From: Dehalococcoidia bacterium
GTDB lineage: Bacteria > Chloroflexota > Dehalococcoidia > UBA2979
Direction of reading: 5' to 3'
DNA: 64,000 nucleotides
Assembly: GCA_963667465.2 (NCBI GenBank)
Contig: CAXXDN010000002.1
Span: 1,280,001-1,344,000, forward strand
Part shown: positions 1 to 64,000 of the stretch, piece after piece
How positions within the stretch are numbered: position 1 is the first letter of the stretch
Layout of the letters: each line of letters opens with the position of its first letter
Position numbers and translations under genes: made by a program
The notes under the pieces: generated by a model
What the model was told of the DNA's origin: nothing
Seen by the model: the letters and a program-made list of their open reading frames with translations, nothing else
The model's database searches: none

Positions 1-1285
1 CGACCGCCCAGTTGACGATCGCGAAGAGCCCGAGGCTGACGATGCCCTTGACCTCCCAGCGCGCGAAGAGCGACACCTCGACGGCCACGACGAGCAGGTT
101 GATCAGCGAGAGCGGGATCAGGAACTGCCAGGCGAACTTCATCAACTGGTCCAGGCGGAAGCGCGGCAGGGTGCCTCGCAGCCAGACGAGCAGGAAGTAC
201 GCCGCCGAGATCTTCGCGCCGAGGATCAGGTAGCCGGGTATCCACTCCTCGAGGCCGAACAGCGACCAGCCGCCGAGGAACAACGTCGCCGTGAGCGCCG
301 CGACGAAGAGCGCGTTGCCCAGCTCGACGGCGTAGAACAGCCCGAACTTCATCCCGGAGTACTCGGTGTGGAAGCCCGCGACGATCTCCGACTCAGCCTC
401 GGCGATGTCGTTGGGCGTGCGGTTCAGCTCGGCCGTCGAGGAGAAGAAGTACGTGAACATCGCCAGCGGGAGCAGGGCGGCGAGCCAGACGTTGTGGGTC
501 GACTGCCACTCGACGATCGTCGAGAGCTGCATCGAGCCGCTGAGCAGGACGACTGAGAGCAGCGCGATCGAGAGCGGAATCTCGTAGGAGATCATCATCG
601 CGATGGTGCGCATCGCGCCGAGCAGCGCGTAGTGGTTATTCGACGACCAGCCGGCCATGAAGATCGCCAGCGTGGTGAGCGAGCTGACCGCGATCAGGAA
701 GAGGATGCCGACGTGCACGTCTAGGTACGACATCTGCGGGCCCCACGGGATCGGACCCCAGGCGACGATCATCGGGATGAAGATCAGCGCGGGCGGGAGG
801 AAGAACAGCACCTTGTCGGCGCCGCGCGGCATCAGCACTTCCTTCTGGATCAGCTTGACCGCGTCGGCGACGGGCTGGAGCAGGCCGAACGGCCCAACAC
901 GGTTCGGCCCCCGGCGAATCTGCATGCGCCCGATCAGCCGCCGCTCGACCCAGATCAGAACCAGCAGCGCGCCGCCGACGATGCTGAGGATGCCGGTCGC
1001 GCCGAGCAGCGCTGTGACGGCGTAGGAGATCCAGTGCTGACCGAGGAAGTCGAGGACGCCCGGCTGGTCGGCGTTGCGATCGTCCAGCCACTCGCGCAGC
1101 TCCTGCACGCCGATGCCGAGGTCGCGCACGTCGTACCACTGTCCGTCGAGCCGCCCGTCGATCACGACGTAGCCGATCGCGACGTTGACGGCGACGAACC
1201 CGATCGCGACGAGGGCGCCGAGCGCCACGAGCGCGCGCGGGACCGTGCGCGCCGGCAGCCGTCGGCCCACCCGCAGCGAGCTCAT
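1..1285 (-). CDS. nuoH: NADH-quinone oxidoreductase subunit H (3' end runs off the window)
   Basis: Manual translation from ATG 1285 (ATGA overlap with nuoD stop) gives WVERRLIGRMQIRRGPNRVGPFGLLQPVADAVKLIQKE and later AELNRTPNDIAEAESE. Missing from the ORF track because there is no stop in the window. Confidence 0.95.
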   Translation of the reverse strand, partial: MSSLRVGRRLPARTVPRALVALGALVAIGFVAVNVAIGYVVIDGRLDGQWYDVRDLGIGVQELREWLDDRNADQPGVLDFLGQHWISYAVTALLGATGILSIVGGALLVLIWVERRLIGRMQIRRGPNRVGPFGLLQPVADAVKLIQKEVLMPRGADKVLFFLPPALIFIPMIVAWGPIPWGPQMSYLDVHVGILFLIAVSSLTTLAIFMAGWSSNNHYALLGAMRTIAMMISYEIPLSIALLSVVLLSGSMQLSTIVEWQSTHNVWLAALLPLAMFTYFFSSTAELNRTPNDIAEAESEIVAGFHTEYSGMKFGLFYAVELGNALFVAALTATLFLGGWSLFGLEEWIPGYLILGAKISAAYFLLVWLRGTLPRFRLDQLMKFAWQFLIPLSLINLLVVAVEVSLFARWEVKGIVSLGLFAIVNWAV

Positions 1286-2385
1286 CGGTCGATCTCCCCG
1301 ACGACGATGTCGACGGAGCCGAGGGCGACGATCGCGTCCGGCAGCGACGCGCCGATCGCCATCTCGCGCAGCAGCGAGAGGTTGATCAGCGAGGGCGCGC
1401 GGATGTGGAAGCGGAACGGCGCGGACCCGCCGTCCGACACCACGTAGAAGCCAAGCTCGCCGCGAGGGCCCTCGACGCGGGCGTAGGCCTCGCCCGGGTC
1501 GGGGCGCAGCGCGAGCGGGATCTGCGTCTTGTGCGGGCCGGAGGGCAGCGCGTCGAGCGCCTGGCGGATGATCTTCGTTGACTGGCGGACTTCCTCGAGG
1601 CGCACGAGGAAGCGGTCATACGCGTCGCCCTGGCGGCCGACCGGGATCTCGAAGTCGAAGCGGTCGTAGCCACAGTAGGGCTCGGCCTTGCGCAGGTCCC
1701 AGGGCACGCCCGAGCCGCGCAGCATGGGCCCGACGAGCGAGCCGTTGATCGCGTCCTCGGCGGAGATGATGCCGACGCCGCGGCCGCGCGCGAGCAGGAT
1801 CTCGTTGTCGACGAGCAGCTCGGCGTACTCCTCGATGCGCTCCGGCAGCTCGTCAACCAGGGATTCGATCGCCGGGTAGAACTCGGCGGGCGGATCGAAG
1901 GCGACGCCGCCGATGCGCATGTAGTTCGTGGTGAGGCGCGCGCCGCAGGTCATTTCGAACAGGTCGAGGATGCGCTCGCGCTCGCGGAACATGTACATCA
2001 GCGGCGTCTGCCAGGCGCCGGCGTCGTTGACGAACGTGCCGTTGGCCATCGAGTGGCTGGCGATGCGCTGCAGCTCCGCGAAGATCACACGCAGGCAGGA
2101 GGCGCGCTCCGGCACCTCGACGCCCGCGAGGCGCTCGACGGCGAGGCAGTAGCCGAGGTTGCCGCTCATCGCCGCCAGGTAGTCGGCGCGGTCGGTGAAG
2201 GGGATGTTCTGCGTGTAGGTGCGCTCCTCGGCCAGCTTCTCCATCGAGCGGTGGAGGTAGCCGACGACCATCTCGACGTCCTGGATGCGCTCGCCGTCCA
2301 TCACGACGCGCAGCCGGAACACCCCGTGGGTCGAGGGGTGCTGTGGCCCGATGTTCAGGACGTACGGCTCGGTCGCGGCGGTCAT
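1282..2385 (-). CDS. nuoD: NADH-quinone oxidoreductase subunit D
   Basis: NIGPQHPSTHGVFRL, GYLHRSMEK, EGPRGELG, C-terminal DIVVGEIDR. Confidence 0.96.
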   Translation of the reverse strand: MTAATEPYVLNIGPQHPSTHGVFRLRVVMDGERIQDVEMVVGYLHRSMEKLAEERTYTQNIPFTDRADYLAAMSGNLGYCLAVERLAGVEVPERASCLRVIFAELQRIASHSMANGTFVNDAGAWQTPLMYMFRERERILDLFEMTCGARLTTNYMRIGGVAFDPPAEFYPAIESLVDELPERIEEYAELLVDNEILLARGRGVGIISAEDAINGSLVGPMLRGSGVPWDLRKAEPYCGYDRFDFEIPVGRQGDAYDRFLVRLEEVRQSTKIIRQALDALPSGPHKTQIPLALRPDPGEAYARVEGPRGELGFYVVSDGGSAPFRFHIRAPSLINLSLLREMAIGASLPDAIVALGSVDIVVGEIDR

Positions 2386-2395
2386 CGCAACACCG

Positions 2396-2911
2396 TCATC
2401 GCGCCTGCACCCCGGATTCCTCGAAGGGGAACTTCGGCAGGCCGGGGTGGTGTTCGGGGATCTGCAGGAAGTCCTTGCGCAGCGGGAAGCCGGGGTAGCC
2501 CTCCCAGAGGAACATGCGGCGCAGGTCCGGGTGGCCCTCGAAGCGGATGCCCATCAGGTCGTAGACCTCACGCTCCTGCAGCAGCGCGCCCCTGTACACG
2601 CCGTAGGCGCTGGGCAGCCCGGGCGCCTCGTGCTCGCCGACGATCGCCTTGACGACGATCTGGTGATTCCGGTCGAGCGATTGCAGGTGGTAGACGACCT
2701 CGAAGCGGTCGTGGCGGTCGACGGCGCAGAGGTTGCTGAGCTGGCGCGCGTCGAGGTCGGCGTCGTCGTGGAGGAAGCGCAGCACGTCCGCGATGCGCTC
2801 GGGGCGCACCTCGACCCACTCCTCGGTGGCGCGCAGGATGGCGTCGGGTACGGCGGCGGCGAGGGGCGCCGCGACGGCCTCGCCGCTCAGCTGCCGGGGG
2901 CCCGCCGGCAT
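2396..2911 (-). CDS. nuoC: NADH-quinone oxidoreductase subunit C
   Basis: EREVYDLMGIRFEGHPDLRR and GFPLRKDF; start placed at ATG 2911 next to the nuoA stop. Confidence 0.93.
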   Translation of the reverse strand: MPAGPRQLSGEAVAAPLAAAVPDAILRATEEWVEVRPERIADVLRFLHDDADLDARQLSNLCAVDRHDRFEVVYHLQSLDRNHQIVVKAIVGEHEAPGLPSAYGVYRGALLQEREVYDLMGIRFEGHPDLRRMFLWEGYPGFPLRKDFLQIPEHHPGLPKFPFEESGVQAR

Positions 2912-2912
2912 G

Positions 2913-3287
2913 CTAGCGCCACTCCAGCGCGCCGCGCCGCCAGGCGTAGGCGAGGCCGAATGCAAGGACGCCGACGAAGATCGCGGCCTTGAACAGCGCG
3001 TCGGTATCGAGCACCCCGTACTGCAGCGCCCACGGATAGAGGAAGACGACCTCCACGTCGAAGATCACGAAGCCGAGCGCGAACAGGTAGTAGCGGGCGT
3101 TGAACTGGCCCCAGGCGTTGCCCTCGGACTCCACGCCGCACTCGTAGGTGGCGTGCTTGATGGGGTCCGGGTTCTGGGGGCGGCGGCGCAGCAGGTAGAA
3201 GGCGAACGAGGCAACAAGCGGGAGCGCGGGGAAGACCACACCCAGGACGATCAGTACCCCGACGCGTCCGAACAGCTCTGGAATCAC
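2913..3287 (-). CDS. nuoA: NADH-quinone oxidoreductase subunit A
   Basis: KHATYECG, YYLFALGFVIFDVEVVFLYPWA, RGALEW; GTG start after GAGGAG. Confidence 0.94.
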   Translation of the reverse strand: MIPELFGRVGVLIVLGVVFPALPLVASFAFYLLRRRPQNPDPIKHATYECGVESEGNAWGQFNARYYLFALGFVIFDVEVVFLYPWALQYGVLDTDALFKAAIFVGVLAFGLAYAWRRGALEWR

Positions 3288-3411
3288 CCGGGCGCGCTCC
3301 TCAGCGGTCCCCGTGACGGGGTTGCGCGTCCCCCGAACCGGGACGCCACGACCCACGATCGGGCCCCCGAACCGCTCGGTCCGGCATCGAGCGAGAAGGT
3401 AGCACCGGCCC

Positions 3412-4029
3412 CTACAGCGCGCCAGCGCCGGGCGCGCTCGGTAACCCGCCCTGCTCGCGCTCACACGCCTCCGCAGCCGCGGCGCGCTCCTGCAGCGCGT
3501 ACTCCTCGCGGCTGATCTCCATCCGCTCGAAGTCGTAGCCGTCGCGCCGCACGGAGCGGAGGCGGCGGAAGCCGGCGTGCCGGAAGGCCTGCTGCGCGCG
3601 GGTGTTCGTCGTGAGCGTGTGCAGGTAGACGCGCCGCAGTTCCAGCTCGGTGAAGAGATGCCCGAGCAGGCAGCGCACGGCCTCGCTGCCGTACCCCCTC
3701 GACCAGTACGCCCGCTCCCCGATCGTGATGCCCAACTCGGCCTCTCCGAGGTACGAGTCGTACCCGTAGTACATGACGTTGCCGATGTGCCGGGCGCTCT
3801 CGCGATCCTCGATGGCGAACGTGCGCCGGAACCGGGAGGGGCGCCGCAGATCCTCGGTGATGGTGGCCGTGTAGGCGCGGAAGGTCATGGTGATCGGGCG
3901 CGTCGCGTCGTAGTCGGCGAGTTCGCGGTCCCTGCGCCAGGTGTAGTCGCGCCAGGCGTCCTCGATCTGCTTCTCGCGCAGGCGCACGAGGCGGCCCTCG
4001 GCGATCACTCGCGGCGCGGTGGCGGTCAT
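3412..4029 (-). CDS. GNAT (RimJ/RimL-like) N-acetyltransferase
   Basis: ELGITIGERAYWSRGYGSEAV acetyl-CoA motif, NTRAQQAFRHAGF; ATGA overlap with the NUDIX stop. Confidence 0.85.
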   Translation of the reverse strand: MTATAPRVIAEGRLVRLREKQIEDAWRDYTWRRDRELADYDATRPITMTFRAYTATITEDLRRPSRFRRTFAIEDRESARHIGNVMYYGYDSYLGEAELGITIGERAYWSRGYGSEAVRCLLGHLFTELELRRVYLHTLTTNTRAQQAFRHAGFRRLRSVRRDGYDFERMEISREEYALQERAAAAEACEREQGGLPSAPGAGAL

Positions 4030-4487
4030 CGCGCCGCCCCCTCGCCGTTCAGTGCCTCGATCGCCCGCTCGACGATCGCGCGTTCGTTGGGATACGTCAT
4101 CCGCTTGCACGCCTCGTGCGCGTCGTACCACTCGACCAGGTCGTACTCGCCGTCGTGGCCGCCGAAGTCGCCGCCGGTCGGCTGCATCAGGTAGTGGTGC
4201 ACCACCTTGTAGACGCGCCCGGGCCTGCCCGGCACCTCGTAGGTGTAGCGGATCGAGCCGACCGGTTCGCTCCCGTCGATGACGACCTGCAGCCCCGTCT
4301 CCTCCGCGACCTCGCGCAGCGCGGTCTGTTCGATGCTCTCGCCGCGCTCGGGTTTGCCCTTGGGCAACGCCCAGAGCCGCTCGCGCGGCCGCGCCACGAG
4401 CACGACCTCGAGGCCGGATTCTCCGCCACGCCGGTAGACGACGCCGCCGGCCGACCAGATCTCGCGCACGCCGTCTTCGGAGCTCAC
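4026..4487 (-). CDS. NUDIX hydrolase
   Basis: Nudix box GKPERGESIEQTALREVAEETGL; GTGA overlap with the upstream gene. Confidence 0.92.
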   Translation of the reverse strand: MSSEDGVREIWSAGGVVYRRGGESGLEVVLVARPRERLWALPKGKPERGESIEQTALREVAEETGLQVVIDGSEPVGSIRYTYEVPGRPGRVYKVVHHYLMQPTGGDFGGHDGEYDLVEWYDAHEACKRMTYPNERAIVERAIEALNGEGAAR

Positions 4488-5500
4488 GAGGCGTCGGTCC
4501 ATGGCAACGCGTCATCCCCCTCGAAGTCGACGGACATCATGCGCGCCTCCTCGGCGGCGAGCTGGGCCGCCTCGGCGATGTGCGGCTCGGGGCTGCGGAG
4601 CAGGTCCTGCAGGATCTGCTCCGCCCGGTCTCCGGCAATCTCGCCGAGCGCGCGGATCGCGGCGACCTGTACCTCTTCCTCCTCGTCCTCGAGTAGCAGT
4701 GTCAGCGGCTCGACCGCGGCCTCGAGGAGCAGATTCCCGGCGGAGATCGCGGCGGCGGCGCGCACGTCCTCGTCATCGTCCTCGAAGGTCTGGATCAGCA
4801 CGGGCAGCCAGTCGTCGGAGCCGTGGCGGCCCATCGCCTCGACGGCGGCGCGGCGCAGCCGGATGCTGCCCATCTCGTAGTACTCCGCGATCAGCTCGGC
4901 CACCCACTCGTCGGAGGACGCTCCCAGCGCGGCCAGCGCCGTGCCGCTTACCTCGTCCTCCTCCGTCACGTCCTCGATGCGGTCGCGCAGCGTCTCCAGC
5001 AGGCGCTCGCCGAGCTCGACGGGGAGCATCCCGAACTCGTTGCCGATGACGAAGCTCCCGAGGCCCTCGGCGGCGGCGGCGCGCACGCTCGCCTCGGCGT
5101 CGTCACGCACGATGTCAAGCAGGACGGCCGCGTACTCCGGTCGCTCGCTCTCCCAGAGTCCGCGGATCGCGAGGATACGCGTCGCGGTGTCCGGGTCGTA
5201 CAGGGCGGAGAGCTGGATGCGCTCGAACTCCAGCGTCGCGTCATCCTCGGAAAGCTGCTCCAGCGCCGCGAGGAAGTCGCGGCGGCGGTTCGGCGTGAGG
5301 CGGCTCCAGAGGGCCAGGACGCGACCGGCCGTGGCGTCGTCCGGGTTGCTCAGCGCGGGCAGGTCGGCGAACGGAATCGGCGCCGCTTCGTCCGCGATCG
5401 CGGCGAGGACCTCCGCCGGAGGCGGGTACGCGCGCGACAACGCATCGTCGATGGGATCGACGCCGTCACCAGCTCCGTCTGTCGGATCGGGAGGGCTCAT
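4484..5500 (-). CDS. HEAT/PBS-lyase repeat protein
   Basis: Repeated D-x-D-x-x-VR-x-x-A-x-x-ALG units (DDAEASVRAAAAEGLG, DEEEEVQVAAIRALG). Confidence 0.85.
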   Translation of the reverse strand: MSPPDPTDGAGDGVDPIDDALSRAYPPPAEVLAAIADEAAPIPFADLPALSNPDDATAGRVLALWSRLTPNRRRDFLAALEQLSEDDATLEFERIQLSALYDPDTATRILAIRGLWESERPEYAAVLLDIVRDDAEASVRAAAAEGLGSFVIGNEFGMLPVELGERLLETLRDRIEDVTEEDEVSGTALAALGASSDEWVAELIAEYYEMGSIRLRRAAVEAMGRHGSDDWLPVLIQTFEDDDEDVRAAAAISAGNLLLEAAVEPLTLLLEDEEEEVQVAAIRALGEIAGDRAEQILQDLLRSPEPHIAEAAQLAAEEARMMSVDFEGDDALPWTDAS

Positions 5501-5551
5501 ATTCGACCTCCGAACGGCAGTCTATCAGCGCTCACGGGCAACGGTCCGCCG

Positions 5552-6568
5552 TCAGGCTAGCTCCGCCATCGGGTCGCGCCCCAGCAAGGCGGCCATCGCC
5601 TCCTGCGGAGAGATCTCCCCGTCGAGGATCGCTTGCAATGCCTCGGCGATCGGCAGCTCGACGCCGAGGCGGGCGGCGAGGCGCAACGCGGCGGGGGTCG
5701 TCGTGACGCCCTCGACGGTCTCGCCGATGCTGGCGAGGGCGTCGGTGCGGGTCGCCCCGCCGCCGATCAGTTCGCCGAGGCGGCGGTTACGCGCGAGCGG
5801 GCTGTAGGAGCTGGCCATCAGGTCGCCCACACCGGCGAGGCCCTGGAAGGTCAGCCGCTCGGCGCCGGCGGCCACGCCGAGCCTCGACATCTCGGCCAGG
5901 CCACGCGCGATGAGCGCCCCCTTCGCGTTGTCGCCGAAGCCGAAGGCGTCGACCATCCCGGCCGCGATCGCGATGATGTTCTTGAGTGCCCCGCCGAACT
6001 CGACCCCGACGACGTCGTGGCTGGTGTAGACGCGGAAGGACGCGCTGTGGAATGCGGCGCGAATCGCGTCGAGCGAGCGGTCGGCGGAGGCGATCACGGT
6101 CGCGCCGGGGAGCCCGGCGGCGACCTCCCGCGAGAGATTCGGCCCGGACAGGGCGGCGAGCGGCCGGCCCGGCAGTTGCGCGGCCAGCACCTCTGTCATG
6201 CGGCGTCCGCTCTCGCTCTCGATGCCCTTCGAGCAAGACAGCAACGGCGTGGACGGCGGCACGCACGCCGCAACGGCGGCGGCGTTCTCCGCCATCGTCT
6301 GCGCCGGGACGACGAAGCAGATCAGGTCCGCGGCCTCGAGTGCGGCGTGCCCGGCGGAGATCGCGAGGCCGGCGGGGAACGCCACGCCCGGAAGGCGGTC
6401 GTGCCCGCCGGCGGAGCGCAGGCGCGCGGCTTCCTCGTCGCTGCGGGCGAGCAGGGTGACGGAGACGCCGTTGCGCGCGAGCAGGATCGCGAGCGTTACG
6501 CCCCAGCCGGTGGCGCCGACGACGGCGGCCCGGCGAATCGGCGCCGGGACCGCCTCGCGCTCAGGCAC
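5552..6568 (-). CDS. gpsA: NAD(P)H-dependent glycerol-3-phosphate dehydrogenase
   Basis: GATGWG, SKGIE, LSGPNLS, GGALKNIIAIAAG, GLAGVGDL, RNRRLG; follows der-plsY. Confidence 0.95.
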   Translation of the reverse strand: MPEREAVPAPIRRAAVVGATGWGVTLAILLARNGVSVTLLARSDEEAARLRSAGGHDRLPGVAFPAGLAISAGHAALEAADLICFVVPAQTMAENAAAVAACVPPSTPLLSCSKGIESESGRRMTEVLAAQLPGRPLAALSGPNLSREVAAGLPGATVIASADRSLDAIRAAFHSASFRVYTSHDVVGVEFGGALKNIIAIAAGMVDAFGFGDNAKGALIARGLAEMSRLGVAAGAERLTFQGLAGVGDLMASSYSPLARNRRLGELIGGGATRTDALASIGETVEGVTTTPAALRLAARLGVELPIAEALQAILDGEISPQEAMAALLGRDPMAELA

Positions 6569-7184
6569 CGCCCGCGCGCGGCGCGCCACCCTGCCCGAGC
6601 TTGGGCTCCACGCCGGCCAACAGGCGCCGGATGTTGCCGATGTGCCCGAGCTCGATCGAGGCAGTCACCGCGAAGGCGAACAGCAGGTAGTGAACGGGTA
6701 GCCAGCCGGCGACGACAAGGGCGACCACCGAGGCACACCCCGCCGCCGTGGCGGTGATTGTCGTCAGCGAGGCGTAGCGCGTCGCCGCCAGCGCGATCGC
6801 CGCGCAGACGATGAGGACCACGCCGGCGATCGGCGCGATTACGGCGAAGGCGCCGAACGCCGTCGCCGCCCCCCGGCCGCCGCGGAAGCGGGCGAAGATC
6901 GGGAACATGTGACCGGCCACCGCGGCCACGCCGCCGAGCGCGACCGCCCACGGGTCGTCAAAGACGAAACGCCCGATCAGCACGGGTATGGCGCCCTTCG
7001 CGATGTCCGCGGTGATGACGATCAGCGCGGCGCCCCAGCCGAGCGAGCGCAGGGTGTTGGTGAAGCCCGTCTTGCCGGAGCCGTAGTCGCGCACGTCCAC
7101 CCCTCGGTAGATCCGTCCGACGAGCACGCCGAACGGGATCGACCCGATGAGGTAGCCAATCAGGACGAGCAGTGCGGCAATCAC
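6561..7184 (-). CDS. plsY: Glycerol-3-phosphate acyltransferase PlsY
   Basis: YLIGSIPFG, DVRDYGSGKTGFTN, DIAKG, GHMFPIF, HIGNIRRL. Confidence 0.95.
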   Translation of the reverse strand: MIAALLVLIGYLIGSIPFGVLVGRIYRGVDVRDYGSGKTGFTNTLRSLGWGAALIVITADIAKGAIPVLIGRFVFDDPWAVALGGVAAVAGHMFPIFARFRGGRGAATAFGAFAVIAPIAGVVLIVCAAIALAATRYASLTTITATAAGCASVVALVVAGWLPVHYLLFAFAVTASIELGHIGNIRRLLAGVEPKLGQGGAPRAGGA

Positions 7185-8533
7185 GCCAACGCCTCCACCT
7201 GGTCCGGGCTGCGGCTGCGGAAGCGCATCCGGATCGCGGTGCCTTCGAACCCGAAGGCGTCCCGGATGCGATTCTCCAGGAACCGACGATAAGCGAAATG
7301 AAGCAGATCTGGATCATTCACGAAGAAGACGAACGTAGGCGGCTCCACCTCGGCCTGCGTCACGTAGAGCACCTTAAGCCGTCGCTGCCCCTGGTAGCGC
7401 GGCGGCTGCTGCGCCACCGCGCGCAGCAGCACGCGATTCAGCTCCGAGGTCTGCACACGCCGCCGCCGCACCTCCTGCACGTGGATCGCGAGCTGCAACA
7501 GCTCCGCGATGCCGTCGCCGGTCAGCGCCGAGATGAAGTGGACCGGAGCCCACGGCGCGAAGCGGTAGCGGCGATCGATCCGCTTGGCGAACTGGTGGCG
7601 GTCGGTGCCGGGCTCGGCGAGATCCCACTTGTTGACGGCGAGCAGCAGCCCCGTGCCGCGCTCGATCGCACGCCCGGCGATATGCGAATCCTGCGCGGCG
7701 ATCGGCTCTGAGGGATCGATCAGCAACACGACCACGTCGGCGCGCGCGATCGCGCCCTCTGCTTGCTGCACGGAGTGGCGCTCCGCCCCGCGGCCGATCT
7801 TGCCGCGACGGCGGATGCCGGCCGTGTCGATCAGCACCATCGCTCGCCCTTCCCAGCCGAACGGGGAATCGATGGCGTCGCGCGTCGCGCCGGGCACCTC
7901 GGAGACGATCACCCGCTCCTCGCCGAGGATCGCGTTCACGAGCGAGGACTTGCCGACGTTGGGCCGCCCGACGATCGCGATCCGCAGCGGGCGGTCGCCG
8001 TCCTCGGCGGCGGCGGGCTCGTCCGGCGCCTCCGGCAGCGCAGCGAAGACGAGGTCGAGCAGGTCGCCGATGCCCTCGGCGTGGTAGGCGGAGATCAGCA
8101 GCGGATCGCCGAGGCCGAGCGCGTGCGCCTCGTGCACGTTCGCCCGCGCCTCGCGGCGGTCGCTCTTGTTGGCGACGACGATCGTGGGCCGCCCGGCGCG
8201 GCGCAGCTGCTCGGCGATCGCGTGGTCCGCCGCGGTCAGCGCGTTCGCTGCGTCGACCACGAACAGCAGCAGGCCGGCCTCGGAGAGCGCCTGCCCCACC
8301 TGCTCGCGGATCGGCGTGTCGAAGGGGTCGTCCTCGGGGCCTTCGAGGCCGCCGGTATCGACGACGCGGAACTCGCGGCCGCGCCAGTGGCAGACGCCGT
8401 ACTGGCGATCGCGCGTGGTGCCGGGAAGGCGCTCGACGAGCGCGCGGCGTGAGCGCGTCAGCCGGTTGAACAGCGCCGACTTGCCGACGTTGGGGCGGCC
8501 GATGATCGCGACCAGGGGTGCGTCTCGGGTCAT
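7181..8533 (-). CDS. der: Ribosome biogenesis GTPase Der (EngA)
   Basis: Two GRPNVGKS P-loops, DTGG/DTAG, NKSD/NKWD, KH-like C-terminus. Confidence 0.97.
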   Translation of the reverse strand: MTRDAPLVAIIGRPNVGKSALFNRLTRSRRALVERLPGTTRDRQYGVCHWRGREFRVVDTGGLEGPEDDPFDTPIREQVGQALSEAGLLLFVVDAANALTAADHAIAEQLRRAGRPTIVVANKSDRREARANVHEAHALGLGDPLLISAYHAEGIGDLLDLVFAALPEAPDEPAAAEDGDRPLRIAIVGRPNVGKSSLVNAILGEERVIVSEVPGATRDAIDSPFGWEGRAMVLIDTAGIRRRGKIGRGAERHSVQQAEGAIARADVVVLLIDPSEPIAAQDSHIAGRAIERGTGLLLAVNKWDLAEPGTDRHQFAKRIDRRYRFAPWAPVHFISALTGDGIAELLQLAIHVQEVRRRRVQTSELNRVLLRAVAQQPPRYQGQRRLKVLYVTQAEVEPPTFVFFVNDPDLLHFAYRRFLENRIRDAFGFEGTAIRMRFRSRSPDQVEALA

Positions 8534-9867
8534 TCGGAGCTCTCCGCGGTAGCTTCCGGAGACGCCGTCGGTGTTGGAGTCGGAGTCGGCGTGGCGATCT
8601 CCCGAAGCGTAAGCTCAAGCTGCCGGGGCCGCACCTCGCTCACTCGCACCCCCGGCGGCGCCTCGACGACCACAGTGACCAGCGACACGCCCGGCCTCCG
8701 TCCGCTCGCATCGACCTCGGCGAGGATGTCGCCGGGGTCGAGGGCGTTGAGGACCGGGAGGTCGCCCTCCACCACGACGGTGATCACAAGCTGGCCGAGG
8801 GAGCCCTTCAGTCCGCTGGGAATCCCGACCAGCCTCGGCACGATCGGGACGGCGACCGAGCCCCGGATCGGCGCGATGGAGACGATGATGTCGACTTCCT
8901 CGCCGGACAGGGCGCTCACGCCGGGCGGCAGGCTCGGCGAGCGCGCGACGCTCAGGTTCGCGCGCGCGCCGTCGAGCAGCACCTGACCCAGCGAGAGGCT
9001 GTCGATGGTCTGGAGCACGTCGAAGCTGCCCTCGACATCGAAGACGCCGGGCTGAATCTGGACATCTTCGACGCGGTAACCGGGCGCCGGCTGCCCGAGC
9101 AACTCAACTCCGAGCGGTACGGTGCGGGTGAGCACCGTCTGCTCGATGGCCACGTCGATTTGGACGTTGGGCGGATCGATCGTGACGCCCCGGATCTCCC
9201 CGCCGCCGGCTCCGCGGGAGACGAGCCGGAGGGATTGCGAGATCCCGACGGTCAGCCCCGTGACGTTGATGTCCGCGCCAGCGCTGACCACGAGGTCGAC
9301 AAGCGACTCGGGTCCGGAGACCTCGACGTTGGCGGGCTCGGGCACCGCCTCGCCGGCGGCGAAGCCGCGGGGCAGCGCTCCGACGATGCGCGCGTCGACC
9401 GGCACCCGGCGCGTCACGATCTGCTCGAGGTTCACGAGGATCGCCGGGGGCTCCACGCTGATGACGCGGACGCCGCGCGCGTCGTTCACCTCGACGCGCA
9501 CGGGGACGGTCTGCTCGCGCGCGCTGAGGCCGTTCAGGTCGACGATGGCGCGGAAGTTGGCGCTGGTCAGGCTGTCCCAGCGCTCGTCGGGCGCCGCGAT
9601 GCGGATGCTGGCGGACGGCAACGCGTTGGCCACGGCGACCTCGCGCCCGACGTTGACGGCAACGACCTCGATTGGGGCGGGGAGCAGCCCGCTGCGGGTC
9701 GGGTTCTCCTCCTCGGTGACCAGGATCCAGATCGCAACCCCGAGTACGAAGGAGATCAGCAGCAAGCGCGGCGTTTCGCGCACCGCGCCCAGGCTGCGTC
9801 GCCAGAAGGTCGCGAGCATCTCCCGAAGATCGGTGAGGAGCGACCGCCGAAGGTTCGAGAACGCCAT
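8530..9867 (-). CDS. cdaR: YbbR-domain protein CdaR (diadenylate cyclase regulator)
   Basis: One N-terminal TM helix then repeated beta-rich YbbR-like domains; directly downstream of cdaA. Confidence 0.85.
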   Translation of the reverse strand: MAFSNLRRSLLTDLREMLATFWRRSLGAVRETPRLLLISFVLGVAIWILVTEEENPTRSGLLPAPIEVVAVNVGREVAVANALPSASIRIAAPDERWDSLTSANFRAIVDLNGLSAREQTVPVRVEVNDARGVRVISVEPPAILVNLEQIVTRRVPVDARIVGALPRGFAAGEAVPEPANVEVSGPESLVDLVVSAGADINVTGLTVGISQSLRLVSRGAGGGEIRGVTIDPPNVQIDVAIEQTVLTRTVPLGVELLGQPAPGYRVEDVQIQPGVFDVEGSFDVLQTIDSLSLGQVLLDGARANLSVARSPSLPPGVSALSGEEVDIIVSIAPIRGSVAVPIVPRLVGIPSGLKGSLGQLVITVVVEGDLPVLNALDPGDILAEVDASGRRPGVSLVTVVVEAPPGVRVSEVRPRQLELTLREIATPTPTPTPTASPEATAESSE

Positions 9868-9868
9868 C

Positions 9869-10708
9869 TCAGGACGCCTCGCTGCGCGGCGCGGCGCCAC
9901 CCTGCAACGGAAGCTCGCCCGCGGAGCCCTCGCCCGTCAGATCGAACAGCCGGCGCAGCTGCGGGCGCAGGCGCTCCTCGTCCACGTCCGTGAGCATCCG
10001 CCCCTGCGAGGCCAGCGAGATTGAGCCGCTCTCCTCGGAGACGGTGAGCACGACTGCGTCACTGCCCTCGGTGATGCCGAGGGCAGCGCGATGCCGCATA
10101 CCGAGGTCTGCCGGGAGCGGCGCCTCAGAGAGCGGCAGCGTGCAGCCGGCGGCGACGATCCGGTCCGAACGCACGATCACCGCGCCGTCGTGCAACGGCG
10201 TGCCGGGCGCGAAGATGCTGCCGAGGATCTCCGGCGTCAGCTCGGAACCAAGTGGCACGCCGGTGTCGATCACCTCCTGCAGCCCGGTCTCGCGCTCCAT
10301 CACGACGAGGGCGCCGTGGCGCTGCCGCGAGAGTCGCAGCGCCGAGCGCACGACGTGCTCGATGCTCTGCTCCTGCTGCGCGCGGACGAGCGAGGGCCGC
10401 CAGCCGGTGCGCCCCAGCCGCTCGAGGGCGCGGCGGATCTCTGGATGGAAGACGATGATCACGCCGATCACGAGACCGGTGATCGTGCGCTCCAGGATCC
10501 AGTTGACGACGCTCAGGTCGAAGATCCGGGCCAGCAGGAACGCGCCGAAGAGCAGCACGGAGACGCCGCGCAGCACGGTCATCGCCGTGGTGCCGCGCAG
10601 CAACAGCAGCAGCCAGTAGATCGCCGCCGTGATCAACAGGACGTCGAGCACGGCGCCCGCGTCGAGGCGTCCGGCGACATCGCGCACGCCGTCCGGGATT
10701 TCCGGCAC
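9869..10708 (-). CDS. cdaA: Diadenylate cyclase CdaA
   Basis: Three N-terminal TM helices, FHPEIRRALE, catalytic LHDGA and GMRHRAALG, VSEESG. Confidence 0.95.
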   Translation of the reverse strand: MPEIPDGVRDVAGRLDAGAVLDVLLITAAIYWLLLLLRGTTAMTVLRGVSVLLFGAFLLARIFDLSVVNWILERTITGLVIGVIIVFHPEIRRALERLGRTGWRPSLVRAQQEQSIEHVVRSALRLSRQRHGALVVMERETGLQEVIDTGVPLGSELTPEILGSIFAPGTPLHDGAVIVRSDRIVAAGCTLPLSEAPLPADLGMRHRAALGITEGSDAVVLTVSEESGSISLASQGRMLTDVDEERLRPQLRRLFDLTGEGSAGELPLQGGAAPRSEAS

Positions 10709-10774
10709 CTGGACGCCTCCTCTTCAGTGGACCGCGCGTGCCGGGGAAGGTGTGGTGCTCCCCGCAGCCCGGGA

Positions 10775-11692
10775 TCAGCCGGCGCTGCCGCCCAAGAGCC
10801 AGGCGAGCACCGCCTGCTGCATGTGCAAACGGTTCTCCGCCTGATCGAAGATCACCGAACGCGGCGACTCCATCACGCCGGCGCTGATTTCCTCGCCGCG
10901 ATGCGCCGGCATGTCGTGCATCACCAGCGCGTCCGGCGGAGCGGACTCGAGCAGCGCCTCGTCGAGGCGGAACGCCGCGAATGCCTCGATCCGGCTCTGC
11001 AGCTTGTCCTCGTCGCCCATCGAGGCCCACACGTCCGTGTAGACGGCGGCGACATCCGCGACCGCCGCCTCGGGATCACTGAAGCGCTCGACGCTGCCGC
11101 CCCCGGCAGCCGCGTGTGCGCGATCGAGGTCGGCGTCGCTCAGCGCGTAGCCCTCGGGCGAGGCGCAGCGCAGCTCGATGCCGGCCAGCACGCTCGCGTA
11201 GGCGAGCGCACGCGCGACGTTGTTGCCCTCCCCGAGGTAGGCGACCTTCAGGCCGCGCAGCGTCGAGAAGCGCTCGCGCAGCGTCAGCAGGTCGGCGAGC
11301 GCCTGGCAGGGATGCTCACGGTCGCTGAGGGCGTTGATCACCGGCACGCCGGCCCACTCCGCGAACTCGACGACCGTCTCATGCGAGTAGGTGCGCGCGG
11401 CGATGCCGTGCGTCATGCGCCCCAGCACCCGAGCGATGTCGCGCACCGGCTCGCGCTCGCCGGGGCCGATCTCCTGCGGGCCAAGGTAGATCGCGCGCCC
11501 GCCGAGGCGCTGCATCGCGACCTCGAAGGAGACACGCGTACGCAGCGAGGGCTTCTCGAAGACCAGCGCCAGCGACTGGCCCGCGAGCACGGGCCCGCAG
11601 CCGTCGCGCTTGATCGCGAGTGCCGCGTCAAGCAGATCGCCGAGTTCCCCCGGCGAGAGATCGAGGATCGAGGAAAGATGGCGGGGAGTCAC
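10775..11692 (-). CDS. argF: Ornithine carbamoyltransferase
   Basis: FEKPSLRTRVSF, HPCQALAD, DVWASMG, DQAENRLH. Confidence 0.9.
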   Translation of the reverse strand: MTPRHLSSILDLSPGELGDLLDAALAIKRDGCGPVLAGQSLALVFEKPSLRTRVSFEVAMQRLGGRAIYLGPQEIGPGEREPVRDIARVLGRMTHGIAARTYSHETVVEFAEWAGVPVINALSDREHPCQALADLLTLRERFSTLRGLKVAYLGEGNNVARALAYASVLAGIELRCASPEGYALSDADLDRAHAAAGGGSVERFSDPEAAVADVAAVYTDVWASMGDEDKLQSRIEAFAAFRLDEALLESAPPDALVMHDMPAHRGEEISAGVMESPRSVIFDQAENRLHMQQAVLAWLLGGSAG

Positions 11693-11735
11693 CGCTAGCT
11701 CCTGCTGTCCGGTGTGATTCGGTGGGTCGGCTGCC

Positions 11736-11757
11736 GTCCAGTATATGTCCAGTATAT
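11736..11757 (-). promoter_or_regulatory. Tandem 11-bp AT-rich duplication carrying two TATACT -10-like hexamers upstream of argF
   Basis: gtccagtatat x2 on plus strand; the minus strand reads atatactggac x2. Confidence 0.4.
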
Positions 11758-11821
11758 GCCGTCGAGCGGCTCGGACAGTATGCCGCGAAGGGACAAGACG
11801 CGCCGGCAGCGCTCGCGGGGT

Positions 11822-13180
11822 CTAGGCCGGAGCTTCGCCGGGGAACGCGGGTGGCGGGAGCAGATCGGCGACGGCGTTCGCCAGCTCCAGCAGCGACTGG
11901 TCGCCGCCGTGCCGGCCGACGAGCTGGACGCCGACCGGCAGGCCGCCCTCGCCCGCCCCGGCCGGGAGGGCGACGCAGGGCAAACGCAGCAGCGTCCAGA
12001 CGCGGTTGCAGAGCGGGTCGCCCGTCGTCGCGATGCCCGCCGGGGCCTCGCCGGGCGCGCTCGGCGTGAGGAAGGCGTCGAACTGCGCGAAGGTCTCGCT
12101 GACCGCCGCGCGGCAGTGCAGGGCCAGCGACTCGGCCGCGCTACGCTCGGCGGCGCCGAGGGCGTGCCCGCGTTCGATCAGCTCGCGCAGCGCGGAGCTG
12201 AGGCCGTCGCGCCGATCGCGGTACTCGGTTGCGAACGCGCTCGCCGCACCCGCAGCGACGATCACGTCCCAGGCATCGCCCAGCCCGTCGCACTCCGCCG
12301 GAAGATCGAGGTCGGAGACCTGTCCACCTGCGGCGGCGATCGTCGCGGCCGTCTCCTCGATGGCGCGCTGCCCGGTCGGCGAGACGCGCCCCCACTCCGG
12401 CGTGCGCACCACGCCGATGCGCAGCGGCTGCGTGGGCGGCTCCAGCGCCGCGGACTGCGTGGTGCTGAGCACCGCGCCGACGAGCGCGAGGTCCTCGATG
12501 CTGCGCGCGAACCAGCCGACCGTGTCGAGCGCGGTGGCCAGCGGGTGAACGCCGTCGCTGTTGACGAAGCCGTAGGTCGGCTTGAACGCAAAGATGCCGC
12601 AGAAGGCAGCCGGCCGAATCGTCGAACCGCCAGTCTGGGAGCCGAGGGCGATCGGAACCATGCCATCGGCGACGGCCGCCGCGGAACCGCTCGACGATCC
12701 GCCGGGGGTGTGCGCGGGCTGGTGCGGATTGCGCGTTGGGCCGGGCGTGCGGAAGGCGAACTCGGTGGTGACGGTCTTGCCGAGGACCAGCGCACCGGCC
12801 TCGCGCAGCGCTGCGACCGCGCCGCAGTCGCGCGCGGCCTGGTGGTCCTCGTAGAGCGGCGAGCCGTACCGGGTCGGTAGCTCGGCGGTGTCGAAGATGT
12901 CCTTCACGCCGAACGGCACGCCGTGCAGCGGACCGGCCGGCGTGGCTGCGTCGGCCGCCCGCGCGCGCTCGAGGGCGTCGTCCGGATCGATCGCCGCCCA
13001 GGCGCGGATCAGCGGCTCGCGCTCCTCGGTGCGTGCGAGGCAGGCGCGTACAAGCGCCTCGGAGGTCAGCGAGCCCTCCGCGATGCGCCGCGCGGCCTCG
13101 CTCGCGGTGAGGTGGACGGGGTCACTGCTGTGGTCGTTCGGTGTTGTCACGGGTCGGGGCTCCTCCGGCGCGGCGCTCAC
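11822..13180 (-). CDS. Amidase signature family protein
   Basis: PFGVKD, GKTVTTEFA, PGGSSSGSAAAVA, GSQTGGSTIRPA. Confidence 0.93.
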   Translation of the reverse strand: MSAAPEEPRPVTTPNDHSSDPVHLTASEAARRIAEGSLTSEALVRACLARTEEREPLIRAWAAIDPDDALERARAADAATPAGPLHGVPFGVKDIFDTAELPTRYGSPLYEDHQAARDCGAVAALREAGALVLGKTVTTEFAFRTPGPTRNPHQPAHTPGGSSSGSAAAVADGMVPIALGSQTGGSTIRPAAFCGIFAFKPTYGFVNSDGVHPLATALDTVGWFARSIEDLALVGAVLSTTQSAALEPPTQPLRIGVVRTPEWGRVSPTGQRAIEETAATIAAAGGQVSDLDLPAECDGLGDAWDVIVAAGAASAFATEYRDRRDGLSSALRELIERGHALGAAERSAAESLALHCRAAVSETFAQFDAFLTPSAPGEAPAGIATTGDPLCNRVWTLLRLPCVALPAGAGEGGLPVGVQLVGRHGGDQSLLELANAVADLLPPPAFPGEAPA

Positions 13181-13252
13181 GTTATGCTACGCGCCGCCGC
13201 GCCCTGCAGGCAGGCGCGCGAGGCATCCCGCACGCAGCGGAGGGGATGAACC

Positions 13253-13549
13253 ATGGCCCAACGGCGGATCCCGCGCCCGTTCAATCTGCTCTGGGGCGGC
13301 GGCAGGATCGTCGAGGAGGCGTCGATCGAGGGCGGCCTCCACGCGCCCTCGCTGCAACTGATGCGCTACGAGACCGGCGAGAAGGCCGGCCAGTTGGCGA
13401 TCCGCTTCGCCGCCTACGACCCCGAGGGGGAACTTGAACGGCGCCCCTTGATCATCAACGAGCGCGAGCTGCGGCCGCTTCGCAAGGAGCTGGATCGCTC
13501 GCCACGGCTCAAGGCGCTGTTGCGCCAGTTGATCGAGGACGACGAGTAG
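13253..13549 (+). CDS. Hypothetical protein
   Basis: GGAGG RBS, coding-like codon bias, fills the gap before comEA. Confidence 0.7.
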   Translation: MAQRRIPRPFNLLWGGGRIVEEASIEGGLHAPSLQLMRYETGEKAGQLAIRFAAYDPEGELERRPLIINERELRPLRKELDRSPRLKALLRQLIEDDE

Positions 13550-13566
13550 CCGGCGCACTCGAGCGC

Positions 13567-14115
13567 GTGTTGCACCTCCACCAGCTTCGTGGGCTGCCAG
13601 GCGCCCGCGCCGCCCTCCAGATCGCGCTCGGCCTTGCGATCGTCGCGGCGCTCGCCGTTCTCGCGCTGCGCTCGGGAGACACGCGCGGCATCGAGATCGA
13701 GCGGCGCGATCCGAGCCCCGGCGTCGATGAGATCCGGGTCGACGTCTCGGGCGCGGTGTTGCAGCCGCAGGTGGTCGTCGCCTCGCCCGGTGACCGTGTC
13801 GCCGACGCAATCGCCCTCGCCGGCGGGCTCGTCGCGGACGCCGACACCGCCCCGCTCAACCTCTCGCGCCGCGTCGTCGACGAGGACGCCGTGCGTGTGC
13901 CGAGGATCGGCGAGGCCGTGGCGCTGCTCGACGTGAACAGCGCCACGCGCGTGGACCTCGAGGCGCTCCCCGGCATCGGTGCTGCCTACGCGGCGGCGAT
14001 CGTCGCGGAGCGCGAGCGCGCCGGCCCGTACGAGACGACGGACGACCTCACCGCGCGCGGCGCGATCCCGGAGCACGTCTACGAGGGCATCCGCGACATG
14101 GTCACGGCGCGATGA
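13567..14115 (+). CDS. comEA: Competence DNA-binding protein ComEA
   Basis: TM anchor, SLBB-like VDVSGAV...DAIALAGG, HhH DVNSATRVDLEALPGIG. Confidence 0.9.
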   Translation: MLHLHQLRGLPGARAALQIALGLAIVAALAVLALRSGDTRGIEIERRDPSPGVDEIRVDVSGAVLQPQVVVASPGDRVADAIALAGGLVADADTAPLNLSRRVVDEDAVRVPRIGEAVALLDVNSATRVDLEALPGIGAAYAAAIVAERERAGPYETTDDLTARGAIPEHVYEGIRDMVTAR

Positions 14116-16424
14116 CGGAGCGCGTTCCCGCCCTTCCGCTGGCGGCGGCGGCGTTCATCGTCGGCTCCATCGGCGGAGTGCTGGTCGGCGGGCCATGGCC
14201 GCTGATGCTGCTGGCCGCGCTTGCCATCGCCTCGGCCGCCGTGCTGCTGCACCGCGGGTGGGGCAGCCGCACGCTGCTCGTGCTGCTCGCCGTCGCCGCG
14301 CTCGCCGCGGCCGGCCACGCGCGGGGCAGCGAGGCCGACGCGACGCCGCCGCCGCCCCTCGCCAGCCTCGAGGGCGTGCACGAGATCACGGGCGTGGTGC
14401 GCTCCGACCCGCGGTTGTCGGGCGCGATCACGCGCATCGATCTGCGCGTCGAGTCGATCGGCGGCGCGGCGGCCGAGGGCGGCCTGCGGCTCACCCTGCC
14501 GACGCCGCGACAGCCGCTACGGGCGGGCGACCGCATCGCGGCGAGGGTCGAGGTCGAGCGTCCCGGCGCGTTCGAGGAGTTCGACTACGCAGCGTTCCTG
14601 CGCAGCCGCGGCATCCACGCCATCGCCGCCTACCCGGAGCGCTGGACGCTGCTCGAACGCGACGCCGAGCACGCGCTGGTCGACGCGCTGCGCGGGCTGC
14701 GGCGCTGGGCGCTCGGCAACATCGAGCGCGCCCTGCCGGAGCCGGAGGCGTCGCTGGCGGCGGGCATGCTGCTCGGACGGCAGCGGACGATGCCCGCGGG
14801 CCTCGAGGAGGACCTGCGCCGCACCGGCACGACGCACCTGCTGGTGGTCTCCGGGCAGAACATCGCGCTGCTCCTCGGGACGGCCGTCGGGCTGCTGAGC
14901 GCGGTCGTCGCGAGGCGGCAGGCGGCGCTGATCGCGCTGGCGCTGCTGCCCGGCTACGTGGTGCTCACGGGCGCCGAGCCTCCGGTGGTGCGAGCAGCAA
15001 TCATGGCCGTCGGCATCGCGATCGCCGCGCTCTCGGGGAGGCGCACGCCCGCCTGGATCTACCTGCTCTACGCGCTCGCGCTGATGCTCGCGCTGCGGCC
15101 GCTGCTGATTCGCGACGTCGCCTTCCAACTCAGTGCGACGGCGACCGCCGGCGTGCTGCTGCTCGCACCGCCGCTGCGTGACCGCGCCCTCGCGCGCCTC
15201 GGCGTCGCGCCGTCCGGCCTTGCGACCGGATTCGTCGAGGGCGCCGCGGTCGCCGTCGGCGCCTCGCTCGCGGTACTGCCGGTGCAAGCCGCCGCCTTCG
15301 GGACGCTGCCGCTGCTGCAGGCGCCCGCCAACGTCGTCGTCGCGCCGCTCTACGAGGCGACGGTGCTGGTCGCCGTGATCGCGGCGCTGTTCGGCTGGCT
15401 CGCTCCCGTCGCGCGGTTCGTCGAGGTCGCCGGCGTGTTCGCGCCGGCCGCCTTCGTCGCCGCCGTCGAGGCGCTGGCGGCGTTGCCGCTCTCAATGGTG
15501 GAGCTACGGCCGCCGCCCCTTGCGGCCGCGGGCTGGTTCGCGCTGCTCGGCGGCCTCGTCTGGCTGCTCAATCGCGGGACGACGCAGATCTCGCTGCCGG
15601 GGCAGCGAGCGCGCCTCGCTGCGCCGGTCGCGCTCGCGGCGGCCGCCGTGGGGCTCTGGCTGGCGGTGCTCACGCCCCCGGACGGGCTGGCGAGCGTAAC
15701 CGTGCTCGACGTCGGGCAGGGGTCGGCGATCCTCGTGCGCGACGGCGGGGCGGCCGTGCTGGTGGACACCGGTCCGGGCGACGGCGCGGTGCTGACTGCG
15801 TTGCCGCGCGCCCTCGAGGGCCGCAGTCTCGACGCCATACTGCTTACGCACGGCGACAGCGACCACTCCGGCGGGCTCGCCGAGCTGGAGCGCCGCCTCC
15901 GCGTCGGCGTGTTGCTCGCCAGCGAGGGCACGCTTGCCGTCGTCGCTCCGGAGGGCGCCTCGGCGGGGACACAGGCACTCGACATCGGCGACCGCATCCG
16001 GCTCAGTGAGCGGACCTCGATCGCGGTGCTCTCGCCGCCGGTCGTCACGGGCGGGCGTGAGCACCGCGGCCCCAACAACCGCTCGCTCGTGCTGCTCGTG
16101 ACTATCGGCGAGCGGCGGATCCTGCTGCCCGCGGACATCGAGGCGCCCGCCGAGCAGTGGCTGGCCTCGAGCGGGCAGGATCTGCGAGCAGACGCGCTGG
16201 TGCTCCCGCACCACGGCTCGCGCACCTCGTCGAGCGCGGTCTTCATCGCAGCGGTCGAGCCGCGGGTCGCGATCGCCTCGGTCGGTGCGCGCAACCCGCA
16301 CGGCCATCCGCACGCGGATGTGGTCGCGCGCTACGCGGGGATCGCGCTCTTCCGCACCGACGAACACGGCGACGTGACGTTGCGCTCCGACGGCGAACGG
16401 CTCTGGGTACGGAGCTCGCGCTGA
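14112..16424 (+). CDS. comEC: DNA uptake channel ComEC/Rec2
   Basis: HLLVVSGQN, PPVVRAAIM, FQLS, LDVGQG, THGDSDH, PHHGS, GHPH. Confidence 0.95.
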   Translation: MTERVPALPLAAAAFIVGSIGGVLVGGPWPLMLLAALAIASAAVLLHRGWGSRTLLVLLAVAALAAAGHARGSEADATPPPPLASLEGVHEITGVVRSDPRLSGAITRIDLRVESIGGAAAEGGLRLTLPTPRQPLRAGDRIAARVEVERPGAFEEFDYAAFLRSRGIHAIAAYPERWTLLERDAEHALVDALRGLRRWALGNIERALPEPEASLAAGMLLGRQRTMPAGLEEDLRRTGTTHLLVVSGQNIALLLGTAVGLLSAVVARRQAALIALALLPGYVVLTGAEPPVVRAAIMAVGIAIAALSGRRTPAWIYLLYALALMLALRPLLIRDVAFQLSATATAGVLLLAPPLRDRALARLGVAPSGLATGFVEGAAVAVGASLAVLPVQAAAFGTLPLLQAPANVVVAPLYEATVLVAVIAALFGWLAPVARFVEVAGVFAPAAFVAAVEALAALPLSMVELRPPPLAAAGWFALLGGLVWLLNRGTTQISLPGQRARLAAPVALAAAAVGLWLAVLTPPDGLASVTVLDVGQGSAILVRDGGAAVLVDTGPGDGAVLTALPRALEGRSLDAILLTHGDSDHSGGLAELERRLRVGVLLASEGTLAVVAPEGASAGTQALDIGDRIRLSERTSIAVLSPPVVTGGREHRGPNNRSLVLLVTIGERRILLPADIEAPAEQWLASSGQDLRADALVLPHHGSRTSSSAVFIAAVEPRVAIASVGARNPHGHPHADVVARYAGIALFRTDEHGDVTLRSDGERLWVRSSR

Positions 16425-16467
16425 TCGCGTGCTAGGGTGAATCGAAGGCAACGAGCGGGGGCCAGCG

Positions 16468-17208
16468 ATGGTCAGTCGGCGGCACGGGCGCGGCCTCGAG
16501 GAACTGCGGTCGCTCACGATCGAGACCGGCGTGCTGCGGCACGCCGAGGGCTCCGCGCTGATCTCGATGGGCGATACGCGCGTGCTCTGCGCGGCGAGCG
16601 TCGAGCCCGGCGTACCGCGCTGGCTTCGAGGCACCGGCTCCGGTTGGGTGACCGCGGAGTACGGGATGCTGCCGCGCGCGACGCACACGCGCGGCCGCCG
16701 CGAGGCGCGCGAGGGCAGGCAGAGCGGACGCTCGCAGGAGATCCAGCGCCTGATCGGCCGCTCGCTGCGCGCGGCGCTGGACCTCGACCGCCTCGGCGAG
16801 CAGACGATCACCGTCGATTGCGACGTCATCCAGGCCGACGGCGGCACCCGCTGCGCGGCGGTCACCGGCGGCTGGGTCGCGCTGGCGCTGGCGGTCGACT
16901 GGCTCGACCGTGGCGGCGCAATCGCCGCCTCGCCGCTGACGACGCAGGTCGCTGCGATCTCGGTCGGCCTCAGCGGGGGGAGCGCGCTGCTCGACCTCGA
17001 CTACGACGAGGATTCGAGCGCGGAGACGGACTTCAACGTCGTGCAGCTCGGCACCGGCAAGCTCGTCGAGGTGCAGGGCACGGCCGAGCGCGCGCCGTTC
17101 TCCCGCGGCGACCTCGATCGCGTCGTCGCGGTCGCAACGGAGGGCATCGCGGAGCTGTTCGAGGCGCAACGCGAGGCGGTCGCCGCGGAGCGCGCGGCTC
17201 AGCGCTGA
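16468..17208 (+). CDS. rph: Ribonuclease PH
   Basis: [48 protein letters not shown]. Confidence 0.97.
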
Positions 17209-17212
17209 GCCG

Positions 17213-17572
17213 CTACCAGAAGCCGCCGGGGTTCACGTAGTCGCCGAGGAACGTGCCGCCCAGCACGTGGATGTGCGCGTGCTCCTGCGACTGCTTGGCC
17301 TCCCAGCCGGCGTTCGAGACCAGCCGGTAGCCGTTCGGGCAGTGCTCGCGCCCCACTTCCGAGGCGATACGCCCCACCTCGGCGAGCAGGTCGCTCTCCC
17401 AGAGCTGCTCCTGGGTCATGTGCTCCCGGGGTACGGCGAGCAGCATCACCGGCACCCAGCGCAGCTGGTTGCGGAAGACGATCACGCGCTCGGAGTCGTG
17501 GAGCACGTCGGCCGGGGCCTGGCCGGCGATGATCCGGCAGAAGATGCAGTAGCGCTCGAATGTGATCGGCAA
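17213..17572 (-). CDS. HIT family nucleotide hydrolase
   Basis: CIFCRII, HAHIHVLGG histidine triad. Confidence 0.92.
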   Translation of the reverse strand: MPITFERYCIFCRIIAGQAPADVLHDSERVIVFRNQLRWVPVMLLAVPREHMTQEQLWESDLLAEVGRIASEVGREHCPNGYRLVSNAGWEAKQSQEHAHIHVLGGTFLGDYVNPGGFW

Positions 17573-17673
17573 TACCTTCCACGCGGGCGCGCTGTGGCCC
17601 GGCGAACGCTCCGCCGCAGCCTAACCGCGGCCCGCCGGGAGCGGCTACCCCGGCGCAATCGAGGAGACCTCCC

Positions 17674-18954
17674 ATCGTCGAGATCGCCCCCTTCCGCGGA
17701 CTCCGCTACGACCCCTCGCGCGTGAACCCGGACGCCGTCATCGCCCCGCCCTACGACGTGGTCGACGAGGACGAGGTGGCCGCCCTGCACGCCAGCTCGC
17801 CCTACAACATCGGTCGCGTCGAGGCGCCTCGCGGCGGCGGCGAGCGCTTCGAGGGCGCGGCGGCTGCGCTGCGCGCATGGGAGGCCGAGGGCGTCCTGCT
17901 GCGCGAGGCCGCACCCGCGCTCTACGCCTACGAGCAGCGCACGCGCATCGAGGGCGACGCTGGCCCGCCCCGCGTCCGGCGGGGCTACTTCGCGCGGCTG
18001 CGCCTGACCCCCTATGAGGCCGGCGAGGTGCTGCCGCACGAGCGCACGATGGCCGCACCGAAAGCGGAGCGGCTGGCGCTCATGGAGGCGACGCAGGCGA
18101 ACGTGAGCCCGATCCTCGTGATCTCCGGTGCGAACACGGACGCGACGACGCTGCTCGCAGAGGTCGCCGCGCGCGAGCCGGCGTTCGCTGCCACGGACGG
18201 CCGGGGCGACGAGCACCGGCTCTGGGTGATCGACGACCCCTCGGAGATCGCGCGGCTCGTCGAGGCGGCCGCAGCCGCGCCGGTCACGATCGCCGATGGC
18301 CACCACCGCTACGAGACGGCGCTCGAACACCTCGCAGGCCGCGACGAGGAGGGGCGCCGCTGGATGCTCGCCTGCCTCGTGCCCGCGAACGCTCCGGGCC
18401 TCGACATCTTCCCCACGCACCGCCTCGTGCCCGGCGCGGATGTGTCCGCGCGTCTTGTCGGAGGCATCGAGGCCCGCTACGACATCGAGCCGCTCGCGCC
18501 GGGCGGCGCGGGCGCCGAGGCCGCCGGGCGGCTCTGGGAGGCCGTGCAGGCGGAGGCGTCGCAACCCGGCACGTTCGGCGTCATCGGGCTCCCGGGCGGC
18601 GGGCTGCACCTGCTGCGCCCTCGTTCGCCCGAGGAGATCGACGCGCTGATGCCCGCCGAGTGGTCCGCGGCGTCACGCGCGCTCGACGCGCAGATCCTCA
18701 ACCAGACGATCCTCGAGCCGCTGCTCGGCATCGACGCCGCGGAGCTGCGCGCGGGACGCGTGCAGTTCAGCGAGGACGCCGCACACGCCGCGGAGTGGGT
18801 ACGGGCCGAGCCGGGCCGCCTCGCCTTCCTCGTCAATCCGCCGAGCGTCGATCGGGTCGTCGCGATGGCGAGCGCCGGCGGCGTGATGCCGCAGAAGGCG
18901 ACCTATTTCTACCCGAAGCTCGCGACGGGGATGGTCCTCAACCGCCTCGACTGA
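17674..18954 (+). CDS. DUF1015 family protein (probable ATC start)
   Basis: EIAPFRGLRY N-terminus lies upstream of the track start; PPYDV, PHERT, IADGHHRYETA, MPQKATYFYPK. Confidence 0.9.
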   Translation: MVEIAPFRGLRYDPSRVNPDAVIAPPYDVVDEDEVAALHASSPYNIGRVEAPRGGGERFEGAAAALRAWEAEGVLLREAAPALYAYEQRTRIEGDAGPPRVRRGYFARLRLTPYEAGEVLPHERTMAAPKAERLALMEATQANVSPILVISGANTDATTLLAEVAAREPAFAATDGRGDEHRLWVIDDPSEIARLVEAAAAAPVTIADGHHRYETALEHLAGRDEEGRRWMLACLVPANAPGLDIFPTHRLVPGADVSARLVGGIEARYDIEPLAPGGAGAEAAGRLWEAVQAEASQPGTFGVIGLPGGGLHLLRPRSPEEIDALMPAEWSAASRALDAQILNQTILEPLLGIDAAELRAGRVQFSEDAAHAAEWVRAEPGRLAFLVNPPSVDRVVAMASAGGVMPQKATYFYPKLATGMVLNRLD

Positions 18955-18980
18955 CCGCGCGGGCCGGCCGCGAACTACAG

Positions 18981-20561
18981 CTAGGTAAGGTTGATCTGCC
19001 GCACGCCGGAGATCGCGTCGAGCGTCTCGAGGGCGGCGCGCTCGGAGGCTGTCAGCGGGCGGTCGATGCCGAGCACCATCAGCGCCCGGCCCTCCTCGCC
19101 GCTGGCCACGGACATGAAGTTGATGTTGATCGACCAGTCGCCGAGCAGGCTGCCGACGCGCCCGACCATGCCGGGCCGGTCGACGTTCTCGACCGCGAGC
19201 ACGTAGGGCGCCGCGCCGGGGGCGAACTCGACCTCGAAGCCGTCGATGCCGACGATGCGCACGCCAGCCTGTGTGTGGGTGGCGGACACGCCGGTGGAGC
19301 CGCCGTCCGAGATGACGCGCACGACCACGAGGTTCGCGTAGGGCTCACGTGCCGCGCCGCGGTCCTCGACGATGCCGATGCCGTGCTGCCGCGCCTCCTG
19401 GTCGGCGTTGACGATCGTCACCTTGCCGTGCGAGACGGGCTCCAGCACGCCAACGATCGCGGCCGCGCGCAGCGGGCCCACCTCGTGGTTCGCGATCTCG
19501 CCGAGGTAGTCGATGCGCAGCTGCGCTAGCTGGCCGCCCTGCAGCTGGGACGCGACGCTCGCGGCGACCTCGGCAGCGTCGAGGTAGGGGCCGATGATCG
19601 CCATCGTCTCCGGGTCCACCAGCGGCGCGTTGACGGCGAAGCGGGCGGGCCGCCCCGCGAGCACCGCCAGCACCTCGTCGACCACCTCGACGGCGGCGCG
19701 GTCCTGCGCCTCGGCCGTGGAGGCGGCGAGGTGCGGCGTGACGACGACGCCGGAGGTGGTCGTGAGCACGTTGCCGATCGCCGGTTCCTCGCTGAAGACG
19801 TCGATCGCGGCCCCGGCGATCACGCCGCCCTCGACGGCTTCGTGCAGGGCCTGCTCGTCGACGAGCGCGCCGCGCGCGGTGTTCACGAGGTAGGCGCCCG
19901 GCTTCATGCGCGCCAGCTGTTCGCTGCCGATCAGGCCGCGCGTGCCCTCGTGCAGCGCGGTGTGCAGCGTCACGAAATCGGACTGCTCCAGCAGCTCGTC
20001 GAGCGAGACCAGCTCGACGCCAAGTGAGGCCGCGCGCTCGCTGGAGACGAACGGGTCGTGCGCGACGACGCGCATCTCGAAGGCGCGCGCGCGCTGGGCC
20101 ACGCCCGAGCCGATGCGCCCGAGGCCAACCACGCCGAGCGTGTGCCCGGCCAGCTCGACGCCCTGCAGCCTGCTGCGCTCCCAGCGCCCCTCGCGCAGCG
20201 AGGCGTGGCCCTGCGGCACGTTGCGCGCGACCGCGAGCAGCATCGCGAAGGCGTGCTCGATGGCGGACAGGGTGTTGGACAGCGGCGCGTTGACGACGAC
20301 GACGCCGCGCGCCGTCGCCGCAGCGAGGTCGATGTTGTCGACGCCGACGCCGGCGCGGCCAATCACCTCGAGCTGAGGGGCGGCCTCGATCACGCGCGCG
20401 GTCACCTGGGTCTGGCTGCGCACGATGATGCCGGTCACCTCGGCGACGGCCTCGACGAGTTCGTCCTCGCTCAGGCCGGTGCGGACGACGGTGTCGTGAC
20501 GTTCCCGCAGGCGCTCGATGCCCTGTTCGGCGATCTGGTCGGCGACGAGGACGGTCGCCAT
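18981..20561 (-). CDS. serA: D-3-phosphoglycerate dehydrogenase with C-terminal regulatory/ACT domains
   Basis: GRAGVGVDNID, GLGRIG, NTARG, TPHLAAST, C-terminal DRPGMVG; start MATVLVAD. Confidence 0.95.
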   Translation of the reverse strand: MATVLVADQIAEQGIERLRERHDTVVRTGLSEDELVEAVAEVTGIIVRSQTQVTARVIEAAPQLEVIGRAGVGVDNIDLAAATARGVVVVNAPLSNTLSAIEHAFAMLLAVARNVPQGHASLREGRWERSRLQGVELAGHTLGVVGLGRIGSGVAQRARAFEMRVVAHDPFVSSERAASLGVELVSLDELLEQSDFVTLHTALHEGTRGLIGSEQLARMKPGAYLVNTARGALVDEQALHEAVEGGVIAGAAIDVFSEEPAIGNVLTTTSGVVVTPHLAASTAEAQDRAAVEVVDEVLAVLAGRPARFAVNAPLVDPETMAIIGPYLDAAEVAASVASQLQGGQLAQLRIDYLGEIANHEVGPLRAAAIVGVLEPVSHGKVTIVNADQEARQHGIGIVEDRGAAREPYANLVVVRVISDGGSTGVSATHTQAGVRIVGIDGFEVEFAPGAAPYVLAVENVDRPGMVGRVGSLLGDWSININFMSVASGEEGRALMVLGIDRPLTASERAALETLDAISGVRQINLT

Positions 20562-20587
20562 CGAGCGGGCCTCCGTCGCTCCGCGCG

Positions 20588-21691
20588 CTACCCGCCGGCC
20601 GCCGCCGGCACGGCGTGGCCGAGCTTCGCGAGGCTGCCGCGCAGCGCCTCGAGGCCTCCTGCGACATCCTTGTCGGTCGTATAGCCGAGGTGGCCGAAGC
20701 GGATGATCTTGCCTCCGAGGCTCGCCTGGCCGCCGGCGAAGACGGTGTCGTAGTCCGTGCGGGCGATCGCCCGGACCTCGTCGGCGGAGATGCCCTCGGG
20801 CGGCAGCATGGCGGTCACGGTGTCGGAGCGGAAGCCCTCGGCGCCGTAGAGCTCGAGGCCCAGTGTCTCGAGGCCGGCGCGGACGCGCGAGGCGGTCGCG
20901 TGGTGGCGCGCCCAGACGGCCTCCATGCCCTCGGCGCGCAGCATGCGCAGCGCCTGCCGCAACTGGAACATGAGCGAGATCGCCGGCGTCCACGGCGTCT
21001 GGCCGGCCTCCTGCGAGCTCTGCGCCCGCCGCAGGTCGAGGTACATGCGGGGCGTGGTGCAGCGCTCCTGCGCCTCCCAGGCGCGATCGCTGACGCTGAC
21101 GAAGGCGAGCCCCGGCGCCGTCATCCAGCCCTTCTGCGAGCCGGACACGACCACGTCCAGGCCCCACGCGTCCGTCTCCAGCGGAATCGAGGAGAGCGAC
21201 GAGATGGCGTCGACGATCAGCAGCCGGTCGTGCTTGCGGACGACCCGCGCGATCTCCTCGAGCGGGTTGGTCACACCCGTCGAGGTCTCGTTGTGCGTCA
21301 CGAGCACGGCGCGGATCGCGGGGTCCGCGGCGAGGGCGTCGTCGATGCGTGCCGGGTCGGCGGCGCTGCCGTACACGAAGCCGAGGTGCACCGGGTCGCC
21401 GCCGTAGATGCGGATCAGCTCCAGGAAGCGCTCGCCGAAGACGCCGATCGTCACCACGAGCACGCGGTCGCCGGGCGAGACGTGGTTAACGACGGCGGCC
21501 TCCATGCCGGAGGTGCCGGAGCCGGACAGGGTGAGCACGTCGTTGGTGGTGCGGCAGGCGTAGCGCAGGCCCTCGTGGATCTCGCCGATCAGCTCGGCGA
21601 ACTCCGGGCCGCGATGGTTGATCATGGGTGCCGAGCCGGCCTCGACGACTTCCGCGGGAACGGGAATCGGGCCCGGCGTACGCAGGTTCAC
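20588..21691 (-). CDS. Class V PLP aminotransferase (alanine-glyoxylate / SerC-like)
   Basis: TPGP, HNETSTG, VDAISS, SGSQKG; upstream of serA. Confidence 0.9.
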   Translation of the reverse strand: MNLRTPGPIPVPAEVVEAGSAPMINHRGPEFAELIGEIHEGLRYACRTTNDVLTLSGSGTSGMEAAVVNHVSPGDRVLVVTIGVFGERFLELIRIYGGDPVHLGFVYGSAADPARIDDALAADPAIRAVLVTHNETSTGVTNPLEEIARVVRKHDRLLIVDAISSLSSIPLETDAWGLDVVVSGSQKGWMTAPGLAFVSVSDRAWEAQERCTTPRMYLDLRRAQSSQEAGQTPWTPAISLMFQLRQALRMLRAEGMEAVWARHHATASRVRAGLETLGLELYGAEGFRSDTVTAMLPPEGISADEVRAIARTDYDTVFAGGQASLGGKIIRFGHLGYTTDKDVAGGLEALRGSLAKLGHAVPAAAGG

Positions 21692-21797
21692 GGTGCCTCC
21701 GGGGACGGGGATTCAGGTCGGCTCAATGGGCGGGATTATCGTCCACCCGCACCCCGATAGCGTCAACGCAAGGGGTGGGCGTGGCGGGCGGCGGGCC

Positions 21798-24700
21798 TCA
21801 GCGGTCCTTGCGGCGTTCGCTGCGTTCGCCGCCGCCGCTGAAGACGACGCGCGTGCGCTTGCCGCCATGGATCTGCGGCTCGGCCGCGAGCTTGCGCCGA
21901 AGCAGCGCCATCGGCCCGTCCGGCTCGCAGAGCGAGTCGGGCAGCCCGAGTACGTCCACCAGTAGCGCACGATCGAGTTCGGCACGCGCCTCGTCCTCGT
22001 CGATCTGGTCGAACGGCAGGAACTGCCGCGTCCGAAGAGCCTCGAAGGCGTCTTGTGCGGCGCGGTGTTGCTCCGCCGACAACTCCCGCACGTCAAGCGC
22101 CGGGATACGCGGGATGCCTGTGACGGTCGTCGTCCCGCGCCCGGATTGCGTCTTGTTCGCCGTCCACCAGTGCAGCAGGAGCCCGAGCGTCGAGTTACAC
22201 CACAGCACGAAGGCGTACTCGTGATCGCGGTTCTCGAAGATCACAGATGGCCAGGCCCGCCCTCCGATGCAACGCCGCTCGGTTATCGCGACGATGAGGG
22301 ACTGCGAGTTGAACTGCACGTCGGTGCTGTAGTGCACGCGCGTGGCGGTCGCCCAAATGCGGGCTGCCTTCTCGTTGATCGCGGGCTGGGCGTCGGGCAC
22401 CCCAGCCTTGATCTGGCCCTCGGCGTCAGCCTCGACTACGAGCCTGCGTTCCCGCTTGTTGTCGTGCGCCCACAGCATCGGGTAGGTAGGGACAGGGTTG
22501 AGCGGAGGTTGGAGGCGCTCGAATGGGCCACGAGCGTACCCGCTGCGGGTCGTTTCCGTAATGTCGCGGTGAACCGGCCCGCGCCCAGCGAAATCGGCGA
22601 TGGGGGCCACGGGGACGCGGACGCCGACGGCGCCCGGGTCGCGGGGCGAGACGAGAAGTCCGCGTGCGAGAGAGTAGGCGGCCTGCGCCAGCGACATGTC
22701 GGCGACGCCGACCAGCGGCCACGGCCCCTCGTCAGGAAGAGGGCAATCGAGCAGGTGGCCGCAGTGGTCGTCGCCGAGGAGGATGGGAGTGCTGCCCACT
22801 GGGCCGTCCTCCAGTCGCCGTATTCGGCCTTGCCCGATCGTGCGCCGGATCGCGTCAGCGATGAGCTGGCTGCGGATGGCGGACGTCGGCTGCTGGCTGA
22901 GTACGGCGAAGACTGATCTCGGTCGGTCGGTCGGTCGGTCGGTCGGTCGGTCGGTCGGTCGGTCGGTCGGTCGGTCGGTCGGTCGGTCGGTCGGTCGGTC
23001 GGTCGGTCGGTCGGTCGGTCGGTCGGTCGGTCGGTCGGTCGGTCGGTCGGTCGGTCGGTCGGTCGGTCGGTCGGTCGGTCGGTCGGTCGGTCGGTCGGTC
23101 GGTCGGTCGGTCGGTCGGTCGGTCGGTCGGTCGGTCGGTCGGTCGGTCGGTCGGTCGGTCGGTCGGTCGTCTCTGACACTACCGTATCACGGGTAGCCAC
23201 CACGAGGCACTCGGCCATGCCCGTGTCCGCAGAGAACGAGCTGGCTTCAGATGCGGCCCCAGCGATCGTCACCACGAGCGCGTCGCGATAATGCTCGCAC
23301 CACTGCGCGCGGATCGCATCCCACGATCCACCGCTTACCGCGCTGAGTGGCAGCACGAGCGCCACCGCTCCTCCCACACTAAACGTGCGGTGCACCTCGC
23401 TTCCGTCGTCGTCCGCGGCAGCGCCGATCCGCACCTTGCGGTGCGCGAGCTCGGCGAAGTGCGACGCCAGCCCGGCGTTGTCGTTCGACGGGGCGTCGTC
23501 CGTCAGGCTTCGCACACGCGCGGACATTCGTGCCTGTTCCCGCGGGGTGGTGTCGAACGCGGCGTAGGCCGGGATGGGTACGTCGGCGTGAGCTGCCTCG
23601 TGGTTCGTGGGACGGGTGAACGGGGGATTCATGATCACAAGGTCGAACTGACCATGGGCCACGCGGGTCACGAGGTCCTGAACGTCCTCTGGTCGGCGAC
23701 CGCCCGCAGTCGTGGCAGCCGCCTGGCCGATGAGGCGCGGCTGCTCGTGCGCCGCGAGCAGGTCGAGCGAGCCAATCCGCACCTGGCGTCCGCGCTGCCG
23801 ACCGTACGGCATCGTCAACAGGCACTCCCCCTCGAACGGCGTGGCGGGCTGGGAGCCGGCGAGCATGGCGGCAGTGAGGTGTACGGCGATGTTGAGCACG
23901 TCGAGGCCGACGAGACCGTTCTTCATCATCGGTCCGTGGAGCTTCGCGGGATCGCCGCCATGCAGTTCGTGCAGTAACGAGAGCCGCGAGTAGGCGGCGG
24001 AGAGCAGCGTGCCCGTCCCACAGGCAAAGTCGCCGATCTGGAGCGAGGCCAGGGTGTCCTCGTCGCCCCACTCGGCCCCGCCCGGCGGCCGGTCGGTCGG
24101 CAGTGCGAGGCCCGCCAGCAGGGCCGCGGCGGCGGGCCGCGTGTAGTACGTGGCGAGGAACTTGCGGTCGGCGATCAACCGCTGGAAGACCACGCCCGTA
24201 AGGTCGTGCGAGCGGGTGATGCCGCCTGCGACCAGCCGCTGCGCCGTCCTCCACAGTGGTGCGAGCACGGCCTGAGCGGTTTCAGCGGGCAGGGAATGGT
24301 CACGGGAGGGATCGAGCAGCGCCTTCGCCGTGCCGAAGATCGGCCAGTAGTTGCGTTCGAGGATCGCGTCCCATTCGGCGAGCAGCGCCTCGCGATCGAA
24401 TATGCCGTCCGTCCGGAACGCCTCGACCGTCCGCACGGGCCGCTCGTCGCCCTCCGGGGCAACCTGGAAGTCGGCCTGGGCGAGCGCTTCGTGGAACACC
24501 ACCGCGTTGACGATCACTGTCATCGCCATGCGCCGCGACTGGCCACCCGGGTCGTCGGTCTGTTCGAGAACTCCGGCCAGCGCACGGCCTCGATCGCCGT
24601 CGTACTCGTGGCGCTCCGCGGACGCCTCCGCAGCCTCCTCGACGCCGTGCTCCAGTTCGTCGGCAAGCGCCTGGACGCGGGGAGCGGGCGTGGCTGCGCG

Positions 24701-25150
24701 CTGCACGAGCATCGCGAGGTCACGTACCGAGCCACGCAGCCACCCCGCTCCGGGCAACCGCTCCGGCTCGTCGTCCGTCGCCGTGTAGAGCGCGTACTCG
24801 AGCGCGTCGGTCCTCCGGATCGCCGCGCGCAGCGGTCCATCCTGCAACTGCTGAAACGCGGGCGGATAGACGAGGGCAATCGCCGTCTCGATCTGGTGCG
24901 CATTGCCGCTGGGCTTCTTCCCCAGCCGCGCGATCGCGTCTGCCTCGGCGCTCGCGTGGTTCGCCAGCTCGGCCTCGATCACCACGGGCCAGCCTGACGC
25001 TTCGAGCACGAGCACGTCAGGGCGGCCGCCGCCCTGGAGCACGCCGCCTGTGGCCTCGGAGTGGACCGTCCAACTGTCCGGGCGTCGCAGCCCGCGCAGC
25101 ACTTCGCCCAGTGCATCGTTCACGGTCTGTTCGTGCGTGCCCGGGCTCAT
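21798..25150 (-). CDS. Type IIG-like fused endonuclease / N6-adenine methyltransferase, frameshifted (OFF) at a tetranucleotide tract
   Basis: N-terminal RPDVLV...VIEAE (PD-D/ExK-like), SAM motif GDFACGTGTLL, catalytic DLVIMNPPF. ORFs 22436-25150 and 21798-22799 join into one frame when the repeat number is a multiple of 3. Confidence 0.85.
22921..23168. repeat. Simple sequence repeat (GGTC)62, i.e. (GACC)62 on the coding strand
   Basis: 248 bp perfect tetranucleotide array counted directly. Confidence 0.97.
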
Positions 25151-25157
25151 GCGCCAG

Positions 25158-25163
25158 AGTCTA
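25158..25163 (-). promoter_or_regulatory. Putative -10 element of a leaderless transcript for the RM gene
   Basis: TAGACT 7 nt upstream of ATG 25150; no SD sequence. Confidence 0.45.
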
Positions 25164-25187
25164 ACGCGCGCCGACCCTGCAAGCCTG

Positions 25188-27593
25188 CTACCGGACGGCG
25201 GCGAGGAGGGCGACGGTGACGCCGTCGCCGCCTTCCTGGCGCGTGGCGGTTTCGTAGGCGGTGACCAGGGGGTGGCCGTCGAGCAGCTCGCGGACGGCGC
25301 GGCGCAGCGCGCCGGTGCCCTTGCCGTGGATGATGCGCACGCGCTCGCGCCCGGCCCTCGCCGCGTCGTCGAGGAAGGCTTCGACCGAGGGCAGCGCCTC
25401 GGCGACGATCTGGCCGCGGATCTCGATCTGCTCGGGGGCGTTCGGCGCGGGCGGCGTGCGCACCGCGACGATCACCTCGCCGCCGGGCTGCTCGATACGC
25501 TCGACCTGGGCGAGGCGCACGCGGGTGCGCAGCGCGCCGAGCTGCACCTGGAACTCGCCCGCCTCGTCCGGCTCGCTCAGCGCCTCGCCCGGCGAACCGA
25601 TGCCGCGCAGCCAGACGTGCGAGCCGACCTCCGGGACAGGCAGCGTGCGCGGCGCCCTCGCCGCGACTCGCTCCCGAGGGGCGGGCGAGTCTTCGCTCGG
25701 CGGCTCCGGCTCCGGTGGCGGCTCGGGCGCGAGCGCCGCAGCAGCCTCGCGGGCGCGTTCGAGGTCGGCCGCCGCCTGCTCGAGGCGCGCCGACTCCACC
25801 TCGCGGCGCGCGCGTTGCAGCATCCGCTCCGCGTCGCGCACCTCCGCGCGGACGCGCTCGCGCGACTCGGCGCGCAGCCGCTCGCCCTCGTCGGCCAGCG
25901 CCGCGAGCTGCTGCTCGAGGTCGGCGCGCAGTTCCTCGGCGGCGGCGCGGGCGGCGGCGGCGCGGTCGGCGCGATCCTCGGCGGCGCTCAGTTGGGCGCG
26001 CAGCTCGCCGAGCACGGCCTCGAGGTCGCGCTGCTCGTGCGACAGGCCTTCGCGCGCGGCCTCGATGATCGCGCCGGGCATGCCGAGCCGCTCGGCGATG
26101 GCGAGCGCGTTGGACTGGCCCGGCACGCCGATGCGCAGCCGGTAGGTCGGCGCGAGCGTCTCGACATCGAACTCCACCGAGGCGTTGCGCACCGCCGGGT
26201 CGCGGTGCGCGAACAGTTTCAGCTCGCTGTGGTGAGTCGTTGCGATCAGCGTGGCGCCCGCCTCGATCAACCGTCCGGCGATCGCGATCGCGAGCGCCGC
26301 GCCCTCGGTCGGGTCGGTGCCCGCGCCAAGCTCGTCGAGGAGCACGAGCGAGCGTTCCCCGGTGCGCTCGAGGATGTCGATGATCGCGGTGACGTGGCCC
26401 GAGAAGGTGGAGAGCGACTGCTCGATCGACTGCTCGTCGCCGATGTCGGCGAAGACGGCGTCGTAGACGGGGATGCGCGTGCCCTTGTCGGCCGGGACGG
26501 GCAAACCGGCGAGGGCCATCAGCGAGAGCAGCCCGGCGGTCTTGAGGGCGACGGTCTTGCCGCCGGTGTTCGGCCCGGTGATCAGCAGCGCCCGCGTCTC
26601 GCCGCCCGCCTCGATGCTGACGGGCACGACCGCGCCCTCGAGCAGCGGGTGCCGCGCCTCCACGAGGTGGAGCGTGGCGGGGGCCTCGACGAGCCACGGG
26701 ACGTCGCTGCCCGCCTCGGTGAGGTCGGCGGCGCCGATCTCCGCGGCGAGACTCGCCTTGGCCAGCGCGAGGTCGATCCTCGCGAGGCGCTCGACGGCGT
26801 CGACCAGCTCGTGCTCGGCCTCGCCGGCGGCCTCGGAGATGGTGCGCATGATGCGCTCGATCTCGTGGCGCTCCTGCGCCTGCAGCTCGCGCCAGCGGTT
26901 GCCGAGGTCGATCACGGCGAGCGGCTCGACGTAGATCGTCGCGCCGGAGGCAGAGGTGTCGTGGACGATGCCGGGCACGGCGCTGCGCGACTCGGCGCGC
27001 ACGGGCAGCACGTAGCGCCCGTCGCGCAGCGTGACGATCGGGTCCTGCAGCGCCGGGCGCAGCGCCGAGGAGCGCAGCAGCGCCTCCATGCGCTGCTGCA
27101 GGCGGCCGTGTACGGCGTCGCGCTCGCGGCGGATTGCCTCGAGCTCGCGGCTCGCCGAGTCCCGCACCTCGCCGCGCCCGTCGACGGCGGCGGCGATCAG
27201 CCCGCGCAGCGCCTCGAGGTCGGCGAGCCCGGCGGCGCGCGTGGAGAGCAACGGGGTCTCCTGGCGCACCCGCGCAAAGGTGCGCCGCAGCCGCGTCGAG
27301 GCCCTCGCGAGGTCGGCGATCTCCAGCAGCTCCGAGGGCGCGAGTACCTGCCCGCGCCCCGCCGCGCGCGCCGGGGGCCGCACGTCGCGCACGCCGCCCA
27401 GCCCGACCTCGACGCGCAGGGTCCGCAGGCGCACCGCCTCGGCGGTCTCGCGCTGGCGGCGGACGGCGCGATCGCGGTCGGCGACGGGGCGCAGCTCCAG
27501 CGCCAGCTCGCGCCCGGCGGAGAACGACGTCGCGCGAGCGAGCCGCTCCCGGATTGCCGGGAACTCGAGGACGGCGAGCGCCTTATCGTCCAG
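25188..27593 (-). CDS. mutS2: MutS2 with C-terminal Smr domain
   Basis: ITGPNTGGKT, DIGDEQSIEQSLSTFSGH, LLDELGAGTDP, IIHGKGTG; probable CTG start (MDDKALAVLEF) after GGAG. Confidence 0.95.
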   Translation of the reverse strand: MDDKALAVLEFPAIRERLARATSFSAGRELALELRPVADRDRAVRRQRETAEAVRLRTLRVEVGLGGVRDVRPPARAAGRGQVLAPSELLEIADLARASTRLRRTFARVRQETPLLSTRAAGLADLEALRGLIAAAVDGRGEVRDSASRELEAIRRERDAVHGRLQQRMEALLRSSALRPALQDPIVTLRDGRYVLPVRAESRSAVPGIVHDTSASGATIYVEPLAVIDLGNRWRELQAQERHEIERIMRTISEAAGEAEHELVDAVERLARIDLALAKASLAAEIGAADLTEAGSDVPWLVEAPATLHLVEARHPLLEGAVVPVSIEAGGETRALLITGPNTGGKTVALKTAGLLSLMALAGLPVPADKGTRIPVYDAVFADIGDEQSIEQSLSTFSGHVTAIIDILERTGERSLVLLDELGAGTDPTEGAALAIAIAGRLIEAGATLIATTHHSELKLFAHRDPAVRNASVEFDVETLAPTYRLRIGVPGQSNALAIAERLGMPGAIIEAAREGLSHEQRDLEAVLGELRAQLSAAEDRADRAAAARAAAEELRADLEQQLAALADEGERLRAESRERVRAEVRDAERMLQRARREVESARLEQAAADLERAREAAAALAPEPPPEPEPPSEDSPAPRERVAARAPRTLPVPEVGSHVWLRGIGSPGEALSEPDEAGEFQVQLGALRTRVRLAQVERIEQPGGEVIVAVRTPPAPNAPEQIEIRGQIVAEALPSVEAFLDDAARAGRERVRIIHGKGTGALRRAVRELLDGHPLVTAYETATRQEGGDGVTVALLAAVR

Positions 27594-28983
27594 GGGACTG
27601 CTCCGGGCCGCCCTCGCCCGGGTGGCAGAGTGCGGCCAGTGCACCGGCGACGTAGCGGTCGGCGGCGGGCTCGACCGTACGCGGGTCGAGCAGCACCGCG
27701 CCGCGCTCGATGCGCGCGACGATCGGCGGGTCGGCGGCGCGCAAGGCGGCGGCGAAGGCGGCGGCGCCGCCCGGTGGCGCGGCGACTGCGCAGACCGGCG
27801 ACTCGAGGCCCTCGCCCGGGAGCGAGCCGCCGCCGATCATCGAGCGCGCCGTGTCGAGGGAGGCGTCCGCCTCGTCGCCGCAGACGCGCGCCCAGCGGCG
27901 CGCGCGCCGCCGCAGCCCGACGGGCGAGGCGGCGATCATGCGCCAGATCGGGATCTCCTCGCTGGCCTCGCCGCGCGCGTAGTGGCCGAGGGTGGCGGCC
28001 AGTCCGGCGATCGAGGCCTTGTCCATGCGCACCGCGCGGGCGAGCGGGTGGCGCTGCATCGTGCCGATCGCGCCCTCGCGGCCGACGGCGACGCCCGCCT
28101 GCGGTCCGCCGATCAGCTTGTCGCCGGAGAACAGCGCCACGTCCACCCCGGCCGCGATCGAGTCGCGCACCAGCGGCTCTTCGCCGAGCCCGTACTCGCG
28201 AGGATCGAGCAGCGCTCCGCTGCCGAGGTCGTCGATCAGCAGCAGCCCGCGCTCGCGGGCGAGCGAAGCCAGCCCGGGGAGCGGCGTCTCCTCGGTGAAG
28301 CCTACAACGCGGAAGTTCGAGGCGTGGACGCGCAGCAGCGCGACGGTCCGCTCGCTGATCGCCTCGGCGTAGTCGCGCAGGTAGGTGCGGTTCGTGGTGC
28401 CGACCTCGACGAGGGTGGCGCCGGACTGGCGCATCACGTCGGGAATGCGGAAGCCGCCGCCAATCTCGACGAGTTGGCCGCGCGCGATCACCACCTCGCC
28501 CCCGGCGCAGAGCGCGGAGAGCGCGAGCAGCAGCGCCGAGGCATTGTTGTTGACCGCGATGCCGGCCTCCGCGCCCGTCACGCGCGCGAGCAGCTCGGCG
28601 AGGTGGCTGAAGCGCGAGCCGCGCGCCCCGGCCTCGAGATCGAACTCGAGGTTGGAGTAGCCCTCGGAGGCGGCGGCCATCGCGGCGACCGTCGCGTCCG
28701 AGAGTGGCGCGCGTCCGAGGTTGGTGTGGATGATGACGCCGCTCGCGTTGACGACGCGGCGCAGGCTCGGCTCCAGGCCCGCGGCGCGATCGGCGACCGC
28801 CTCGGCAGCCGGCTGCTCGGGCAGCGCGCCGGAGCGCTCGATCGCGTCGCGGTAGTCGTCGAGGACCTCGCGCGCGACGCGCACGATCGCGTCGTGGCCG
28901 TGGCGCTCGGCGAGCGGGGCGACGCGCGGGTGCGCCAGCAGCCGCTCGATCGCCGGCAACTCGCGGTACGGGTTCGTCGTCAT
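27583..28983 (-). CDS. selA: L-seryl-tRNA(Sec) selenium transferase
   Basis: NASGVIIHTNLGRAP, YSNLEFDL, VNNNA, LVEIGGGFRIPDVM, EVGTTNRT, FSGDKLIGGPQAG. Confidence 0.97.
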   Translation of the reverse strand: MTTNPYRELPAIERLLAHPRVAPLAERHGHDAIVRVAREVLDDYRDAIERSGALPEQPAAEAVADRAAGLEPSLRRVVNASGVIIHTNLGRAPLSDATVAAMAAASEGYSNLEFDLEAGARGSRFSHLAELLARVTGAEAGIAVNNNASALLLALSALCAGGEVVIARGQLVEIGGGFRIPDVMRQSGATLVEVGTTNRTYLRDYAEAISERTVALLRVHASNFRVVGFTEETPLPGLASLARERGLLLIDDLGSGALLDPREYGLGEEPLVRDSIAAGVDVALFSGDKLIGGPQAGVAVGREGAIGTMQRHPLARAVRMDKASIAGLAATLGHYARGEASEEIPIWRMIAASPVGLRRRARRWARVCGDEADASLDTARSMIGGGSLPGEGLESPVCAVAAPPGGAAAFAAALRAADPPIVARIERGAVLLDPRTVEPAADRYVAGALAALCHPGEGGPEQSPGR

Positions 28984-29136
28984 CGTCGCGTCCTCACGCA
29001 ACCACGCGCCCTCGGGGTGCGCCACTGAGCACTCTCGATTGTACGTTCGCGCCGCGGCCCTGCCGAGGGCGGCGCGCCGAGGGCGGACGCGCTGCGCTAT
29101 CTTCGCGGGCGACCCGCGATCGCAAGGAGGCAGGCG

Positions 29137-30333
29137 GTGGACTTCACGCTCGCGCCGGAGGTGGACGAGCTGCGCCGCCGCATCCGGGACTTCACGCAGA
29201 CGCGCATCATCCCCCTCGAAGCCGACCCGGACTCCTGGGACGAGCACGAGAACATCCGCCTCGACCTGCTCGAGGACGTGCGCGCCGAGGTCAAGGCACA
29301 GGGCCTGTGGGCGCCTCAGATGCCGCGCGAGCGCGGCGGGCTCGGCCTCGGCGTGGCGGGCATGGCGGCCTGCTACGAGGAGATGGGCCGCGCGCTGTTC
29401 GGCCCGGCCTGCTTCAACTGCGCCGCGCCCGACGACGGCAACATGATCCTGCTCGAACGCGTCGGCACGGAGGCGCAGAAGGAGCGCTGGCTCGACCCGA
29501 TCATCGAGGGCCGCGTGCGCTCGGCGTTCGCCATGACCGAGCCCGCGCCGGGCTCCGGCTCGGACCCCTCGATGATGCTGACCACTGCCGAGCGCGACGG
29601 CGAACACTGGCGCATCAACGGGCGCAAGTGGTTCATCACTGGCGGGGCGGAGGCGCAGCACTTCATCCTCGTCGCGCGCACCGGCGACGACGAGCGCCGC
29701 GGCCTGACCGCCTTCCTCTTCGACGCCGGCCAGCCCGGCTGGGAGATCGAGCGGCGCATCCCGATCATGGGCCCCGAGGAGCACGGCGGGCACTGCGAGC
29801 TGCGCTTCGACGACCTCGTGATCCCCGACGAGCAGCGACTGATGGAGGTCGGCGAGGGGCTGAAGGCGACACAGATTCGCCTCGGGACGGCTCGCCTGAC
29901 GCACTGCATGCGCTGGCTCGGCATGGCGCAGCGCGCAATGTCGATCGCCGCCGGCTACGTGCGCGAGCGCGAGAGCTTCGGGCAGAAGCTGCACGAGCAC
30001 GAGGGCGTGCAGTGGATGCTCGGCGAGGTCGCGATGGCGATCGAGGTCGGCCGCCTGCTCACGATGCGCGCAGCGTGGCGGCTCGACCAGGGCGACTTCG
30101 CGCGCCAGGACGTCTCGATGGCGAAGATCCACGTCTCCGAGACGCTGCACAAGGCCGTCGACACCGCGATCCAGCTCTGCGGCGCACATGGCTACTCGAA
30201 GGACACGCCGCTGGAGTGGATGTACCGCTACGCCCGCCAGGCGCGGCTCGTCGACGGCGCGTCCGAGGTGCACAAGATGGTGCTGGCCCGGCTCTACATG
30301 CAGGAAGAGCACGACTTCTGGAGCTGGCAGTGA
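29137..30333 (+). CDS. Acyl-CoA dehydrogenase (ACAD10/11, LvaC-like)
   Basis: FNCAAPDDGNM, FAMTEP, NGRKWFITG, RLTHCMRWLG, RLVDGASEVHK. Confidence 0.92.
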   Translation: MDFTLAPEVDELRRRIRDFTQTRIIPLEADPDSWDEHENIRLDLLEDVRAEVKAQGLWAPQMPRERGGLGLGVAGMAACYEEMGRALFGPACFNCAAPDDGNMILLERVGTEAQKERWLDPIIEGRVRSAFAMTEPAPGSGSDPSMMLTTAERDGEHWRINGRKWFITGGAEAQHFILVARTGDDERRGLTAFLFDAGQPGWEIERRIPIMGPEEHGGHCELRFDDLVIPDEQRLMEVGEGLKATQIRLGTARLTHCMRWLGMAQRAMSIAAGYVRERESFGQKLHEHEGVQWMLGEVAMAIEVGRLLTMRAAWRLDQGDFARQDVSMAKIHVSETLHKAVDTAIQLCGAHGYSKDTPLEWMYRYARQARLVDGASEVHKMVLARLYMQEEHDFWSWQ

Positions 30334-31829
30334 GCTCCGCCACGCCGCCGCTCGACCTCGCCGACGAGGGGACACGCGACCCCCTCGCGGCCTGGCTCGC
30401 CGCAGCAGCCGGCGCCGAGCGCGCCCGCATCGAGGACACAACGACGCTCGCGGGCGGCGCGATCCACCAGCACTGGCGCATCGACGTGGCCTTCGAGGGC
30501 GGCCCGCTCGCCGGAGAGCCCGTTGCCCTCGTGCTGCGCGCCGAGGGCGACGCGACGCTGGAGGAGAGCCACAGCGTCAAGCGGGAGTTCGCGATCGCGC
30601 GCGCGGCCTTCGAGGCCGGCGTCGCCGTGCCCGAGCCGCTCTGGCAGGCCGACGACTCCGTCATCGGGCGCGCCTTTTCGATCTGGCGCTTCGTCGAGGG
30701 CGTCGCGGCGGGGCACCTGCTGGTGCGCGACGAGACGCTCGGTGGCCCGCGTCCGGCGCTGCTCGAGCAGATCGGCGAGGAGCTCGCGCGGATCCAGACG
30801 ATCACGCCCGGCCGGGCCGGGCTCGAGTGGCTGCACGTCCCCGATCCGAGCCCGGCGCTGGCCGCCGTCGCCGAGTACCGGTCCGCCCTCGACGCGCATC
30901 CGAAGCCGCGGCCCGCGCTGGAGTGGGGACTGCGCTGGCTGGAGCATGAGGCCCCGCAGACTGAGCACCTGGTGCTGGTGCACAGCGACTATCGGACCGG
31001 CAATTTCATCGTGGGCGAGGACGGGCTGCGCGGCGTGCTCGACTGGGAGTTCGCACGCTGGGGCGACCCGCTCGAGGACCCCGGCTGGTTGAGCGCCCGC
31101 GCCTGGCGCTTCAACCGTTACGACCGCCGCGCCGGCGGCCTCGGCGACCTCGCCGACTTCGCACGCGGCTACGGGCGGGAGCTGCCGCCGGGAGCGCTCC
31201 ACTACTGGGAGGTGATGGCGCACGTCCGCTGGGCCGTGATCGCGATCCACCAGGGCGAGCGCCACAGCAGCGGCCGCCAGCCTTCGCTCGAACTCGCCCT
31301 CACGGGCCGCATCGTCGACGAGGTCGAGCTCGAAGTGCTGACACTGATCGAGGAGGGCGAGCGCGGCGACTATGGCAGCGGCGCGGACACGGCCGGGGCG
31401 CCGTCGCCTGCCTCGGAGGACCCGCCCCCGGCGGCCGACCTGCTCGACGGCGCGGCGCTGCTGGAGGCGGCACGAGGCGCGCTGCTGGACGACCTTGCAC
31501 CGCACGTCCCCGGGGCGCAGCGCTACGCCCTGCTGATGGCCGACAACGCGATGGGCATCGCCGCGCGGGAGCTGGAGGCGGGTGAGGCGCCCGCCCGCCG
31601 CGCCCTCGCCGGCCTCGCCGCCATCGAGGGCGCCCCGGCCGCCGGGCCGGGCGAGGACATGCGCGCCGCGCTGCGTGACGCCGAGTCGCGACTGACGGCC
31701 GAGATCCGCGCGGGCCGCTACGACGCTGGCCCGAAGCGGGACGCCCTCGCCGCCTGGCTGCGCGCGCGCGCGCTCGACGCCACGCGGGTCAGCAACCCGC
31801 GCTTCCTCGCGCGCCGGGGGTTCGCGTAG
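30330..31829 (+). CDS. APH-family phosphotransferase fused to a C-terminal DUF6285/LvaB-like helical domain
   Basis: GTGA overlap with ACAD; LVHSDYRTGN, LDWEFARWGDPLED; C-terminus YALLMADNAMGIAARE...RVSNPRFL. Confidence 0.85.
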   Translation: MSSATPPLDLADEGTRDPLAAWLAAAAGAERARIEDTTTLAGGAIHQHWRIDVAFEGGPLAGEPVALVLRAEGDATLEESHSVKREFAIARAAFEAGVAVPEPLWQADDSVIGRAFSIWRFVEGVAAGHLLVRDETLGGPRPALLEQIGEELARIQTITPGRAGLEWLHVPDPSPALAAVAEYRSALDAHPKPRPALEWGLRWLEHEAPQTEHLVLVHSDYRTGNFIVGEDGLRGVLDWEFARWGDPLEDPGWLSARAWRFNRYDRRAGGLGDLADFARGYGRELPPGALHYWEVMAHVRWAVIAIHQGERHSSGRQPSLELALTGRIVDEVELEVLTLIEEGERGDYGSGADTAGAPSPASEDPPPAADLLDGAALLEAARGALLDDLAPHVPGAQRYALLMADNAMGIAARELEAGEAPARRALAGLAAIEGAPAAGPGEDMRAALRDAESRLTAEIRAGRYDAGPKRDALAAWLRARALDATRVSNPRFLARRGFA

Positions 31830-32013
31830 GCGCTTGCTCAGGCCTCGCCAGCGCCGTCCGCGCGGATCGCCTCGAGGAAGCGAGGAGACGTGGCTGCCTC
31901 CGCGCGGCACGCCCCGGACGACAGGGTCCTCAGCGAAGCGATCGCCGAGCGCCACGAGCAGGCCCTGCGTCGTCCCAGTCGAGGATTCGCGTGTCCACGT
32001 CGCCCGCCTCGCG

Positions 32014-33639
32014 CTACTGAGCGCCCTCGATCAATCGCCGCCCGTAGCGTTCGCGCAGCGCGACCTTGTCGAACTTGCCGGTCGAGGTCTTGGGCAGCGC
32101 GTCGACGGGGATGAACTCGGCGGGCAGCCACCAGCGCAGGAACTGTGGCTCGATGAACTCGCGCAGCTCCTCGCCGCTGACGCTCGCGCCAGGCGCGCCG
32201 ACGACGGCGGCGAGCGGGCGTTCGCCCCAGCGCTCGTCCTCGGCGGCGAAGACGGCCGCCTCGACGACGCCGGGGTGCGCCATCAGCGCGTTCTCGAGCG
32301 CAACGCTGCTGATCCACTCGCCGCCGGACTTCACCACGTCGCGCGCGCGGTCGGCGATCAGGATCGAGCCGTGCTCGTCGATCGTCACGATGTCGCCGGT
32401 CCGGAACCAGCCGTCGCCGACGAAGTCGTCGGCGCGATCGACGCCGTAGTAGGCGCGCGCGATCGTCGGCCCGCGCACCTGCAACTCGCCGAGGGCCTGC
32501 CCGTCCCAGGGCTGCACCGTGCCGTCCTCGGCCACGTGGCGGAACTGGATCAGCGGCTGGGCGGGGCCCTGGCGCGCCCGCGCCTCGAGTGTGCCGGCCT
32601 CATCGAGCCCGTCGTGCGCGCGCTTGAGGTTGGCGATGCTGCCGAGCGGGTTCATCTCGGTCATCCCCCAGGCGTGGGTGACGTGCAGCCCGTGGCGGTC
32701 GAAGCCCTCGATCAGCGAGGGTGGCGCGGCCGATCCGCCGATGAGCATCGATCGCAGCGCGGACAGGTCCCACTCGCCGGGCCGCTCGTCGAGCGTGCGC
32801 AGCACGTCGAGGAAGACGGTCGGCACGCCGCCGGTGAGGGTGACGCGCTCGTCGGCGAACAGGCACAGCAGGGACTCGGCGCTGAGGTCGCGGCCGGGGA
32901 AGACCTGCTTCGCGCCCGCGTAGGTCGCGGCGTAGGGCAGGCCCCAGGCGTTCGCGTGGTACATCGGCACCACCGGCAGGACCGCGTCGCGCTCGCGGAC
33001 GCCGACGGTGTCCGTCATGCAGCTCATCAGGGCCAGCAGGGTCGTCGAGCGGTGGCTGTAGAGCACGCCCTTGGGGCGCCCCGTCGTGCCCGAGGTGTGG
33101 CACATCCCCGAGGCCTGGCGCTCGTCCAGCGGGGGCGGCTCGAACTCCTCCGGCTCGTCCGCGATCAGCTCCTCGTAGTCGCGGTAGCCCTCGGGCGTCA
33201 GACCGTCGTCGGGGATGACGATCACATGCTCCACGGAGACGCGGTCGCGGATCTCCGCGAAGGCGTCGAGCAGCGAGCTGTGGACGAAGAGCGCGCGGTC
33301 GGCGGCGTCGTTGACGATGTAGGTCAGCTCGTCGGGGTGCAGGCGCGCGTTGAGCGTATGCACCACCGCGCCGCTCAGCGGCACGGCGAAGTAGAGCTCG
33401 AGGTGGCGATGCTCGTTCCAGCAGAGCGTCGCGACACGGTCGCCGGGCTCGATGCCGAGCGTCGCGAGGGCGTTCGCCAGCTTGCGCGTGCGACGTGCGA
33501 AGTCGGCGTAGGTGTAGCGGTGGATGCTGCCGTCGGGGAAGCGGCTGACGAGCTCGTTGCCGGGGAATTGCGTCGCGGCGCGCTCGAACAGCATGGCGAG
33601 CGTCAGGGGATGGTCGTCGCTCATCAGGCTGTGCAGCAC
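32014..33639 (-). CDS. Fatty-acid--CoA ligase (AlkK/DmdB-like)
   Basis: TSGTTGRPKGV, HANAWG, WGMTE, WFRTGD, KSGGEWISS, PKTSTGK. Confidence 0.93.
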   Translation of the reverse strand: MLHSLMSDDHPLTLAMLFERAATQFPGNELVSRFPDGSIHRYTYADFARRTRKLANALATLGIEPGDRVATLCWNEHRHLELYFAVPLSGAVVHTLNARLHPDELTYIVNDAADRALFVHSSLLDAFAEIRDRVSVEHVIVIPDDGLTPEGYRDYEELIADEPEEFEPPPLDERQASGMCHTSGTTGRPKGVLYSHRSTTLLALMSCMTDTVGVRERDAVLPVVPMYHANAWGLPYAATYAGAKQVFPGRDLSAESLLCLFADERVTLTGGVPTVFLDVLRTLDERPGEWDLSALRSMLIGGSAAPPSLIEGFDRHGLHVTHAWGMTEMNPLGSIANLKRAHDGLDEAGTLEARARQGPAQPLIQFRHVAEDGTVQPWDGQALGELQVRGPTIARAYYGVDRADDFVGDGWFRTGDIVTIDEHGSILIADRARDVVKSGGEWISSVALENALMAHPGVVEAAVFAAEDERWGERPLAAVVGAPGASVSGEELREFIEPQFLRWWLPAEFIPVDALPKTSTGKFDKVALRERYGRRLIEGAQ

Positions 33640-33699
33640 GTCGCGCCTCCTTCCCTCGCGCGAGAGCCTAGCACCCTGCGGCGCCCGCCTCGCGAGGCG

Positions 33700-34302
33700 T
33701 CAGCGCTCGATCAGGCTCCCGCCGAGGTCGGGCGAGGGGCGATCGAACGGGCGGTAGTCGGCGCGGCGGCGGCCGAGGGCGATGAACGCCTGCGGCCGCC
33801 AGTCAACGGGCAGTTCGAGGACGCGCCGCACCTCGTCCGGCGTGTAGAGCGGCGCGGCCATCCAGTAGGCGCCGAGGCCACACTCGCTGGCCTCGAGCAG
33901 CAGGTTCTGGAGCGCCGCGCCGAAGGAGTGCGCGGCCATCGTCCACTCGGCGCGGGTGCGCTCCTCGTCGGGGTACGTGTTCAGCCCCTCGCCGACGAGG
34001 CAGCCGAGCAGCAGCGTCGGGGCGCCCTCGATGCGGCCGCGCGAGCGCTCGAGGGCGCGGCGGCGCACGGCCTCGTCGAGGCCGTCGCGGACCATGTCCG
34101 CCTCCCAGGCGGCGCCCATCGCCGCGGCCAGCGCGACGCGACGCTGCTGCGAGATCGAGGCGAAGCGCCAGGGGCGCGTGTGGTGCGGGGCGGGAGCGAG
34201 CAGCGCCAGCTCAACCAGGGCCTCGATCTCCTCGCGGCTGAGCGGCGGGCCCTGCAGGCCGCGGATCGAGCGGCGGCGGCGCAGCGCGTCGGCAAGGCTC
34301 AT
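33700..34302 (-). CDS. Nitroreductase family protein (FbiB C-terminal-like)
   Basis: RRRSIR, APAPHHTRPWRF, GAALQNLLL. Confidence 0.85.
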   Translation of the reverse strand: MSLADALRRRRSIRGLQGPPLSREEIEALVELALLAPAPHHTRPWRFASISQQRRVALAAAMGAAWEADMVRDGLDEAVRRRALERSRGRIEGAPTLLLGCLVGEGLNTYPDEERTRAEWTMAAHSFGAALQNLLLEASECGLGAYWMAAPLYTPDEVRRVLELPVDWRPQAFIALGRRRADYRPFDRPSPDLGGSLIER

Positions 34303-34373
34303 CGGGGCTCCGATCCCGCGGCTGCTAGCATGGCGTGCGGCGCAGAGCGCAGGCAGTGAGGGGGTACACCGCG

Positions 34374-34751
34374 ATGCGGATCACGCGCATCTACACGGGC
34401 GACGACGGGGAATCGCACTTCGAGGACATCGAGATCAACTTCACGGCGGCGATGGGGCTCGGCAAGCGCACGGAGCACCTCCCGGCGCAGAGCATCAGCA
34501 TGCGCGAGGCCGATGCCGAGAACGTGATGGACTGGCACGTCGCTCCCCGCCGCCAGTTCGTGATCAACGTCGCCGGCCGGGCCGAGATGGAGTGCGCCGA
34601 CGGCACGAAGCGCCAGCTCGGCCCTGGCGACGTGCTGCTGGCCGACGACCTGACCGGCCGCGGCCACATCACGCGCACCGTCGAGCTGCCTCGGTGCTCG
34701 GTCGTGGTGCCCGTACCGGACGACTTCGACATCGACGCGTTGCGCGCGTAG
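34374..34751 (+). CDS. Cupin-fold hypothetical protein
   Basis: TRIYTGDDGESHF, WHVAPRRQ, GDVLLADDLTGRGH. Confidence 0.8.
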   Translation: MRITRIYTGDDGESHFEDIEINFTAAMGLGKRTEHLPAQSISMREADAENVMDWHVAPRRQFVINVAGRAEMECADGTKRQLGPGDVLLADDLTGRGHITRTVELPRCSVVVPVPDDFDIDALRA

Positions 34752-34793
34752 ACGGCGCATCGAGGCGGCCTGCGGCGCTCGCGTCGTTCGCCG

Positions 34794-36086
34794 CTAGGTT
34801 GCGGCGGCCTCGGCGGGCTGGTTCGTCGCCGGATTCACCTCGAAGGGGCTGTGCAGCTCCAGCGAGGCCCCGATCTCGCGCACGGCGGGGAGCACTTCCT
34901 CGCCCATCAGCTTCATGCTGCGCATCTGGTCCTCGTGGCTCATCGCCCCCTCGCCGTCCCAGAGGATGATCGTTCCGGGCCGCAACAGCTCGAGGATGTA
35001 GCGCAGCTTCTCGATCACCGTCTTCGGCGACCCGGTGATGATCGTCATGCGCTCGACCTGCTGCTCGTAGGTGCCGGCGGAGCGCTCGATCGTCGAGAGT
35101 TCCTTGCTGCTCTCGGGCGGCGCGGCGAGGCCGCGCGAGTAGGCGGTGGCGCGGTTGAGCGCGGCGGCCGGCATCGTGCGGTTGCGCGGCGCAAGCCCGG
35201 GCAGGTTCTGCAGGTGGCGATGGACGCCGCCCTGGTTGCCCTCGAGGAAGGGGTTGGGCGGCCCCTGGATGTACTTGCGGCCGACCTCGAAGGCGAGCTC
35301 GTCGGTCGCCTCGACGTGGACCTTAAAGAGGTAGCCGCGGTGCTGCGGGCCCGCCTCGTAGCCGTGCTCGCGGGCGTGCTCGTCGTAGAACGCGAAGGAC
35401 TGGCGCGTCGCCTCGGGGGCGGTCGCGAGCATCACGTAGGGGTAGCGGTGTGCGGCCGCCCAGTCGGTGCTTTCCTTGCTGCCGCCGCCGGGAATCCAGA
35501 TCGGCGGGTGCGGCTGCTGGTAGGGACGCGTGAAGGGGTTCACGTAGCGGTAGTTGTAGTGCTCGCCCTCCCAGCGGAACGGGCCGGGCCTCGTCCATGC
35601 CTCCACGATGAAGTCGTGCGCCTCCTCGAAGCGCTGGCGGTTGAACGGGGGCTGGGCGTTGTGCGAGACGCTCTCGCGCCCCGAGCCGTGCACCCAGCCG
35701 GTGACGAGGCGGCCGCGCGAGATCATGTCGATCTCGGCCAGCGACTCGGCGAGCCAGAGCGGGTCTTCCCAGATCGGAAGGATGTTGCCGAGCAACAGGA
35801 TCCGCGGCTGCTTCGTGATCCGCGCGAGGATCGCGGCCTCGACGTTCATCACCCCGCCCATGCAGGCGGGTGTGCTGTGGTGCTCGTTGAGCATCAGCGC
35901 GTCGAAGCCAGCCTCCTCGGCGGCGAGCTTCTCGTCGAGGTAGCGGTGGTAGAGCATCGAGCCGAGGCGCGGGTCGTAGTCCTTGTTGCTGAGCCCGAGG
36001 TCGAAGTAGGCCTCGCGCGTGGTGGAGCCGAAGAAGCCATGCTCCTCGTCCTGGTAGGGCCGTTCCGTGAAATGCCCGATCAGCAC
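34794..36086 (-). CDS. Luciferase-like (LLM) flavin-dependent oxidoreductase
   Basis: GFDALMLNEHH, DMISRGRL, PYQQPHPPIWIPG; start placed at GTG 36086. Confidence 0.9.
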   Translation of the reverse strand: MLIGHFTERPYQDEEHGFFGSTTREAYFDLGLSNKDYDPRLGSMLYHRYLDEKLAAEEAGFDALMLNEHHSTPACMGGVMNVEAAILARITKQPRILLLGNILPIWEDPLWLAESLAEIDMISRGRLVTGWVHGSGRESVSHNAQPPFNRQRFEEAHDFIVEAWTRPGPFRWEGEHYNYRYVNPFTRPYQQPHPPIWIPGGGSKESTDWAAAHRYPYVMLATAPEATRQSFAFYDEHAREHGYEAGPQHRGYLFKVHVEATDELAFEVGRKYIQGPPNPFLEGNQGGVHRHLQNLPGLAPRNRTMPAAALNRATAYSRGLAAPPESSKELSTIERSAGTYEQQVERMTIITGSPKTVIEKLRYILELLRPGTIILWDGEGAMSHEDQMRSMKLMGEEVLPAVREIGASLELHSPFEVNPATNQPAEAAAT

Positions 36087-36094
36087 AGTCCCTA

Positions 36095-36127
36095 CCCTTC
36101 TCGCGCCCTTCTCGCGCCCTTCTCGCG
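36095..36127. repeat. 3 x 11-bp tandem repeat (cccttctcgcg) between divergent LLM genes
   Basis: Seen directly; the minus strand unit contains the SD-like AGAAGGG. Confidence 0.8.
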
Positions 36128-36228
36128 CCGCCGGCGAGCGCGCCTTCGCGAGGGCCTCTGGCCCTCGTGGGCCGCGGCTACGGTACCATCCCGGCGCGCC
36201 GCATCGCTGGCGCGGAACGGGGGCGGAG

Positions 36229-37137
36229 ATGGAACTGGGCGTCGTCTTTCCCACGAACGAGATGGGTACCGACCCGATCGCGATCCGCGACTATGCGCAG
36301 GCCGCCGAGGACCTCGGCTACACCCGCCTCGTCGCCTACGACCACGTCCTCGGCGCACACCCCGACCGCCCCGAGGGCGGCGCCTGGCTCGGCCCCTACG
36401 GGAGACGCGTGACGCCGCCCTACACGCACGAGAACGCCTTCCACGAGCCGTTCGTGTTGTTCGGCTTCCTCGCGGGGCTGACGAGCAACCTCGAGTTCAT
36501 GACCGGCGTGCTGGTGCTGCCGCAGCGGCAGACTGCGCTCGTCGCCAAGCAGTGCGCGCAGATCGACATCCTCGCGGGCGGCGGGCGGCTCATCCTCGGC
36601 GTCGGCGTCGGCTGGAACTCGGTCGAGTTCGAGGCGCTGGGCGAGAGCTACCGCACGCGCGGGCGCCGCATGGAGGAGCAGATCGGGCTGCTGCGGCAGC
36701 TCTGGAGCGAGCCCGTCATCAGCTTCGAGGGCGACTTCGACCGCGTCACCAAGGCCGGGCTGAACCCGCTGCCGGAACGCCCGATCCCGATCTGGATCGG
36801 GGCGCTGGCCGACGTCGCGGTCGAGCGCGCCGGCCGCCTCGCCGACGGCTGGCACGTCCCGCGCGCCTACCGCGGCGACCCCGAACGGATCGCCCTCGAG
36901 GCCCAGAAGTTCTTCAGCGCCGCCCGCACCGCTGGACGCGACCCCTCGGCGCTTGGGCTCAGCAGCAACCTGCACGTCGTGGGCCTCGACCCGGACGAGC
37001 AGCTCGAGCTGGCCGAGGGGGCGGAGGCCGCGGGCGTCACACACCTGCACATCAGCACCATGGAGCAGGGCTACACACCTGAGCAGCACCTCAGCGCGAT
37101 CCGTGACTTCGCCGAGCAGTACGGCGTGGGCGCGTAG
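36229..37137 (+). CDS. LLM class, probably F420-dependent oxidoreductase
   Basis: AYDHVLG, FHEPFVLFG, LVLPQRQTALVAKQ, GVGVGWN. Confidence 0.9.
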   Translation: MELGVVFPTNEMGTDPIAIRDYAQAAEDLGYTRLVAYDHVLGAHPDRPEGGAWLGPYGRRVTPPYTHENAFHEPFVLFGFLAGLTSNLEFMTGVLVLPQRQTALVAKQCAQIDILAGGGRLILGVGVGWNSVEFEALGESYRTRGRRMEEQIGLLRQLWSEPVISFEGDFDRVTKAGLNPLPERPIPIWIGALADVAVERAGRLADGWHVPRAYRGDPERIALEAQKFFSAARTAGRDPSALGLSSNLHVVGLDPDEQLELAEGAEAAGVTHLHISTMEQGYTPEQHLSAIRDFAEQYGVGA

Positions 37138-37155
37138 CCCCGCGCGGCGAGCAGC

Positions 37156-37578
37156 GTGCCCGTTCCCGACCTCGACGACTGGCGGCGCCGCTGGCAGCGT
37201 CCGATCCTCCAGCGCCTCGGCATCCGCGGCGATAGCGTCGAGCACGGCTACGCGCGGATGCGCGTCGACCGCCCCGAGGACGCCGACGAGGTGCTGTACC
37301 GCAGCTCGCTCACGATCGCCGCGGACCTCGCGGCGATCTCCGCGGTCACCTCGCAACTCGAGGACGGCGTGCAGGTCGCGAACGGCACCGCCGAGCTGCA
37401 CCTCTCCTTCATCGACACACCCGGTAGCCTGCCCGACACCGTCGAGGTGAGCGCGCGGGTCGCGAACTGGGCAGACTACGCCACGCACCTGGATCTCGAA
37501 GCGCGCGCGCCAGGCGGCGAGCTGGTGGCGCGCGGGCTGACCACCTACTCGCTGCGGCCGGTGGCGGGGGCCTCGTGA
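37156..37578 (+). CDS. PaaI-like hotdog-fold protein (degenerate)
   Basis: LGIR...GYARM, ADLAA, TAELHLSF; paralogous to the next gene. Confidence 0.7.
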   Translation: MPVPDLDDWRRRWQRPILQRLGIRGDSVEHGYARMRVDRPEDADEVLYRSSLTIAADLAAISAVTSQLEDGVQVANGTAELHLSFIDTPGSLPDTVEVSARVANWADYATHLDLEARAPGGELVARGLTTYSLRPVAGAS

Positions 37579-38015
37579 GCTCCAGCGGCGCGGCTGCCGG
37601 GCCGCTCTTCGACGTCTTCGGGATCGAGGTCGAGGAGCTGCGCGAGGGCTACGCGCGCCTGGCAGTCGAGCGTTCGCGGATGCCGCTGCGCGGGGTCCGC
37701 AACTCGCTCAACGGGGGCGTCGTCGCCTCGCTGGCCGACGCGGCGATGCAGCTCTGCACCGGGACCGTGCTGCGGCCGGGCGAGCGGCAGGGGCCGACGC
37801 TGGAGCTGAGCGTCTCCTACCTTTCCTCGGCACGCGGGGAGCGCACGATCGCCGAGGCGCGGCTGCTGCGCCGCGGCGGCCGTCTCGCCGTCGGCGACGT
37901 GGAGCTGCGCGACGCCTCGGACGGAGCGATCAACGCGAAGGCGCGCGTCACCTGCGGGATCCGCCGCGACGGCGACCATGGAAACGAACGCGAACGGACA
38001 GGAGGCGACCAATGA
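37575..38015 (+). CDS. PaaI family thioesterase
   Basis: NGGVVASLADAA, TLELSVSYL, RRGGRLAVG. Confidence 0.85.
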   Translation: MSSSGAAAGPLFDVFGIEVEELREGYARLAVERSRMPLRGVRNSLNGGVVASLADAAMQLCTGTVLRPGERQGPTLELSVSYLSSARGERTIAEARLLRRGGRLAVGDVELRDASDGAINAKARVTCGIRRDGDHGNERERTGGDQ

Positions 38016-39184
38016 CGGAGCAGAAGGAGCAGAAGCCGCGCTGGGCGGTCGAGGGCGTACTCAGTGACGAGATGCTCGACCGGCACCGCACGCGGCTCGG
38101 CCGCAGCTGGGAGGCCGAGGGCCTGCTCGACCGCTCGGCAATCGACATCTTCGCGCGCGCCATCGGCGACTCCAACCCGCTCTGGCAGGACCCGGCGTAC
38201 GCTGCCTCCGGGCCGTTCGGCGCCCTGGTGGCGCCGCCCGGCGCGCTCTACCGCATCCACCTCGGCAACGCGATGCATGGCCTGCGCGGCGTGATGGGCT
38301 ACAACATCGGCACCGCCTGGGAGCTGCTCGCGCCCATCTACGAGGGCGACACGATCCGTACCTCGATCGTCTTCGACGAGATCGAGGAGCGCGACGAGTC
38401 GCGCTTCGCCCAGCGCTCGATCATCGAGCACTACCGGGGCGACTGGACGAACCAGCGGGGGGAGGTCGTCGCGCGCTCCCACGTGCGCAACCTGCGCGTC
38501 GAGCGCAGCAGCACGCGCCGCAAAGGCCGTGACACGCGCCTCGAGGTGCCGCACCCCTGGACGGACGAAGAGCGGCTCGTGATCGAGGAAGCCTCGGCGC
38601 GCGAGCCGGAGCAGATCCGCGGGGGTGAGCCGCTGTGGTGGGAGGACGTCGAGGAGGACACGGCGCTGGAGACGCTGGTCAAGGGCCCGCTGCGCATGTG
38701 GGACATGATCTGCTGGTTCTCGGCGCGCGCCATCCTCAACGGCTACTCGCGCTCGATCCGCGGCATCCTCGACACTCCCGCGCTCGGGATGCTGCACCCG
38801 GCGAGCAACTCCCGCGAACCGATCGAGATCGTGCATGTGGACAATGAGGCGGCCCGCACCGCCGGGCTGCCCGGCGCCTACGACCTCGGCGCGGCACGCC
38901 AGTCCTACCAGCTGCAATCGCTGATCCACGCGGTCGGCGACGACGCCTGGATCAAGCACAACTCCTGCGACTACCGGCGCTTCGTCTACCTCGGCGACGC
39001 GATGACGTTCCAGAACACCGTCACGCGCAAGTTCGTCGACGAGGACGGCGAGCATTGCATCGAGGTGCACGGCTCCGTCTTCAACCAGCGCAAGGAGGAC
39101 GTGATGCCCTCGCGCTCCGTGATCGCGCTTCCCAGCCGCGAGGAGGAGACGACGCCGGCGCGGCGGCGTGCTCGCACGAGCTGA
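38012..39184 (+). CDS. Double hotdog MaoC/FAS1-like dehydratase
   Basis: FARAIGDSNPLWQD...APP, VHVDNEAAR..GLPGAYD, YRRFVYLGD. Confidence 0.85.
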   Translation: MTEQKEQKPRWAVEGVLSDEMLDRHRTRLGRSWEAEGLLDRSAIDIFARAIGDSNPLWQDPAYAASGPFGALVAPPGALYRIHLGNAMHGLRGVMGYNIGTAWELLAPIYEGDTIRTSIVFDEIEERDESRFAQRSIIEHYRGDWTNQRGEVVARSHVRNLRVERSSTRRKGRDTRLEVPHPWTDEERLVIEEASAREPEQIRGGEPLWWEDVEEDTALETLVKGPLRMWDMICWFSARAILNGYSRSIRGILDTPALGMLHPASNSREPIEIVHVDNEAARTAGLPGAYDLGAARQSYQLQSLIHAVGDDAWIKHNSCDYRRFVYLGDAMTFQNTVTRKFVDEDGEHCIEVHGSVFNQRKEDVMPSRSVIALPSREEETTPARRRARTS

Positions 39185-39281
39185 GGCGCGGTTCGATAGC
39201 ATGCGCCCGGCGCCGGGCTTCGGCCACATCGTGCGCGTCGAGGGCAAGCGCACCTTCCGCGCGCTGTAGTGCGGCGGCGGG

Positions 39282-40283
39282 TCAGGCGAGCAGCGACTCC
39301 AGCACGCGGCCGACCTCGCGCGGGTCGCCCTCCGGCATGTAGAGCATCTGCACATCGGCTCCGAGGCGGGCACGCTCGGCGAGGCGTTCGCGCACCTCCT
39401 CGATCGGCCCAATCACCTGGATGCCCGCGATCATCTCGTCGCTGAGCGCGGCCAGCGAGGCCTCGCGGTCGCGCTCGCCCCAGGCAGCCTTCGAGGCGGC
39501 GACCTCGTCGGCGTGGCCGGCGCGGCTGAGCATCTGCCAGTAGAAGTCGCCCATGCGGTTCACGTAGTGGTGCACGTGCGCGCGGGCCGCCATCCACTTG
39601 CGCTCGTCCTCGTCGGCGTTGCCGTCGAGGACGAAGACGTTGGTGAACGGGGCGATCGTGATCGCCGAGGCGTCGCGACCGGCGCTGCGCGCGCCTTCCT
39701 CGAGCTGCTCACGCAGTTGCGGGAGGAGCCGGGTCGGCCAGTGGATGGGGAGGATGCCGTCGGCGATCTCGCCGGTCTGGCGGATCGAGCGAGGGGTGAT
39801 CGCGGCGATCCAGACGGGGACGCTGTCGCGCACGCGCAGGAAGTCCAGCCGGAAGCCGCGCTGGAGCTGGAACAGCTCGCCCTCGTACTCCAGCCGCTGA
39901 CCGGCCATCAGCAACTGGAAGATCTCCACGTACTCGCGGATGCGGCGCAGCGGCCGCTCGAACGGCACGCCGAAGAAGTCCTCGATCACGAGGTGCCCGG
40001 AGGAGCCGAGGCCGAGCGCCATCCGCCCATCGGAGATCTGCTCAAGCCGCGCGAACTCCTGTGCCAGAGTGGCCGGGCTGCGCGAGAAGACGTTGAGGAT
40101 CGAGGGCAGGATCGTTGCGCGCTCGGTGTGCTCGGCGAGTAATGTGAGCCAGGGAATCGCGGAGGGGCCCCAGGACTCGCCACCGCTGGTGATGTACTCC
40201 ACGCCGAGGTCCTCGGCGATCCGCACCTTCTCCAGCGTTTCCCGCCAGTCCTCCTCCATCGGCGCCTGCAGTCCGAGCTTCAT
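39282..40283 (-). CDS. LLM class (Mer-like) oxidoreductase
   Basis: GESWG, NVFSRSPATLAQ, GRMALGLGSSG, GEIADG. Confidence 0.9.
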   Translation of the reverse strand: MKLGLQAPMEEDWRETLEKVRIAEDLGVEYITSGGESWGPSAIPWLTLLAEHTERATILPSILNVFSRSPATLAQEFARLEQISDGRMALGLGSSGHLVIEDFFGVPFERPLRRIREYVEIFQLLMAGQRLEYEGELFQLQRGFRLDFLRVRDSVPVWIAAITPRSIRQTGEIADGILPIHWPTRLLPQLREQLEEGARSAGRDASAITIAPFTNVFVLDGNADEDERKWMAARAHVHHYVNRMGDFYWQMLSRAGHADEVAASKAAWGERDREASLAALSDEMIAGIQVIGPIEEVRERLAERARLGADVQMLYMPEGDPREVGRVLESLLA

Positions 40284-40412
40284 CGCGGCCCCCTCTCGCG
40301 CGCCGTCGCGCGCGGGCGGATTCTAGCCCGCCGCCGCGTAGCGGGGAGCCGCCACCGCCCTCGCGCGCTACCATGCGCGCGACGAGCGAGCGAGCGAGCC
40401 GCGACGGAGCCC

Positions 40413-40778
40413 ATGCCCAACCAGTACGTGGCGACCGACACCAGCACCGGCCTCGAGGTCACGGTCACGGGCGAGTTCCCCGAGGATCCCGACGACCGCG
40501 TGCGCATCGCCCGCACCTCGACGCTGTTCACGCGCCTGATGGCAACGATCCTGGCGATGGAGGACGCAACGCCGCGCCGCGAAGGCTTCCGCGCCGTCGA
40601 GACGCAGTTGGAGATTGCCGACGCACTGCTGCGCCGCGAGATGGACGAGGTGCAGCGCCTGATCCGCGACACGCTCTCCTCGATGGGGATCACCGAGGAC
40701 CACCTCGGCGAGATCGAGGCGGAGCTGCGCCGCCAGCTCGGCCAGCTCGACGACAAGGAGCCGCCGGAGCTGGTGTAA
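40413..40778 (+). CDS. Hypothetical protein
   Basis: GGAG RBS, strong codon bias, 121 aa acidic and helical. Confidence 0.75.
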   Translation: MPNQYVATDTSTGLEVTVTGEFPEDPDDRVRIARTSTLFTRLMATILAMEDATPRREGFRAVETQLEIADALLRREMDEVQRLIRDTLSSMGITEDHLGEIEAELRRQLGQLDDKEPPELV

Positions 40779-40837
40779 ACGGCCCTTCGCGCTGGCGGCA
40801 GTTGCCGGGCGAAAACAGCGGCCGTATGGTTTTCCAT

Positions 40838-41101
40838 ATGAAGACGACCCTGAACATCGACGATACCGTGATGAAGCGGCTGCGCGAGGAAGCCGCGCGG
40901 CGCGACACCACTATGTCCGCGCTCGTCGAGGCGGGCCTGCGGCGCATCCTTGATGACGAAACTTCCTCGGGCTCCGTCGGGGCGGAACTGCCGCCACTCC
41001 CGACATGGAACGGGGGCGAGCCGCGAGTTGATGTGGCCGATCGCGACGCGCTGGATGCGGTGATGGGCGGAGACGGCCCGTACGCGACGGCAGGAGCGTA
41101 G
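40838..41101 (+). CDS. VapB-like RHH antitoxin
   Basis: MKTTLNIDDTVMKRLREEAARRDTTMSALVEAGLR; TATGGT 7 nt upstream suggests a leaderless mRNA. Confidence 0.85.
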   Translation: MKTTLNIDDTVMKRLREEAARRDTTMSALVEAGLRRILDDETSSGSVGAELPPLPTWNGGEPRVDVADRDALDAVMGGDGPYATAGA

Positions 41102-41106
41102 GCGCC

Positions 41107-41541
41107 CTGCTGGTCTTCGACACTAACGTCCTGCTCGACGCCGCCAACGAGGCGTCGGGGTTCCACGACGCATGCGGCAGGCTGCTCGATGAGGCGCGCC
41201 GCGATCCGTCTCCGGCGTACCTGACCTGGAACATCTGCTACGAGTTCCTCCGTGTCAGTACCCACGCTCGCGTGTTCCCGTCCCCACTTCGAATCGACAA
41301 GGCTCGCGAGTTCATCGAGGAACTGCTCGCGTCGCCGGGCTTCGGTCTGCTCCTCGCTACCGAACGTCACGCTGCTGTCCTGAGCCAAACGCTGTCCGAG
41401 CTGCCGGCGATCCGTGGGAACGTGGTCCATGACCTCCATACGGCGGTACTGATGCGCGAGCACGGCATCAGCAGGATCTGCACACGCGACGCCGACTTCC
41501 GTCGCTTCCCGTTCCTGACCGTCCTCGATCCCACGCGCTGA
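41107..41541 (+). CDS. VapC PIN-domain toxin (probable CTG start)
   Basis: LVFDTNVLL, YEFLRVSTH, GNVVHDLHTA, TRDADF. Confidence 0.88.
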   Translation: MLVFDTNVLLDAANEASGFHDACGRLLDEARRDPSPAYLTWNICYEFLRVSTHARVFPSPLRIDKAREFIEELLASPGFGLLLATERHAAVLSQTLSELPAIRGNVVHDLHTAVLMREHGISRICTRDADFRRFPFLTVLDPTR

Positions 41542-41600
41542 CGCCGCGATCCGGAGCCTTTCGCGCTGGCGCCGCCGGGGGCACGGCGCTACGATGGCAG

Positions 41601-41614
41601 CGAACGCCCATTCG
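41601..41614 (+). promoter_or_regulatory. Putative LexA (GAAC-N4-GTTC type) box upstream of uvrA
   Basis: CGAACGCCCATTCG, one mismatch, 5 nt downstream of -10-like TACGAT (41590-41595). Confidence 0.55.
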
Positions 41615-41676
41615 AACCGCCGAGGGGCGCCGTCCCCTGCTCACGCCGCCCTCCCCCACCACGATCGAGGTGGACT

Positions 41677-44655
41677 CTGCCGACCGACCGTATCGCCGTC
41701 ACCGGGGCTCGCGAGCACAATCTCAAGAACATCTCCGTCGAGATTCCTCGCGACCGCCTCGTCGTCATCACCGGGCTCAGCGGCTCCGGGAAGTCCTCGC
41801 TCGCCTTCGACACCATCTACGCCGAGGGACAGAGGCGTTATGTAGAGTCCCTGTCCGCCTACGCCCGCCAGTTCCTCGGGCTGATGGAGAAGCCGGACGT
41901 CGACTACATCGACGGTCTCTCGCCCGCGATCTCAATCGACCAGAAGGGCGTCTCGAAGAACCCGCGCTCCACGGTCGCGACCGTGACCGAGATCTACGAC
42001 TACCTGCGGCTGCTCTTCGCCCGTGTCGGCGTCCCCTACTGCCCGCACTGCGGCCAGGTGATCCGCCGCCAGACGATCCAGCAGATCGTCGACGCGGTCC
42101 TCGCCGAGCCCCCCGGCACACGCGCGATGCTGCTCGCCCCGGTCGTGCAGCACCGCCGCGGGCTGCACGAGCAGGTCTTCGAGGCCGTACGCCGCGCCGG
42201 GTTCGTGCGCGTGCGCGTCGACGGCGTCGTGCGCGATGTCGAGGAGCAGTTCGACCTCGAACGCTACGAGTGGCACGACATCGACGTCGTTGTCGACCGC
42301 CTCGTCACGCCCGAGGTCGGCGACGAGGAAGCCGAGGCGACGCGGCAGCGCATCTCGGACTCCGTGGAGCAGGCGCTCAAGCTCGGCGAGGGAGTCCTGC
42401 TGTTCGCGCCGGAGGACCGTCCGGAGGAGACGTTCAGTGAGCACTTCGCCTGTCCGAACACGACGCACCCACCCTACTCGGTGGGCGAGATCGAGCCGCG
42501 CAACTTCTCCTTCAACAGCCCGCACGGCGCCTGCGCCACCTGCACCGGCCTCGGCCTCCGCATGGAACTGGACTCCGACCTCGTCGTGCCCAATCCGAAG
42601 CTGACGATCAACGAGGGCGCGATCCTGCCCTACCAGCGGCTCAGCACGACACTGAGCTGGTATCGCCGCCGCCTCGAGGCGCTCGCGCGCGCCTACGGCT
42701 TCGACCTCGACACGCCGCTCGAGCAGCTGGACGACCGCCAGTGGGCGGCGCTGATGGACGGTGCGGACGGCCGCATTCACGTCTCCTACCGCACGCGCGG
42801 AGGCCGCGACCGCGACTACGCGATCGCCTGGGAGGGCGTGCTTCCCAACCTCGAGCGCCGCTACCGCGAGACCGAGTCCGACTGGGTGCGCAACGACCTC
42901 GAGCGCTACATGGTCGCCGCACCTTGCCCGGACTGCCGCGGCGCGCGGCTCAAGCCGGAGATGCTCGCCGTCTCCGTCGACGGCCGCTCGATCGCCGAGA
43001 CCGTCCGCAACTCGGTCGGCGACGCGCTCGCCTGGGTCGAGCGGCTGCGCGCGGAGGACTCGCCGCTCTCGGCGCGGGAGCGCCAGATCGCGCGCCAGAT
43101 CCTGCAGGAGATCGAGAACCGCCTGGTCTTCCTGCGCGACGTGGGCCTGCAATACCTCACGCTCGACCGCGCCTCGGGGACGCTCTCGGGCGGCGAAGGG
43201 CAGCGCATCCGGCTGGCGACGCAGATCGGATCGGCGCTGATGGGCGTGCTCTACGTCTGCGACGAGCCCTCGGTTGGCCTCCACGCCGTCGACAACCAGC
43301 GGCTGATCCGCACGCTGACGCGGCTGCGTGACCTCGGCAACACCGTGCTCGTCGTCGAGCACGACGAGGCGATGATGCTCGCCGCCGACCACCTGATCGA
43401 CCTCGGCCCCGGCGCCGGCGAGCACGGCGGCGAGGTGGTGGCCGCCGGCACGCCGCAGCAGGTGATGCGCAACCGCAAGTCGATTACCGCGCAGTACCTC
43501 TCCGGCAAGCGCATCATCCCGATGCCGGAGACGCGCCGCGAGGGCAACGGCGAGGCGCTGGTCGTGCGCGGCGCGAGCGCCCACAACCTCAAGGAACTCG
43601 ATGTCGCGTTCCCGCTTGGCACGCTGATCTGCGTGACCGGCGTCTCCGGCTCCGGCAAGTCGACGCTGGTCAACGAGATCCTGGCGAAGCGCCTCGCGCA
43701 CGACCTGCACCGCGCCCGCGAGCGCCCCGGCGCGCACCGCAGCATCGAGGGCCTCGCGCACGTCGACAAGGCGGTCGTGATCGACCAGTCGCCGATCGGA
43801 CGCACGCCGCGATCGAACCCGGCGACCTACACGGGGCTGTTCACGGTGGTGCGCGAGCTGTTCGCGACCGTGCCGGAGTCGCGGGCGCGCGGCTATAAGC
43901 CGGGCCGCTTCTCCTTCAACGTGAAGGGCGGCCGCTGCGAGGCCTGCAAGGGCGACGGCTACAACCAGATCGAGATGCAGTTCCTGCCCGACGTGACCGT
44001 GCCCTGCGAGGTCTGCCAGGGCGACCGCTACAACCGCGAAGCGCTCGAGATCCGCTTCCGCGGCAAGACCATCGCCGAGGTGCTGCGCATGACCGTGACG
44101 GAGGCGCTCGAGTTCTTCGACGCCTTCCCGCGCGCGAAGCGCAAGCTGGAGACGCTCCACGCCGTCGGGCTCGGCTACATCCGGCTCGGCCAGCCGGCAA
44201 CCACGCTCTCCGGGGGCGAGGCGCAGCGCGTCAAGCTCGCCACGGAACTCTCGAGGCGCGCCACCGGCCGCACGGTCTACATCCTCGACGAGCCGACCAC
44301 GGGCCTCTCCTTCGCGGACATCGAGGCGCTGCTCGGCGTGCTGCAGCGGCTGGCCGACCAGGGCAACACCGTGATCGTGATCGAGCACCAGCTGGACGTG
44401 ATCAAGAACGCGGACTGGGTGATCGACCTCGGTCCCGAAGGCGGGGAGCGCGGCGGAGAGCTGCTCGCTGAGGGTCCCCCGGAGCTCGTCGCCACCGTCG
44501 ACGCCTCGGCAACCGGCCGCTTCCTGCGTGCCGCGCTCGCGCAGCACGGCGTGGAGCCCGAGGACCGCGTGGCGCCCTCGGACAACGGCGCGAAGCCGCG
44601 CGCCGCCGCGTCACGCAGGCGCAAGCGCGCGCCGAAGGCTGCGGCGCGGGCGTAG
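41677..44655 (+). CDS. uvrA: Excinuclease ABC subunit A (CTG start)
   Basis: [32 protein letters not shown] upstream of the track start; second Walker A GVSGSGKS; two LSGGE signatures; zinc fingers. Confidence 0.97.
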
Positions 44656-44677
44656 GGGCCTGCTCACGCCGCGGGCG

Positions 44678-45193
44678 CTACCAGAACTTCCACCAGGGCT
44701 TGCCGCCACTCGCTGCTGCCGGCTCATTCGCCGCCGCCCGCCGGGCGAGCTCGGCGGCGTGCTCGACGGCCTCCTGGCTGGCGCGCGGCACATTCGCGAC
44801 AAGGCGCGGGATCAGCTCGAAGAGCACGTCCATGTCCTCCGGCGTGAGCCGGTCGCGCGCGACCGTGTGCACGAGGGCCGCGCGGTGCATCGCTATCCCG
44901 CCCGGCACACGCTCGAACGCCTTGTTGTAGGCGCTCGCCACGTCCTGCGCTCCCGGGAAGTTGTCCTCGGCGAGGCTCAACCACGAGCGCAGGCGGCTCT
45001 CCGTGAAGTCGGCCAGTGCCTCATCGCCGAGCGCATACTCGGCGAGGATCATCGACTGGGCCTGCTGCTCGCGCGAAGGCTGGTCGAGACCGGCCAACAC
45101 ATCGAAGCGCTGCCGCATCTCGGAGACTCGCGTTGACGCTTCGGTCTCACTGAGCGCGGACCATGTCGCGTCCGCTTGCACCTCATTCGTCAT
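44678..45193 (-). CDS. Hypothetical protein ending KPWWKFW
   Basis: GAGGGG RBS, codon bias. Confidence 0.75.
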   Translation of the reverse strand: MTNEVQADATWSALSETEASTRVSEMRQRFDVLAGLDQPSREQQAQSMILAEYALGDEALADFTESRLRSWLSLAEDNFPGAQDVASAYNKAFERVPGGIAMHRAALVHTVARDRLTPEDMDVLFELIPRLVANVPRASQEAVEHAAELARRAAANEPAAASGGKPWWKFW

Positions 45194-45275
45194 CGCTGTC
45201 CCCTCTCGCGTCTCGCGCGGGTGAAGCGCTGTACGCTGGCACAGGCGCTACCGCCTGCTAATCGAACGGTGTTCC

Positions 45276-45788
45276 ATGACTACCATACGCCTTCAGCCAG
45301 ACGATGCGCGGCTTGCCGCCCTGGCGGTCGTCTACCACCTCGGGCGGCCGGGCTCGGAGTTGGACGCGGCGACACTGCAACCGCACGAGGGCGGGCTGGG
45401 GCCGCTGCAGCCGGTCATCGAGGAGCAACTCGGCCTCGCGGTGACGACGATCGATGTCACGCCCTACCAGCTCTCGCGACTCGGCGAGGCGCTGCACGGC
45501 GCCGTCAACGAGCTCAAGCAGTACGAACTGAGCGAGGGCCGCTCGGTCGTGCCCGGCTTCGCCGCGGCGTTGGCGCGCCTCTTCCCCGACCTCGCGGCCG
45601 AGGAGGGCGGGGCGCTCGATCTCGCCTCGCAGGGGGTGATGCTGCGCCGCCGTCTCGATGCCGCCGTCCGCGAGGCGTCCGCGCAGGTGGAGGCCGCCCG
45701 CGCCGCCGAGGCAGCGCACGCTTCCGCCGAGGCGGCGCCGTCCGGCGAGGGGCGCAGCCTCTGGCGGCGGCTCTTTCGCCGCCGCTGA
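45276..45788 (+). CDS. Hypothetical protein ending RSLWRRLFRRR
   Basis: Codon bias, fills the intergenic space. Confidence 0.7.
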   Translation: MTTIRLQPDDARLAALAVVYHLGRPGSELDAATLQPHEGGLGPLQPVIEEQLGLAVTTIDVTPYQLSRLGEALHGAVNELKQYELSEGRSVVPGFAAALARLFPDLAAEEGGALDLASQGVMLRRRLDAAVREASAQVEAARAAEAAHASAEAAPSGEGRSLWRRLFRRR

Positions 45789-45911
45789 CTGCGAGCACGG
45801 GGGTTCGGGCGCGGAAGTCCGGGCACGGGGCGGGCCGCCCTCGCTTGTCCCGATGCCGCCCCGATCCTAGAATCGAGGTAACCGGACCACCGTGAAGGGA
45901 TGCCCTGCGGG

Positions 45912-46187
45912 ATGACCTACTACATCACTCAGCCTTGTATCGATGTCATGGACCAGTCCTGCGTCGATGTCTGCCCGGTCGACTGCATCCACTTCGAGGA
46001 GGGTGAGGACCGGATGCTCTACATCGATCCGGATGAGTGCATCGACTGCGGCGCGTGCGAGCCGGCCTGCCCGGTGAACGCGATCTACGCTGAGGACGAC
46101 CTCCCGGACGACCAGTCCGCCTTCGCGGAGATCAACGTGCTGTGGTACCAGGACGCCTCCGCGGCACGCGAGAGGGTGCCGGCCTAG
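45912..46187 (+). CDS. 7Fe-type ([3Fe-4S]/[4Fe-4S]) ferredoxin
   Basis: [17 protein letters not shown] and [12 protein letters not shown]; TAGAAT upstream. Confidence 0.95.
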
Positions 46188-46234
46188 CAGCACTCCGGGC
46201 CCACGGCCCTCGCGGCATACCGCAACCGGCAAGC

Positions 46235-46260
46235 AGAAGCGCCGCTCTCGCGGCGCTTCT
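46235..46260. terminator. Hairpin between convergent genes
   Basis: agaagcgccgc-tctc-gcggcgcttct, 11-bp perfect stem. Confidence 0.6.
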
Positions 46261-46285
46261 TCATGTCTGCGGGAGCTCCCGGTCG

Positions 46286-47107
46286 CTACCGCACCGGCAT
46301 CGGCGAACCCTCGAGGATCGGGATGTCGTCGTGGGCGAGCCGCTCGGCGCCCTCGCGGAGCGGGTGCGACTCGAGCCGCACGGTGCCGTCGCTCTCGAGG
46401 TGCACCATCAGGACGCGCCCGCCGGTGTGACCGGCGAGTCCGTCCGGCGCGCCGGAGTAGGCGGCGAGCCCATCGCCGGCGGCGACGCGCGTCTGCTGCT
46501 CCCAGTGCCCCAGTGCAAAGTAGTCGTGGTCGAGAACGGAGAAGTGGTCCTCGTAGATGTGGTACGAGCTGTGGTCGGCGGACATCGGGTGCAGGAAGTG
46601 CCCGTGCCCGACGCCGATGTGCCAGTCTGCTTCACCGCGCCGCGGCGCGTCCTCGAACGGGCGGAAGTTCGGGTCGAGCTCGGTGTGGCTGCGGCCCCAG
46701 AGCTCCACGTTGAGATCGCGGAGCATGACGGACTCGCCCTCGGGGGTGCGCATCAGGCGCAGGTTCGGCGCCAGCTCGGTCAGGTCGAGCCGGTCATAGA
46801 CGGAGCCGGGCCCGACGTGGTCGTGGTTGCCGGGCAGCAGGATCACCGGACCGGGCACGCGCGCCAGCTGCTCGCCGGCGAACTGCATCGTGTCCTCCTG
46901 GACGCGGGCGTTGTCGAAGAAGTCGCCCGCGATCACCATGAAGTCCACGCGCTCCGTGATCGACAGGTCGATCACCGCGCGGAAGGTGTCGTGCATCTCC
47001 TGCCGGCGCTCCATCGTGCGTTCGGCCTTACTGTGGTCGTAGGCCCCGAGATGCACATCGGACGTATGCAGGAACTTCAGCTCTTTCCTGCCCTGGTGGT
47101 CACTCAC
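46286..47107 (-). CDS. Mre11/SbcD-like metallophosphoesterase
   Basis: [34 protein letters not shown]. Confidence 0.88.
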
Positions 47108-48476
47108 TTGGTCCCGCCTCCCGCACTACCGGCCGCAGCGCCTCAATCCGCTCGCGCAGCGCCTCGACGACGCCATCGAGGGGCACACGAATCTGCGACA
47201 TCGTATCGCGTTCCCGGATAGTAACCGCATCGTCGTCCAGCGTCTCGAAATCGACCGTTACGCAGAGCGGCGTGCCGACCTCGTCCTGCCGCCGGTAGCG
47301 GCGGCCGATGGACTGCGAGTCATCGTACTGGGTTCGGAAGTGTGGTCGCAGCAGTTCCCAGACGCGGCGCGCCGTCGGCACCAGCCGCTCGTTGCGCGAG
47401 AGCGGCAGCACCGCCACGGTCGTCGGCGCGACCGCTGGCGCGAGGCGCAGCAGCACGCGCTTCTCACCCCGCTCGTCCACTTCCTCGTCGTAGGCATCGA
47501 CCAGCAGCGTGAGCATGATGCGATCGACGCCAGCCGCCGGCTCCACCACATGCGGCACGATGTGTTCGCCACGCTCCTGATCGAAGTACGTCAGCGACTT
47601 GCCCGAGGCGCTTGCGTGGGCCCCGAGGTCGAAGTCGCCACGGTGCGCGATGCCCTCAAGTTCGCCCCAGCCCCAGGGGTAGAGGTATTCGACGTCCGAG
47701 GTCCCGCGCGAGTAGTGCGAGAGCTCCTCGGCGGTGTGGTCGCGCAGCCTGAGCCGCTCCGGGCGTACACCGAGCGACTCGTACCAGCGCAGCCGCTCCT
47801 GCTTCCAGTACTCGTGCCACTCCATCGATTCTGCCGGGTCGCAGAAGTACTCCATCTCCATCTGCTCGAACTCGAGCATGCGGAAGGTGAAGTGCCCGGT
47901 GGTGATCTCGTTGCGGAAGGACTTGCCGATCTGGGCGATGCCGAAGGGCAGCCGCCGCCGCGTCGACTGCTGCACCAGCTCGAAGTTGACGAACATGCCC
48001 TGCGCCGTCTCCGGCCGCAGGTAGGCAACCGCCGCGTCGTCCTGCACGGGCCCCACGAAGGTGCGAAACAGCAGGTTGAACTGCCGCTCCTCGGTGAAGC
48101 GCCCCACCTCGCCGCAGGACGGGCACGCGTTGTCCGCGATGTGGTCCGCGCGCACGCGGGCGCGGCAGGCGAGACAGTCGACGAGCGGGTCGGCGAAGCT
48201 GTCGACATGGCCGGAGGCCTGCCAGACCTTCGGGTTGGTGATCATCGCCGCCTCGATGCCGACGATGTCGGTGCGCTCCTGGACCATGCTCCGCCACCAC
48301 GAGTCGCGGATGTTGCGCTTCATCTCGACGCCGAGCGGGCCGTAATCGTAGGTGGAGGCGAAGCCGCCGTAGATCTCCGCCGAGGGAAAGACGAAGCCGC
48401 GCCGCTTGGCCAGCGAGATCAGCGTCTCGAGCTCGACCGACGCGGCTGCGGGAGTGTCGAGAGCAGCGTCGGTCAC
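47100..48476 (-). CDS. glyQS: Glycine--tRNA ligase, homodimeric type
   Basis: [57 protein letters not shown]. Confidence 0.97.
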
Positions 48477-48608
48477 GCGGACTCCTCGTTACGTCGTGTG
48501 CTGACAGGCGCCGGTGGACGCGGGCGAGCGTAGCACCGCCCCGCACTGCCCTCAATGACGAGCCGCCTGCCGGAGCGGGGCGGGGTCAACGCAGCGGATC
48601 GGCCGCCG

Positions 48609-48758
48609 TCATGAACGCGCTCGCTTCTCTCGCTTCCTCAGCCGGCGCGCGCGTTCACCGATCAGCCGCTGGATGTTCTTCAGGCTGAAGCCGTGCGTGC
48701 GCATCTCGCGTCTCTTGCGTTGCTTCTGCTCACGTCGCTCACCCTTCGTCTGACTCAC
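48609..48758 (-). CDS. Small highly basic protein (49 aa)
   Basis: MSQTKGERREQKQRKRREMRTHGFSLKNIQRLIGERARRLRKREKRARS; Lys/Asn/Ile codons are unlikely by chance in this GC background. Confidence 0.6.
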   Translation of the reverse strand: MSQTKGERREQKQRKRREMRTHGFSLKNIQRLIGERARRLRKREKRARS

Positions 48759-49016
48759 GCGCCGCCCGCACTCCCTCGCCAGCCGGCGATCGCGCCACCC
48801 GGAGCGGGCGCAGCCTCGTCCGGCGCTGCGTGCTGCGCCCGCAGCCGGCCGGGCGCGGCAGCGTCGCTGTTCCGCGTCGTCTTCATGAGAAAACCATACG
48901 GCCGGGGCCCTGCCCGGCAAACCCGCCCGCGGCCGGAACACCCTTGAGCGTCAGCGGGGCCAGGCCTTGCGGCCCGGCCCCGTCCGGTTCGCGTCCGCGC
49001 CGCCGCGCCGGTGCGG

Positions 49017-51092
<2,076 letters not shown>

Positions 51093-51206
51093 GTCGCCCC
51101 CAACTCGTTGCGTACAGAACCCGTCAGCCGGGCATGCTCGCGCACACACGCCGCGCGCGCCACCCTCCGGTATGTTAGCACCACGGTTGATAATGCGCGA
51201 TAGCGC

Positions 51207-51887
51207 CTATGCAATATCAGCCTGCGACGAGCCGTCCGCTTCCCCGCCCGCGAGGGCATCGAGCCGGCTCGCGAGCCGCTGCTGCTGTGCGGCCAGCGTC
51301 AGGTCGCCGCGCGTGCGCTCGATGATGCCGCGCGTCACGTCGGTGGCGCGCCGCAGGTTGGAGGTCATCGCGTCCGGGTAGTCGATCGTCACCAGCAACG
51401 ACTGCATCTCGTCCATCCGCTCGAGCATCGCCTCGCAACGATCGAGGTCCTCGGCGCGCAGCGAGTCCAGCACGTGGCGGCGCAGCTCGCCGATCGCTTC
51501 GGCGATCCCGTGCAGGTAGGAGACGCCGCGCACGCCAAGCGACTGCGGCGTCGGCAGCACGCGGCCGGCGATCAGCGCGAGCGTGATCGCCGCCTCCGCG
51601 TACTCCTTCTGCGCGTCGTGCATGAAGCCCGCGTGGGCGATCTGCGGGAAGCCCCCGGTCGCCGTCGCGGCCTCGGCGAGGGCGGCCCGCGCCTCCTCGA
51701 GGAGTCGCGCAGCGGCATCCGCGTCGCCACGATGGACGGCGCGGATGCAGTTCGCCGAGGAGCGGACTGCGCCGCGGCAGAGCGGCAGCGCAGCCTCCCG
51801 CGCGGCGTTCGTCGCCTCGAGGTCCGCGCGGATGCCCTCGACGGCGTGTGCCAGCTCGGCGCCGAAGCCGGTCCCTTCGTCGGGCAC
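51207..51887 (-). CDS. Translin/Trax (C3PO)-like protein
   Basis: QKEYAEA and YLHGIAEAIGELRR match the Trax acidic motifs; all-helical, 226 aa. Confidence 0.8.
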   Translation of the reverse strand: MPDEGTGFGAELAHAVEGIRADLEATNAAREAALPLCRGAVRSSANCIRAVHRGDADAAARLLEEARAALAEAATATGGFPQIAHAGFMHDAQKEYAEAAITLALIAGRVLPTPQSLGVRGVSYLHGIAEAIGELRRHVLDSLRAEDLDRCEAMLERMDEMQSLLVTIDYPDAMTSNLRRATDVTRGIIERTRGDLTLAAQQQRLASRLDALAGGEADGSSQADIA

Positions 51888-51891
51888 GTGC

Positions 51892-52242
51892 TCAGGCGTC
51901 CTGCGCGGGGCCGGGCAGCTCGCCCTCGCGTGCGGCGTCGATCATCTCGCGCGTCTCGCCGGGCAGCTCCATTCCGTACTCCTCGAAGCGCTGCTCGACC
52001 CAGCGGCCGATCTGGCGCGGGTCACGATACTGGTCCTCGGGACTGGCGCCCGCGCCGGGCGCGCCGTACTCGTCGATCACGTCCTGGTCGGTCTTGAGCC
52101 GGGCGACGGAGGAGATCTGGCGCGCGGTGCGGGCGGAGCCGCAGTGCTCGCACTGCGGCGCCTCGGGGTCGTGGCGCATCGAGCGCACGAAGAGGTTGGT
52201 CAGGCCCTCGCACTCCTCGCAGCGGTACTCGTAGATGGGCAG
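51892..52242 (-). CDS. FmdB-family zinc ribbon protein (probable CTG start)
   Basis: PIYEYRCEEC...CEHCGS. Confidence 0.85.
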   Translation of the reverse strand: MPIYEYRCEECEGLTNLFVRSMRHDPEAPQCEHCGSARTARQISSVARLKTDQDVIDEYGAPGAGASPEDQYRDPRQIGRWVEQRFEEYGMELPGETREMIDAAREGELPGPAQDA

Positions 52243-52246
52243 GCGG

Positions 52247-52651
52247 CTAATCCGGGTTCCCGAGGCTCTTCTTCACCTTGGCCTCCTGCACCTTGTGGCG
52301 GAAGGTGTAGCCGGCGTCGATCCGCTCGACGGGGTCCTCGCCGGCCTCGGCCTGCTCGGCGAGTTCGCGGTAGTTGGAGCCGAGCACCTCGTCGTACTCG
52401 GCGCTGGCCTGGCGGGCCCACTTCGCGAAGCCGCGCTCGTCGCCGCGTTCGAGGGCGGCCTCGTGTTCGGTGAAGTCCACCTCGGAGAGGCGGTCCGCGT
52501 CGGAGCGCACGCGGGCGAACTGGGAGACCAGGCGGGTCAGCCGCGCGCCGCCGCACTCCGGGCACTTCGGCTCGCTCGTCGCCGAGACGGAGCGGAAGAA
52601 GACCTCGACGGTGTCGGCGCAGTCCGCGCAGTCGTACTGGTAGATCGGCAT
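52247..52651 (-). CDS. FmdB-family zinc ribbon protein
   Basis: MPIYQYDCADC...CPECGG. Confidence 0.88.
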   Translation of the reverse strand: MPIYQYDCADCADTVEVFFRSVSATSEPKCPECGGARLTRLVSQFARVRSDADRLSEVDFTEHEAALERGDERGFAKWARQASAEYDEVLGSNYRELAEQAEAGEDPVERIDAGYTFRHKVQEAKVKKSLGNPD

Positions 52652-52743
52652 GGTGCTCAAAGTGTAGCGGCCCGCGCCGTCCTCGCAACAGCCCGCTGCG
52701 CCTCGGCTATGCGATGATGGGCCCACAGCCTGTGGGGGCAATC

Positions 52744-52974
52744 ATGGTGCTCAGGAGGGTCAGAGCCCGGTTCACCGGCGGCAAGCTCGAGCCGCTGGAG
52801 CCCCTGGGCCTCGAAGAGGGTGCGGAGGTGGCGTTGACCGTCGACGAGCAGGTGCATCCCACCGAGGGGGCGGAAGATGCTGCGCTCGCCCGTGCCATCG
52901 AAGAGGGCCTGACGACCGAGCGTGTCAGCAAGGAAGAGGTCATGTCCATCCTGCGGGATCGGGATGGAGGTTGA
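52744..52974 (+). CDS. DUF104/AF2212-like antitoxin
   Basis: VRARFTGGKLEPLEPLGLEEGAEVALTV; overlaps the toxin start. Confidence 0.75.
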   Translation: MVLRRVRARFTGGKLEPLEPLGLEEGAEVALTVDEQVHPTEGAEDAALARAIEEGLTTERVSKEEVMSILRDRDGG

Positions 52975-53230
52975 GTTCACGCCCAGCTTCATCCGCGACC
53001 TGAGGCGAGTGCGCGGCACCGAAATTCGCGGCAGGGTCGAGGGGCTCATCGACGATCTGGAATCTGCGCCAAACCTACCTGCAATCTCCGGCGTCGCCCG
53101 AATCAGGGGACCCGGGCGCTACTACCGCGTCCGGATCGGGGATTATCGGCTCGGACTCGTGCTGGACGGTGGCACAGCGGTACTGATCAGATTCCTGCAC
53201 CGGCGAGACATCTACCGGTTCTTTCCGTAG
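52964..53230 (+). CDS. RelE/ParE family toxin
   Basis: MEVEFTPSFIRDL, YYRVRIGDYRLG, HRRDIY. Confidence 0.9.
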   Translation: MEVEFTPSFIRDLRRVRGTEIRGRVEGLIDDLESAPNLPAISGVARIRGPGRYYRVRIGDYRLGLVLDGGTAVLIRFLHRRDIYRFFP

Positions 53231-53243
53231 CGGTCACCCGACC

Positions 53244-53612
53244 TCACCCCTCCACGGCGCTGCGGATGTGCTGGAACGAGGCGACGGACCCATCGGCGGC
53301 GAGATCGATCGCCACGAGGTCGATGCGCTGATCGGCGGGCAGTTCGGGGTGCTCCATGCCGTAGGCCGCCGCCAGCTCGCGCAGGCGCCGCTGCTTGCGC
53401 GCGCTCAATTGCTCGATGGCGCGTCCCGCCTGGCGCGGACGCCGCAGCTTCACCTCGACGAAGACCAGCGTGCCGCCCTGCAGCGCGACCAGGTCGACCT
53501 CGCCCTCGCGACGGCGCACGTTACGGTCGACCAGCCGGTAGCCGCGCGCGCTGAGATAGTCGGCGGCCAGGCGCTCGCCGGAGCGCCCCAGCCGGTCGGT
53601 CGCCCTCGACAT
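53244..53612 (-). CDS. YraN (UPF0102) putative endonuclease
   Basis: GERLAADYL..RGY, GEVDLVA, LVFVEVK, RIDLVAI; follows rnhB. Confidence 0.92.
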   Translation of the reverse strand: MSRATDRLGRSGERLAADYLSARGYRLVDRNVRRREGEVDLVALQGGTLVFVEVKLRRPRQAGRAIEQLSARKQRRLRELAAAYGMEHPELPADQRIDLVAIDLAADGSVASFQHIRSAVEG

Positions 53613-54268
53613 CAGCGCGGGCGGCTCGACAGCACCTCGCGGACCGGGGCGAAGAGCAGGCGGTGCACGCTGGAATGGCCGAGGCGGCGCAGCGCCTCGC
53701 GGTGCTCGGCGGTGGCGTAGCCCTTGTTGCGCGCGAAGCCGTAGCCGGGGAAGCGCCGCTCCAGCTCGTCCATCATGCGGTCGCGCGCGACCTTGGCGAC
53801 GATGCTCGCCGCGGCCACCGAGGGGCAGAGCGCGTCGCCGTCGATCACCGCGTGCTGACGCGTCTCGCACTCGACGACCTCGCGGCCGTCGACGATCAGC
53901 GCGTCCGGTGGCCGCTCGAGCTGCTCGACCGCGCGGCGCATCGCCAGTCGCGTCGCCGCCGTCATGCCGAGCTGGTCGATCACGTGCGAGGAGACGACTC
54001 CGATGCCGTAGTCGCAGTGGCGGCGGATCCGGGCGGCGAGTTCCTCGCGGGCGGCCGCGTCGAGCTGCTTGGAGTCGCGCAGCCGCCGCACCCAGCCGGC
54101 ACGCGAGTAGCGCAGCACCACCGCGCCGGCGACGACGGGCCCCGCTAGCGGACCTCGTCCCACCTCGTCGACACCCGCGACGCGCTCGCAGCCCTCGCGC
54201 CAGAGGGCGTTCTCCACCTGCCACGTGGGCTTCGAGGTGCGGCGCGGTCGTTCGAGTACGGCAACCAC
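53612..54268 (-). CDS. rnhB: Ribonuclease HII
   Basis: [39 protein letters not shown]. Confidence 0.97.
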
Positions 54269-54364
54269 GACCGCATGCTAGGCACGGCGATACCGATCAG
54301 GCAAGTGAGCGGTTGGCGAAGGCCGGCATTCCTTCCCGGCGAGGGCGCGGCGAGGGAAGGCTGG

Positions 54365-55750
54365 CTACGGAATGGCGAGCGCTACCATGAGCCCGCCGAG
54401 GTCGGTCTCCTCGTCGAGGCGCCAGAGGCGGTCCAGCGCCGCCCGCTGACGGGGCTCGTCGAGCAGGCCTGTCGTGAGCCCTCGGAACTTGTCCTCGACG
54501 TCGGAGTCGCTCATCGGCCGCTTGAAGTGCCCGCTGTAGTAGGGGACGGCCGCCGTGTACTCACGGCCGTCCGAGGTGCGCACGGTCAGGATGTTGAGGA
54601 TGGCTTCCGGCCAGGCGGCGTCGCATTCCGGGTCCTGCACGACCTCGATCCGCTGCATCAGGTCCAGCAACAGCGGGTCTCGCAGAACATCGTCCTCGAA
54701 GTGGGCGGGCTCAAGCGTGCCGAAGCGGAGCGCGCAGGCGACGACGTAGGGGAGGCTGTGGTCGGCGGTCTCGCGCGTCGCGGGGCGCCAGCGCGTGGGG
54801 TCGCCCGCCATGACCCGTTTGCCGCTCTCGAACGTGCGGATGTGGACGTGCTCCACCTCGTTCGCGCTGGCGATGCCGAGCACCCCGCGGGCCTCGATCG
54901 CGCCCTCGATCGCTGTCTGGGAGTAGAAGCCCGCCGGAAATCGCTTGAAGCGCGATTCCATCAGCCGAAATGCGCGGTCGTTCCCATCCTCCCGAGCCAG
55001 GGGCGCGAGCTCGACAGGGGCGCCCGTCACGCCCTCGAAGAACCCGTGCGAGCCGGTGAACACGTTGGGCGGACCGGTCATCCCGTGGCGGGCGAGCATC
55101 GCTGCGAAGACGCCGTTGCGGCCCGCGCTCGGGACCGCCGCGGCCTTCCAGTGGGAGATGGTCCCGCGCCGGGCCTCGCCGAGCGTCATGCTGCTGACCA
55201 CAGAGATGCGCAGCGCTTCCGCGAGTTGCTCCAGCGTCAGGCCGATCACCTTGCCCGCGCCGAGCGGTGCGGAGATGGCGGCGTAGGCGGCTTGATCCCA
55301 GACACCACCCGAGGCGAGCTGGAAGCTGTCCGCCCAGGCAGCCTGCACCTCGTAGGCGAGCGTGACCGCCGCGATCAGCTCCGAGCCCGACGCTCGTTGC
55401 GCCTCGGCGGCGGCCAGCACCGCGGGGATGTTGTCGGAGGGGTGGGCGGCGTCCTGGCCGTTGTAGGTGTCGTTGAAGTCCAGGTAGCGCACCATGGCGC
55501 CGTTCACGAAGGCGGCCATGTCGGGTGTGGTCGTCTCGGTCGTCCCAAGCAGCGTGGCCGGTGACGAGCCGCGCACCTCGAGGGCCAGGTCCCGGGCGGC
55601 GCGCACCGGGGCAGCATCGCTCGCTCCCAAACCGCAACCCACGGAATCGATGACCAGCCGCTTGACCTGGTGCACCACCTCGCCCGGCAGGTCCACGTAC
55701 TCGAGGCTGCTGACGTAACCCGCGAGGCGATCGACGAAAGGATCGGTCAT
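54365..55750 (-). CDS. MmgE/PrpD family protein
   Basis: VRYLDFNDTY, HPSDN, ISHWK, ETADHSLPY. Confidence 0.92.
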   Translation of the reverse strand: MTDPFVDRLAGYVSSLEYVDLPGEVVHQVKRLVIDSVGCGLGASDAAPVRAARDLALEVRGSSPATLLGTTETTTPDMAAFVNGAMVRYLDFNDTYNGQDAAHPSDNIPAVLAAAEAQRASGSELIAAVTLAYEVQAAWADSFQLASGGVWDQAAYAAISAPLGAGKVIGLTLEQLAEALRISVVSSMTLGEARRGTISHWKAAAVPSAGRNGVFAAMLARHGMTGPPNVFTGSHGFFEGVTGAPVELAPLAREDGNDRAFRLMESRFKRFPAGFYSQTAIEGAIEARGVLGIASANEVEHVHIRTFESGKRVMAGDPTRWRPATRETADHSLPYVVACALRFGTLEPAHFEDDVLRDPLLLDLMQRIEVVQDPECDAAWPEAILNILTVRTSDGREYTAAVPYYSGHFKRPMSDSDVEDKFRGLTTGLLDEPRQRAALDRLWRLDEETDLGGLMVALAIP

Positions 55751-56292
55751 GGTGCAGCGCCTCGGTCCAGCGGGTCGTCGGGGCCGATCGCCTCGAGGCT
55801 GGCCTTGAGGGCGGCCATGAGGGCGCCCGCCTCGGCGCCGTCGAGGGCGCGGTGGTCGAAGCTGATCGCGAGGTTCATGACCGAGCACGGCGCGAAGGCG
55901 TCGCCGCCGTCGTCCCCGGGAACGCTGCGCAGCTCGCGGCGGCTCGCCTCGGTGGTGACGATTGCAACCTGGCCGAGCGGGACGATCGGCTGCGAGATCA
56001 GCGAGCCGCAGGCGCCGGTGTTGTCGATCGTGAGCGTCGCATCGATCAGCTCGACGCGCGTGAGCGTGCGGGCGCGAGCGCGCTCGCCGGGGTCGCGCAG
56101 TTCGCGGGCCGGCTCGGAGCCGACCCGGGCGGCCTCGTGGCCGGTGCCGGGCATGGCGAAGGCGGCCCGGCCCTGGCGGTTGAGGGTCAGCACGCGGTCG
56201 TTGGGCTCGCGCGCGAGCAGCATGTCGCGGTACATGCGCCGCTGCGGGTCCGTGGCGCGGAGGCCGCTCTCCGGCTGATGGATGCGGGTCAT
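55747..56292 (-). pseudogene. Chimeric remnant: 2-oxoacid dehydrogenase E1alpha N-terminus fused in frame to E2 acyltransferase C-terminus
   Basis: MYRDMLLAR...LNRQGRAAF...GHEAARVG (E1alpha) followed directly by TLTIDNTGACGS..SQPI...SFDHRALDG (E2) within 181 aa. Confidence 0.8.
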
Positions 56293-56428
56293 GGCTCGCC
56301 GCCGCTTCCCGTGATCTCCAGCGTCAGCCAGGCGGGGCGGGAATGCCACCTCTCTATCAGTATAGTGCCTGCCAAGGCGCCTCGATGGCTGCTGCACGCG
56401 GCCGGAGGGGGCGCGAGAGGGGGACAAG

Positions 56429-57202
56429 ATGTCGCAACTGCACCTTGAGGTATCGGACTACATCGCCGTGATCACGATGGACAACCCGCCGGTCAACGCG
56501 ATGGACCGCGACTGGAACATGATCGAAGTGCTCGACTCGTTCGCAGATCGGGACGATGTGCGCGTCTGCATCCTCACCGGCGCCGGGACGCGCGCGTTCT
56601 GCGCAGGCGCGGACGTGAAGCGCGGGGCGCGCGAGGCGGGGACGACGCCTCCGCCAGGCACGCGGCTGGCGACCAGCCGTGCCGCCCGCGAGCGCTACAA
56701 CGCGCTCGTGGAGTGCGCGGTGCCGGTGATCGGCGCGATCAACGGGCACGCGCTGGGCGCCGGGATGGCGCTGGCCGCCTGCTGCGACTTCCTGATCGCC
56801 TCGGAGAACGCGACGTTCGGGCTGCCGGAGGTGAACGTCGGGCTGCTCGGCGGGGCGAGCCAGATGGGCCGCATCTTCCCGGCCGGCTGGCTGCGCTGGG
56901 CGAACATGACGGGCCAGCGCATCAACGCCCAGCAGGCGCTGACGGCTGGTGCGGTGCTGCGCGTGGTGCCGCCGGAGCAGCTGATGGACGAGGCGATGGC
57001 CGAGGCGCGGGTGGTCGCCTCGAAGATGCCGCTCGGCGTCCAGATGGTGAAGTCCACGCTCAACGTGATCGAGAACATGGACATCAAGAACGGCTATCGC
57101 TACGAGCAGACGCAGACGGCGATCCTCTCGAAGACGGAGGACTCCGCCGAGGCGAAGCGTGCCTTCGCGGAAAAGCGCCAGCCGGTCTGGAAGGGCCGCT
57201 AG
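56429..57202 (+). CDS. Enoyl-CoA hydratase/isomerase
   Basis: NPPVNAM, AFCAGAD, AINGHALGAG, FGLPEV, AFAEKRQP. Confidence 0.93.
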   Translation: MSQLHLEVSDYIAVITMDNPPVNAMDRDWNMIEVLDSFADRDDVRVCILTGAGTRAFCAGADVKRGAREAGTTPPPGTRLATSRAARERYNALVECAVPVIGAINGHALGAGMALAACCDFLIASENATFGLPEVNVGLLGGASQMGRIFPAGWLRWANMTGQRINAQQALTAGAVLRVVPPEQLMDEAMAEARVVASKMPLGVQMVKSTLNVIENMDIKNGYRYEQTQTAILSKTEDSAEAKRAFAEKRQPVWKGR

Positions 57203-57278
57203 CCGCAGCCCCTCCAGCCTCGGGGCGGGAGCGGCGGCCGAGGGCGTCCCGGCGTTCAGGCGTGCCGTGCGTCGGGGT

Positions 57279-57353
57279 TGGTAGCAGGGGCCGGATTTGA
57301 ACCGGCGACCGACGGCTTATGAGTCCGCTGCTCTACCACTGAGCTACCCTGCC
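57279..57353 (-). tRNA. tRNA with CAT anticodon, probably elongator Met (Ile2 not excluded)
   Basis: GGCAGGGTAGCTCAGTGGTAGAGCAGCGGACT-CAT-AAGCCGTCGGTCGCCGGTTCAAATCCGGCCCCTGCTACCA; encoded CCA. Confidence 0.92.
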
Positions 57354-57453
57354 GTGCCCGCGATCTTAGGCGCGCAACCCCGTCGCTGTCGATGCGGTCT
57401 GCCCTCGCCGCGCCGGGTCCGCCGCTACAATCCACCGGGAGGGGCGGTGAGCG

Positions 57454-57912
57454 ATGAGCAGTGGCGAGGCCGCGCGGTTCTGGTCCTACATCGAGCACTC
57501 GGTCGACCAGATCGTAGCCACGCTCGATGGCCTCGAGGCCGACGAACTGAACTGGCGTCCGGCGGGGCCGGAGACCAACAGCCTCTTCGTGCTCGCCACG
57601 CACATCCTCGGGGCGCTCGACGAGACGCTGCTCGGGGTGCTGTGCGGCGAGCCCCGATCACGCGACCGGGACGCGGAATTCGTCGCCTCCGAGGCGACGG
57701 CCGAGGCGCCCGTCGCGCGCTGGGCGAGCCTGCGCGCCGAGATCGGCGAGCGCCTCGCGGCGCTGCCCGACGAGGCGCTGGACGAGGTGCGGCAGCACCC
57801 GCGCCGCGGCGAGGTCACGGGCCGCGACCTGCTGATCTTCACCGCGCAGCACACGGCGGAGCACGCCGCCCACGCCGAGCTCACCCGTCAGCTCCTCGAG
57901 AAGCGGCGGTAG
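57454..57912 (+). CDS. DinB/DUF664 family protein
   Basis: LNWRP..ETNSLFVLATH, RDRDAEF, HTAEHAAHAELTR. Confidence 0.85.
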   Translation: MSSGEAARFWSYIEHSVDQIVATLDGLEADELNWRPAGPETNSLFVLATHILGALDETLLGVLCGEPRSRDRDAEFVASEATAEAPVARWASLRAEIGERLAALPDEALDEVRQHPRRGEVTGRDLLIFTAQHTAEHAAHAELTRQLLEKRR

Positions 57913-58026
57913 CTTCGGAAGTCTCAGGCCGTCCCGGCCCTCACCTTTCCCACGGGGACCCCGCAAGTCCCTGAATGGAGCAACGCAAGGCCTGGAATGC
58001 GGCAATTCAGGCTACCCACCGCCCCT

Positions 58027-58327
58027 TGATTCCGGCTTCGACGGAATGACGGGACAGGCGCCGGACTGGACGATTCTGAAAAGGTCTCGCCGGGGACGGG
58101 TCCGGGTGCGCCCTCGGGCTTCGGGTGCGCCCTCGGGCTTCGGGTCCGCGCTCGAAGGCCGCGCCGCAGGCGCCGGCCCATGGGGCCCATGGGGGCGTGG
58201 GGGCGCAGCCCCCACATGAGGCGGCGCGGGGCGCAGCCCCGCATCCACTGAGGGCGGGTGGGTGGGTCGAGCCGCGAGCAGCGCGCGCTCGTCCGGGATG
58301 GGGGCGTGGGGGGCTGCGCCCCCCACA
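58027..58327. repeat. Intergenic cluster of REP/MITE-like palindromes and direct repeats
   Basis: gattccggcttcgacggaatgac hairpin; 19-bp direct repeat x2 (58103-58140); two atgggggcgtggggg...cccccaca palindromes (58189-58216, 58298-58327). Confidence 0.65.
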
Positions 58328-58369
58328 GCAGGTGACTCGTACCAGAGGGAGGGGCTGGAGAGCCCCTCC

Positions 58370-59434
58370 CTAGAAGGTCAGGATGCTGCGGCCGAAGACC
58401 TCGCCGCGCTCGAGGCGGCCGACGGCTTCGTTGATGCCCTCGATCGGGTGGCGCTCCGTGACCAGCGCGTCGAGGTCCAACTGGCCCTCGTTGTACCAGC
58501 GCAGGAACTCCGGGAAGTCCTTCTCCGGGACGCAGGAGCCGCCGAGCGTGCCGATCAGCGTCCGCTCCCCTTGCAGCATCGAGCGTGTCGGGATTTCCTG
58601 GCGGCCGATGCCGGAGCCGATGATCGCGGCAACCCCGCCGCGCCGCCCGTCCCACTGCGAGGGCCGCACCGAGTCGATGATCTGGCCCGTCGTCTCCGGC
58701 GCGCCGATCGCGTCGATGGCGTAGTCCGCGCCGCCGTCGGTGATGCGGATGATCTCCTCGACGGGGTCCACCTCGCGGGCGTTGATCAGCACGTTCGCGC
58801 CGAAGTGCTTCGCGAACTCCAGCTTCTCGTCCGAGAGGTCGACGGCGATGATCGGGTCCGCATCGCGCACGGCGGCCGCGGCGATCGCGCAGAGGCCGAC
58901 GCCGCCGACACCGTAGACCGCGCAGGACTCGCCCTTCTGCACGTTCAACGAGTTGGTGACCGCACCGGAGCCCGTCATCACCGCGCAACCGATGATCGAG
59001 GTGACCTCGTTGGGGGTGTCGTCCGGAACCTTGAGCACGAACTCGGCGTTGCAGATGGTGTGCTCGGACCAGGTGTAGATGCCGGCGTGGCCGTTGAGGT
59101 CCTCGCCCTTCCAGCGCACGGGTGCGGTGGAGACGGTGCGGCCGGTGCCCGGCTGCGGGTTCCTCGGCAGCCAGCCGACCAGCACCTTGTCGCCGGGAAC
59201 AATGTGGTCCACCCCGTCCCCGACGGCGACGACCTCGCCGGTGGACTCGTGGCCGAGCACGGTGGGGAAGGTGGGGTTGGTGTGCCCGTGCAGGGCGTGC
59301 AGCTGCGAGTGGCAGACGCCGCTCGCGAAGTTGCGCACGAGGGCGTGACCGGGCGCGACCTCGTCGTCGTAGTCGACCTGCTCGACGAGCAGGGGCTTGC
59401 CCATTTCGGCAAAGATGACCGTGCGTGACTGCAT
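58370..59434 (-). CDS. Zinc-binding (MDR) alcohol dehydrogenase
   Basis: GVCHSQ, LGHE, GCAVMTG, GVGGVG; lacks the four-Cys structural zinc loop. Confidence 0.9.
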   Translation of the reverse strand: MQSRTVIFAEMGKPLLVEQVDYDDEVAPGHALVRNFASGVCHSQLHALHGHTNPTFPTVLGHESTGEVVAVGDGVDHIVPGDKVLVGWLPRNPQPGTGRTVSTAPVRWKGEDLNGHAGIYTWSEHTICNAEFVLKVPDDTPNEVTSIIGCAVMTGSGAVTNSLNVQKGESCAVYGVGGVGLCAIAAAAVRDADPIIAVDLSDEKLEFAKHFGANVLINAREVDPVEEIIRITDGGADYAIDAIGAPETTGQIIDSVRPSQWDGRRGGVAAIIGSGIGRQEIPTRSMLQGERTLIGTLGGSCVPEKDFPEFLRWYNEGQLDLDALVTERHPIEGINEAVGRLERGEVFGRSILTF

Positions 59435-59496
59435 CCGGGGAGCTCCTTCCAAGGATTGAGGTTCTGAGCGCGCCCGATTCTATGCGATCGCAGCCC

Positions 59497-60054
59497 TCAC
59501 GGCCTGTCGGGCGCCTCCGCTGCGGCCTCGGCGGCCTCGGCGAGGCGTGCGAGGGCGGCTTCGAGCGCCATCGCGCAGCGCGCGGCCGCACCCAATCCGC
59601 CCTCCACGAGCAGGCGGCGCAGTCTGCCGTTCTCCTCCGGGGCCGCATGCTCCTCGGAGGTTCGCGCGAGCGAGACGAGCAGGCGGCGGTCTTGGTCGAG
59701 CCGCTGCAGCAGCGCGGGGATCGTCGGGGCCGCGTACATCAGCGCCGCGGCGAGCGCGGGACGGCGGTCGCCGTCCGCGGGAAGCGCAGCGCCGCCTGCG
59801 AGCGCCGCGAGGGCGAACGCAGTCAGCTCCAGCTCCGCCGCCAGCTCCGCGACCGCGAGGCGGGGGGAGCGGCCGGAGGTGGCCGGCTCGTCGGCGGCCC
59901 GCTCGCCGAGGGCGCGCAGCGCGACGGCGATGCGGCGCTCGATCTCGCCGATCGCCTCCTCGATCTCGGCGAGGCTGAGCTGGCCGATCTCCCCGGCGGC
60001 GGGCGCGGTGGAGTCCGGCGCTGGCTCGGCGGCGCTCGCTTCGAAGTCGGGCAT
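59497..60054 (-). CDS. Hypothetical helical protein
   Basis: Ala/Leu/Glu-rich ORF with codon bias; start uncertain. Confidence 0.55.
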   Translation of the reverse strand: MPDFEASAAEPAPDSTAPAAGEIGQLSLAEIEEAIGEIERRIAVALRALGERAADEPATSGRSPRLAVAELAAELELTAFALAALAGGAALPADGDRRPALAAALMYAAPTIPALLQRLDQDRRLLVSLARTSEEHAAPEENGRLRRLLVEGGLGAAARCAMALEAALARLAEAAEAAAEAPDRP

Positions 60055-60098
60055 CGGCTGCGTTACCCTGCTCGCGTGCGGGAGCACGGAGGCGGACG

Positions 60099-60299
60099 AT
60101 GGGTTGGCCGCGGCATCTTGTGATCTTCGCCGCGCTGCTCGTCAACCTCTGGCTGGGCGGCGACCTGGTGGAGGCGCTGGCAGGGCCCTACGTGCGAGGG
60201 CTGTTCGAGCTGGTGCTGATCCTCGGCTACCTCTGGTTCGTCGTCGGCCTCGGATCGCTGCTGCGGCGCCGGACGGACGAGCCGCCGCCGGGGCAGTAG
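60099..60299 (+). CDS. Small two-TM membrane protein
   Basis: GGAGG RBS, two hydrophobic segments. Confidence 0.7.
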   Translation: MGWPRHLVIFAALLVNLWLGGDLVEALAGPYVRGLFELVLILGYLWFVVGLGSLLRRRTDEPPPGQ

Positions 60300-60408
60300 C
60301 GCCGGCGAGGGCCGCGCCGCCCGCGCGGTTGACCCCTCGATCGGCACGCTCCTAGCATCGAAGGCAGTACGGGCAGGGCGTGACCTCGATACGGGCGCCC
60401 GTGCGCCG

Positions 60409-60485
60409 GGGCGATTAGCTCAGCAGGCAAGAGCGTCCGGTTTACACCCGGGAGGTCGGAGGTTCGAGCCCTCCATCGCCCACCA
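60409..60485 (+). tRNA. tRNA-Val(TAC)
   Basis: GGGCGATTAGCTCAGCAGGCAAGAGCGTCCGGTT-TAC-ACCCGGGAGGTCGGAGGTTCGAGCCCTCCATCGCCCACCA. Confidence 0.95.
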
Positions 60486-60772
60486 ACTCCAGGCGCGTGC
60501 AGCCCTACGCGCGCATCCCGTTCCCGGTCAGCCTCTTCGTCTGCTTCGGGCTGTTCGCCGTCCTGCCGCACAGCAACCTGCTGGTCGTGCTCTGCGGGGA
60601 CCGCAGTACCCAGCCGGTGCTGAACACCGACAGCTTCGTCCGGTAGCGCCCGCGCTGCGCCGCCCCGCGGGCGGCCCGCCCGGCCTATAGTGTGGCAGTG
60701 AACCCGGAGGTGGCGCCGCCCGCCGGCAGGTGAGGGCCACCAGTCCGACTCCCCGGTCACCGGAGGCAGCCT

Positions 60773-62533
60773 TTGACGGCGCCAGCCCTCGGCAACCCTC
60801 AGTACGAGGCGAACGAGAGCCCACCGCTACTCAGAACCCTGGGCCTCGGTGCGCAGTTCAGCCTGATCGCATCCGCCACCCTGCTGGTCACCCCGGTGAT
60901 CGTCGCCGACGCCTCGGGCCGGGGCGAGCCCTACGTCGTGTGGATGGTCTTCGCCTCGCTGATCGTCGTCGGCGTGTCGACGCTGATCCAGGTACGGCGG
61001 CTCGGCTTCGTCGGCGCGGGCGCGACGCTGCCGATGTTCACGGCGGCGTTCGCGATCCCGTTCTGCATCACCGCGGTGCAGGATGGGGGTCCGGCGACGC
61101 TGACGACGCTGCTGCTGCTGGCGGCGGTCGCCCAGATCGCGATCTCCAGATGGCTGTTCATCCTGCGGCGCGTCGTCACACCGACTGTCGGCGGCACGGT
61201 GATGATGATCCTCTCGATCACCCTGGCCTCGGTGGTGTTCGACCTGCTGGACGATGCCACGCAGGTGGACCCGGATGAGGCGTCCCTGACCGCGCTCGTG
61301 ACGATGGTTGTCGCCGCCGCGCTGACGCTGCGCAGGTCGCCGCTGCTGCGATTCTGGGGGCCGATCGCCGGCATCATCGTCGGGTGCGTCGTGGCCGGGG
61401 CGCTCGGGATCTTCGACACCGAGCGGGTGGCCCAGGCCGCCTGGATCGGGCTGCCGGCCGAGTATCCGGGATTGGGGCTGGACTTCGGGCTCGAGTTCTG
61501 GACGCTGGTCCCGGCCTTCCTGTTCCTCGGGGTGATCATCTCGATCCAGGCGAACGGCGCATCGATCTCCATGCAGCGCGTCGCGTGGCGCGAGGACCGG
61601 GCGGTCGACTTCCGCCAGGTGCAGGGCGCCGTCGCGGGCGGCGGCGCGAGCAACCTGCTGGCCGCCATCGGGGGCACGGTGCCCAACGCGATCAATCCGG
61701 GCATCATCGCGTTCACGCACATCACGGGCGTCGCGTCCCGCTCGCTCGGCTACAGCATCGGGATCTTCTTCATCCTGCTGGCGTTCCTGCCGAAGGTGTC
61801 CGGGCTGCTGAGCAGCATCCCGGGGCCGGTGATGACGGGGTACCTGATCATGGTGACGGGCACGCTGTTCGTCGACGGCGCGCGGACGGTGATCCAGCAC
61901 GAGCAGAACAACGAGAAGATCGCGGTCGCGGGGGTCTGCTTCTGGATCGGCGCGGCCTTCCAGTTCAAGCTCTTCGCCCTGCCGGACCTCGGCCCGGTCC
62001 TGAACGCGATGCTCGCGAGCGGCATCACCACCGGCGGCCTCGCCGCCGTCGTGATGATCCTCTACCTGGAATTCACCAACCCGCGGCGCGCGCGCTTCCA
62101 GTCCCAACTCCACATCGACGCCCTCCCGCAACTCAACGAGTTCATCGCCCGCTTCGCCGAGCGCCGTGGTTGGGACGACGCAATGAAGGACCGGCTCAGC
62201 GCCGTCGCGGAGGAGACGCTTCTCACCCTGGCCCCGCTCGACCTCGAAGGGCTCCTCACGGAAGGCGAGGACGACGAGGAGACGGAGGAACGCCAGTTGA
62301 TTGTGCTGGCCTCCAGCGACGGGCCGGTGGCCGACCTCGAGTTCATCGGGGGAGGCAACGACGAGAACATGGAGGACCGGCTGCGCCAGCTCCAGCAGCA
62401 CGACTCGGAGACGATGGTGGAGCAGGACGTCTCGCTGCGGCTGCTGCGCAACTACGCCTCCTCGGTCCGCCACCAGCAGTACCACGACACCGACATCATC
62501 TCCGTCACGGTCGAGCCGCCCGACGCGCGCTAG
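60773..62533 (+). CDS. Xanthine/uracil (NCS2) permease with an extra ~150 aa cytoplasmic C-terminal domain
   Basis: GLGAQ, VSTLIQV, VVTPTVGGTVMM, TGVASR, FLPKVSGLLSSIPGPV, SGITTGG; acidic soluble tail; GGAGG then TTG. Confidence 0.85.
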   Translation: MTAPALGNPQYEANESPPLLRTLGLGAQFSLIASATLLVTPVIVADASGRGEPYVVWMVFASLIVVGVSTLIQVRRLGFVGAGATLPMFTAAFAIPFCITAVQDGGPATLTTLLLLAAVAQIAISRWLFILRRVVTPTVGGTVMMILSITLASVVFDLLDDATQVDPDEASLTALVTMVVAAALTLRRSPLLRFWGPIAGIIVGCVVAGALGIFDTERVAQAAWIGLPAEYPGLGLDFGLEFWTLVPAFLFLGVIISIQANGASISMQRVAWREDRAVDFRQVQGAVAGGGASNLLAAIGGTVPNAINPGIIAFTHITGVASRSLGYSIGIFFILLAFLPKVSGLLSSIPGPVMTGYLIMVTGTLFVDGARTVIQHEQNNEKIAVAGVCFWIGAAFQFKLFALPDLGPVLNAMLASGITTGGLAAVVMILYLEFTNPRRARFQSQLHIDALPQLNEFIARFAERRGWDDAMKDRLSAVAEETLLTLAPLDLEGLLTEGEDDEETEERQLIVLASSDGPVADLEFIGGGNDENMEDRLRQLQQHDSETMVEQDVSLRLLRNYASSVRHQQYHDTDIISVTVEPPDAR

Positions 62534-62618
62534 GCCGACGCGGCAGGCGGCCGCGTGTGCCGTCAGCGCTGCCAGCCGATACCCTTCCTGTAGCGAATCG
62601 CGTGGTGCGAGGGCAGGC

Positions 62619-62843
62619 ATGCACGTCGCCGACGAATGGGATGCTGGCGACATGGGATGCGGCGAGGTGATCATCCTGCTCAGGACGCGGATGCGGAAAC
62701 TCAGCCCGGGCGAGGTCTTCAAGCTGACGGCCTCCGACCTCGGAGCCCCCGAGGACATTCCGGCGTGGTGCCGCCTCACGGGCCACCGCTTGCTGCAGGC
62801 GGAGCACCCGCACTACTGGATCGAGCAGACTCAGCGCGCGTAG
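62619..62843 (+). CDS. TusA/SirA-like sulfur carrier
   Basis: WDAGDMGCGE...PGEVFKLTASDLGAPEDIPAWCRLTGH. Confidence 0.88.
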   Translation: MHVADEWDAGDMGCGEVIILLRTRMRKLSPGEVFKLTASDLGAPEDIPAWCRLTGHRLLQAEHPHYWIEQTQRA

Positions 62844-62874
62844 GCCGCGAGGAGCCGCGAGGAAGGGAACGATC

Positions 62875-63237
62875 TTGGCCGGGAAGTTTTGCGTGAGCCT
62901 CACCCATGCGGGCGACGACCCTGACAGGGCGACGGTCGCTTTCGTCGTGGCCAACGCCGCCCTCGGCTCCGAGCAGGAGACCGTCGTGTTCCTCAGCACC
63001 GAGGGCGTGCGACTGGCCGAGCAGGGCTATGCCGACGACATCCACGAGGACGGCTTCATGGCGCTCGCCGAACTGATGGGCCTGTTCGCCGAGGGCGGCG
63101 GCGAAATCTACGTCTGCGCGCCCTGCTACAACAAGCGCGGCCTCGACACGGACAACCTCGTCGACGGCGCGGTGATCGTCGGCGGCGCGAAGCTAGTCGA
63201 GTTTCTCGCCGACGGCACGCCCTCGATCTCGTACTAG
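62875..63237 (+). CDS. DsrE family protein
   Basis: DPDRATVAFVVA, VFLSTEGV, IYVCAPCYNKRG. Confidence 0.88.
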   Translation: MAGKFCVSLTHAGDDPDRATVAFVVANAALGSEQETVVFLSTEGVRLAEQGYADDIHEDGFMALAELMGLFAEGGGEIYVCAPCYNKRGLDTDNLVDGAVIVGGAKLVEFLADGTPSISY

Positions 63238-63262
63238 ATCCGGCTCGCCGCCCGGCAGATCG

Positions 63263-64000
63263 ATGGACCCGATCGAGCGGCACACCCACGAGCCCGACGT
63301 CAGCTTCGACGGCGGCAACCTCGATTGCGGCGGGGGCCTGCTGCTCCTGATCCGCCGGCACATCGACCCGCTCGAACCCGGCGGCCTGCTCGAAATCCTC
63401 TCGACCGACTCGACCGTCGAGGTCGAGCTGCCGGCCTGGTGCCGGCTGACAAGCAACGAGCTGGTCTCGTGGACGAAGCACGGCGAGCAGCGCAGCTACC
63501 TCGTGAGCAAGGGCCCGCTCGGCGAGCGCGCGCAGGCGGCCGCTGCGCCGTCCGCGGTCCGTGCGGCATCCACACCCGCGGTGCGCACGGTCGGCGAGCA
63601 ACTGCGGGTGGAGGTGACGATCCCGGAGTCGCTGCCCGATCCGGCCGCTCCGACGGAGATCGCGCCGCTCTCGGTGATGGGCGTGGGCAGCTGGCCGCGG
63701 CCGCGCTGGATGCTGCGCGCGATGCACGACCGCCTCGAGGGCCGGCTCAGCGAGGCGGAGTTCCAGGCGACTGCCGACGACGCGGTCCAGCTGAGCCTCG
63801 CCGCACAGCTGCGGGCCGGCGCCGACGTCGTGTCCGACGGCGAGCAGCGGCGCGACAACTACGCGAGCTTCGTGGGCGGCCGCCTCGACAACTGCCAGTT
63901 GATTCCGCTCAGTGACCTCACGGCGATCGTCGACGACCCGGCGGAGTTCGAGGAGGAGCTGCGCGTGCTCGACGTGCCGGCCGCGGAGGTGCGGCACCCC
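63263..64000 (+). CDS. TusA domain fused to cobalamin-independent methionine synthase-like (Meth_synt_2) domain; runs off the window
   Basis: Manual translation: FDGGNLDCGGGLLL...ELPAWCRLT, an Ala/Pro linker, then VGSWPRP...QLRAGADVVSDGEQRRDNY. Not in the ORF track. Confidence 0.85.
   Translation, partial: MDPIERHTHEPDVSFDGGNLDCGGGLLLLIRRHIDPLEPGGLLEILSTDSTVEVELPAWCRLTSNELVSWTKHGEQRSYLVSKGPLGERAQAAAAPSAVRAASTPAVRTVGEQLRVEVTIPESLPDPAAPTEIAPLSVMGVGSWPRPRWMLRAMHDRLEGRLSEAEFQATADDAVQLSLAAQLRAGADVVSDGEQRRDNYASFVGGRLDNCQLIPLSDLTAIVDDPAEFEEELRVLDVPAAEVRHP

Follow-up and report, generated by a model that had tools for sequence, protein, structure and literature searches.

The minus strand of the window, which is the whole 64,000-nucleotide stretch of DNA analysed here, carries a gene resembling those of type IIG/IIL restriction-modification enzymes, whose reading frame is interrupted by a long tetranucleotide tract (Table 1). 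Tandem Repeats Finder placed the array at 22919-23169, with a period of 4, 62.8 copies, 100% matches and a score of 502; the runner-up among the 17 rows for the window scored 90. A regular-expression count along the minus strand (23168..22921) returned exactly 62 GACC units, confirming the number given in the first-pass annotation of this DNA. The open reading frame starts with the ATG at 25150, 1982 nt upstream of the tract.

The tract translates as (TDRP)n in all phases and contains no stops. Following the frame by arithmetic, a gene with 0 units encodes 1034 aa and its junction reads ...VVSET-RSVFAVL..., whereas 60 and 63 units yield products of 1114 and 1118 aa, which end at the stop codon of the full-length frame (21798-21800). 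The assembled 62 units give a product of 904 aa; 61 and 64 units give 763 and 767 aa. The earlier rule that unit numbers divisible by 3 produce a full protein of about 1,115 aa, together with the positions given for the stops in the other two phases (22436 and 22855-22857), proved exact. The gene shows one feature expected of a phase-variable gene, namely a simple repeat within the reading frame, here of 62 perfect GACC units, with a unit length that is not a multiple of 3 and enough copies to slip.

Table 1. Features of the repeat-interrupted gene, listed in the direction of the minus strand.
Feature	Position	Strand	Basis
Whole gene, one type IIG/IIL-like restriction-modification frame, phase-interrupted by the repeat	21798..25150	-	ORFs; colinear 1010-1040 aa homologues
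N-terminal PD-(D/E)xK nuclease-fold domain, residues 1-155	24686..25150	-	own-sequence model; BpuSI nuclease-domain match
Candidate catalytic D45 in GRPDVLVLE	25001..25027	-	
Candidate catalytic E59-A-E61 in VVIEAEL	24965..24985	-	
Helical connector, residues 156-330	24161..24685	-	DSSP of model; HsdM, type ISP and BrxX alignments
Gamma-class N6-adenine methyltransferase domain up to the junction	23171..24160	-	motifs I and IV; fold matches
Motif I GDFACGTG, residues 373-380	24011..24034	-	
Motif IV NPPF, residues 508-511	23618..23629	-	
Perfect tetranucleotide tract (GACC)62	22921..23168	-	Tandem Repeats Finder and regular-expression count; copy number as assembled
First 75 C-part codons, frame restored if units divisible by 3; still methyltransferase-like by structure	22695..22919	-	
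TGA met with 61 or 64 units	22855..22857	-	frame arithmetic
TaqI/CamA-like C-terminal DNA recognition domain and tail, C-part residues 76-373	21801..22694	-	
Stop codon of the assembled 62-unit phase	22436..22438	-	ORFs and frame arithmetic
Stop codon of the full-length frame	21798..21800	-	

(GACC)62 is the highest-scoring short tandem repeat of the entire 2.97 Mb genome. Tracts with 4-, 5-, 7- or 8-nt units do not exceed 4.6 copies anywhere else in it and the remaining arrays of at least 4 copies have units of 3, 6 or 9 nt; (GACC)62 is its sole long frame-shifting repeat. Poly-G/C runs of 10-15 occur elsewhere in the genome, where Pfam showed no obvious phase-variable gene among the adjoining frames; those that it recognised were LytB, an epimerase and a D-Ala-D-Ala carboxypeptidase.

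The neighbours of the gene are housekeeping genes, with a class-V aminotransferase and SerA downstream and MutS2 and SelA upstream. Among the relatives compared, the downstream pair is common to locus L012 only, and MutS2 lies next to none of the relatives' loci examined. This leaves the gene without conserved partners, and MutS2 seems to be its neighbour by coincidence. The genome encodes both MutS (domain I) and MutL (C-terminal domain), and a loss of mismatch repair was rejected as a cause on that ground.

Domain architecture of the encoded enzyme

Structure is the basis for the assignment to type IIG/IIL, since neither Pfam nor NCBIfam has a model that scores the protein above cut-off. Pfam gave only weak sub-threshold matches at NPPF, to MTS and Eco57I (Eco57I, E 0.048; 14.2 bits against a cut-off of 25.3), and NCBIfam gave no match to the protein. 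PADLOC likewise returned nothing above cut-off (REase_MTase_IIG, E 0.00078; PglX, E 0.008-0.02), and the sole match in a sequence-profile search of the PDB was BrxX at motif I (E 0.07).

The full architecture was modelled on the homologue P0003 (pLDDT 83.2, pTM 0.88), which is 89% identical to the window protein upstream of the tract (N part) and 81% downstream of it (C part). The C part comprises 373 stop-free codons and is colinear with P0003 residues 666-1039. In Foldseek, the P0003 model matched the type IIG enzyme BpuSI best (E 7e-12), followed by DrdV, BrxX/PglX, type ISP enzymes, PacII, BsaXI and CamA. Pairwise alignments with VIA-align covered model residues 329-992 for CamA (Z 24.3, rmsd 5.3, 469 aligned), 334-947 for M.TaqI (Z 19.5, rmsd 4.0, 364 aligned) and 1-916 for DrdV (Z 22.1, rmsd 6.6, 517 aligned); those of CamA, M.BseCI and M.TaqI reach model residues 947-1006. 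The N-terminal helical parts of HsdM, type ISP enzymes and BrxX align from residue ~155.

For the N-terminal domain, the window's own sequence was modelled (pLDDT 90.4). Its top match among 48,161 chains was the BpuSI nuclease domain (Z 9.4, rmsd 3.5, 126 aligned), with TT1808 (Z 9.0, rmsd 3.2, 114 aligned), an HsdR fragment (Z 8.7, rmsd 3.4, 118 aligned) and DrdV (Z 7.2, rmsd 3.6, 119 aligned) also matching; these Z values (7.2-9.4) are moderate. The candidate catalytic residues D45 and E59 are invariant in alignments of 83 and of 26 sequences. Position 61 is mostly E and not the canonical K, which appears in 2 of the 26 (L007 and L027). An E can take the place of K at the third nuclease position, as in BamHI. 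GDFACGTG and NPPF, which the first-pass annotation had picked out and which were located at the residues given in Table 1, are invariant in 83 sequences. Taken together, the models support a single chain that would combine nuclease, helical region, N6-adenine methyltransferase and recognition domain in the type IIG/IIL order. The PD-(D/E)xK-like N-terminus read from the sequence agrees with the fold matches to the BpuSI nuclease domain and DrdV.

The placement of the tract needs one correction. It had been put after the methyltransferase core, which strictly does not hold: HsdM-type methyltransferase chains align to model residue ~740, ~75 residues beyond the junction. The off state would therefore remove the end of the methyltransferase and the recognition domain, so that the proposed loss of the specificity region stands and extends to the methyltransferase end.

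By structure, the domain order (nuclease, helical connector, gamma-class methyltransferase, recognition domain) is that of BpuSI, DrdV and MmeI-type IIG/IIL enzymes. However, identity to these is only 8-13% in structural alignments and no profile match exceeds its cut-off. The nuclease motif also differs, being D-x13-E-A-E in the window family (with K in two relatives) and PD-x15-ExK as described for BpuSI; enzymes of this kind are not known to be repeat-switched. PglX/BrxX of BREX systems align over model residues ~157-1037 (Z 19-20, rmsd 5.6-7.8, 579-595 aligned). These alignments start at ~157, so the N-terminal nuclease-fold domain of the family is left unmatched. Membership of BREX as a PglX was rejected: the neighbours are housekeeping genes, not BREX genes (pglZ, brxC), and the PADLOC match to PglX is weak.

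Repeats at the junction loop in relatives

The family is large: of 8000 candidates scored, 2631 matched at E ≤ 0.001, and 83 of the best 120 matches are 1000-1060 aa long. A scan of metagenome contigs yielded only 3 loci, which contributed nothing further. The relatives are MAGs of Dehalococcoidia or Tepidiformaceae, one of them in the same genus as the source genome, in keeping with the Chloroflexota lineage guessed from the sequence. As to whether uninterrupted homologues are colinear across the junction, a single frame joins the N anchor to the C part in 67 of 80 distinct loci. The tract occupies a loop equivalent to P0003 residues 657-665, between beta strands 649-656 and 666-672. Conservation within the family is lowest in this loop (0.22, compared with ~0.75 beside it).

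Other repeats with 4-, 7- or 8-nt units were found in this same loop in 6 of the 80 distinct loci. Three have 4-nt units (ACGA x14, AGCA x8.5 and GACG x13.2), and the others are ACCGCAGT x12.6, a 7-nt unit x14.7 and AGCCCAG x5.6. At the protein level, 14 of the best 120 proteins carry junction peptide repeats of period 4, 5, 7 or 8; the nucleotide units implied have these same lengths, none of them divisible by three, and no junction period of 1-3 was seen among the 120. Elsewhere in the gene, none of five full-length repeat-bearing loci has a repeat of at least 5 copies. The C parts downstream of five shifted repeats in relatives contain no stops. On a FastTree tree of 118 N parts, whose supports are local only, the presence of a repeat changed at least 8 times, and the window allele is the lone repeat-bearer in its 13-row clade.

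Several such genes can share a genome. One genome of the same genus (2.5 Mb) encodes five close paralogues and two distant ones, and three of the five are repeat-bearing. Recurrence of repeats at one permissive loop, exclusively with units that shift the frame and sometimes in several paralogues of a genome, is not easily accounted for without selection for switching.

A -10-like hexamer (TATAAT, CATAAT or TACAAT) ends 0-3 nt before the repeat in five of the six repeat-bearing relatives. This would fit an arrangement in which the N and C parts are separate, cooperating proteins, the C part being made from an internal start and the tract serving as spacer or leader. Separate C-part ORFs called behind shifted tracts (P0137, P0139) point the same way, as does an in-frame stop within the loop of L043, whose halves are otherwise open. 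We nevertheless consider this arrangement very unlikely. Most relatives are continuous over the junction, a split would sever a beta hairpin within the methyltransferase-like domain, the hexamer is absent from the flank of the window's own tract, and no two-hexamer sigma-70-type promoter was detected around the tract in the window gene or L007. On a more tentative reading, the hexamer, conserved in one clade directly before the repeat, may itself belong to the device, acting as an internal promoter or else by seeding or destabilising the repeat.

Some relatives are broken by other means. L009, one of the repeat-bearing paralogues, has a frame break in the N part too; such breaks occur in 7 of 30 full-length relatives and reflect either decay or indel errors of long-read assembly, and with such errors the assembled phases would be unreliable too. 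Among loci that lack repeats, L043 stops in the loop as described, L046 and L051 stop 61 codons later, and L028, L032, L049 and L096 have frame breaks.

Allele phases and the unread frame

Among homologous tracts, four pairs of alleles from separate assemblies, 96-100% identical within each pair, have unequal copy numbers or stand in different phases. In one pair, identity upstream is 100% over 600 aa, yet P0017 is truncated at 823 aa whereas P0138 passes in frame through ~68 repeat residues to its full length of 1071 aa. The members of two further pairs, P0049/P0135 (98.5% identical) and P0019/P0140 (96% identical), exit the tract in different wrong frames. In total, 22 of the 25 distinct repeat-bearing alleles counted are out of frame, where one third would be expected in frame, kin among them not being independent. 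This excess of off alleles could arise because the off state is favoured or because repeats accumulate in genes that are being lost.

For the window tract itself, sequencing runs were compared over 21798-23015 as k-mer contigs, all of which break inside the repeat. Contigs of three separate studies (X1, X5 and X8) end 37-38 letters past 22910, inside the tract. Long perfect repeats are prone to mis-assembly, and 62 is an assembled number. An assembly artefact, with the tract absent from the organism, is nonetheless extremely improbable: the contigs of all three studies break off in the repeat after entering it at one and the same base, and independent assemblies of relatives have repeats at the homologous loop.

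Within the C part, the X8 contig, which represents a diverged strain and has a depth of 2, departs from the window at 25 positions; 20 of these are third positions of on-frame codons. Read in the on frame, its codons show 16 synonymous against 7 non-synonymous changes, compared with 2 against 21 in the 62-unit frame. At this thin support, the bias suggests selection on a C-part frame that the assembled allele currently leaves unread. The switching claimed from the sequence is thus upheld indirectly, by homologous alleles in different phases and by the synonymous bias of the unread frame.

Were the gene decaying, the repeat would be a mutational scar that expanded after selection relaxed, and no adaptive switching would take place. 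The predominance of out-of-frame alleles, the relatives broken without repeats and the combination of repeat and N-part break in L009 would all follow from this. We judge it improbable, because both halves of the window gene remain open (660 and 373 codons), the unread frame is biased towards synonymous change against a diverged strain that has the tract, and P0138 is full length with a long in-frame repeat. Moreover, decay does not predict that repeats be confined to one permissive loop and to frame-shifting units.

A proposed on/off switch and its relation to known systems

The locus is probably a repeat-mediated stochastic on/off switch of a single-chain type IIG/IIL restriction-modification enzyme, a reading that we favour because other frame-shifting repeats occur in relatives at exactly the same loop. 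We infer slippage at the window tract, enzyme activity and biological role as follows. The hypermutable (GACC)n would occupy a permissive hairpin loop at the protein surface, close to where the methyltransferase domain ends, and slipped-strand mispairing at replication could add 4-nt units to the tract or remove them. A unit number divisible by 3 would give a continuous frame and a full enzyme with an 80-84 residue (TDRP)n insert in the loop. The other two phases would terminate early, without the methyltransferase end and the whole recognition domain, so that methylation and cleavage would be lost together. Slippage between phases would therefore make the population a mix of on and off cells, and the switch may serve as bet-hedging when foreign DNA has to be fended off, and could have side effects of an epigenetic kind.

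If the switch is real, the enzyme might still serve chiefly in epigenetic regulation, as a phasevarion, rather than in defence as a nuclease. There is good precedent for phase-variable methyltransferases that control regulons, the type IIG enzyme Cj0031 among them (PMC4889913, PMC5909438), and in most members of the family the third nuclease position is E. We think this unlikely, as the invariance of the nuclease-fold domain and its acidic D45 and E59 across 83 full-length members argues for retained cleavage and the paralogues in the same-genus genome look like a defence arsenal. The two roles are not mutually exclusive.

The switch mechanism is already known from cj0031 (cj0031/cj0032) of Campylobacter jejuni NCTC11168, a type IIG gene with phase-variable on/off switching (PMC4889913). 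As predicted for the window enzyme, Cj0031 unites restriction and methylation in a single polypeptide; its hypermutable repeat lies in frame about two thirds along the gene, which it splits into two ORFs (nt 2573 of 3732, compared with after nt 1982 of 3102, tract excluded, in the window gene), and conserved domains, including M.TaqI-like DNA-contact residues, stand on both sides of it (PMC4889913). The repeats differ, with a poly-G run of 9 in cj0031 (PMC4889913) and 62 tetranucleotide units in the window gene, as do the hosts, a host-adapted pathogen and an uncultured Dehalococcoidia MAG. Homologues of cj0031 are reported to lack the tract (PMC4889913), whereas the window family has repeats of several kinds, all at one loop. 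At the sequence level, no relation to Cj0031 was detected, the Pfam match to Eco57I remaining below cut-off.

Type III mod phasevarions (modA of Haemophilus/Neisseria) are similar in that tetra- or pentanucleotide repeats switch an N6-adenine methyltransferase on and off and in that several independent switches can occur per genome (PMC5909438). For tetranucleotide tracts, a slippage rate of ~1e-4 per generation is quoted (PMC2651432). In type III systems, mod and res are separate genes, whereas the window gene is one fused gene; its tract, unlike that of mod, sits in a loop close to where the methyltransferase domain ends, so that the recognition domain is the part cut off. At 62 units, the tract is longer than those usually reported in type III mod genes.

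Such switches had been described in the first-pass annotation as known mainly from host-adapted pathogens. This applies with the qualification that repeat-bearing type III methyltransferase genes are known in environmental species (PMC5909438). In a limited literature search, no report of repeat-switched methyltransferases in Chloroflexi or Dehalococcoidia was found; new features are the lineage and enzyme family, the length of the tract and the loop's repeated use. Repeat-driven restriction-modification switching, studied mostly in host-adapted pathogens, would thereby extend to uncultured Dehalococcoidia and to a large enzyme family that no curated library names. The pattern of repeats within the family suggests that these slow-growing environmental bacteria are shaped by phage pressure or epigenetic bet-hedging in much the same way as pathogens are.

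More tentatively, and with somewhat less than even confidence, the hairpin loop of the family could be a selected 'contingency site', at which unrelated frame-shifting repeats were born or replaced at least 8 times and which would support a combinatorial specificity repertoire. If so, slow-growing environmental or sponge-associated bacteria would gain stochastic, combinatorial restriction specificities. Annotation pipelines will label genes of this kind as broken or split, and their phases as assembled in MAGs are not trustworthy; the family supplies many natural alleles of known phase.

Repeat tract and its genomic setting

The window gene, a candidate repeat-switched type IIG/IIL enzyme gene, is interrupted by a tract of perfect GACC units (see table). 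A script returned the 62 units of the first-pass annotation; in the Tandem Repeats Finder output for the window (17 rows) the runner-up repeat scores 90. The tract observation is real. Translation from the ATG at 25150, 1982 nt upstream of the tract, rebuilt the frame arithmetic proposed earlier with identical stops. Without units, the product is 1034 aa long and its junction reads ...VVSET-RSVFAVL...; 60 or 63 units give 1114 or 1118 aa (stop 21798-21800). The 62 units as assembled give 904 aa (stop 22436-22438), and 61 or 64 units give 763 or 767 aa (TGA 22855-22857). Unit numbers that are multiples of 3 thus restore the reading frame of the full enzyme (the on frame).

In the gene's own genome (2.97 Mb, 2 contigs, ~70.5% G+C), the tract is the top-scoring short tandem repeat. 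No other tract of 4-, 5-, 7- or 8-nt units exceeds 4.6 copies in these 2.97 Mb, and the remaining arrays with at least 4 copies have units of 3, 6 or 9 nt. The second-ranking array has a 9-nt unit, CTCTCGTCG. Five homopolymers of 10-15 G/C were also found; recognisable frames adjoining them encode LytB, an NAD epimerase and a D-Ala-D-Ala carboxypeptidase.

The gene is flanked on its own strand by housekeeping genes (downstream, a class-V aminotransferase and SerA; upstream, MutS2 and SelA); partners of BREX or type I systems are absent among them. The downstream pair recurs in a single relative (L012:11451-13918, 61% identity). Since all the others lie in different contexts, either the gene relocates or conservation does not extend to its surroundings. 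A distant paralogue, with 35% identity in the N part (the frame before the tract), lies ~31 kb before the window start; it is a 1082 aa open frame with no repeat and no Pfam match.

Coordinates of the tract, of related repeats and of structural matches (L-numbers, DNA loci of relatives; C1 and C2, contigs of the genome named)
Feature	Location	Detail
GACC tract, script	23168..22921, minus strand	62 units
GACC tract, Tandem Repeats Finder	22919-23169	period 4, 62.8 copies, 100% matches, score 502
Distant paralogue, own genome	C2:1249183-1250916	L002 ORF 985-4233, plus strand
9-nt repeat, own genome	C2:1785223-1785340	13 copies, 98% identity
Homopolymers, own genome	C1:41879-41891; C1:860996-861010; C2:222705-222715; C2:478027-478039; C2:631483-631492	G13; C15; G11; G13; G10
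Junction repeat, frame shifted	L003	ACGA x14
Junction repeat, frame shifted	L006	AGCA x8.5
Junction repeat, frame shifted	L007	GACG x13.2
Junction repeat, frame shifted	L009	ACCGCAGT x12.6
Junction repeat, frame shifted	L047	7-nt unit x14.7
Junction repeat, in frame	L019	AGCCCAG x5.6
In-frame stop inside junction loop	L043	both halves otherwise open
Common stop 61 codons past junction	L046, L051	
Frame breaks elsewhere	L028, L032, L049, L096	
-10-like hexamer	L003:7897-7902	
-10-like hexamers	L007:7897-7902, 7906-7911	
-10-like hexamer	L009:7892-7897	
-10-like hexamer	L019:7902-7907	
-10-like hexamer	L047, reverse strand	just before 7-nt repeat
Dinucleotide tracts	L008:3506-3539; L039:8578-8600	(TC)17; (AG)11.5
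Close paralogues, genome G374	C1: 232319, 291064, 2260798, 2434545, 2451298	
CamA (VIA-align)	P0003 model 329-992	Z 24.3, rmsd 5.3, 469 aligned
M.BseCI (VIA-align)	P0003 model 333-1006	Z 21.8, rmsd 5.3, 455 aligned
M.TaqI (VIA-align)	P0003 model 334-947	Z 19.5, rmsd 4.0, 364 aligned
DrdV (VIA-align)	P0003 model 1-916	Z 22.1, rmsd 6.6, 517 aligned

Predicted enzyme architecture and position of the tract

Sequence searches gave sub-threshold Pfam matches at NPPF (MTS, E 0.0036; Eco57I, E 0.048), weak PADLOC matches to type IIG and PglX models, no match in NCBIfam and BrxX alone in a PDB sequence-profile search (E 0.07). We modelled the full-length homologue P0003 as a stand-in (89% identity to the window N part; 81% identity to, and colinear with, the C part behind the tract), using an alignment of 83 full-length relatives (pLDDT 83.2, pTM 0.88). 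Its top Foldseek match in the PDB is the type IIG enzyme BpuSI (E 7e-12), followed by DrdV (type IIL), BrxX/PglX, type ISP enzymes, PacII, BsaXI and CamA. The first 160 residues of the window protein itself were modelled with 25 relatives (pLDDT 90.4) and compared to 48,161 chains. Restriction-endonuclease-fold proteins predominate among the matches, with moderate Z values throughout: the BpuSI nuclease domain is best (Z 9.4, rmsd 3.5, 126 aligned), followed by TT1808 (Z 9.0, rmsd 3.2, 114 aligned), an HsdR fragment (Z 8.7, rmsd 3.4, 118 aligned) and DrdV (Z 7.2, rmsd 3.6, 119 aligned).

The nuclease residues D45 and E59 are invariant in the relatives' alignments. Residue 61 is mostly E; it is K in L007 and L027, which creates a canonical E-x-K there. 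Motif I, GDFACGTG (residues 373-380), and motif IV, NPPF (508-511), are likewise invariant. From these fold matches and invariant positions, the models predict a clear type IIG/IIL order of nuclease, helical connector, gamma-class N6-adenine methyltransferase and TaqI-like recognition domain, in agreement with the type IIG identity and PD-(D/E)xK-like N-terminus first suggested. Enzyme activity and a recognition sequence are presumed, and the biological role would be defence, epigenetic regulation or both.

The junction corresponds to loop 657-665 of P0003, flanked by strands 649-656 and 666-672 (pLDDT 82-86). No other stretch of the family is less conserved: the mean majority fraction here is 0.22, compared to 0.75 in the preceding methyltransferase part and 0.58 over the next 75 residues. 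HsdM-type methyltransferase chains align by VIA-align from residue ~155 to ~740 of the model. Judged by such alignment ranges and the secondary-structure string, the tract therefore probably lies within the final portion of the methyltransferase-like domain, and not after the methyltransferase core as initially placed. Out of phase, the product would lack the end of this domain and the entire recognition domain, so that methylation and cleavage should vanish together. With 60 or 63 units the frame is in phase, and a surface hairpin loop would gain a (TDRP)n insert of 80 or 84 residues.

Repeats at the same loop in relatives

Among 8000 candidates scored, the N part retrieves 2631 proteins at E <= 0.001; 83 of the 120 best proteins listed are 1000-1060 aa long. 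Relatives with named records are chiefly Dehalococcoidia or Tepidiformaceae MAGs, with a few from Acidobacteriota, Alphaproteobacteria, Latescibacterota and Acidimicrobiales. In a class-level sample, 65 of 401 genomes match at E <= 1e-50. Junction regions were taken from 38 loci and from the 60 best-scoring class-sample matches reaching the junction; the 91 loci with an N anchor, less 10 duplicates and the window's own, represent 80 distinct relatives. In 67 of the 80, the frame of the N anchor stays open until a stop 341-426 codons on, a count that concerns the junction and C part only. Uninterrupted homologues are thus colinear across the junction, a check that the first-pass annotation had proposed.

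Five relatives carry a frame-shifting repeat at the junction and one an in-frame repeat, while four are broken elsewhere. L043, L046 and L051 lack repeats and represent naturally split or truncated forms. N-part frame breaks were found in 7 of 30 full-length loci (L009, L014, L023, L025, L028, L030 and L032), L009 having a junction repeat as well. These breaks may reflect decay of copies or indel errors of long-read MAG assemblies; if such errors are present, the assembled repeat phases are unreliable too.

At the protein level, 14 of the 120 best proteins listed contain tandem peptide repeats starting 2-9 residues past a conserved FSADTGMAECL motif. Their periods of 4 (n=2), 5 (n=2), 7 (n=7) and 8 (n=3) residues imply DNA units of 4, 5, 7 and 8 nt; no junction repeat of period 1-3 occurs among the 120. 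All 14 proteins are truncated (673-823 aa). The five full-length repeat-bearing loci have no second repeat of at least 5 copies within the gene. Dinucleotide tracts near enzyme homologues in two other MAGs may be further hypermutable sites.

A -10-like hexamer (TATAAT, CATAAT or TACAAT) ends 0-3 nt ahead of the first unit in five of six repeat-bearing relatives, and is kept while the repeat unit changes. Across the 60 loci with the anchor placed, it occurs within 45 nt past the anchor in 5/7 repeat-bearers versus 0/53 others. The window's own flank lacks it, as do the 1.9 kb N parts of the hexamer-bearing genes. Each 13.9 kb high-G+C locus has only 1-3 sense-strand hexamers. TAT makes up 5/44 Tyr codons and AAT 15/69 Asn codons. 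The hexamer may be an internal promoter, a slippage-favouring element or a chance inheritance. A promoter scan around the tract in the window gene and in L007 found no complete two-hexamer promoter, and nine repeat-bearers of one clade of the protein tree all have matching YN/HN residues just before the repeat, so that common descent accounts for part of the association.

Allelic variation and possible selection

Tract length and phase differ among members of the same 90% clusters, which is evidence for switching of these repeats. Over their first 600 residues, identity is 100% between the homologues P0017 (823 aa, wrong frame after the repeat) and P0138 (1071 aa, full length with ~68 in-frame repeat residues). 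In P0049/P0135 (98.5%) and P0019/P0140 (96%), the tract exits in differing wrong frames; in P0121/P0141 (98.5%), the residues just before the repeat differ, and total length differs by 4 residues. The full-length P0044 and truncated P0052 (88% identity) have one common repeat unit. P0020 and P0022 (93% identity) have units of 8 versus 7 nt, indicating that repeat units turn over. A FastTree phylogeny built from 118 N parts requires 10 changes of the repeat label, at least 8 of these forced by well-supported branches; supports are local, and gains are indistinguishable from losses. As the window allele is the sole repeat-bearer of its 13-row clade, its tract appears to be a separate, recent gain. 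The genome G374 (2.5 Mb, same genus) contains five close paralogues, two continuous and three split by differing repeats of 4-, 7- and 8-nt units, plus two distant copies of a 44-45% identical subfamily.

The C part remains open in relatives: no stops interrupt it behind the five shifted repeats. In the window gene, it is covered by contigs from three studies (runs X1, X5 and X8), all ending 37-38 letters past 22910, inside the tract. The X8 contig represents a diverged strain with 25 differences, 20 of them at third codon positions of the on frame. Its codon changes are 16 synonymous versus 7 non-synonymous in this frame, and 2 versus 21 in the frame read at the assembled 62 units (contig depth 2; some differences may be errors). 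Purifying selection on the C-terminal domain, with the tract already in the lineage, would give such a pattern.

Out-of-frame alleles make up 22 of the 25 distinct repeat-bearing alleles counted, where one third in frame is expected; this is an observation, not a test, because the alleles share ancestry and indel errors may be present in the assemblies. Either a cost of being in the on state or a degree of continuing decay would be compatible with the excess. As a whole, the initial reading of the gene as a phase-variable type IIG switch is supported, with refinements.

The closest case is the type IIG enzyme Cj0031 of C. jejuni, whose gene contains an internal phase-varying repeat. This repeat, a poly-G tract nine residues long at nt 2573 of 3732, separates cj0031 from cj0032; conserved domains lie to either side of it, and other homologues are described there as without the tract (PMC4889913). 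Repeats occur in 17.4% of 3805 REBASE type III mod entries, environmental species included (PMC5909438), and H. influenzae tetranucleotide tracts slip at ~1e-4 per generation (PMC2651432, citing De Bolle et al.). The mechanism is thus already known. Searches of a limited literature collection listed no report of repeat-switched methyltransferases in Chloroflexi or Dehalococcoidia. New here are the lineage, the unnamed enzyme family and the tract length, as well as several switched paralogues in one genome and the repeated occupation of a single loop by at least 15 different units, each of which shifts the frame.

Eight sequencing runs contain at least half of the window gene's sampled words. 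Two of them, X6 and X7, bear the label sponge metagenome, which points to a possible sponge association of the organism or a close strain; X6 covers 21798-22665 with zero differences.
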